Of a stretch of DNA of 32,000 bases, positions 1 to 32,000 are shown in pieces. Origin of the DNA: an uncultured Chloroflexia bacterium. Its GTDB lineage: Bacteria > Chloroflexota > Anaerolineae > Anaerolineales > Anaerolineaceae. Below the pieces are notes generated by a model that did no database searches, was not told where the DNA came from, and saw nothing but the letters and a program-made list of their open reading frames with translations. Location of the stretch: positions 2,730,001-2,762,000 of the forward strand of contig OY969938.1 of the NCBI GenBank assembly GCA_963704755.1, read 5' to 3'. The first letter of the stretch is position 1; every line of letters starts with the position of its first letter. Position numbers and translations under genes: made by a program.

Positions 1-473
1 TTCAAGGCCGATTCTTCCGACTCCACCCGCGGGCGGGCGAAACCGGCCAGAATGTACAGCGGGATCGAAAGCAGCTCGAGCGCCAGGAAGACCACGATCA
101 GGTTGTAGGCTTCGCTGATCAGCATCATCCCGGCGATCGAGAACATCATCAGCACGTAGAACTCACCGCGCTCGATGCCGGTGCGCTTGAGAAAATCGTA
201 TGCCAGGCCGATGGTCACGATACCACTGATCAGGTAAATGGCGTTCAAAAATACGGCGAAACCATCCACCATAATCATGCCGCCGAAGGCGGAAGCGGCG
301 ATACCGTTCTGAGCGATATTCAGGCCCAGCGCGACTGCCATCCCGATCACGGCCAGGGTGGGCACCCAACCTTTCAGTCGCCCGGAAGTAAACAAATTCA
401 ACACCAGGAGCGCGACTGCCCAGGCGAGCAGCGCCAGGATGGGAAGAATAGATTGAAAATCTGCCTGCGTCAT
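1..473 (-). CDS. nuoN: NADH-quinone oxidoreductase subunit N (5' part only; 3' end lies beyond the left window edge)
   Basis: Missing from the ORF track because it runs off the edge. Reverse complement from ATG (471-473) reads MTQADFQSILPILALLAWAVALLVLNLF...GEFYVLMMFSIAGMMLISEAYNLIVVFLALELLSIPLYILAGF, a polytopic antiporter-like N-terminus typical of NuoN/ND2. Starts 10 nt after the nuoM stop, in the last operon position. Confidence 0.85.
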   Translation of the reverse strand, partial: MTQADFQSILPILALLAWAVALLVLNLFTSGRLKGWVPTLAVIGMAVALGLNIAQNGIAASAFGGMIMVDGFAVFLNAIYLISGIVTIGLAYDFLKRTGIERGEFYVLMMFSIAGMMLISEAYNLIVVFLALELLSIPLYILAGFARPRVESEESAL

Positions 474-483
474 TGTCACGCTC

Positions 484-1992
484 CTATGGAATCGCCAGCA
501 CCGAACTGTGCACCAGTGCCGCCAGCCCGTTCACGCTCGGGCTGATCAGGTCGAAGAAAGGTTGAGGGTGCAGGCCGATCCAGAAGATCAGCACCAGCAG
601 CGGCACCAGGATGATTATTTCACGAACGTTCAGGTCCTTCAGGCCCAGGTTGGCTTCCACTTTGACCGGCCCCAGGAAGACCTTTTCGAACATCACCAGC
701 AAATAAACGGCGGCCAAAATCACACCCAGGGCCGCTACCCCGGCGAACCAGGGGCTGTTATACACTTTGGAGCCAAACGAGCCCAACAGGATAGTGAACT
801 CGCCGACGAAACCGTTCAGCCCGGGTATGGCCATCGAGGAGAGGGTCACGATCATGGCCAGCACACCCAGCACCGGCATGACCTTCATGATCCCGCCGAA
901 CTGGCTCATCTCACGGGTGTGCCGGCGTTCGTAAAGCATGCCCACGATCAGGAACAAAGCCCCGGTACTGATGCCGTGGTTGAACATTTGCAGCACCGCA
1001 CCGGAAAGACCCTGGGCGGTGAAGGCAAAAATACCCAGCATGACGAAACCCAGGTGGCTGATCGAGGAATAGGCCACCAGTTTTTTGACGTCCGTTTGCA
1101 TCAGGGCCACCGATGCGCCATAAAGCACGCCGATGATCCCTAACACAGCGATGTACGGAGCCGCCTGCATTGAAATCTGCGGGAAGAGCGGCAGGTTGAA
1201 GCGCAGGAAGCCGTAAGCGCCCATCTTCAGCAGGACGCCGGCCAGGATCACCGACCCGGCTGTGGGGGATTCTACGTGCGCGTCGGGCAGCCAGGTGTGC
1301 AGCGGGAAGATTGGCACTTTGATGGCAAAGGCCAGGGCAAAAGCCAGGAACAGCCACAAGGATGCCGAGGCGAAAGCCCCGCGCTGCTGCACCAGCAGGG
1401 TCCAATCGAACGTGCCGGCCTTCAGCCCGATGTACAGGATCGCCAGCAGCATCAGCAGCGAGCCGATCATGGTGAACAGGATGAATTTTATGGCGGCGTA
1501 GATGCGCCGCTCACCGCCCCAGACTCCGATCAGGAAGTACATCGGGATCAGGGTGAATTCCCAGAAGACGTAGAACAACACCAGGTCCAGGGCCAGGAAC
1601 ACACCGGTCATCCCCACTTCCAGCAGCAGGAAGAACAGCATGAAGCCCTTGACCCGCTCCTGCACGGCCGACCAGGTCGAAAGGATGGCCAGCGGCGTCA
1701 GGAGTGTGGTCAACAGTACCATCAGGATGCTGATGCCATCTACCCCCAGGAAGAAATCGATTTGTATGCCGCCCACATGCAGCCAGGGCACCTGATATAC
1801 CATCTGGATCCCGGCTTCACCGCGCTGGAACTGGGCCAGCATCCATAATGAGATGCCAAAAGTCAGCAGCGAAGTGATCAATGCAACCCAGCGGATGGCG
1901 GTTTTTTGCTCTTGCTTAAGAAAGACGATGACAAAAAAACCGACCAGTGGGAAAAATGTCACCAGGATTAAGGGATTGATCCCAAAATTCAT
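484..1992 (-). CDS. nuoM: NADH-quinone oxidoreductase subunit M
   Basis: 502-aa polytopic ORF with antiporter-like NuoM/ND4 motifs FYVFWEFTLIPMYFLIGVWGG and PLHTWLPDAHVESPTAGSVILAGVLLKMGAYG. Lies between nuoL and nuoN. Confidence 0.95.
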   Translation of the reverse strand: MNFGINPLILVTFFPLVGFFVIVFLKQEQKTAIRWVALITSLLTFGISLWMLAQFQRGEAGIQMVYQVPWLHVGGIQIDFFLGVDGISILMVLLTTLLTPLAILSTWSAVQERVKGFMLFFLLLEVGMTGVFLALDLVLFYVFWEFTLIPMYFLIGVWGGERRIYAAIKFILFTMIGSLLMLLAILYIGLKAGTFDWTLLVQQRGAFASASLWLFLAFALAFAIKVPIFPLHTWLPDAHVESPTAGSVILAGVLLKMGAYGFLRFNLPLFPQISMQAAPYIAVLGIIGVLYGASVALMQTDVKKLVAYSSISHLGFVMLGIFAFTAQGLSGAVLQMFNHGISTGALFLIVGMLYERRHTREMSQFGGIMKVMPVLGVLAMIVTLSSMAIPGLNGFVGEFTILLGSFGSKVYNSPWFAGVAALGVILAAVYLLVMFEKVFLGPVKVEANLGLKDLNVREIIILVPLLVLIFWIGLHPQPFFDLISPSVNGLAALVHSSVLAIP

Positions 1993-2056
1993 AACCAGCC
2001 CTCAGTCAACGTAGTTTCCCGGTCCATCGGGTGCCGCGTCCCCCGCACAGCGCCTA

Positions 2057-4012
2057 TCAATGCAGCACCAGGTAGGTGATGATGGCCACCACCCCAAAAA
2101 AGATCGTTAGCGCGTACGAACGCACGTACCCATTTTCTAGTTTGCGCAGCGCAGCGGAGCCGCCGCGCACGGTTGTAGCCAGACCATTGACCAGCCCGTC
2201 GATGGCGCCCTGGTCCACCGGGTGAGCCAGGAAATTAGCCAGCCCCTGGTACGGCTTGAGGATGACCGCCTGGTAAAGCTCATCCACCCACCATTTGTGT
2301 TGCAGGGCGCTGAAAATTCCGCCCAGGCTGTGGGCGAGTGGATCCGGTTCGGCTGCCGAGCTGATGGGTTTGCGCCCGTAGATCAGCCAGCCAACCAGCA
2401 GCCCCAGCAAGGCGACTACCGTAGAGATGACCGCCACCAAAGGCACAAAGGCGGATTGCTCGACCGCGTATAGGCTGTGTTCCAGCCATTTTTCCAGGCT
2501 GCTGATGCCCGGGAAGTTCAAGCCGCCGCCCAGGACCGAGAGCGCGGCCAGGATAATCAGCGGTACGGTCACTACCGCCGGGCTCTCTTTGGCGTGTTGG
2601 GCGGCTTCGCTTCGGTTGGGCCCGAAGAAGACCAGCACAATCTGGCGGGCCATGTAGAAGGCCGTCAGGAAAGCGGCCAGGGCCAGCACCAGATACAGCC
2701 CAAAGCCGGTCTTGCTGGCCGCAGCCAGGATTTCGTCTTTGGAGAAGAACCCGGCCAGCGGAGCAATGCCCGAAAGGGCCAGCGCCCCAATGGTATACAC
2801 CCAAAACGTGACCGGCATCTGTTTGCGCAGCCCGCCCATATTACGCATGTCCTGCGGGTCGAATTCACTGTGTTCGCCGCCCGCGGCATGCTCATGACCG
2901 TGCTCCATACCCATAATGACCGACCCGGCGCTGAGGAACAACAAAGCTTTGAAGAAAGCGTGGGTAACCAGGTGGAACATACCGGCTACCGTGGCGCCCA
3001 TGCCGACCGCCGCCACCATATAGCCCAACTGGCTGATGGTGGAATAGGCCAGCACCTTCTTGATGTCGTTCTGCCCTACCGCGATGGTGGCCGCGAACAG
3101 GGCGGTGGCCGCGCCGATCCACATGACCGCGGCCTGAGCGGCCGGGGCCTGGACGTACAGCGCCTGCGAGCGGGCGATCAAATACACCCCGGCGGTAACC
3201 ATTGTGGCGGCATGGATCAGGGCCGAGACCGGGGTCGGGCCGGCCATGGCGTCCGGCAGCCAGACGTACAGCGGGATCTGGGCCGATTTACCGGTTACAC
3301 CCAGCAGCAGGAACAGGGTTATGGCCAGAACGGCGCCCGGGGCTGCCTGAGGGGCTGCCGCGAACACTTTGGTAAAATCGAACGTGCCAAAGTTGTAAAA
3401 GATCAGGAACATGGCGATCAACAGGCCAAAATCGCCGATCCGGTTGGCCACCATGGCCTTCTTGGCCGCTTTGGCGTTGCCGATCCCGTCCGCGCCTTTC
3501 TCGAACCAGAAGCCGATCAGCAGGTAAGAGCACAACCCCACACCTTCCCAGCCGACGAACAGCATCAGGAAGTTATCGGCCGTGACCAGGATCATCATCA
3601 TCAGAATGAACAGGTTCATGTAGATGAAGAAGCGCTGGAAGCGGCTGGGATCGCCGTTATGGCGGACATCGTTGTGCATATAGCCGATCGAGTAGATGTG
3701 GATCAGCGTGCCCACGCCTGAAACCACCAGCATCATCACCGCCGAGAGGGTATCCACGCGGAAGTTCCAACCTACATTCAAGTCACCCAGGCTGATCCAG
3801 TTGGCCAGCGGATAAACGGCGCCTTCCGGCTGGCGGGTCAGGCCGTAAGCCAGCAGCACGGCCGTGACGAAGGCCAGGCCGGCACCCAGGCTGCCGACGA
3901 TGCCGGAGCCTTTCTCGCCCAGCTTCTTGCCGAACAAAATATTGACCGCCATACCGATCAGCGGGAAGAAGATTACCCAGGGCGCCAGCACAAAGAGAGG
4001 ATCCATGGTCAT
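2057..4012 (-). CDS. nuoL: NADH-quinone oxidoreductase subunit L
   Basis: 651-aa polytopic ORF with NuoL/ND5 motifs VGWEGVGLCSYLLIGFWFEKG and IPLYVWLPDAMAGPTPVSALIHAATMVTAGVYL, plus a long C-terminal extension with extra TM helices. Confidence 0.95.
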   Translation of the reverse strand: MTMDPLFVLAPWVIFFPLIGMAVNILFGKKLGEKGSGIVGSLGAGLAFVTAVLLAYGLTRQPEGAVYPLANWISLGDLNVGWNFRVDTLSAVMMLVVSGVGTLIHIYSIGYMHNDVRHNGDPSRFQRFFIYMNLFILMMMILVTADNFLMLFVGWEGVGLCSYLLIGFWFEKGADGIGNAKAAKKAMVANRIGDFGLLIAMFLIFYNFGTFDFTKVFAAAPQAAPGAVLAITLFLLLGVTGKSAQIPLYVWLPDAMAGPTPVSALIHAATMVTAGVYLIARSQALYVQAPAAQAAVMWIGAATALFAATIAVGQNDIKKVLAYSTISQLGYMVAAVGMGATVAGMFHLVTHAFFKALLFLSAGSVIMGMEHGHEHAAGGEHSEFDPQDMRNMGGLRKQMPVTFWVYTIGALALSGIAPLAGFFSKDEILAAASKTGFGLYLVLALAAFLTAFYMARQIVLVFFGPNRSEAAQHAKESPAVVTVPLIILAALSVLGGGLNFPGISSLEKWLEHSLYAVEQSAFVPLVAVISTVVALLGLLVGWLIYGRKPISSAAEPDPLAHSLGGIFSALQHKWWVDELYQAVILKPYQGLANFLAHPVDQGAIDGLVNGLATTVRGGSAALRKLENGYVRSYALTIFFGVVAIITYLVLH

Positions 4013-4015
4013 CCG

Positions 4016-4315
4016 TTATCCTTTCAGGCTGCTCATCTGGTCGATATCAATGGTCTTCTTGGCGCGGAAAATGGCGACCATCAAGGCCAGGCCCACGGCG
4101 ACTTCAGCAGCGGCCGTGGTCATCACGAAAAAGACGAACAAATCGCCATCCAGCACCATGTGATAAGCGGCAAAGGCCACAAAGACCAGGTTGGCGGCGT
4201 TGAACATCAATTCGAGCGACATGAACACGATTAACGGGTTGCGGCGCAGCACCACGCCTAAAATCCCGATGGTGAACATAAAAACAGACAGGATCAAATA
4301 ATAGCTAATGGGCAT
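4016..4315 (-). CDS. nuoK: NADH-quinone oxidoreductase subunit K
   Basis: 99-aa protein with three TM helices and the motif MTTAAAEVAVGLALMVAIFR, typical of NuoK/ND4L. Its stop lies 3 nt from the nuoL start. Confidence 0.93.
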   Translation of the reverse strand: MPISYYLILSVFMFTIGILGVVLRRNPLIVFMSLELMFNAANLVFVAFAAYHMVLDGDLFVFFVMTTAAAEVAVGLALMVAIFRAKKTIDIDQMSSLKG

Positions 4316-4321
4316 GCTGGC

Positions 4322-4864
<543 letters not shown>

Positions 4865-4876
4865 TTCCTTTCCTTC

Positions 4877-5368
4877 CTAATCCGTCGGGTCTTTCATCTC
4901 CGGGACGGAGCGAGTGAACATACCAGGAGTGGTCTTCTGCGGGGTAGGTTTGCCGCCTTCTGGCACCGGTTCGATGAGCATATCTTTAGTGTAGATCGAT
5001 TCGTTGCGACCGGTGAAGGACAGTTCGTAATTGTCGCCCAGGACGATTGCCTCGGTCGGGCAGGCATCTTCGCAAAACCCGCAGAAGATGCAGCGCAGCA
5101 TGTTGATCTGGTAGGTGCTGGCGTAGCGGTCACCCGGCGAGTAGCGCTCTTCGTCCGTGTTTTCCGAGGCCTCGACAAAGATGGCGTCCGAGGGGCAGGC
5201 TGCCGCACACAACGAGCAGCCGATACATTTTTCCAGGCCGTTATCGTAACGTTTGAGTACGTGGCGCCCCTTGAAGCGGTTGCGCACGGGTCTTTTCTCT
5301 TCCGGATATTGAATGGTTACCGGGGGAGCGAAAAATTCTTTGAGGGTAGTAAATAAACCTTTAAGCAT
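4877..5368 (-). CDS. nuoI: NADH-quinone oxidoreductase subunit I (2x[4Fe-4S] ferredoxin-type)
   Basis: 163 aa with two CxxCxxCxxxCP motifs: CIGCSLCAAACP and CIFCGFCEDACP. Confidence 0.95.
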   Translation of the reverse strand: MLKGLFTTLKEFFAPPVTIQYPEEKRPVRNRFKGRHVLKRYDNGLEKCIGCSLCAAACPSDAIFVEASENTDEERYSPGDRYASTYQINMLRCIFCGFCEDACPTEAIVLGDNYELSFTGRNESIYTKDMLIEPVPEGGKPTPQKTTPGMFTRSVPEMKDPTD

Positions 5369-5372
5369 AGAT

Positions 5373-6401
5373 TTAACCTCCTGTCAGCACCACGATAGCC
5401 GCTGTGATCAGGACATTGGCCAATCCAACCGGGAACATGATTTTCCAGCCGAGCTGCATCAACTTGTCGTAACGGATGCGTGGCAGGGTGGCGCGGATCC
5501 AGATCATCAGGAACAGCCATACTCCAACTTTAATCAGCAGCCAGAGTGGTCCCGAGGCAAACAGCCAGCCAATGACCGGCAGGTGCGAGAGGCCGGCCAG
5601 CGGTGAAAGGTAGCCGCCCAGGAAGAGCGAGGAACCGATCATCGCCACGGCGATCATCTTGATGTACTCGGCCATGAAGAACAGCGCGAACTTCATGCCG
5701 GAATATTCACTGTGATAGCCGGCGGTCAACTCTTGCTCGGCTTCGGGCATATCGAACGGCGCCCGGTTGACCTCGGCCAGCGATGCGATAAAAAAGAGCA
5801 CGAAACCGATTGGCTGGATGAAGATATACCAGAGTTTCGCCTGCCCGTTGACGATATCGATGAAGCTCATCGAACCGGCCAGCAGGATCGGCCCAACGAA
5901 AGAAAGCCCCAGGGCCAGTTCATAGCTAACCATCTGGGCTGTGGAACGCAGCCCGCCCATGGTGGCGTATTTATTGTTGGAAGACCAGCCTGCCAGGGTA
6001 ATCCCATATACAGATATCGAAGTGACGGCCATGACGTATAGCACGCCTACATTAATATCCGTCAAATACAGCGGAATTGTCCGCCCGCCGATGGTGAAAC
6101 TGGTTCCCCACGGGATGACGGCCGTGATAATCAAGGCGGGGATGACGGTGATTATAGGAGCCAGGAAAAAGATCAACTTATCCGCATTGGCGGGCGTCAG
6201 CTCTTCTTTGAAGATCAGCTTGATAGCATCCGCGATTGGCTGTAATAAGCCTTGCCAGCCGGCCCGGTTAGGGCCGATACGCGCCTGCATGCGGGCCAGC
6301 ACTTTGCGCTCATACAGGGTGGTATAGGCGAAGCCACCTGTCATGAACAAGATAATAAACAGCGATTTTATGATCCATTCCCAGACCAGGCCTGCACTCA
6401 T
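5373..6401 (-). CDS. nuoH: NADH-quinone oxidoreductase subunit H
   Basis: 342-aa polytopic protein with NuoH/ND1 signatures YERKVLARMQARIGPNRAG and LAEVNRAPFDMPEAEQELTAGYHSEYSGMKFALFFMAEY. Confidence 0.96.
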   Translation of the reverse strand: MSAGLVWEWIIKSLFIILFMTGGFAYTTLYERKVLARMQARIGPNRAGWQGLLQPIADAIKLIFKEELTPANADKLIFFLAPIITVIPALIITAVIPWGTSFTIGGRTIPLYLTDINVGVLYVMAVTSISVYGITLAGWSSNNKYATMGGLRSTAQMVSYELALGLSFVGPILLAGSMSFIDIVNGQAKLWYIFIQPIGFVLFFIASLAEVNRAPFDMPEAEQELTAGYHSEYSGMKFALFFMAEYIKMIAVAMIGSSLFLGGYLSPLAGLSHLPVIGWLFASGPLWLLIKVGVWLFLMIWIRATLPRIRYDKLMQLGWKIMFPVGLANVLITAAIVVLTGG

Positions 6402-6415
6402 GTTTTCTCTCTCCT

Positions 6416-8902
6416 CTATGCCTCTGGCTCGGGAGCCAATTGCCGTATGGTTACGGCCACCGGGTTAACCACGGGGATCCCAACGCTGCGCGGGACCAGT
6501 CCAACGCCTTCGGGAAGGCCCTCCAGGATAATCAGGCCGGCTTGCGCTTTCCAGCCCTCTGCCGATAATTCGATTCGCTGGCTGCTGTTCAGACCCAGGC
6601 GTTCGGCCGTCTGCGCACCCATCCACACGGCGGTTTGGGCCAGGCGCTGGTGCAGCAGGGTAGAGGGCATCACGGTCGTACCGCGGTCGTACAGGCGCGT
6701 CACGGGCACCAGCAGCAGGCTGTCTTTATCTACAGCGGGCAGCTTGGCGTCCGGCGCCGCTTGCGGGGTACTTTCGTTTTGAGCCAACGGCAGGGGGATG
6801 CCCAGGCCCTGGTGGTTGTCGTAAGCCGTGCCGCCGTAATAAAGATCGGCCCGCCCGACGATGGGCCATTGCTCGCTGGTTTCGCTCAACCGCTGGTAAG
6901 ACAGGCCGGCGTAAGGCTTGATCGCCTCGGCCAACTTTAGCAGCACCAGGGATGGAGCGCGTCCCTCGATATTCAGGCCCAGGCGCTGGCCAATTTGAGC
7001 GGCGATGGCGTAATCGGCCTGCGCGCCGGGGCGCGGCGACAAGGCCGGGTAATAGCGCTGCACCCGCCGTTCGGCGGAAGTCAGGCTACCTTCACGTTCG
7101 GTAAAAGCCATAACGGGCAGTACCAGATCCGCCCGTTGAGCCGTTTCGGTCAGGAAGAGCTCCTGGACGATCACAAATCCGGCCCGGTTGACCAATTCGA
7201 GCAGGGCCGGGTCATCCCCGGCCGGGTCGGCCGCCGCGATCAACAGCACGTCCGCGCTGCCCAATTGCTCGGCCAGATCGACCGCCGGGCGGAAGCCGGT
7301 ATCCCAGGCGCCCTGTACATTGGCCCGGTCCCAGACTGCCAGCAGGCCATTGTTGGCCTGGCCGACCTTGCCGTGCGACGCGACCAGGGCAGCCGCGGTC
7401 TGCGCCAGGGCTTGTGACCCTTCCAGGCCCAGGCCCTCGCTGCCGTACACAACCAGGGCGTCTTCGGCGGCACGGAAGGCCTCTATTGCAGCGCGATACT
7501 CTTCGGCAGCCTCAGCGCCGGGCAGGAAAGCGTTCAAAGCCCCGGCTTCTTCGCCGTAAGCATAACGTAACGTAAAGGCTGCGTATTTATCCAGGCGCGT
7601 GGCCCGCGGATTGAGCACGATTAAGGTTGCTCCGCGCTGAGCGGCCTGCTTGATGCGCAGCCAGTACAGCGGGGCTTCTTCGTGCAGATCGCTGGCCACC
7701 ACCAGGATGGCGCTGCCCTTGCCCATGTCGCTAAAGTTGCTGCCGGCGCCCAGGCCATAAACCGCGGTCAGGTCACCGCCGGCCATGCAGGAGTACAGCA
7801 GGGCTTTGGCCTGGCTCCCGTCGGCCAGGGCGTGCAGGTTGTACAGGTCTTCGTTGGAAAGCCGCCCGCCGGCCAGCACGGCCGGGTTATGGGCATCTTT
7901 CAACTTGGCAGCGGCCAGGTCGAGCGCTTCCTTCCAACTGACCGGCACCAGCTTGTTATCTTTACGCGCTAGCGGTTCGCTCAGGCGTTCATTCGATTCG
8001 GTGTATTGGTAGGCAAACCGGCCTTTGTCGCAGATCCACAGTTCGTTGACCTGCTCGTTCTGGCGTGGCATCACCCGCTTGATCACCGGATCGCCGCCAG
8101 CTTTGGCTTCGCGGCGCACGTTGAAGGTAATATTGCAGCCTACCGGGCATTGGGTACAGATCGAAGCGGCCGGGGTCAGTTCCCAGGGCCGGGCTCCAAA
8201 GCGGAAATCGGCCGTGGTCAGCGCGCCGACCGGGCAAATGTCGGTGGTGTTACCCGAAAAGATCGAATCGAAGCCCGGCTCGGATGCAGTGACAATTTGC
8301 ATCTTGCGCCCGCGCTCGCTGAAATTGAGTACCGGCTCGTCCACGATCTCATCCTGGAAGCGGACGCAGCGGCCGCATTGGATGCAGCGCTCGCGGTCCA
8401 GGAAAATTAGCTCGCCCAACGGCACTCGTTTGGCCAGGTGCTGTTTTTCCGAGAACATAAAGCGTGACTGGCCTGGGCCAAAGCCCATGGTCTGGTTTTG
8501 CAGCGGGCATTCGCCGCCCTTGTCGCACACCGGGCAGTCCAGCGGGTGAGAGGTCAGCAGGAATTCGACCACTTCTTTGTGTGCGGCCGCGGCGGCCTCG
8601 GAATGGGTCAGCACGATCATGCCCTCGGATACCGGGGTGGTGCAGCCCGTTTCCAGCTTGGGCCCAAACTGAATCTTGGGGGTGCCGTCTTCGTTGAGGA
8701 CCACCTCGCGGGTGCTGCGGTCGATGACCGGCCGCCCAATTTCTACCAGGCACATGCGGCACATCCCCACCGGTTCCATCTTGGGATGGTAGCAAAATAC
8801 CGGGATATCGATCCCTACTTTCTTGGCGGCGTCCACAATCAGGGTGCCGGCCGGGACCGTTAGCTGTTTGTCGTCGATTTTCAACGTAATCGTTTTCGTC
8901 AT
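6416..8902 (-). CDS. nuoG: NADH-quinone oxidoreductase subunit G (75-kDa type, molybdopterin-oxidoreductase-like C-terminus)
   Basis: 828 aa. N-terminal 2Fe-2S fold (CYHPKMEPVGMCRMCLVEIG), His/Cys cluster motif HPLDCPVCDKGGECPLQ, CIQCGRCVRF and CPVGALT, followed by a long MopB-like domain. Confidence 0.95.
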   Translation of the reverse strand: MTKTITLKIDDKQLTVPAGTLIVDAAKKVGIDIPVFCYHPKMEPVGMCRMCLVEIGRPVIDRSTREVVLNEDGTPKIQFGPKLETGCTTPVSEGMIVLTHSEAAAAAHKEVVEFLLTSHPLDCPVCDKGGECPLQNQTMGFGPGQSRFMFSEKQHLAKRVPLGELIFLDRERCIQCGRCVRFQDEIVDEPVLNFSERGRKMQIVTASEPGFDSIFSGNTTDICPVGALTTADFRFGARPWELTPAASICTQCPVGCNITFNVRREAKAGGDPVIKRVMPRQNEQVNELWICDKGRFAYQYTESNERLSEPLARKDNKLVPVSWKEALDLAAAKLKDAHNPAVLAGGRLSNEDLYNLHALADGSQAKALLYSCMAGGDLTAVYGLGAGSNFSDMGKGSAILVVASDLHEEAPLYWLRIKQAAQRGATLIVLNPRATRLDKYAAFTLRYAYGEEAGALNAFLPGAEAAEEYRAAIEAFRAAEDALVVYGSEGLGLEGSQALAQTAAALVASHGKVGQANNGLLAVWDRANVQGAWDTGFRPAVDLAEQLGSADVLLIAAADPAGDDPALLELVNRAGFVIVQELFLTETAQRADLVLPVMAFTEREGSLTSAERRVQRYYPALSPRPGAQADYAIAAQIGQRLGLNIEGRAPSLVLLKLAEAIKPYAGLSYQRLSETSEQWPIVGRADLYYGGTAYDNHQGLGIPLPLAQNESTPQAAPDAKLPAVDKDSLLLVPVTRLYDRGTTVMPSTLLHQRLAQTAVWMGAQTAERLGLNSSQRIELSAEGWKAQAGLIILEGLPEGVGLVPRSVGIPVVNPVAVTIRQLAPEPEA

Positions 8903-9045
8903 AAGCGGCTCAATCTAAATAAAGTGTCAGGTGTCATGGCGTGGTGTGGAGGGTGGGTGAAGGGCTCATTAATGATATTTGTGTTAGGCCAGATTGCTTT
9001 GTCGACCATACCGCGCCCATAACCACCATCTTTGTTCAAAATATC

Positions 9046-10329
9046 TTAAGGTACGGGTGCTTCCTGCTCCTGGGGTTCTTCTTGCTCCACTTTCGCCAGG
9101 TAATCCTCACGGAATTTGGCGATGCTGGTCATGACCGGCTGGATCGAGAACTCGCCCAGGGCACACAGGCATTTATTGCGGATCTGTTTGGCAACGGTAT
9201 CCAACAGCTCCACGTCATCCGCAGTGGGATGTTCGCCGTTGATCCGCTGCAGGATGCGCTGCATCCAGAAAGTGCCTTCGCGGCAGGGGGTGCACTTGCC
9301 GCACGACTCGTGTTTGAAGAAATCGGTTGTCTTACCGGCCAGCCAGGCCATGTTGACCGTGTCATCCAGGATGATGACCGAGGCTGAGCCGAGTTGGGCG
9401 CCCAGCGTACTAACCAATTCGTAATCCATGGGGGTGTCCAGGGCTTTGTCATCCGCCACCAGGATGGCCGACGAGGCCCCGGCCGACATGATCGCCTTGA
9501 TCTGGTGCCCGTCCGGGATGCCCCCGCCGTGCTCGAAGATCAGCTCGCGGAAGGTGGTTCCCAGGGGCAGCTCGTAGTTGCCCGGTTTATTGATCTTGCC
9601 CGACAGGGAGAAGATCTTTACCCCCGGGCTTTTTTCGGTGCCGATTTCACGGTACCAGGCCGGCCCTTTGGTGATGATCGGCGGCAGGTTGGTCAGCGTT
9701 TCGACGTTGTTGATCACCGTCGGGCGGGCGTACAGACCGGCTACCGCCGGGAAGGGCGGGCGCAGGCGCGGCTGCCCGCGTTTACCCTCGATCGATTCGA
9801 GCAAGGCGGTCTCTTCGCCGCAGATGTAAGCCCCGGCGCCCATGTGGACGACCAGGCGCAGCGAATAATCCGTGCCGAACAGGTTGTCGCCCAGCAAGCC
9901 GGCTTCTTCCAGCTCGGTCACCTTCTCGTCCAGCTTTTCACCGATTTGCCAGAACTCACCCCGTAAATAGGCATAGGAGCGTTGGGCCTGGACCGCGTAA
10001 GAAGCGATCATCAGCCCTTCCAGGAATTGGAAGGGGTTGCCTTCCAGGATTTCGCGGTCCTTGAACGTGCCCGGCTCCGATTCGTCCGCGTTGGCGACGA
10101 CGTAATGCGGCCAGAGGTCGGTGGGGCAAAAACTCCACTTGACTCCGGTGGGGAAACCCGCGCCGCCGCGTCCGCGCAGCCCGGAATCTTTAACCTGCTG
10201 CATGATCTCGGCCGGGGTGAACTGGGTGACCGCCTTGGTAAAGGCCTCGAAACCGCCGTTCTGGCGGTAAACCTCGAGCTGGTCCAGGTTCGGGATGTCA
10301 CGATGGCGCAGCAGAATATAGTCGCTCAT
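9046..10329 (-). CDS. nuoF: NADH-quinone oxidoreductase subunit F (NADH/FMN-binding)
   Basis: I place the start at ATG 10327-10329 (MSDYILLRHRD...), which overlaps the nuoE stop as ATGA. Carries the FMN/NADH motif GLRGRGGAGFPTG and the N3 cluster motif ESCGKCTPCREG. The ORF-track start at 10476 would add a 49-aa Arg/Pro-rich extension lying inside nuoE. Confidence 0.93.
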   Translation of the reverse strand: MSDYILLRHRDIPNLDQLEVYRQNGGFEAFTKAVTQFTPAEIMQQVKDSGLRGRGGAGFPTGVKWSFCPTDLWPHYVVANADESEPGTFKDREILEGNPFQFLEGLMIASYAVQAQRSYAYLRGEFWQIGEKLDEKVTELEEAGLLGDNLFGTDYSLRLVVHMGAGAYICGEETALLESIEGKRGQPRLRPPFPAVAGLYARPTVINNVETLTNLPPIITKGPAWYREIGTEKSPGVKIFSLSGKINKPGNYELPLGTTFRELIFEHGGGIPDGHQIKAIMSAGASSAILVADDKALDTPMDYELVSTLGAQLGSASVIILDDTVNMAWLAGKTTDFFKHESCGKCTPCREGTFWMQRILQRINGEHPTADDVELLDTVAKQIRNKCLCALGEFSIQPVMTSIAKFREDYLAKVEQEEPQEQEAPVP

Positions 10330-10847
10330 GGCTGCACCCCTTTCTCCTGCAGGGCTTTCTGGCGTAAGGCTTCGATCACGGCCAGGGCCGTTTCTACGGT
10401 CTGGTTTTCGTGATAGGCGATCTCGCCATCCCCTTGTACCTGGAACATGGGCGCCCGGTGGCAGGCTGCCAGGCATTTGACCTCTTCAATAATGAAGAGC
10501 CCATCCTCGGTCGGCTCGCCGACTTTGACGCCCAGCTTCTGGCACAGCTTTTCCAGGAAGTCCTCGGCCCCGCGCAGCGCGCAGGGCAGGTCGGTACAGA
10601 CCTGGATGTGATAGCGCCCCAGCGGCTGATCGTAGTACAGGGTATAAAAACCGACGAGCGCAGCTACGTCGGTGATAGACATTTCACAAATCTCGGCAAT
10701 GTTTTGCAGGTCCCGGGGCGAAACGTAGGTCTGGTCCCGCTGCGCCATATGCAACAGCGGCATCACGGCCGAGCGTTTGTAATCTTCCGGGTACCTGGCC
10801 AGGATCTTTTGGATTTCATTCGGGTATTTAGCAAGCAGTTCGTTCAC
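10326..10847 (-). CDS. nuoE: NADH-quinone oxidoreductase subunit E (2Fe-2S, thioredoxin-like)
   Basis: 173 aa with cluster ligand motifs CTDLPCALRG and CLAACHRAP. The GTG start overlaps the nuoD stop as GTGA. Confidence 0.93.
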   Translation of the reverse strand: MNELLAKYPNEIQKILARYPEDYKRSAVMPLLHMAQRDQTYVSPRDLQNIAEICEMSITDVAALVGFYTLYYDQPLGRYHIQVCTDLPCALRGAEDFLEKLCQKLGVKVGEPTEDGLFIIEEVKCLAACHRAPMFQVQGDGEIAYHENQTVETALAVIEALRQKALQEKGVQP

Positions 10848-12073
10848 CGGTCGGCGTCTCCCAGAACAATGTCGATACTGCCAATAATGCCCACCACGTC
10901 AGCGACGAAGCGGTTGCGCGTCATCAGCGGCATGGCCTGTAAATTGGCAAAAGAGGGGGTGTTGTAATGCACCCGGAAGGGCCGCGGACCACCGTCACCC
11001 TCCAGATACACACCCAGTTCGCCGCGCGGTCCTTCGGTAGCGGCGTAAACCGAATGGGCCGGCACGTTAAACCCTTCGGTCCATAGTTTGAAATGATGGA
11101 TGAGCGCTTCCATGCTCACCCCAATTTCCGAGCGCGGCGGGGTGACGAATTTGCGGTTGTTGCTGCGCACCGGGCCGTACGGTAATTTGTCCATGGCCTG
11201 TTGGACGATCCGCAAGGACTGGCGCATCTCGGCCACCCGCACCAGGTAGCGCGAATAAATATCCCCGGCTGCCTGGGTAGGGACGTCGAAATCGTACTGT
11301 TCGTATCCGCTGTAAGGGCGCGCCTTGCGCAGATCGTACGCGACGCCCGATCCGCGAATGACCGGGCCGGTCAGCCCATAACGAATGCAGTCTTCGGCGG
11401 AAATCACCCCAATTTTGCGGGTGCGCTCGAGGAACAGGGCGTTATGCGTCAGCAGGTCTTCGTATTCGTCTATGCGGGCCGGCAGGATGTCGAGGATGTG
11501 GCGCACGGCAGCCTCGAACTCGACCGGCACATCCCGCCAGAGACCGCCCGGCCGGATGTAAGTAGTCATCATACGCTGGCCGGAAATCATCTCGAACACA
11601 TCCAGGATGTTCTCACGCTCGCGGAAGGTGTACAGAAAAACTGACATGGCCGCCAGGTCCAACGCACTGGTTCCCAGCCAGATCAGGTGTGAAGCGATCC
11701 GGGTCAACTCGGCCAGGATCACCCGTAGAGTCTGCGCCCGCGGGGGCACGTCCAGCTCCACCAGCTTTTCGACCGCCAGACAGTAGGTCAGGTTGTTGCC
11801 GATCGGGTTGAGGTAATCCAGGCGATCGGTCATAACCTCGGCTTGCAGGTAGGTCTTCAATTCCATATTTTTCTCGACACCGGTGTGCAAAAAGCCGATG
11901 TCGGGGATGCAGTTGAGCACGATTTCGCCGTCCAATTCGAGCAGCAAACGCAGCACACCATGTGTACTGGGGTGCTGGGGGCCCATATTGAGCAGCATGG
12001 TCTCGCCCGTCATGGCGCGCTCGGAAACCAGGTGGCGTAACTCATCAACCGAAACTTCACGGATATCTGTCAT
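10844..12073 (-). CDS. nuoD: NADH-quinone oxidoreductase subunit D (49-kDa)
   Basis: 409 aa with MLLNMGPQHPSTHGVLRLLLELDGE and a C-terminal GSIDIVLGDADR. A GGGAGG Shine-Dalgarno lies upstream of the ATG at 12071-12073. Confidence 0.96.
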   Translation of the reverse strand: MTDIREVSVDELRHLVSERAMTGETMLLNMGPQHPSTHGVLRLLLELDGEIVLNCIPDIGFLHTGVEKNMELKTYLQAEVMTDRLDYLNPIGNNLTYCLAVEKLVELDVPPRAQTLRVILAELTRIASHLIWLGTSALDLAAMSVFLYTFRERENILDVFEMISGQRMMTTYIRPGGLWRDVPVEFEAAVRHILDILPARIDEYEDLLTHNALFLERTRKIGVISAEDCIRYGLTGPVIRGSGVAYDLRKARPYSGYEQYDFDVPTQAAGDIYSRYLVRVAEMRQSLRIVQQAMDKLPYGPVRSNNRKFVTPPRSEIGVSMEALIHHFKLWTEGFNVPAHSVYAATEGPRGELGVYLEGDGGPRPFRVHYNTPSFANLQAMPLMTRNRFVADVVGIIGSIDIVLGDADR

Positions 12074-12087
12074 GGTTTGCCTCCCGG

Positions 12088-12600
12088 TTAGTCCTTTGCG
12101 TACGGTTTGCGCCGGTCGACTTCATCTTTATTGAAGGTGAAGGCGACTTCTTCGTAGCCCAGCGGATAATCTTTGCGCAAAGGGAACCCTTGCCAATCCT
12201 CGGGCATGAGGATGCGCCGCAAATCGGAGTGCCCGTCGAAGTGGATGCCGAACATATCCCAAATCTCGCGTTCTTTCCAATTGGCGTTGGGGTAGATCTT
12301 TTCCATCGTCTCCACGTGCGGGGCGTTGCCATCGATCGGCGTACGCAGGCGCAGCAGGACTTTGTTGGCGACGGAATATAACTGGTAGATCACATGAAAG
12401 CGAGGGGATAATTCAGGCCAGTAATCGACTGCCGTTTCATCCACCATCATATCGAAGGAAAATTCATCCCGCAATGCCTGGGCCGCTTCCAGAATTTGCT
12501 CCGGCCCAATTATCAGCGAAGTTTCACCGCGGAAAACGACCTCCTCGGCTTCGAAGCGCCCTTTCATTGCTGTTACCGCTGGTTCAAGAATATCGGTCAT
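12088..12600 (-). CDS. nuoC: NADH-quinone oxidoreductase subunit C (30-kDa)
   Basis: 170 aa with EREIWDMFGIHFDGHSDLRRILMPEDWQGFPLRKDYPL. Confidence 0.94.
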   Translation of the reverse strand: MTDILEPAVTAMKGRFEAEEVVFRGETSLIIGPEQILEAAQALRDEFSFDMMVDETAVDYWPELSPRFHVIYQLYSVANKVLLRLRTPIDGNAPHVETMEKIYPNANWKEREIWDMFGIHFDGHSDLRRILMPEDWQGFPLRKDYPLGYEEVAFTFNKDEVDRRKPYAKD

Positions 12601-12635
12601 AAGCCTCTATCCATATCATTTAGCTTATTCAGCCG

Positions 12636-12658
12636 GGGAAAACACAGCCCGTTTTCCC
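12636..12658 (-). other. Intra-operon hairpin in the 83-nt nuoB-nuoC spacer
   Basis: GGGAAAAC-ACAGCCC-GTTTTCCC, an 8-bp perfect stem with no U-run on the transcribed strand. Possibly an mRNA processing or stability element; function unknown. Confidence 0.4.
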
Positions 12659-12683
12659 TATGGCCGGACTAAAACGATGCTCA

Positions 12684-13166
12684 TCAAGCCCAATCTTTCA
12701 GGGTTTCGCCTTTGACTTTCTCGTGCAGGGTCATAATGCCGTGAATGAGGGCCTCGGGGCGCGGTGGGCAGCCGGCGACGAATACATCCACCGGCACGAC
12801 TTCGTCCACACCCTGGACGACGGCATAATTATTGAACACACCACCGCAGGAGGCGCAATCGCCCATGGCAATGACCCACTTCGGGTCGGGCATCTGGTCG
12901 TACAACTGGCGCAGCACCGGGGCCATCTTACGGGCCACCCGGCCGGCCACAATCATCAAATCGGATTGGCGTGGGCTGGCGCGCATCAATTCCATGCCGA
13001 AGCGGCTCATGTCATAGTTGGCAGCCTGGGCGCCCATCATTTCTATGGCGCAGCAGGCCAGGCCGAACAGCATCGGCCACATCGAATTCGTGCGCGTCCA
13101 ATTGACCAATCCTTCAAGGGAAGTTGTGACAATTCCCATATTTCCAGTTTTTTGTTCTAATCCCAT
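12684..13166 (-). CDS. nuoB: NADH-quinone oxidoreductase subunit B (PSST, N2 cluster)
   Basis: Motifs [24 protein letters not shown] and [10 protein letters not shown] prefer the ATG at 13164-13166 because AAGGAG lies 7 nt upstream. The ORF-track alternative is GTG at 13185-13187. Either start overlaps the end of nuoA. Confidence 0.93.
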
Positions 13167-13513
13167 TCCAATGCTCCTTTTTTCCACGCATACATATGCG
13201 CTACCTCTAATAACACCAGGAAAACGAGCACGCCCAGTAAACCAGTAACCCCTAAGCTACGGGCGACAACTGCCCAGGAGACCACAAAAATCACTTCGAT
13301 GTCGAAAAGAATGAACAGGACTGCGATCAGGTAATAACGCACCGAAATACGTCGCCGGCCGGGGCCGTAAGGAACCATGCCCAATTCGTAAGGGGCAGAT
13401 TTTCGCTGGGTGGGCCGCCGGGGTCCGAACAGCATGCCCAACGAAATGGCGATCAAACCGACCAGGAAGGCCAGCACAAAGATAATCAAAAGTGGCAGGT
13501 ACTTCTCCAGCAT
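13157..13513 (-). CDS. nuoA: NADH-quinone oxidoreductase subunit A
   Basis: 118-aa protein with three TM helices, [12 protein letters not shown] and [17 protein letters not shown] (NuoA/ND3). First gene of the operon. Confidence 0.93.
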
Positions 13514-13555
13514 GACAGTCCTTTCAAACCCTACCTTATTTATCTGATTTGCAAT

Positions 13556-13584
13556 AGTATACCACAGGCAGGTTATTGGTGCAA
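13556..13584 (-). promoter_or_regulatory. Candidate sigma-70-type promoter of the nuo operon
   Basis: On the minus strand this reads TTGCAC (13584-13579), a 17-nt spacer, then TATACT (13561-13556), about 40 nt upstream of the nuoA ATG. Sequence match only. Confidence 0.45.
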
Positions 13585-13692
13585 TTTTTCACAAGATTGA
13601 TCATAAATTGTGACAATAACACTTTATTCTAACCCGTTCAGTACGTTTAATAAAGGCTTACCGCCTCAGGCTCCGGATTTTTTTAGGTTTAT

Positions 13693-15352
13693 GGCCGGCC
13701 AGCTCGGGTTTCCAACCCGAGGAAACGCCCGCCCGGCATACCTGGGGAGGGTAGCTCGAGTTTCCAACCCGAGGAAACGCCTGCCCGGCACATCCCCGGC
13801 TTTGAAAGCCGGGCTACGCTACCGGAGCGCCTGACCCGGCCAGACGCCTGGGTAGGGCGGTTTGCTGGTCGTTGGATCGGGCCGGTCTCCAGACCGAGCC
13901 CGCTCTTCAGCGCGGCCCGCCAGCACCACCTGGGGACGGCAGCTCGGGTTTCCTACCCGATGGTAACGCCTGCCCGGCGTTTTCCCGGCTTTGAAAGCCG
14001 GGCTACGCTACCGGAGCGCCTGACCCGGCCAGACGCCTGGGTAGGGCGGCTTGCTGGTCGTTGGATCGGGCCGGTCTCCAGACCGAGCCCGCTCTTCAGC
14101 GCGGCCCGCCAGCACCACCTGGGGACGGCAGCTCGGGTTTCCTACCCGAGGAAACGCCTGCCCGGCGTTTCCCGGCTTTGAAAGCCGGGCTACGCTACCG
14201 GAGCGCCGATCCTGCAAGACCCTTGGGGAGGGTAGCTCGGGTTTCCAACCCGAGGAAACGCCTGCCCGGCACATCCCCGGCTTTGAAAGCCGGGCTACGC
14301 TACAGAAGCGCCTGACCCGGCCAGACGCCTGGGTAGGGCGGTTTGCTGGTCGTTGGATCGGGCCGGTCTCCAGACCGAGCCCGCTCTTCAGTGCGGCCCT
14401 CCAGCACCGCCTGGGGAGGGTAGCTCGGGTTTCCAACCCGAGAGTACGCCTGCCCGGCATGTCCCGGCTTTGAAAGCCGGGCTACGCTACAGAAGCGCCT
14501 GACCCGGCCAGACGCCTGGGTAGGGCGGTTTGCTGGTCGTTGGATCGGGCCAGTCTCCAGACCGAGCCCGCTCTTCAGCGCGGCCCGCCAGCACCACCTG
14601 GGGACGGCAGCTCGGGTTTCCTACCCGATGGTAACGCCCGCCCGGCACATCCCCGGCTTTGAAAGCCGGGCTACGCTACCGGAGCGCCTGACCCGGCCAG
14701 ACGCCTGGGTAGGGCGGTTTGCTGGTCGTTGGATCGGGCCGGTCTCCAGACCGAGCCCGCTCTTCAGCGCGGCCCGCCAGCACCGCCTGGGGACGGCAGC
14801 TCGGGTTTCCAACCCGAGGAAACGCCTGCCCGGCACATCCCCGGCTTTGAAAGCCGGGCTACGCTACAGAAGCGCCTGACCCAGCCAGACGCCTGGGTAG
14901 GGCGGTTTGCTGGTCGTTGGATCGGGCCGGTCTCCAGACCGAGCCCGCTCTTCAGCGCGGCCCGCCAGCACCACCTGGGGACGGCAGCTCGGGTTTCCTA
15001 CCCGATGGTAACGCCCGCCCGGCGTTTTCCCGGCTTTGAAAGCCGGGCTACGCTACCGGAGCGCCTGACCCGGCCAGACGCCTGGGTAGGGCGGTTTGCT
15101 GGTCGTTGGATCGGGCCGGTCTCCAGACCGAGCCCGCTCTTCAGCGCGGCCCGCCAGCACCACCTGGGGAGGGTAGCTCGGGTTTCCAACCCGAGGGAAC
15201 GCCTGCCCGGCACATCCCCGGTTTTGAAAGCCGGGCTACGCTACCGGAACGCCGATCCTGCAAGACCCTTGGGGAGGGTAGCTCGGGTTTCCAACCCGAG
15301 AGAACGCCCGTCCGGCACATCCCCGGCTTTGAAAGCCGGGCTACGCTGCCCG
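13693..15352. repeat. Non-coding tandem array: 7 long units (187-189 bp), 2 short units (105 bp), a leading double H3 module and a terminal stub, each unit built from up to three hairpin modules in direct orientation
   Basis: The anchor GGCTTTGAAAGCC occurs at 13798, 13987, 14174, 14279, 14466, 14655, 14843, 15032, 15220 and 15325. Hairpins: H1 CCCGGCTTT-G-AAAGCCGGG, H2 CGGGCCGGTCT-CC-AGACCG(A)GCCCG, H3 CTCGGGTT-TCC-AACCCGAG. The 188-bp unit length is not a multiple of 3. Confidence 0.95.
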
Positions 15353-15417
15353 GTGTCCCCTGGACAAACTTTGGTAAAATTATCTCGGAACATCGCCGTA
15401 TTTCTCAACTCATATTA

Positions 15418-15454
15418 AACCAGCCGCCTGGATCGGGCGGCTGGTTACCTTTTT
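15418..15454 (+). terminator. Intrinsic-terminator-like hairpin plus T-run between the array and the aldo/keto reductase gene
   Basis: AACCAGCCGC(15418-15427)-loop-GCGGCTGGTT(15437-15446), followed by ACC and then TTTTT (15450-15454). It ends 16 nt before the ATG at 15471. Confidence 0.55.
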
Positions 15455-15470
15455 CAGAAAGGATCCTGAT

Positions 15471-16412
15471 ATGCAATATCGTAAACTGGGCAACAGCGGC
15501 GTGCAGGTGTCGGTTGTCGGCATTGGCGCCAACCGCTTTGGCAACCAGAAAGTTACCCAACAAGAAGTCAATCGTATCCTGGGTACGGCCCTCGACCTGG
15601 GCATCAACCACCTGGATACGGCGAACATCTACACCGGCGGCCATTCGGAAGAAACCATTGGACAGGCCCTGCGCGGCCGCCGCGACAGCTTTTTCATCGC
15701 CACCAAAGTCGGCCATCCCACCGGTGACGGACCCAACCAGAGCGGCGTCTCCCGCCAGAGTATTATGAATGGCGTCGAAGGCAGCCTGCAGCGCCTGCAA
15801 ACCGAGATGATCGACCTGTATTACATCCATCGCTGGGACCCGCTCACCCCCATCGAAGAATCCTTGCGGGCCCTGGACGATCTCGTCCGGGCTGGCAAGG
15901 TGCGCTACCTGGGCTGCTCCAATTTTGCCGCCTACCGCCTGGCGCATGCCAACCTGCTGGCAGAGGTCAAAGGCTGGACTCCCTTTGCCGTGATCCAGTC
16001 CGAGTACAGCCTGTTGGAGCGCTCGGTTGAGCAGGAGGTGCTGCCCTGCTGCCAGGAGTACAACATTGGCTTTGTGCCATACTTCCCCCTGGCCGGCGGC
16101 TTTTTGACCGGCAAATATCAGCGTAACCAGCCGGCCCCGGCCGGATCGCGCGGTGAAAACAGCCCCTACGTGCAGGGCTTCATGACCCCGGCCAACTTCG
16201 ACCTGATCGAAAGCCTGACGGCCTGGGCGCTGGAGCATGGCCACGCCTTGAACGAGCTGGCGATCGCCTGGCTGGCGGCTCAGCCCATGGTGTGCTCGGT
16301 CATCGCCGGCGTCACTCAGGTGGACCAGCTCCAGGCGAATGTCAAAGCGGCCGACTGGGTCTTGACCCCGGCTGAAATAGGCGAAGTGAACGCAATCCTG
16401 GAACGGGATTGA
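15471..16412 (+). CDS. Aldo/keto reductase family oxidoreductase
   Basis: 313 aa starting MQYRKLGNSGVQVSVVGIG, with GINHLDTANIYTGGHSEETIGQAL, FIATKVG and YIHRWD matching the AKR Asp-Tyr-Lys-His catalytic tetrad context. AAAGGA Shine-Dalgarno upstream. Confidence 0.92.
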   Translation: MQYRKLGNSGVQVSVVGIGANRFGNQKVTQQEVNRILGTALDLGINHLDTANIYTGGHSEETIGQALRGRRDSFFIATKVGHPTGDGPNQSGVSRQSIMNGVEGSLQRLQTEMIDLYYIHRWDPLTPIEESLRALDDLVRAGKVRYLGCSNFAAYRLAHANLLAEVKGWTPFAVIQSEYSLLERSVEQEVLPCCQEYNIGFVPYFPLAGGFLTGKYQRNQPAPAGSRGENSPYVQGFMTPANFDLIESLTAWALEHGHALNELAIAWLAAQPMVCSVIAGVTQVDQLQANVKAADWVLTPAEIGEVNAILERD

Positions 16413-16467
16413 AAACAGGCGGATATGAAGTGGTATTACCCCACCCTCATATCCGGCTTCTCTTTAT

Positions 16468-16524
16468 GAGATGGCGTTTTTGTTATTTTTTGCCGTGCGG
16501 CAAAAACAACAAAAACGCCATCTC
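16468..16524 (+). terminator. Long nested hairpin downstream of the aldo/keto reductase gene
   Basis: GAGATGGCGTTTTTGTT ... AACAAAAACGCCATCTC (17-bp outer stem) encloses TTTTTGCC-GTGC-GGCAAAAA. The following region is AT-rich. There is no clean T-run immediately after the stem. Confidence 0.6.
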
Positions 16525-16566
16525 GATTGTCTAAATAGTTTTGATATTTATTTAAATTTTATCGTT

Positions 16567-16595
16567 TTGTTGTATGATATAACGTATAGTATAAA
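16567..16595 (+). promoter_or_regulatory. Candidate promoter in the AT-rich region upstream of the GGDEF gene
   Basis: TTGTTG (16567-16572), a 17-nt spacer, then TATAAA (16590-16595). Sequence match only, and it would give a leader of about 155 nt. Confidence 0.3.
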
Positions 16596-16756
16596 GTGGG
16601 TAAAGTCCAATAATCTTTTTTTTCCAGCGTTTTATTAATCATGTAGCTAAAACTAAATAGTGGTAATTTATTGTCTGCCGGCCAGCCCAGGTGTAAATCG
16701 TTACACGGGATAAACGGGGAATTTCCTTGGCAATTTGCCATTCCTGGAAAATCAAC

Positions 16757-17686
16757 ATGGCGGAAGAACCACGGCTCAGAGATAATGATTTTCTGTTCGA
16801 TGCACTGATGGACAACATCTCGGACAGCATCTATTTCAAAGATCGCCAATGCCGACTGGTCCGGGTGAGCCGGAAAATGGCCATCGATTTGGGTTATGAA
16901 AATCCCCAGGACATGGCCGGCAAGACCGACCGCGACCTGTTCGGCAAGGAGTTTGCCGATAAGACCACCATCGACGATCTGCGGGTGATGGAGACCGGCC
17001 GGCCGATTGTGGGCATGATCGAGAACCGCCGTAAGCCGGACGGCGAGCTGAACTGGACTTCGACTTCCAAGCTGCCCATTTTCAACCAGGATGGCAAGAT
17101 CATCGGGCTGCTGGGTATCACCCGCGAAATCAACGAGTTGAAGCAAGCCGAGATCAATTTGCAATACCTGGCCACCCACGACTTGCTGACCGGCCTTCCG
17201 AACCGCTATCTGTTCTTCGACCGCATGGAACAGGTCATCTTGCGCGCCAACCGCCAGGGTTACAAGTTTGCCCTGTTATATCTCGATTTGGATGGCTTTA
17301 AGGCGATCAACGATCGCGGCGGGCACGATGTCGGCGATTGGGTGTTGAAAGAGCTGGCCGGCAGGCTGACGCGCGTGGTGCGTGCCAGTGACTCGGTGGC
17401 CCGCATGGGCGGCGACGAATTTGTGATCCTGCTGGATGAGATTCACCAGATGAAGTACGCCGTGCGCGCCGCCAATAAAATTCTCAAAGCCTTGGAAGAG
17501 CCTTACGTCATCAACGACCAGGCTTACCGGGCGACTGCCTCGATCGGCATCAGCCTGTACCCCGACCACGCTCAGGATGCGGGTTCTCTGCTCAAAACTG
17601 CCGACCACGCCATGTACGTCGCCAAACAGCGCAAGAACGCGATCATGCCGTTTTCGCTGCCGTCGCTGGAAAACAAGCCCGCCTGA
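16757..17686 (+). CDS. PAS domain-containing diguanylate cyclase (GGDEF)
   Basis: N-terminal PAS-like region (DALMDNISDSIYFKDRQCRLVRVSRKMA...GKTDRDLF). GGDEF domain with an active-site RMGGDEFVILL and an RxxD I-site (RASD) five residues upstream. The start is uncertain: I prefer ATG 16757 (MAEEPRL) but have no SD or similar evidence for it over the ORF-track alternative 16727. Confidence 0.9.
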   Translation: MAEEPRLRDNDFLFDALMDNISDSIYFKDRQCRLVRVSRKMAIDLGYENPQDMAGKTDRDLFGKEFADKTTIDDLRVMETGRPIVGMIENRRKPDGELNWTSTSKLPIFNQDGKIIGLLGITREINELKQAEINLQYLATHDLLTGLPNRYLFFDRMEQVILRANRQGYKFALLYLDLDGFKAINDRGGHDVGDWVLKELAGRLTRVVRASDSVARMGGDEFVILLDEIHQMKYAVRAANKILKALEEPYVINDQAYRATASIGISLYPDHAQDAGSLLKTADHAMYVAKQRKNAIMPFSLPSLENKPA

Positions 17687-17694
17687 CCGGGGGA

Positions 17695-17960
17695 GGGGAA
17701 ATAAACCACGGAGGGAAAATTAACCACGGAGGGAAAATTAACCACGGAGGCACGGAGGACACGGAGAGAAGATAAAGAGAAAAAGAAAGAAAAAAACGAG
17801 AAGAAAAATAGGTTCATCGAATGAACGATTGCCTAAAGCAGATCGGCCCGGTCTCCAGACCGGGCCGATCTGCTTTAGGCTATTATTCTTTCAAACAGTA
17901 ATTTTTCTTCTTTTCTCCGTGTCCTCCGTGCCTCCGTGGTTTATTTAGACAAATTTCCCC
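17695..17960. repeat. Composite palindromic element of about 265 bp (CACGGAG-octamer arms, purine-rich tracts, perfect 24-bp central stem)
   Basis: Left arm: AAATAAACCACGGAGG, then 2x GAAAATTAACCACGGAGG, then CACGGAGGACACGGAG and a purine-rich run. The right arm is the reverse complement without the 2x18-bp duplication. Centre at 17831-17880: GCCTAAAGCAGATCGGCCCGGTCT-CC-AGACCGGGCCGATCTGCTTTAGGC. Confidence 0.9.
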
Positions 17961-17969
17961 TTAAACCTC

Positions 17970-18012
17970 TTGACAAACTAATTCAATTAGTTATAATACT
18001 AATGTAATTAGT
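17970..18012 (+). promoter_or_regulatory. Near-consensus promoter with two TetR-type palindromic operators
   Basis: TTGACA (17970-17975), a 16-nt spacer, then TATAAT (17992-17997). Operator 1 is AACTAATT-C-AATTAGTT (17976-17992) and fills the spacer. Operator 2 is ACTAAT-GTA-ATTAGT (17998-18012). Their centres are 21 bp apart. Confidence 0.6.
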
Positions 18013-18096
18013 TTTCTGGAGGAAACGATAAATCCCCAATTTTTACAGGTAAAAGACGGCACGATTGCATACGATGATACCGGGAGCGGCCCGCTG

Positions 18097-18852
18097 GTGG
18101 TCTGCGTCCCTTCGATGGGCGATATTCGCGCGGAATATCGCTACCTCATCCCGCAGCTCGTCGTGGACGGCCGGCGGGTGGTCAGCATGGACGTGCGCGG
18201 CCACGGTGAGACCAGCGTCCGCTGGCCGGACTACTCGGTGGCCGGCGTCGGCCAGGACATCCTCGACCTGATCGCCAGCCTGGACGCCGGCTCGGCCGTG
18301 CTCGTCGGCACCTCGATGGCGGCCGGCGCTGCGGTCTGGGCCGCTGCCGAAAAACCCGCCGCGGTCACCGGGCTGGTGATGATTGGCCCATTCGTGGGCG
18401 GGGAAGGTAGCTGGAGCAGCCGCCTGCTCTACACCACTTTATTTGCCCGTCCCTGGGGGCCGAGTATGTGGCTCAAGTACTTCCGCACGCTCTATCCATC
18501 CCAAAAGCCGGCCGATTTCGAGAGCTACTGCCAGGCGCTTTACCAAAACCTGCGCCAAACCGGCCGCCTGGAAGCCCTGCGCTCGATGCTCCTGGCATCC
18601 AAAGGCGCATCCGAAAAGCGGTTGGGCAAAGTCGGCGTGCCGGTGCAGATCTTGATGGGCACTAAAGACCCGGATTTCAAAAACCCTCAGGCAGAAGCCG
18701 AATCGCTGGCCCACAGATTGGGAGCAGCCTTAACCATGATCCCCGGGGCAGGCCATTACCCCCACGCCGAAATGCCGGATCAGGCCGGTGCAGCGATCCT
18801 GGATTTCCTGAAATCTTTGAGCTTGACCAGAGACGCAGCATATGTCGCCTAG
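18097..18852 (+). CDS. Alpha/beta hydrolase fold protein (true start probably upstream, near 18028)
   Basis: Nucleophile elbow LVGTSMAAG and C-terminal GAGHYPHAEMP. The frame is open from 17974 and encodes NPQFLQVKDGTIAYDDTGSGPLVV upstream of the track's GTG 18097, which looks like the genuine N-terminal strand. GGAGG lies at 18018-18022. Confidence 0.88.
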   Translation: MVCVPSMGDIRAEYRYLIPQLVVDGRRVVSMDVRGHGETSVRWPDYSVAGVGQDILDLIASLDAGSAVLVGTSMAAGAAVWAAAEKPAAVTGLVMIGPFVGGEGSWSSRLLYTTLFARPWGPSMWLKYFRTLYPSQKPADFESYCQALYQNLRQTGRLEALRSMLLASKGASEKRLGKVGVPVQILMGTKDPDFKNPQAEAESLAHRLGAALTMIPGAGHYPHAEMPDQAGAAILDFLKSLSLTRDAAYVA

Positions 18853-19435
18853 AGCCGGTTTAGACCGCATGACCGTTGTCCAGGCGGCCGCAGACCTGAT
18901 TAATGCCGAAGGTGCGAGCGCGCTGACCCTTGCCCGCCTGGCCGCCAGCCTGGACGTGCAACCGCCCTCGCTTTTCAATCATGTCCATGGAACGGCCGAC
19001 CTGCTGCGTGAGGTCCGCTTGCTAAATGTACGCCAGTTGGGCCAGCGGCTGGCGGAGGCTTCCATTGGCAAATCCGGCAGCGCTGCGGTAGTGACTATGA
19101 TGCAGGCCTATCGCGAATATATCCAGGAGAACGCCGGGATCTATTTGCTGGACCTGCGTTCTTCCGGCGCACAGTCCGCGCCGGACCCGGAACTGCAGGC
19201 CGCCGAAGAGCGAGTGGTACAGGTTACCCTGACGGTGATGGCTTCGTTGGGATTGACCGGTGAAGACGCGCTGCATGCCGTGCGCGGGCTGCGCAGCCTG
19301 GTGCACGGGTTCACTACCCTGGAAGTCTCCGGCGGGTTTGGCCTGCCCTTGGACCTGGATGAGAGCTTTCGCCGCCTGGTCGCGGTCTTTCTCGGCGGGC
19401 TGGAAGCCGGTCCACGGAACCGGCCGACGGCGTAA
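18842..19435 (+). CDS. TetR/AcrR family transcriptional regulator
   Basis: 197 aa with an N-terminal HTH (ALTLARLAASLDVQPPSLFNHV) and a C-terminal ligand-domain-like region (GLRSLVHGFTTLEVSGGF). The ATG overlaps the hydrolase stop by 11 nt, suggesting one operon. Confidence 0.9.
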   Translation: MSPRAGLDRMTVVQAAADLINAEGASALTLARLAASLDVQPPSLFNHVHGTADLLREVRLLNVRQLGQRLAEASIGKSGSAAVVTMMQAYREYIQENAGIYLLDLRSSGAQSAPDPELQAAEERVVQVTLTVMASLGLTGEDALHAVRGLRSLVHGFTTLEVSGGFGLPLDLDESFRRLVAVFLGGLEAGPRNRPTA

Positions 19436-19447
19436 GGAAGACTGAGC

Positions 19448-19502
19448 TGTTTCACGTGAAACATTTCGGAGTGCGGAAAATGCAATGTTTCACGTGGAAC
19501 AT
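19448..19502. other. Two copies of a TGTTTCACGTG(A/G)AACA palindrome, 38 bp centre to centre
   Basis: 19448-19463 TGTTTCACGTGAAACA is a perfect 16-bp palindrome. 19485-19502 ATGTTTCACGTGGAACAT has one T/G mismatch. Confidence 0.7.
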
Positions 19503-19642
19503 AACCGCGCAGAGGAAATTTGGCCACGAATAAATACGGATGGACACAGATAACGAAATCCAAATCTAAAACAATGAAATCCCACTCGGCACTTGGTGTT
19601 CATCCCCCCGGTATCCAATACTCACCCGATAATTCATTAAAT

Positions 19643-19716
19643 ACCCAAACACAGTAATACCCAAACACAGTAACACCCAAACACCGAAACACCCAAACAC
19701 CGAAACACCGAAAACC
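19643..19716. repeat. 16-bp C/A-rich tandem repeat, about 4.5 copies
   Basis: ACCCAAACACAGTAAT / ACCCAAACACAGTAAC / ACCCAAACACCGAAAC / ACCCAAACACCGAAAC / ACCGAAAACCC. The distal part has an 8-bp sub-period, (C/G)AAACACC. Confidence 0.9.
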
Positions 19717-19811
19717 CGTACCACAACCAGCCCTGACACTTGACACCTGGCCCGTGACACTTTCAACACCGAATCGCTGAAACACTGGATCACGATTCCC
19801 CGCCGCCCGCG

Positions 19812-19842
19812 TTAACATCTCGTTAACAATCCATGCTATAAT
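19812..19842 (+). promoter_or_regulatory. Pho-box-like direct repeat abutting an extended -10 promoter of the DUF47-PiT operon
   Basis: TTAACA (19812-19817), TCTCG, TTAACA (19823-19828), giving an 11-bp period. Then 5 nt and TGCTATAAT (19834-19842), an extended -10 whose TATAAT hexamer (19837-19842) starts 8 nt after the second TTAACA. Confidence 0.5.
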
Positions 19843-19882
19843 GGGCACTCCGGCAGCATTAGCGCCGAAGGGCCAAATTTCA

Positions 19883-20512
19883 ATGAGTGTCCATAACATT
19901 TTCAAACCCAAACCCGATAAATTTATGCAACTCCTGGTCGAACAGACCGAACTGACCGTGAAGGGCTTACATCTGCTGAAGACCTACATGGAAAAGCGGG
20001 ATGCCTCGATTGCCAAAAAAATCAACGATAAAGAAAACGAGGCGGACGAGATCCGCCGGGTGTTGATCGAGGAGTTAATGCGTTCATTCTTAACGCCATT
20101 CGACCGTGAGGATATCTTTTCCCTTTCCCGCGAGGTGGATGATGTGCTGGACTACACCAACACCACCGTGGATGAAATGGAGATCCTGGACGTACCCACC
20201 ACGCCTTATATGGTGCGCATGGCCTCCTTGCTGCACGACGCCGCTCAGGAAATCGACATGGCCGTGCAGCGCCTGCAGGATAAGCATTTTAAGGTGGCCA
20301 ATGATCATGCCCAGGCGGCCAAGGCACTGGAGAATCGGGTAGAAAGTGTCTACCGCGAGGCGCTGGCTGAATTATTCCAGGAGCCTAAAAACCTAAAACA
20401 AATGATGATCTTGATGAAAACCCGTGAGGTTTACCGCCACATGAGCAACGCCGCCGACCGGGAAGATGCGGCTGCCAACGTCATATCCGACATCATCATG
20501 AAGATGTCCTGA
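19883..20512 (+). CDS. DUF47 family protein (PhoU-like Pit accessory protein)
   Basis: Helical protein of about 209 aa, MSVHNIFKPKPDKFMQLLVEQTELTVKGL..., immediately upstream of a PiT transporter as in the ykaA-pit type arrangement. The ORF-track ATG at 19841 lies inside the -10 box, so I prefer ATG 19883. Confidence 0.8.
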   Translation: MSVHNIFKPKPDKFMQLLVEQTELTVKGLHLLKTYMEKRDASIAKKINDKENEADEIRRVLIEELMRSFLTPFDREDIFSLSREVDDVLDYTNTTVDEMEILDVPTTPYMVRMASLLHDAAQEIDMAVQRLQDKHFKVANDHAQAAKALENRVESVYREALAELFQEPKNLKQMMILMKTREVYRHMSNAADREDAAANVISDIIMKMS

Positions 20513-20525
20513 AACTGGGCATCCC

Positions 20526-21509
20526 ATGGTCCTCCTGGTCATTTTCATCAGCCTGGCGCTAATCTACAGCTTTCTCAATGGATTCCATGACGCCAGCAAC
20601 ATCGTTTCGACGATTATCTTTTCACGCGCCATGCAGCCGGTCGTGGCCCTGGTGTTGGTGGCCCTGGCGGAATTTGGCGGGCCATTCGTTTTTGGGGTGG
20701 CCGTCGCGCGCACGATCGGGTCCGATTTCATTCAAACCGGCTCGGTGGGCCTGTTAGCTTTAGCCGCTGCCATGACCAGCGCCGTGGTCTGGAACTTGAT
20801 GACCTGGTACCTGGGCATCCCCAGCAGTTCCTCTCATGCCTTGATAGGGGGCTTACTCGGCGCAACGGTGGCTTCGGCCGGTTATACCGTCATTATGCCG
20901 GCCGGCCTGTTGACCATCCTGGCCGCGCTTTTTCTGGCCCCGGTCGTCAGTCTGATCGCCGGATGGCTGATCACAAAAATCGTTTTCTTTCTGGCCCGCA
21001 AAGCTACCAACAGAATCAACTGGTTCTTCAGGAATATCCAGATATTAACCGGGGCGATTTTGGCGCTCAGCCAGGGCGCGAACGACGCCCCTAAATCGAT
21101 GGGTGTGATTATGCTTGGGCTGGTCGCTTACGGCCTGGTTCCATCCACGCTCGTGCCGGGCTGGGTGGTATTTACCTGCGCCGGCGCGCTGGCCCTGGGA
21201 ACCGCCCTGGGCGGGTGGCGCTTGATCCGCACCGTGGGTGCGCGCTATTTCAAGATCCATGCCGTGGACGGGTTTTGTTCGCAGCTTGCCGCCGGCAGCG
21301 TTTTGTTGATCGCCTCGCTGGTCGGGGGCCCGGCCAGCACCACCCAGGTGGCCAATTCCTCCGTGATCGGGGTGGGCTCGGCATATCGCTTGAGCAAGGT
21401 GCGCTGGAATGTGGCCGGCCAGATTGTCTTGACCTGGCTGCTGACCATCCCGGTCACCGCGCTGGTCTCGGCCGGGCTGTATTACCTGCTGCACTGGTTC
21501 GGTGTTTAG
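20526..21509 (+). CDS. pit: Inorganic phosphate transporter, PiT family
   Basis: 327-aa polytopic protein with the two PiT signature repeats LNGFHDASNIVST and SQGANDAPKSMGV. Confidence 0.9.
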   Translation: MVLLVIFISLALIYSFLNGFHDASNIVSTIIFSRAMQPVVALVLVALAEFGGPFVFGVAVARTIGSDFIQTGSVGLLALAAAMTSAVVWNLMTWYLGIPSSSSHALIGGLLGATVASAGYTVIMPAGLLTILAALFLAPVVSLIAGWLITKIVFFLARKATNRINWFFRNIQILTGAILALSQGANDAPKSMGVIMLGLVAYGLVPSTLVPGWVVFTCAGALALGTALGGWRLIRTVGARYFKIHAVDGFCSQLAAGSVLLIASLVGGPASTTQVANSSVIGVGSAYRLSKVRWNVAGQIVLTWLLTIPVTALVSAGLYYLLHWFGV

Positions 21510-21513
21510 TAGA

Positions 21514-21576
21514 AAATATCTCAGGGTTTGGTTTCGACTATAAAGCAGCCGAAACCAAACCCTGAGATATTTTTTT
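21514..21576 (+). terminator. Rho-independent terminator of the DUF47-PiT operon
   Basis: AAATATCTCAGGGTTTGGTTTCG ... CGAAACCAAACCCTGAGATATTT forms a 23-bp stem followed by a T-run. Confidence 0.85.
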
Positions 21577-21743
21577 AACGATAAAACGGTAATAGGACAT
21601 ATGTTCCATTCATCGATTTGCATATTTTTACATGCTTAGCAAAAAGTATTTTTTGACCGCAACCCAATTCTAGAAGGCCCACTTTTGAATTTGTATCTTC
21701 GACGGCCGGCCCGTGCAAGCGTGGTATATTTACCCCATTCACG

Positions 21744-22949
21744 ATGAGTAATATACCTTCACGCCCATTAGCTATTCGTACCCAGCCGTTCCAGGAATTG
21801 GTCATCCGCGAAATGACCCGCCTGGGAGAAGAAGCCGGTGCGGTCAACCTTTCGCAAGGCCTGCCGGATTTCGAGCCGCCGGCCCAGGTACTGGAAGCGG
21901 CCCTGCAGGCCATTCGCTCCGGTGAAAACCAGTATACCTTCCCATTCGGCCTGCCGGCTTTTCGCCAGGCCCTGGCGCACAAGTCGGCTGCTTTCAACCA
22001 TATCCCGGCCGATCCCGAGACCGATATCACCGTCACCTGCGGGGTCAGCGAGGCGATTTTGTGCGCCTTCCTGGCGCTCAGCGACCCCGGTGATGAGGTC
22101 ATCCTGTTCGAGCCCTGGTACGAGAATTACGTGCCCGATTGCCAGATGGCCGGGCTGACCCCGCGTTTCGTCAGCCTGCGCCCGCCCGATTACGGTTTCG
22201 ACCCGGACGAGCTGCGCCGGGCTTTCAACGCCCGCACCCGTATGATCGTGGTCAATACGCCCCATAACCCGACCGGTAAGGTTTTTTCGCGGGAAGAGTT
22301 GGAACAGATCGCGGAACTGTGCCGGCAGCACGATGTGGTGGCCGTCACCGATGAGATCTACGAGCGGATCGTGTACGCTGGCTTCGAGCACGTCAGCATA
22401 GGCAGCCTGGAGGGCATGCACGACCACAGCGTCACCATCAGCGGCCTGGGCAAGACCTACGCGGTAACCGGTTGGCGGGTCGGTTGGGCCATTGCGGCCC
22501 CGCGCCTGACCGGTCTGATCCGTAAAGTCCATGACTATTTGACTGTATGCGCGCCGGCGCCGTTCCAGGCCGCCGGTATCGCTGCCCTGCAACTGCCGTC
22601 CGGTTATTACACGGAAATGCAGTCGGCTTATAGCGCCCGCCGGGTTCAATTGTTAGCTGCCCTGGACGCAGCCGGTTTCAGCTACCTGCAGCCGCAGGGG
22701 GCCTATTATGTGATGGCCGATTTTTCTCGCCTGCATTGGGATCGAAACCGCTACGCCTGCCCCGAATGGACCCCGGACCGCAATTTTGCCGAGTACCTGG
22801 CCCGCGAGATCGGAGTGGCGGTAGTGCCCGGGGCGAGTTTCTACACCCGCGGGCGAGGCGGTGAGTTGGCCGTGCGCTTCAACTTCGCCAAAACCGACCA
22901 GACCCTGCAGGAAGCCGCCCGGCGCCTGGCCCGGCTAACGAAGAGATAA
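21744..22949 (+). CDS. Pyridoxal-phosphate-dependent aminotransferase, class I/II
   Basis: 401 aa with VNTPHNPTGKVF and the PLP-lysine motif SGLGKTYAVTGWRVGW. Confidence 0.92.
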   Translation: MSNIPSRPLAIRTQPFQELVIREMTRLGEEAGAVNLSQGLPDFEPPAQVLEAALQAIRSGENQYTFPFGLPAFRQALAHKSAAFNHIPADPETDITVTCGVSEAILCAFLALSDPGDEVILFEPWYENYVPDCQMAGLTPRFVSLRPPDYGFDPDELRRAFNARTRMIVVNTPHNPTGKVFSREELEQIAELCRQHDVVAVTDEIYERIVYAGFEHVSIGSLEGMHDHSVTISGLGKTYAVTGWRVGWAIAAPRLTGLIRKVHDYLTVCAPAPFQAAGIAALQLPSGYYTEMQSAYSARRVQLLAALDAAGFSYLQPQGAYYVMADFSRLHWDRNRYACPEWTPDRNFAEYLAREIGVAVVPGASFYTRGRGGELAVRFNFAKTDQTLQEAARRLARLTKR

Positions 22950-22973
22950 TGACACAACACGCCTAAAAAGAGA

Positions 22974-23150
22974 TTAACCACGGAGACACGGAGGGCACGG
23001 AGAAGAAGAAGAGAAATGACTGTTTTAAAAGAATGAGTGCCTAAAGCAGATCGGCCCGGTCTCCAGACCGAGGCCGCTCTTATCGGCTGGTCAGTAGGAT
23101 TAACCTCGGAGGCACGAAGGCACGGAGCACGGAGAAAAGAAAGAGAAGAT
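22974..23150. repeat. Second CACGGAG-octamer composite element, with arms in direct orientation
   Basis: TTAACCACGGAGACACGGAGGGCACGGAG, purine-rich tract, GCCTAAAGCAGATCGGCCCGGTCTCCAGACCGAGGCCGCTCTTATCGG, then TTAACCTCGGAGGCACGAAGGCACGGAGCACGGAG and a purine-rich tract. The left part looks closely similar by eye to the reverse complement of the right arm of 17695-17960. Confidence 0.85.
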
Positions 23151-23290
23151 TTTTTTCGAAAATGCCCCGGCGTAGGGTGCGTTTGAGGGCTGACTTCCCT
23201 GGCACCGGCGAACCACCAGGCCATTAGCCTGCCCCGACGTGCCCGGAACGCACCGTTAGAACGCAGCCTTTACGAAAGGAGTAATCCTGG

Positions 23291-23884
23291 GTGGATCGAA
23301 CTTCCTTCCCCTTTCCGGGCCAGCGGATTGTCGTGGTCGGCGCGACCGGCACTGGAAAAACAACGCTGGCGGCTGCGCTGGCGCAGATCATCGGCGCGCC
23401 ACACGTCGAACTCGACTCGCTCTATTGGCAGGCGGGCTGGCAGGCGGTGCCACGCGAGGTGTTTTGTGAGCGCCTGCGGCTGGTGGTGGCAGGCCCGACC
23501 TGGGTTGTGGACGGGAATTATTCCTTTGCCCGCTCATTGACCTGGCATAATGCCGACACTCTGGTCTGGCTGGATTATCCCTGGTGGCTGAATTTTCACC
23601 GCCTATGGCAGCGCTCGCTGCGCCGCCTGTTCCGCCATGAGGTGTTGTGGAACGACAACCACGAATTGCTGAAAAATTTATTTTTCTCGCCCGAGCCGCT
23701 TTTCTTGTATATGTTTAAATCCCGCCGCAAGCAGCAGCGCAGCTACCCGGCCGCCCTGCTGGACCCGCAGTTCAGCCACCTCGTGCTGGTCCACCTGACC
23801 GGCCCGCGCCAGGCCGAAACCTGGCTGGCCTGCGTCCGGCAGGAATACGATACAGTCCTGGATAAGCACAAGGCTGTATTGTAA
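23291..23884 (+). CDS. P-loop NTPase, adenylate-kinase/topology-modulation-protein-like
   Basis: 197 aa with Walker A VVGATGTGKTTLA and the context HVELDSLYWQAGW...WVVDGNY. GTG start preceded by AAAGGAG. Confidence 0.75.
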   Translation: MDRTSFPFPGQRIVVVGATGTGKTTLAAALAQIIGAPHVELDSLYWQAGWQAVPREVFCERLRLVVAGPTWVVDGNYSFARSLTWHNADTLVWLDYPWWLNFHRLWQRSLRRLFRHEVLWNDNHELLKNLFFSPEPLFLYMFKSRRKQQRSYPAALLDPQFSHLVLVHLTGPRQAETWLACVRQEYDTVLDKHKAVL

Positions 23885-23900
23885 AATTTTTTATCTATTT

Positions 23901-23926
23901 GTAGCCGGTTTTCAAAGCCGGGCTAC
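23901..23926. repeat. Solitary copy of array hairpin H1
   Basis: GTAGCCGGTTTTCAAAGCCGGGCTAC differs by one base from the H1 variant CCGGTTTTGAAAGCCGGGCTAC in array unit 15217-15321. It starts 17 nt after the stop of the P-loop gene. Confidence 0.75.
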
Positions 23927-23959
23927 CTTAAATGTGACTACTCAGCTACCCGATAGAAA

Positions 23960-24018
23960 GAGAGTGTTTTTAAAGATTTTCGTGTGCGAAGCACACGAAA
24001 ATCTTTAAAAACACTCTC
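23960..24018. terminator. Perfect 28-bp-stem palindrome between convergent genes (likely bidirectional terminator)
   Basis: GAGAGTGTTTTTAAAGATTTTCGTGTGC-GAA-GCACACGAAAATCTTTAAAAACACTCTC. Confidence 0.7.
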
Positions 24019-24102
24019 AACTTCTTAACCAGCCTGAGCAGTTACCCTTAAATAACATCAGAGGCGCACCGATGTACGCCTCTGATGTAGAAATTACAGA
24101 AA

Positions 24103-25752
24103 TTAGTGCAAATAGGTACCCGACATGGGCGGTTGGTAGCTGTGGGGTGGAGTCTTGATGCCGCCCTCGCGCACCATGTCCAGGAAGGCTTTGGTCACCT
24201 CGGGTTCGAAGTGTTTGTTGGACTGGTAATTGATATAATCGATCACCTGGTTGGCCGGCCAGGCGGCCCGGTAGGGGCGGTTCGAGCTGAGTGCATCCCA
24301 CACGTCCACGATGGAGAAAATACGCGCGCTGAGCGGAATCTCTTCGCCCTTCAGCCGGCGTGGATAGCCGCTGCCGTCCCACTTTTCGTGATGGCAGTAA
24401 GGGATCTCGATGACCTCGCCAAAATGGGGGATCGGCCGCAGCAGCTCGTAGGCGTACACCGGGTGACGCCGCATGACTCGCCATTCGGCTTCGTCCAGCG
24501 GGCCAGGCTTGAGCAGAATCTGGTCGGGAATGCCCATCTTGCCGATATCGTGCAATTGTGCTCCCCGGCGCACCTTGATGATTTCACGGGCATCCAGCCC
24601 CAGCTTCTTGCACAATTCGATCGTGATGGCCACGACCCGGTGAGTATGGCGTTCGGTGGTGAAATCGCGCAGCTCCAGGGCTCGTGTCCAGCCGTCGATG
24701 GTGGCTTCATAGGTCTGGACCAGGTCCATGCTGGTGCGCTCCAGGTTTTGGGCCAGTTGGGCATTCTGGATGGCCACGCCGGCCGTGTTGGCGATCAGGC
24801 CCAGCAAAGCCATGTCGGTCTGCTGGAAGCGCCCCGGTTTAAGGCTGTGCACCTGCACCAGGCCGATGGTACTGCCCTTGACGATCATCGGAATGTAGAT
24901 GGCCGAGCGGGGCGGTTTTCCGGGGGCCCGGTAATCGATCACCCGCTGCATTTCACCGAACATGGCCACCAGATCGTCGATCATGACAGCCTGGCCGCTC
25001 ATCAACACTTCGCTTTGCAGGCATTTCGTCGAGCTATCCACATGGATTTCGGGAATTTCGCTCACATCCAGGGAATTTCTCTCGTGCTCGGCGTATTTAC
25101 AGGCGAGCTTTTTTCGGTGCGAATCGTATAGGGAAATATATAATGTGCTGACGTCTGGCAGCAGTTGGTTGATTGCCGCGGCAAACCGCCGGTAAATTTC
25201 TGTCAGGTCCAGAATCTCGGCCAGGGCCTTGCCGATTTCGCCGGCCGCGGCTAACTGCTCGCCAGTCTCGTGCGACTTGCCCTCGTAATAGGCTGGTTTG
25301 AGCTCGGTTAAGGCCAGCAGCAGGCAGTCCCGCCCGGAATAAAGGATCTCATCTGACTGGACCTGGCACTTGACCATCTTTCCGCGCTGGTTGAAGAGGT
25401 AGATCTCCATCGTTTTCAGATCAACCTCACTTTCCAGGCGCTGCTGGATCTTTTCCAGGTTATTCTCTCCCAGACCGCAAGGCATTTGTGCCTCTGCCTT
25501 GTACAAAATCTGGTTACGCGGCATACCAATCAACTGCGAATATCGTTCGTTTACGTCCAGGTAAATTTTTTCTTTACGGTCGATAACACAGATTGCCACA
25601 GGTATCGTTTGTATGATCTGGTGCATTGAATGCTGCGAGCGGTTGAGTGCCTCTTCATTGTGCTGCCCGTGATTGCTAAGGGCTTTTCGACGTGGGTATA
25701 TTGCTCGGTTCATGTGGCTTCGTCCTGTTCCTCTGCCTCCTATGGGCTCCAT
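24103..25752 (-). CDS. PAS/GAF domain-containing HD-GYP phosphodiesterase
   Basis: 549 aa. C-terminal HD-GYP motifs LHDIGKMGIPDQILLKPG and HHEKWDGSGYPRRLKGEEIPLSARIFSIVDVWDAL, with PAS-like and GAF-like regions N-terminal to them. The start may instead be ATG 25713 (MNRAIYP). Confidence 0.9.
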   Translation of the reverse strand: MEPIGGRGTGRSHMNRAIYPRRKALSNHGQHNEEALNRSQHSMHQIIQTIPVAICVIDRKEKIYLDVNERYSQLIGMPRNQILYKAEAQMPCGLGENNLEKIQQRLESEVDLKTMEIYLFNQRGKMVKCQVQSDEILYSGRDCLLLALTELKPAYYEGKSHETGEQLAAAGEIGKALAEILDLTEIYRRFAAAINQLLPDVSTLYISLYDSHRKKLACKYAEHERNSLDVSEIPEIHVDSSTKCLQSEVLMSGQAVMIDDLVAMFGEMQRVIDYRAPGKPPRSAIYIPMIVKGSTIGLVQVHSLKPGRFQQTDMALLGLIANTAGVAIQNAQLAQNLERTSMDLVQTYEATIDGWTRALELRDFTTERHTHRVVAITIELCKKLGLDAREIIKVRRGAQLHDIGKMGIPDQILLKPGPLDEAEWRVMRRHPVYAYELLRPIPHFGEVIEIPYCHHEKWDGSGYPRRLKGEEIPLSARIFSIVDVWDALSSNRPYRAAWPANQVIDYINYQSNKHFEPEVTKAFLDMVREGGIKTPPHSYQPPMSGTYLH

Positions 25753-25990
25753 ATAAATTTGTTAATTGCCGGATCTATCGATAAATTAGCGCCTGCCGGC
25801 CACGTACACTCTTCAGGGTTTCTGCCCAAAATACCAATAACCTTCAGGCTATTCGTAAACAGGCGCAGTCTGCGCCGTCCCTCCCCGGTTCAGATGGTGC
25901 AAATAATGGGCCAGCTTTGCCCCCCGGCCCAACCCTAAAGTGCCACCTGGGACAAGCAGGATTGATGCAAGTGTGGTGCCAACCTAAAAT

Positions 25991-26010
25991 AGCGGGAGCA
26001 AACTCCCGCT
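25991..26010 (-). terminator. Small hairpin downstream of the 26036-26737 gene
   Basis: AGCGGGA-GCAAAC-TCCCGCT. On the minus strand it is followed by ATTTTA. A weak terminator candidate. Confidence 0.4.
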
Positions 26011-26035
26011 AAAATCCCCCAAATTTCCGGATTGC

Positions 26036-26737
26036 TTAGGGCGTGGCCGGCACCAGCCAGTAACCGCTTTGGTCCCCTTCAGCGGTCCAGCCGGTCAGGT
26101 TAGTATCTTTCGCTTGCACCCGCCACCAGACCCAGTTGTTCGAGCAGCCTGGTCCGTCCAAAACGAGCGCTTCTTCGCCGGGTTGGATGTATCCCAGCAC
26201 GCTGCCGTTCAGGTCAGCCTTCGAGCGCACCCGGTTGGCCAGCGGCGGGTTTTCGGACACCTTGACCGTATCCCCCACGTGGACTCGTGAGAGATAATCC
26301 GCGCCGCTGCAGGCTTCCCAGGGCTGGGCGGTGGCCGTGATGGTCGGGTGAGGTGTCTCGGTCGGAAATAGAATCACCCCGCCGTCCGGCGTATCCGTTG
26401 GGAAAGTCGTCAAGGTGGCTTCTGGGCTTCCATTTAAGGACGTTGCGGTTAGAGTCGCCAGTCCGGTAGGTGGGAAAAGCGTGCTCAAGTCATCCGCCGG
26501 ATGGGGAGCAGAAAAATTTTGGCGAAGTAGGGACACCAATGCGATGACCGCCGCGGCGCCTAGAATCAAAAAGAGGACGGCTCCTGTTCCGATCAACACC
26601 TTTAGCCGGGAAGAGGAGCGCGGCGCAGCCGGGGGTACTTCGCGGTAAATGGGTAAGCCCGTCGTGGGGCAATACAAGACGCTCTCTGGGTGATATTGCC
26701 CGCAGTGGGGGCAATGGACGAAGCCCTCGCTATTCAT
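26036..26737 (-). CDS. Zinc-ribbon / single-TM / SH3b-domain protein
   Basis: 233 aa: an N-terminal CPHCGQYHPESVLYCPTTG zinc ribbon, a TM helix (VLIGTGAVLFLILGAAAVIALV), a Pro/Thr-rich linker and a C-terminal bacterial-SH3-like segment (VGDTVKVSE...GYIQPGEEALVLDG...WWRVQ...GWTAEG). Confidence 0.75.
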   Translation of the reverse strand: MNSEGFVHCPHCGQYHPESVLYCPTTGLPIYREVPPAAPRSSSRLKVLIGTGAVLFLILGAAAVIALVSLLRQNFSAPHPADDLSTLFPPTGLATLTATSLNGSPEATLTTFPTDTPDGGVILFPTETPHPTITATAQPWEACSGADYLSRVHVGDTVKVSENPPLANRVRSKADLNGSVLGYIQPGEEALVLDGPGCSNNWVWWRVQAKDTNLTGWTAEGDQSGYWLVPATP

Positions 26738-26826
26738 TTTGTATTATCCTCCCTGGTCATCGTCATTTCGCGTTCTTCTTCAATGAAAAGAGTTGTTTCA
26801 GCGGACTAATCAGTCGTTCAGGCCGG

Positions 26827-27765
26827 TCAGGGATAAATCGGTAAATACATCAATTTGCTTTGGTGTAAACTGAGTGCTTGTACCACCATCATTCCCACCC
26901 AAACACAGGCGGCCAGGGCCAGCAGCAGCCAGGCCCAGGCCTTTTCATGACCTGGCCGGCGTACGACGGCCGGCTTGCCGGTCAGGCGGGTCAGCAGGAT
27001 CAGGCAGGTCAGGATGACCAGTAAGCCAAAACCGGCTGAAGAGAGCGTGGGAAGCTGCGGCACGCGTTTAGGGAACAGACCTCCGGCGATGATCAGCCCG
27101 GCGGCCAGGACGTTGTTGCCAAATTGCAGCACCATGGCGGACGCAATCGAGCGGGTGCGGTAAAACGTATACCCCAACAGCAAGCCCAGCGGAATGAGCG
27201 AAATCAACCCGAGCAAGCGCAGGTGGAAAAAAGCGAAAAACAGCCCAGAAACGAGGATCCCCACCAGGGGCCCAAAGCGCTCATAGGCCGGTTGAAGCGT
27301 ACCGCTGAACAGGAGCTGCTCGCAAACCGGGGCGGCCAGGGCCACCCCGAGAAAAACCCAGGCTGCCTGCCAGGGTGTGGCGGGCTGGAGGCTCGCCTCG
27401 AGCGATGGCCGTAATCCTTGCAGGCCAATCCCCAGCGAATTGAGGTAAACCCCTACCATCCAGCAGCCCGAACCCATCATCAGGCTGACCAATCCGATTT
27501 TCCAATTGGGCAGGGCCAGCTTATGCTCCCCCCCTGGACCTGTTTTGCCGGCGCGGAAGAACACCAGGGTGGGCAGCAAGACACACGCTAACTCGATGAC
27601 CAGGGGCCCCCAGCTAAATGAGTGCATCTGCATCCAGATGCTCATGGCGGCGACAAGAAGCATGGACGCCAGGTACAGTCCATTGGCTGCTGTTATGCTA
27701 ATGGGCTTTTTCATTGGCGTTCCACCTGTGGTCTTTCCGCCGGTCGGTTCATGGATTACTTTCAT
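26827..27765 (-). CDS. CPBP (CAAX/Abi) family intramembrane protein with degenerate catalytic motifs
   Basis: Polytopic protein. The motif 1 position reads PVCEQLLFSG, motif 2 reads FFAFFHL and the motif 3 position reads LQFGNN. The start may be ATG 27714 (MKKPISIT). Confidence 0.75.
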   Translation of the reverse strand: MKVIHEPTGGKTTGGTPMKKPISITAANGLYLASMLLVAAMSIWMQMHSFSWGPLVIELACVLLPTLVFFRAGKTGPGGEHKLALPNWKIGLVSLMMGSGCWMVGVYLNSLGIGLQGLRPSLEASLQPATPWQAAWVFLGVALAAPVCEQLLFSGTLQPAYERFGPLVGILVSGLFFAFFHLRLLGLISLIPLGLLLGYTFYRTRSIASAMVLQFGNNVLAAGLIIAGGLFPKRVPQLPTLSSAGFGLLVILTCLILLTRLTGKPAVVRRPGHEKAWAWLLLALAACVWVGMMVVQALSLHQSKLMYLPIYP

Positions 27766-27922
27766 TATAACGTCAGCTCACTTTTCCAACACACAAGCTG
27801 TGGGTCAAACAAATTTTTTGGTCGAAAGCGGTGATGCGGGGCGTAGTTTTTACCGCCATGCAACTCCCTGGGACGATTTGCGTATACGTTAACGCAACAT
27901 TCAAACGCGAGGAGTACGAAAG

Positions 27923-28675
27923 ATGAAAAAGGTTTTGATTATTATTCTTCCGCTAATTTTGCTGGTCAGCCTGGCCTGTAATTTCAGCATATCCTTACCT
28001 AAAATTGGCAACGTTGTGCAGCTCTCCGGATCCGGTACACCGGTCAGCCAGGATCGCCAGGTCAGCAATTTCGACAAGATCGATCTGCGCAGCTACGGGA
28101 ACCTCACCATTACCCAGGGTGATGAAGAATTGCTGGTCATCGAGGCCGACGACAATATCATCGATCACCTTACCAGTGACGTGCAGGGCGGTGAATTGAT
28201 CCTTGCCACTGATAACCATTATAGTTTCAATAATGTGAACAAGATTAACTACACCCTGATCGTCAAAGACCTGAAAGAGATCGATTTGAGCGGCTTTGGC
28301 AACATCGACGTGAACGGTTTGCAGACGAACAGTCTGGACGTCCGCCTGACCGGTTCGGGCAACCTGAAATTGAGTGACCTGAACGCCAATGCGCTGGACG
28401 TAGAGATAAGCGGCTTTGGTTCGGCTGATTTGAGCGGTACAGCCCCCAGCCAGCACGTCAACATCACCGGCTCAGGAGACTACAACGCCAAGGACCTGCA
28501 ATCCGATACGACCGAGATTACCTTGAGCGGCTTCGGCAGCAGCACCGTTTGGGCGGAGCAGAGCCTGAATGTGACCATTACCGGCTCGGGCAGCGTGAAA
28601 TATTACGGCGAGCCAACTGTGAGCCAGAAAATCACCGGTTTCGGCAGCCTGGAGAGCCTGGGCAGCCGGGAATAG
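27923..28675 (+). CDS. Lipoprotein with GIN/DUF2807 (beta-helical SG(S/F)G repeat) domain
   Basis: Signal peptide with lipobox MKKVLIIILPLILLVSLAC. Repeated LSGFG / LTGSG / ISGFG / ITGSG strands. GAGGAG Shine-Dalgarno upstream. Confidence 0.8.
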   Translation: MKKVLIIILPLILLVSLACNFSISLPKIGNVVQLSGSGTPVSQDRQVSNFDKIDLRSYGNLTITQGDEELLVIEADDNIIDHLTSDVQGGELILATDNHYSFNNVNKINYTLIVKDLKEIDLSGFGNIDVNGLQTNSLDVRLTGSGNLKLSDLNANALDVEISGFGSADLSGTAPSQHVNITGSGDYNAKDLQSDTTEITLSGFGSSTVWAEQSLNVTITGSGSVKYYGEPTVSQKITGFGSLESLGSRE

Positions 28676-28691
28676 CCCTGAATTTTCCATT

Positions 28692-28734
28692 AGGACCAAA
28701 AAGCACGGCCGTTAAGGCCGTGCTTTTTGGTCCT
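28692..28734 (+). terminator. Rho-independent terminator of the lipoprotein gene
   Basis: AGGACCAAAAAGCACGGCC-GTTAA-GGCCGTGCTTTTTGGTCCT, a 19-bp perfect stem whose 3' arm contains a T-run. Confidence 0.8.
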
Positions 28735-28913
28735 ATAAGTTTGCCGATGGAAGCATCGTTTTGTGCCGTTTTATGCAGTTCCTGGCACCCTTTCTTCCGG
28801 CCGCTGATCCGGAGCAAAGCCCGGGTTTTTCGGCCTGGCAAGGCCCAAATCTTTGAAAAGACAAGAAGTTGAAACGCGCCTTCTCCGTCCGGAATTTCAC
28901 CGCCAAAAAATTC

Positions 28914-28922
28914 TGTTACAAT
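28914..28922 (+). promoter_or_regulatory. Extended -10 box 6 nt upstream of the ATG at 28929
   Basis: TGTTACAAT (28914-22), then CACATT, then the ATG at 28929. Confidence 0.4.
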
Positions 28923-28928
28923 CACATT

Positions 28929-29948
28929 ATGAACCGAAAAGGTATTAATTACGATGTCGGTACTTTTACCACCCAAGATCGCTCTTCTCGTGAGGTGTTC
29001 GACCAACAGGTTGTGCAGCAAGAAATCGGCATCATAAAGAACGATTTGCACTGTACGGCGATCCGCATATCCGGGCAGGACATAGACCGGCTGCGCTTTG
29101 CCACGCAATGCGCTTTGCAGAATGGGTTGGAGGTTTGGTTCTCGCCGGCATTCATTAACGCTGCACCCGCGGAGATGCTGACATATTTTCGCGATTGCGC
29201 TAAAGCAGTGGAAGAACTTCGGGCTCAATGGCCTCAGGTGGTCTTTGTGGCCGGCACTGAGCTGACTTTTTTTATGAAAGACCTCGTCCTGGGTGATACG
29301 CCGGCTGAACGGATGCAGAGTTTTATGAAGCCCTGGCGTTTGATCAAAAGCGCTATCCTGCGCGGCTCGTTCGATAAAAATCTAAACCGCTTTCTCGCCG
29401 AGGCGACCCAAACGGTTCGCGATAACTTCAAAGGCCCGCTTTCTTATGCTTCCGGGGCTTGGGAAGGCGTGGATTGGTCTCCGTTCGACTTTATCGGCGT
29501 GGATTATTATCGCGATGTTGGTACCAAAATGAACTACCGCGAAAAATTGCGCAAATATACCTCCCTGGGTAAACCGGTTGTGATTACCGAGTTTGGCTGC
29601 TGCACCTATACAGGCGCGGAGGATAAAGGCGGCTATGGCTGGGCCATTGTCGATCGCAGCCAGGTCCCGGCCCGGCTTAAAGGCGATTACCAGCGCAGCG
29701 AAGAGATTCAGGCCAAACTGATCGGCGATTTACTGGATATTTTTGAGGCAGAAAACGTCGACGGCGCCTTTGTATTTACCTTTGTGATGCCCAAGTATCC
29801 CTACCGTGAAGACCCCCAATTCGACCTGGATATGGCCAGTTACAGCCTGGTCAAGACGTACGAGAACCGCCTGGGGACTGTTTATGCCAATCTGCCCTGG
29901 GACCCGAAACAGGCCTTCTACGTCTTAGCCGAAAAATATCGCGCTTAA
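28929..29948 (+). CDS. TIM-barrel glycoside-hydrolase-like protein (clan GH-A-like); specific function unknown
   Basis: About 339 aa starting MNRKGINYDVG. Candidate acid/base and nucleophile glutamates sit in FVAGTELTFF and VVITEFGCC. The ORF-track TTG at 28869 would add an atypical 20-aa extension. Confidence 0.6.
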   Translation: MNRKGINYDVGTFTTQDRSSREVFDQQVVQQEIGIIKNDLHCTAIRISGQDIDRLRFATQCALQNGLEVWFSPAFINAAPAEMLTYFRDCAKAVEELRAQWPQVVFVAGTELTFFMKDLVLGDTPAERMQSFMKPWRLIKSAILRGSFDKNLNRFLAEATQTVRDNFKGPLSYASGAWEGVDWSPFDFIGVDYYRDVGTKMNYREKLRKYTSLGKPVVITEFGCCTYTGAEDKGGYGWAIVDRSQVPARLKGDYQRSEEIQAKLIGDLLDIFEAENVDGAFVFTFVMPKYPYREDPQFDLDMASYSLVKTYENRLGTVYANLPWDPKQAFYVLAEKYRA

Positions 29949-29989
29949 TTGCCGGCCAGGTGGTTCACGCTGATGTGGGCGTCGGTGGG

Positions 29990-30425
29990 CTGAGTGGGCC
30001 AAACCCGGCCAATGGTTAACCAACGCAATATCAACATTCGGGCGAAGGATTGGCCTTGTTGCCGGTTGAGGGCGCGGCTCTTAGCCCCTCTCCGAAGCGC
30101 TGTAGGGTGGATGAAGGGCTCATTTATTACGCCGGCTACCTGCATACCGGAAAGACCTGCGAATCCTTGCCCGTAACCCACCATCCGGATATAACGGTGG
30201 GTTGCGGAGAAAGAAAACCACGGAGCTCGGAGTGCATGGAGAAAAAAGTAGAGCCTTGTTGGGTTGAGCGGGTCATACGCAGCGAGTGGGTTACATAGCT
30301 TGAGCGAAACCCAACATCCGGGCGGATGGATTGGTCTCGTTTGCCGATTGTGGTTGAGGCTCTTAGCCCCTCTCCCGTTTCTGGAAGAGGGGTTGGGGTG
30401 AGGGCGAAGCGCCAACTTTCAGAAA
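29990..30425. repeat. Mosaic of small REP-like hairpins and direct repeats
   Basis: Direct repeats of about 63 bp at 30031-30093 and 30311-30375, both ending in GGCTCTTAGCCCCTCTCC. Hairpin ACCCACC...GGTGGGT near 30175-30205. A degenerate AACCACGGAGCTCGGAGTGCATGGAG near 30214-30240. Hairpin CCCCTCT (30367-73) / AGAGGGG (30386-92) followed by TTGGGGTGAGGG. Confidence 0.8.
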
Positions 30426-30455
30426 GGTGGCGCCTCGGGGAAAAAAAAAGATATA

Positions 30456-30484
30456 TTGACAGCACACTGTCATAATGCTATACT
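30456..30484 (+). promoter_or_regulatory. Near-consensus promoter with an overlapping palindromic (MarR-type) operator
   Basis: TTGACA (30456-61), a 17-nt spacer, then TATACT (30479-84). The palindrome TGACAG-CACA-CTGTCA (30457-30472) overlaps the -35 box. The ATG at 30491 lies 6 nt after the -10 box. Confidence 0.55.
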
Positions 30485-30490
30485 ACGGCT

Positions 30491-30988
30491 ATGGACAATC
30501 AACCCAAACATGGTGACAGCTTCAATGCCCTTGCTCTGGCTATCTTTAGCGTCAATACTGCGTTAGTCACCGCAGGCGATGCCCTGACTAAACCCGTCGG
30601 CCAATCCAGCGCGCGGTGGCGGATACTGGGCCGCGTTTCCGCTGTGCCGCAGACGGTTTCGCAAATTGCCCGCGTCATAGGCTATGCCAGGCAAAGCGTC
30701 CAGCGAGTGGCGGACGACCTGGTCAATGAAAAATTGGCCGAGTATATTCCAAATCCGCGCGATCAGCGGGCGCACTTGCTCAAACTGACGCCAAAAGGCC
30801 GGCAGGCGCTGACAACTATCGAAGCCGAGCAGCAGCGCTGGGTCGAGCGTCTTTTATCTGTTTTAGACGAACAGGAGCTGGCAAGACTTGCCGGACAGTT
30901 GCGCTCTATTAGCGAATGTATCCAGGATGATTACCAGCGAACGTATGGAAAGCAAGCTAAAAAAGGAGAAAAATATGGCAACCGATAA
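30491..30988 (+). CDS. MarR family transcriptional regulator
   Basis: 165 aa with a winged-HTH region ARWRILGRVSAVPQTVSQIARVIGYARQSVQRVADDLVNEKLAEYIPNPRDQRAHLLKLTPKGRQAL. Confidence 0.88.
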   Translation: MDNQPKHGDSFNALALAIFSVNTALVTAGDALTKPVGQSSARWRILGRVSAVPQTVSQIARVIGYARQSVQRVADDLVNEKLAEYIPNPRDQRAHLLKLTPKGRQALTTIEAEQQRWVERLLSVLDEQELARLAGQLRSISECIQDDYQRTYGKQAKKGEKYGNR

Positions 30989-31706
30989 AAAGGTAGCACT
31001 GATTACCGGCGCAAACAAAGGTATCGGGCTGGAGATTGCCCGTCAGCTTGGTCAGCAAGATATAACGGTATTGGTAGGCGCGCGGGATGCAGAGCGTGGC
31101 AGGACTGCGGTACAACAACTGACCCGTGAGGGTATCGACGCTCACGAAGTAATTATCGACGTTTCCAACGAAGCGTCGGTTAAGAAAGCGGCTCAAGAAG
31201 TCGAGCGACAATATGGGCGGCTGGATATTTTAGTCAATAATGCCGGCATTTCGCGCGAGCGCGGGCAAAAGCCAAGTGAGTCTTCAGCAGATTACGTGCG
31301 TGAAACCTACGAAACCAACGTGTTCGCTGTCGTAACGGTTACGAACGCCATGCTTCCGCTTTTGCGTAAAGCTCCGGCCGGCCGAATTGTCAATCAGTCG
31401 AGCAGCATGGGTTCGCTCGCATTGGCGACTGACCCGAAGTCGCCCTTTGCGAACCTCAACCTGCTGGCTTACAACTCCTCAAAGGCAGCACTCAACTCAG
31501 TTACTGTTGAGTACGCCAAAGAGCTACGCGATACACCCATTAAAGTGAATGCGTCTGACCCGGGTTATGTCTCTACTGACTTGAACCACCATCAGGGGTA
31601 TAAAACGCCTGAGCAAGGAGCGGCGGCCGCCGTAAAACTTGCCATCCTGCCTGATGACGGCCCGTCGGGCACGTTTCAGGACGAAAACGGCGAGGTGGCC
31701 TGGTAA
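30975..31706 (+). CDS. Short-chain dehydrogenase/reductase (classical SDR)
   Basis: Start MATDKKVALITGANKGIGLEIA carries the TGxxxGxG motif, with AAAGGAG 7 nt upstream. Also NNAG and the catalytic YNSSK. Overlaps the MarR gene by 14 nt. The ORF-track start at 30888 lies inside the MarR gene. Confidence 0.9.
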   Translation: MATDKKVALITGANKGIGLEIARQLGQQDITVLVGARDAERGRTAVQQLTREGIDAHEVIIDVSNEASVKKAAQEVERQYGRLDILVNNAGISRERGQKPSESSADYVRETYETNVFAVVTVTNAMLPLLRKAPAGRIVNQSSSMGSLALATDPKSPFANLNLLAYNSSKAALNSVTVEYAKELRDTPIKVNASDPGYVSTDLNHHQGYKTPEQGAAAAVKLAILPDDGPSGTFQDENGEVAW

Positions 31707-31803
31707 CCCAGCACGCCTTTCATAAAAATGTAGGGGATCCGCTATAGACCCACCACAATCCTGGTTATCTTCATTATGGCAAAGCTGTGGGCAGAACTTT
31801 GCG

Positions 31804-31838
31804 CCTTCTCCCTCCCAGGGAGAAGGTTGGGATGAGGG
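31804..31838. repeat. CT/GA hairpin plus TTGGGATGAGGG, same family as 30367-30404
   Basis: CCTTCTCCC-TCCCA-GGGAGAAGG followed by TTGGGATGAGGG. Confidence 0.7.
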
Positions 31839-31897
31839 TAGATGCCGGCCAACCTAAGCGTTGGGGTTTGCAAATTGCCCTTATCGCCGGTTGGCGT

Positions 31898-31941
31898 TGA
31901 AGAGCGGGCTCGGCCGACAGAATGGAGGGACCGGCCCGATC
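31898..31941 (-). repeat. Inverted solitary variant of array module H2
   Basis: The reverse complement GATCGGGCCGGTC-CCTCCATTCTGTCGG-CCGAGCCCGCTCTTCA shares both flanks (13 and 16 nt) with the array sequence GATCGGGCCGGTC-TCCAGA-CCGAGCCCGCTCTTCA. The central segment differs. Confidence 0.7.
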
Positions 31942-32000
31942 GCTTCAGGTGTGCATCTACTGTTACGCCGGCGCACTGTGTTGGCTCGTGCCAAAGAGCG

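What the first reader, a model, noticed from the sequence alone, without database searches (positions are those of the whole stretch)
13693..15352. 1.65-kb tandem array of a three-hairpin unit of about 188 bp, between the complex I promoter and a divergent gene
Copies of GGCTTTGAAAGCC sit at 13798, 13987, 14174, 14279, 14466, 14655, 14843, 15032, 15220 and 15325, giving spacings of 189, 187, 105, 187, 189, 188, 189, 188 and 105. That makes 7 long units, 2 short units, a terminal stub and a leading pair of H3 modules. Each long unit carries three hairpins in the same orientation: H1 (CCCGGCTTT-G-AAAGCCGGG), H2 (CGGGCCGGTCT-CC-AGACCG-A-GCCCG) and H3 (CTCGGGTT-TCC-AACCCGAG). H3 overlaps a mutually exclusive GTTTCC/GGAAAC pairing. 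Units are near-identical by eye. The differences cluster at three spots: ACCGGA vs ACAGAA after H1, CCA..GAGGAAAC vs CCT..GATGGTAAC at H3, and CACATC vs CGTTTT in the linker. These variants are shuffled between units, as expected from recombination or gene conversion. The 188-bp period is not a multiple of 3, so the same DNA is read in rotating frames by the long ORFs on both strands, which argues against coding. There are no unique spacers, cas genes, transposase or terminal inverted repeats. The nearest precedents I know are BIME-2-type REP clusters in E. coli and the tandemly encoded sRNA array NsiR1 in Anabaena. This unit is larger and more structured than a REP, and I see no per-unit promoter or terminator. 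The array begins about 110 bp upstream of the predicted nuo -35 box, so it could insulate, structure or regulate the divergent nuo / aldo-keto reductase control region.
Basis: partly seen in the sequence, partly recalled or inferred. Interest (0 to 1): 0.85.

Follow-up and report, generated by a model that had tools for sequence, protein, structure and literature searches.

The report
Tandem cluster of REP-like palindromes
The 1.66-kb array upstream of the complex I operon is real and non-coding, and is most likely a tandemly amplified cluster of small palindromic repeats like the REP/BIME clusters of E. coli, here in an Anaerolineae bacterium, so it is a fairly ordinary kind of repeat in an unusual place.

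Summary
Positions 13693-15352 carry 7 long units (187-189 bp), 2 short units (104-105 bp), a leading extra H3 module and a truncated last unit. The long units are 97% identical. The array lies between nuoA (minus strand) and an aldo/keto reductase gene (plus strand).

It does not code for protein. All six frames have stops, and there are no Pfam hits and no protein homologues. It matches no Rfam family at threshold and no tRNA.

The new point is that the unit is composite. H3 on the plus strand and H1 on the minus strand are homologous 23-nt elements, GTAG-CYCGGS-TTTCMAA-SCCGRG. They are 18/23 identical and two stem pairs differ by compensatory changes. Each H3-H1 pair is therefore an inverted dimer of GTAG-tagged REP-like palindromes. 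The H2 hairpin sits in an 82-nt self-folding element from a second family. That family also occurs three more times in the window and in other Chloroflexota MAGs.

This matches a BIME-2-like REP cluster that grew by unit duplication and was homogenised by recombination. The nearest relatives have no array at nuoA, and nothing links it to nuo function.

Genome-wide copy number and an associated RAYT gene could not be tested, because the source genome was not retrievable. I rate it a new member of a known kind, of modest interest.

The parts
13693..15352 (+). Whole tandem array. Module order is A A B C A B C A B c' A B C A B C A B C A B C A B C A B c' A B(truncated). GC content is 68.7%, against 56.9% for the rest of the window.
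13693..13742 (+). Leading module A only (REP-a/H3 at 13699-21). Its tag is degenerate (CCAG) and it is more diverged than the interior copies.
13743..13930 (+). Long unit 1 (188 bp): REP-a 13751-13773 (+), REP-b 13795-13817 (-), C element 13849-13930.
13931..14119 (+). Long unit 2 (189 bp): REP-a 13939-13961 (GCAG tag), REP-b 13984-14006 (-), C element 14038-14119.
14120..14223 (+). Short unit (104 bp): REP-a 14128-14150, REP-b 14171-14193 (-). The 16-nt linker GATCCTGCAAGACCCT replaces the distal part of the inter-dimer linker (TGACCCGGCCAGACGCC) and the C element.
14224..14411 (+). Long unit 3 (188 bp): REP-a 14232-14254 (GTAG), REP-b 14276-14298 (-), C element 14330-14411.
14412..14598 (+). 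Long unit 4 (187 bp): REP-a 14420-14442, REP-b 14463-14485 (-), C element 14517-14598.
14599..14787 (+). Long unit 5 (189 bp): REP-a 14607-14629, REP-b 14652-14674 (-), C element 14706-14787.
14788..14975 (+). Long unit 6 (188 bp): REP-a 14796-14818, REP-b 14840-14862 (-), C element 14894-14975.
14976..15164 (+). Long unit 7 (189 bp): REP-a 14984-15006, REP-b 15029-15051 (-), C element 15083-15164.
15165..15269 (+). Short unit (105 bp): REP-a 15173-15195, REP-b 15217-15239 (-; C>T variant in the stem), 16-nt linker.
15270..15352 (+). Terminal unit: REP-a 15278-15300, REP-b 15322-15344 (-), then a diverged and truncated B tail.
23901..23926 (+). Singleton member of the same REP-like family, GTAGCCGGTTTTCAAAGCCGGGCTAC. 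It lies 17 nt after the stop of gene 23291-23884, in a convergent intergenic region.
17819..17892 (+). Copy of the H2-core family (GATCGGCCCGGTCTCCAGACCG...), forming the centre of a composite palindromic element of about 250 bp (17699-17946).
23040..23082 (+). Copy of the H2-core family: GATCGGCCCGGTCTCCAGACCGAGGCCGCTCTT.
31894..31941 (-). Diverged copy of the H2-core family. It has the same flanks (GATCGGGCCGGTC...CCGAGCCCGCTCTTCA) and a different apical loop.
13556..13600 (-). nuo promoter region conserved with relatives. The -10 is TATACT (13556-13561) with an upstream TG, the -35 is TTGCAC (13579-13584), and a conserved TTGTGAAA motif lies at about 13587-13594. It is not part of the array; it marks the end of the ancestral intergenic DNA.
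   Evidence: hexamers read; conservation
15418..15456 (+). Terminator-like 13-bp hairpin plus a T-run, ending about 14 nt before the aldo/keto reductase ATG. It flanks the array and its role is unknown.

Best explanation
The array is a BIME-2-like cluster of REP-type palindromes, that is, non-coding repeat DNA rather than a gene.

What the sequence shows:
- Each unit contains two homologous 23-nt elements of the form GTAG + 8-bp stem + 3-nt loop. REP-a (H3) is on the plus strand and REP-b (H1) is on the minus strand.
- The GTAG tags face outwards and a conserved spacer of about 21 nt separates the two elements. This is a 'head-head' heterodimer.
- Dimers are joined by one of two linkers. One is short, 34-35 nt in all, ending in the 16-nt c' segment. 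The other is long, about 118 nt, and carries an 82-nt self-folding element that contains H2.
- H2 belongs to a second, independently dispersed repeat family.

What I infer:
- The whole dimer-plus-linker unit was duplicated head to tail about nine times. Unequal crossing-over or replication slippage could do this, and so could strand transfer by a REP-associated tyrosine transposase (RAYT), as shown in vitro for E. coli TnpAREP.
- Gene conversion has kept the copies homogeneous. This would explain why interior units are 97% identical, why edge copies are more diverged, and why variants are shuffled between units.
- The cluster sits just outside the conserved nuo promoter. It most likely has no unit-by-unit function.
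- Any effect would be a by-product, as reported for BIMEs. Possibilities are 1.66 kb of GC-rich, hairpin-prone DNA acting as a spacer, a topological barrier or a gyrase site between nuo and the reductase gene.
For: Array anatomy.

H3(+) and H1(-) share GTAG-CYCGGS-TTTCMAA-SCCGRG:
- GTAG lies directly 5' of the stem in 10/10 H1(-) copies. For H3(+) the tag is GTAG in 5 copies, GCAG in 5 and CCAG in 1.
- The two consensus sequences are 18/23 identical.
- With the hairpin imposed, 93% of cells pair. Two pairs change on both sides (U-A to C-G, and G-C to C-G) between the two classes. No shuffle in 500 reached the observed covariation score.
- Each element folds as ssDNA at -8.1 and -9.4 kcal/mol, with z-scores of -5.4 and -4.7. 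The dimer folds as two separate hairpins.

A family member outside the array lies 17 nt after a gene's stop codon, which is the typical REP position.

The C element folds end to end. Its core recurs at 17840, 23040 and 31894-31941 in the window, and in five contigs of four other Chloroflexota MAGs.

Literature:
- Canonical REPs are hairpins with a 5' GT[AG]G at the foot (PMC6006769).
- BIME-2 consists of inverted y/z2 REPs with a short linker and s/l/r flanks, in multiple tandem copies that are well conserved within a locus and vary in number between strains. TnpAREP strand transfer can assemble tandem BIMEs (PMC3333891).
- GTAG REPs have 6-9 bp stems and 2-3 nt loops, and head-head heterodimers with conserved spacers are common. 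[quoted passage not shown] Evidence that it is not a gene:
- Stops occur in all six frames.
- There are no Pfam hits.
- There are no homologues among 5.8 billion protein clusters on either strand.
- No Rfam family reaches its gathering score and no tRNA is found.
- No promoter-like or terminator-like site lies inside the array.

There is no array at nuoA in relatives, and the nuo promoter is conserved up to about 130 nt from the ATG.
Against: - Two defining REP properties could not be tested: high genome-wide copy number and an associated RAYT gene flanked by the same REPs. The source genome could not be retrieved. Only one copy outside the array is visible in 32 kb.
- The stems are perfect palindromes, whereas E. 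coli TnpAREP needs a stem mismatch (PMC3333891).
- Half of the H3 tags read GCAG rather than GT[AG]G.
- REPs are predominantly found between convergent or co-directional genes, not divergent ones (PMC3733652).
- The A and B modules have no exact match in GTDB species representatives or JGI metagenomes, so the family's range beyond this genome is unknown.
- The orientation call rests on five discriminating positions (the tag and the loop centre), because the stems themselves are palindromic.
Confidence: 0.6

Rival explanations
1. The array is a tandem set of structured non-coding RNA units. It would be transcribed as one long precursor, on the plus strand from near 13620 to the terminator at 15418-15456, or on the minus strand towards nuo. 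The precursor would either be processed into about 188-nt RNAs or act as a long structured 5' leader of the reductase gene.
For: - A sigma-70-like match on the plus strand (13588-13617) points into the array.
- A strong terminator-like hairpin with a T-run lies just past the array's far end.
- A unit folds to -98 kcal/mol on the plus strand, with z = -2.6.
- One H1 variant (C>T at 15222) keeps a G-U pair on the plus strand.
Against: - No promoter-like or terminator-like site lies within any unit.
- The -35 of the plus-strand match is simply the reverse of a TGTGAA motif conserved upstream of nuoA in relatives that have no divergent gene.
- Both strands fold about equally well (z = -2.6 and -1.9), as expected for palindromic DNA.
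- Several variants break pairs: G>A in the H3 copy at 13751, G>A in the H2 copy at 14550, and G>T in three H3 copies.
- No Rfam family reaches threshold.
- No homologous locus was found anywhere.
Confidence: 0.12
2. The array is a selected DNA-level element. It would be a helically phased set of palindromic binding sites for a protein such as gyrase, a nucleoid-associated protein or a regulator. It would insulate or set the supercoiling of the nuo promoter region.
For: - H1-to-H1 spacings are 18.0, 17.8 and 10.0 helical turns at 10.5 bp per turn, for both unit sizes.
- The array lies immediately outside the conserved nuo promoter.
- BIME-2 clusters bind gyrase and have been described as topological insulators in E. 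coli (introduction of PMC3333891).
Against: - The phasing could be coincidence, since there are only two independent unit lengths.
- Four related genomes run the same conserved nuo promoter without any array.
- No candidate binding protein is encoded nearby.
Confidence: 0.1
3. The H1-H3 dimers are decayed tRNA-Sec-like or tRNA-derived (SINE-like) sequences on the minus strand.
For: - Rfam tRNA-Sec gives weak matches on the minus strand over every dimer. The best is 27.5 bits (E = 0.0012 in a 251-nt search).
- In that alignment H1 is the anticodon arm with a UCA loop, the spacer is the variable arm and H3 is the T arm.
Against: - The score is far below the gathering score of 47.
- The acceptor stem is only 4-5 bp with deletions, and the T loop is not canonical.
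- ARAGORN finds nothing.
- The best hit depends on one spacer variant.
- Three adjacent GC-rich hairpins are enough to explain a weak cloverleaf score.
Confidence: 0.03
4. The array is an assembly artefact: a collapsed or expanded repeat, or a chimeric join.
For: No reads are available. Tandem repeats of 1.7 kb are hard to assemble from short reads.
Against: - The units differ at about 20 positions in a mosaic pattern, and edge copies are diverged. A simple assembler loop would not produce this.
- The sequence comes from a 4.87-Mb single contig.
- The exact copy number could still be wrong.
Confidence: 0.04
5. The array encodes a repeat protein.
For: Long stop-free stretches exist, up to 251 codons on the plus strand.
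Against: - Unit lengths of 187, 188 and 189 bp shift the frame from unit to unit.
- Every frame has stops.
- There are no Pfam domains.
- Neither strand's translation has any homologue.
Confidence: 0.01

Closest known systems
E. coli BIME-2 (tandem clusters of y and z2 REPs; Bachellier/Gilson nomenclature, reviewed in PMC3333891)
   Same: - Two related but non-identical GTAG-tagged palindromes lie in inverted orientation.
- A short conserved linker sits inside each pair, with alternative linker types between pairs.
- The whole unit is reiterated head to tail many times at one locus, and copies within the locus are nearly identical.
- It is extragenic and non-coding.
   Different: - The palindromes here are shorter (23 nt against 30-40) and perfect rather than imperfect.
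- The repeat period is 188 bp, because the inter-pair linker carries a nested 82-nt element of another family.
- It lies between divergent genes rather than in a 3' UTR or within an operon.
- No RAYT or REPtron could be checked.
- The phylum is different (Chloroflexota, class Anaerolineae).
GTAG-tagged REP families of Di Nocera et al. 2013 (PMC3733652), in particular Thermomicrobium roseum GTAG-23
   Same: - The architecture is GTAG, a 6-9 bp stem and a 2-3 nt loop.
- Head-head heterodimers have conserved spacers.
- 'Large REP clusters' are built from dimers reiterated in tandem together with flanking DNA.
[quoted passage not shown]
   Different: - I could not compare sequences with GTAG-23, because the paper's figure is not held.
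- T. roseum belongs to a distant class.
- Copy number in this genome is unknown.
Neisseria intergenic mosaic elements (dRS3/CGTC-1 repeats interleaved with RS repeats; mentioned in PMC3733652)
   Same: It is a mosaic intergenic array in which a small REP-like palindrome alternates with members of other repeat families, giving long composite periods.
   Different: - The tag is different (CGTC rather than GTAG).
- dRS3 elements serve as phage/IS integration targets (from my own knowledge, not tested here).
- The sequences are unrelated.
NsiR1 tandem sRNA array of Anabaena
   Same: It is a head-to-tail array of structured units upstream of a gene.
   Different: NsiR1 copies each have their own promoter and terminator (from my own knowledge). 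Here no unit has either, and both strands fold equally well.

Membership tests
REP (repetitive extragenic palindrome), GTAG superfamily | A 20-40 nt sequence able to form a stem-loop. | tested here: met
   The elements are 23 nt, with an 8-bp stem and a 3-nt loop. As ssDNA they fold at -8.1 and -9.4 kcal/mol, and no shuffle in 200 folded as well.
REP (repetitive extragenic palindrome), GTAG superfamily | A conserved GT[AG]G tetranucleotide at the 5' foot of the hairpin. | tested here: met
   GTAG is present in 10/10 H1(-) copies. Among the 11 H3(+) copies, 5 have GTAG, 5 GCAG and 1 CCAG. The singleton has GTAG. GYAG variants are accepted in PMC3733652.
REP (repetitive extragenic palindrome), GTAG superfamily | An imperfect palindrome: a stem mismatch is needed by E. 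coli TnpAREP. | tested here: not met
   Most copies have perfect 8-bp stems. This requirement is known only for the E. coli enzyme (PMC3333891). Many GTAG families in PMC3733652 have perfect stems.
REP (repetitive extragenic palindrome), GTAG superfamily | High copy number, dispersed through extragenic space. | not testable with these tools
   The source genome is not retrievable. Within 32 kb there is one cluster and one singleton. Exact-pattern scans of GTDB representatives and JGI metagenomes gave 0 hits.
REP (repetitive extragenic palindrome), GTAG superfamily | An associated RAYT/TnpAREP gene flanked by the same REPs (a REPtron). | not testable with these tools
   No Y1_Tnp domain was found among the 20 window ORFs scanned. 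The rest of the genome is unavailable.
BIME-2-type cluster | Two REP subtypes in inverted orientation separated by a short conserved linker. | tested here: met
   H3(+) and H1(-) are 18/23 identical with two compensatory pairs. The GTAG tags face outwards and the hairpin starts are 39-41 nt apart.
BIME-2-type cluster | Multiple tandem copies at one locus, well conserved within the locus, with alternative flanking linkers. | tested here: met
   There are ten dimers. Long units are 97% identical. There are two linker types, the short one (34-35 nt, with the 16-nt c' segment) and the long one (about 118 nt, with the 82-nt C element).
BIME-2-type cluster | Copy number varies between strains. | not testable with these tools
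   No second strain is available. The nearest relatives share only 84-85% NuoD identity and lack the array.
Tandem sRNA gene array (NsiR1 type) | Each unit has its own promoter and terminator. | tested here: not met
   No promoter-like or terminator-like site lies inside 13693-15352. This was a consensus scan only.
CRISPR array | Short repeats separated by unique spacers, with cas genes nearby. | tested here: not met
   All inter-hairpin DNA is itself repeated. No cas domains were found in the window ORFs.
tRNA-Sec (RF01852) | Scores at or above the Rfam gathering score, with a complete cloverleaf. | tested here: not met
   The best score is 27.5 bits against a gathering score of 47. The acceptor stem is 4-5 bp. 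ARAGORN finds nothing.
MITE | Terminal inverted repeats and a target-site duplication around each unit. | tested here: inconclusive
   The 188-bp unit as a whole has no TIRs. The nested 82-nt C element has complementary ends, folds end to end, and is bracketed by CCTGGG(T/G)AGGG direct repeats. That pattern fits either an insertion with duplication or a deletion between repeats.
Repeat-protein gene | One conserved reading frame across units. | tested here: not met
   Unit lengths are 187, 188 and 189 bp. Stops occur in all six frames. There are no protein homologues.

The most novel reading that the evidence does not exclude
The array is not merely amplified selfish DNA. It would be a lineage-specific, helically phased platform: all REP-like palindromes would lie on one face of the helix, since units of 105 and 188-189 bp equal 10.0 and 18.0 turns. 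This bacterium would have co-opted it as a topological barrier or protein-loading site that isolates the complex I promoter. Alternatively, it would be transcribed into a long multi-hairpin RNA. Either case would be a domesticated REP cluster with a defined regulatory role in a phylum where REP biology is unexplored.
Probability: 0.1. Interest if true: 0.6.

Novelty: new member of a known kind. Interest (0 to 1): 0.3.

Why it matters
REP/BIME biology has been worked out almost entirely in Proteobacteria. A clear GTAG-tagged, BIME-2-like cluster in an Anaerolineae genome extends the known range of this repeat class. The only earlier Chloroflexi case I found in the literature is Thermomicrobium roseum.

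It also shows how two unrelated repeat families can fuse into a long composite period that looks like something new.

In practice it flags a 1.66-kb locus that is likely to be misassembled or spuriously annotated, and likely to vary in length between strains, which could make it a useful typing marker.

It does not appear to reveal a new mechanism. The link to complex I looks positional rather than functional.

Tried and rejected
1. **Exact and gapped pattern scans for modules A and B.** The 24-mer of H1 plus its tail gave 0 hits in GTDB representatives and in JGI metagenomes. The gapped H3...H1 pattern gave 0 hits in metagenomes.
2. **Viral contig scans.** The H1 17-mer gave 18 single hits and the H2 18-mer gave 4 hits. 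The H2 hits sit inside what looks like coding sequence. The H1 hits match the unit over only the 17-18-nt palindrome, with no flanking similarity. Both were rejected as chance. H3 gave 0 hits.
3. **Retrieving the source genome.** Exact look-ups of NuoA, the reductase and the 100%-identical NuoD all returned 'not on record'. Cluster look-ups gave no names.
4. **Translating the array on both strands.** The aim was to catch spurious ORF calls on sister arrays anywhere in 5.8 billion protein clusters. There were no hits.
5. **blastn of two units against plasmids and phages.** No match.
6. **Rfam at permissive thresholds.** Only sub-threshold noise appeared: tRNA-Sec, Acido-Lenti-1, sX9, CRISPR-DR9.
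7. **Search for GTAG-hairpin families or large-period repeats in relatives' loci.** None are related. L001 has an unrelated 160-bp local duplication.
8. **The plus-strand promoter idea.** It is weakened because its -35 is the reverse of a conserved nuo-side motif.
It exists only in units with the GGAAAC variant and is lost in the GGTAAC, GAGTAC, GGGAAC and GAGAAC variants. It is therefore not a conserved switch.
Full report
**1. The observation**

The region 13693-15352 is a genuine tandem array.
- Direct reading and regex mapping give ten H1 cores, with spacings of 189, 187, 105, 187, 189, 188, 189, 188 and 105 bp.
- TRF reports period 189 with 92-93% matches, and a 377-bp super-period with 95% matches.
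- The seven long units have 97% mean column identity.
- The H2 core and the REP-like consensus occur 10 and 23 times in the window, against 0.1 and 0.00 expected by chance.
- The array is 68.7% GC, against 56.9% for the rest of the window.
- Its flanks are AT-rich, at about 39% GC.
- The flanking genes are nuoA (PF00507, minus strand, ATG at 13513) and an aldo/keto reductase (PF00248, plus strand, ATG at 15471).
- The only factual slip in the finding is that the copy at 15220 reads GGTTTTGAAAGCC.

**2. Organism and locus history**

- NuoD has a 100% match on a 4.87-Mb contig that could not be retrieved. The next-best hits are 83-85% identical and are Anaerolineae, with Bellilinea, Longilinea and Thermanaerothrix named among them.
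- Five loci from four of the closest relatives show nuoA preceded by only 110-220 bp and a co-directional gene, either DUF6541 or a sigma-70 factor gene. None has an array or a reductase gene there.
- The nuoA-proximal 130 nt of the window align with those relatives. The alignment includes a conserved TG-TATACT -10 and a TTGTGAAA..CCACCAA motif. Beyond that point the homology stops.
- The array begins 180 nt from the ATG, just outside the conserved promoter. It is therefore a lineage-specific addition and not part of a conserved nuo control region.

**3. It is not a gene**

- Unit lengths of 187, 188 and 189 bp rotate the reading frame, and every one of the six frames has stops.
- The longest array ORFs have no Pfam domain.
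- Translations of both strands have no homologue among 5.8 billion protein clusters.
- No Rfam family reaches its gathering score and ARAGORN finds no tRNA or tmRNA.
- Weak tRNA-Sec matches on the minus strand (best 27.5 bits against 47) come from three adjacent hairpins and a UCA-containing loop. The acceptor stem is only 4-5 bp.
- No promoter-like or terminator-like site lies inside the array.

**4. Anatomy**

Aligning the units splits them into four modules:
- A: about 52 nt, containing H3.
- B: 37 nt, containing H1 and a 4-bp hairpin whose loop carries the ACCGG/ACAGA variants.
- C: 82 nt, containing H2. It follows a 17-nt linker segment (TGACCCGGCCAGACGCC) that separates it from B.
- c': a 16-nt linker that in the two short units takes the place of that segment and C.

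The key new observation concerns H3 and H1.
- H3 read on the plus strand and H1 read on the minus strand are the same kind of element, GTAG-CYCGGS-TTTCMAA-SCCGRG.
- GTAG abuts the stem in all ten H1(-) copies. Of the eleven H3 copies, five have GTAG, five GCAG and one CCAG.
- The two consensus sequences are 18/23 identical.
- With the hairpin imposed, 93% of cells pair, and two stem pairs differ between the classes by changes on both sides.
- Each element folds as ssDNA at -8 to -9 kcal/mol, far better than shuffled controls. The pair folds as two separate hairpins.

Each A-B pair is therefore an inverted 'head-head' heterodimer, with hairpin starts 39-41 nt apart. It is not two hairpins in the same orientation.

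A further family member lies at 23901-23926, 17 nt past the stop of an unrelated gene in a convergent intergenic region.

**5. The third hairpin belongs to another family**

- The 82-nt C element folds end to end through complementary termini.
- It is bracketed by CCTGGG(T/G)AGGG direct repeats.
- Its core, GATCGGSCCGGTC...CCGAGSCCGCTCTT, recurs at about 17840, about 23040 and 31894-31941 in the window.
- A 22-mer of the core is found in five contigs of four other Chloroflexota MAGs (CFX4, CFX8, CHL1, Dive96_bin10.74), beside unrelated genes.
- Modules A and B, by contrast, have no exact match in GTDB representatives or JGI metagenomes.

**6. Array dynamics**

- Interior units are nearly identical. 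The first A module and the last B module are the most diverged.
- Two two-nucleotide variant sites occur in all four combinations.
- Both points are what unequal exchange and gene conversion within a tandem array would produce.

**7. Comparison with known systems**

- Canonical REPs are hairpins with a 5' GT[AG]G at their foot (PMC6006769).
- E. coli BIME-2 consists of two REP subtypes in inverted orientation, with a short linker and alternative flanking linkers. They are repeated in tandem, well conserved within a locus and variable in number between strains. TnpAREP strand transfer can assemble such tandems in vitro (PMC3333891).
- Di Nocera et al. describe GTAG REPs with 6-9 bp stems and 2-3 nt loops, and frequent head-head heterodimers with conserved spacers. 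They describe large clusters made of dimers reiterated in tandem with flanking DNA.
- They also report GTAG REPs in Chloroflexi (T. roseum GTAG-23), clustered in large blocks at a few loci (PMC3733652).
- The array meets every structural criterion I could test.
- It does not meet the 'imperfect stem' criterion, which is known only for the E. coli enzyme.
- Its position between divergent genes is the minority location for REPs.
- Genome-wide copy number, an associated RAYT and strain polymorphism could not be tested.

**8. Mechanism**

Shown:
- The composite anatomy.
- The inverted homology of H3 and H1.
- A second dispersed family nested in the linker.
- Mosaic variants.
- Absence of the array from orthologous loci.

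Inferred:
- A REP dimer and its linker, which had acquired or already contained an H2-type element, was amplified head to tail. The mechanism would be unequal recombination or slippage, or a RAYT.
- Gene conversion then homogenised the copies.
- I think any function is incidental.
- The plus-strand promoter-like site that points into the array uses as its -35 the reverse of the conserved nuo-side TGTGAA motif, so it is weak evidence for transcription.
- The spacing of 10.0 and 18.0 helical turns is the one feature that hints at a DNA-level role. I carry it as the 'novel case' at about 10%.

**9. Verdict**

The best explanation is a BIME-2-like cluster of GTAG-tagged REP-type palindromes with a nested second repeat element (confidence about 0.6). 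It is a new member of a known kind, with interest of 0.3.

Noticed in passing
window 17699-17946: A composite palindromic element of about 250 bp lies after the GGDEF gene. Its outer arms are built of AACCACGGAGG/CACGGAG repeats (38-nt arms, 95% complementary). Its 36-nt inner arms centre on an H2-type hairpin. A near-perfect TTGACA-17-TATAAT promoter follows it. A partial second copy lies at 22973-23140.
   Followed up: partly
L004 5134-5155, L005 6458-6479, L006 5593-5614, L007 1135-1156, L008 6308-6329: The H2 core GATCGGGCCGGTCTCCAGACCG is conserved in four other Chloroflexota MAGs (CFX4, CFX8, CHL1, Dive96_bin10.74), beside unrelated genes. In CFX4 and CFX8 it occurs as an inverted pair forming a long hairpin. 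A roughly 30-nt motif kept across genera suggests either a mobile element or a functional site.
   Followed up: partly
window 13585-13600 (minus strand); L001 and L002 upstream of nuoA: The motif TTGTGAAA(A/T)TT(G/A)C(A/C)CCAA lies just upstream of the nuo -10 and is conserved between the window and relatives at 84-85% NuoD identity. It contains a TGTGA half-site reminiscent of CRP/FNR-type operators and may be a regulator site for complex I.
   Followed up: no
window 14128-14215 and every H1-H3 dimer, minus strand: Weak tRNA-Sec-like Rfam matches of 17-27.5 bits, against a gathering score of 47. In these, H1 is a 6-bp anticodon stem with a UUUCAAA loop (UCA). I judge this to be coincidence among three adjacent hairpins.
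   Followed up: yes
window 15418-15456: A 13-bp GC-rich hairpin plus a T-run on the plus strand ends about 14 nt before the aldo/keto reductase start codon. It shares TGGATCGGGC with the H2 core. It could be a terminator for transcripts leaving the array or an attenuator of the reductase gene.
   Followed up: no
window 19639-19717: A tandem repeat of a 16-nt unit, ACCCAAACACAGTAAC, in 4.4 copies. It lies between the TetR-family gene and the PhoU-like/PHO4 phosphate transporter genes.
   Followed up: no
window 23960-24018 and 24055-24088: A perfect 28-bp-arm palindrome and a second 15-bp-arm hairpin lie in the same convergent intergenic region as the REP-like singleton. Intergenic DNA in this genome is unusually rich in hairpins.
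   Followed up: no
window 30059-30093 / 30341-30375 and 8947-8973 / 30101-30127: Further short dispersed repeats of 27-35 nt at 86-89% identity, including one copy inside the nuo operon region. They may belong to still other repeat families.
   Followed up: no
L001 2781-3127: A relative carries a 160-bp tandem duplication in 2.2 copies. It reiterates the 3' end of an oppC-like gene together with its terminator hairpin. It is unrelated in sequence to the array.
   Followed up: partly
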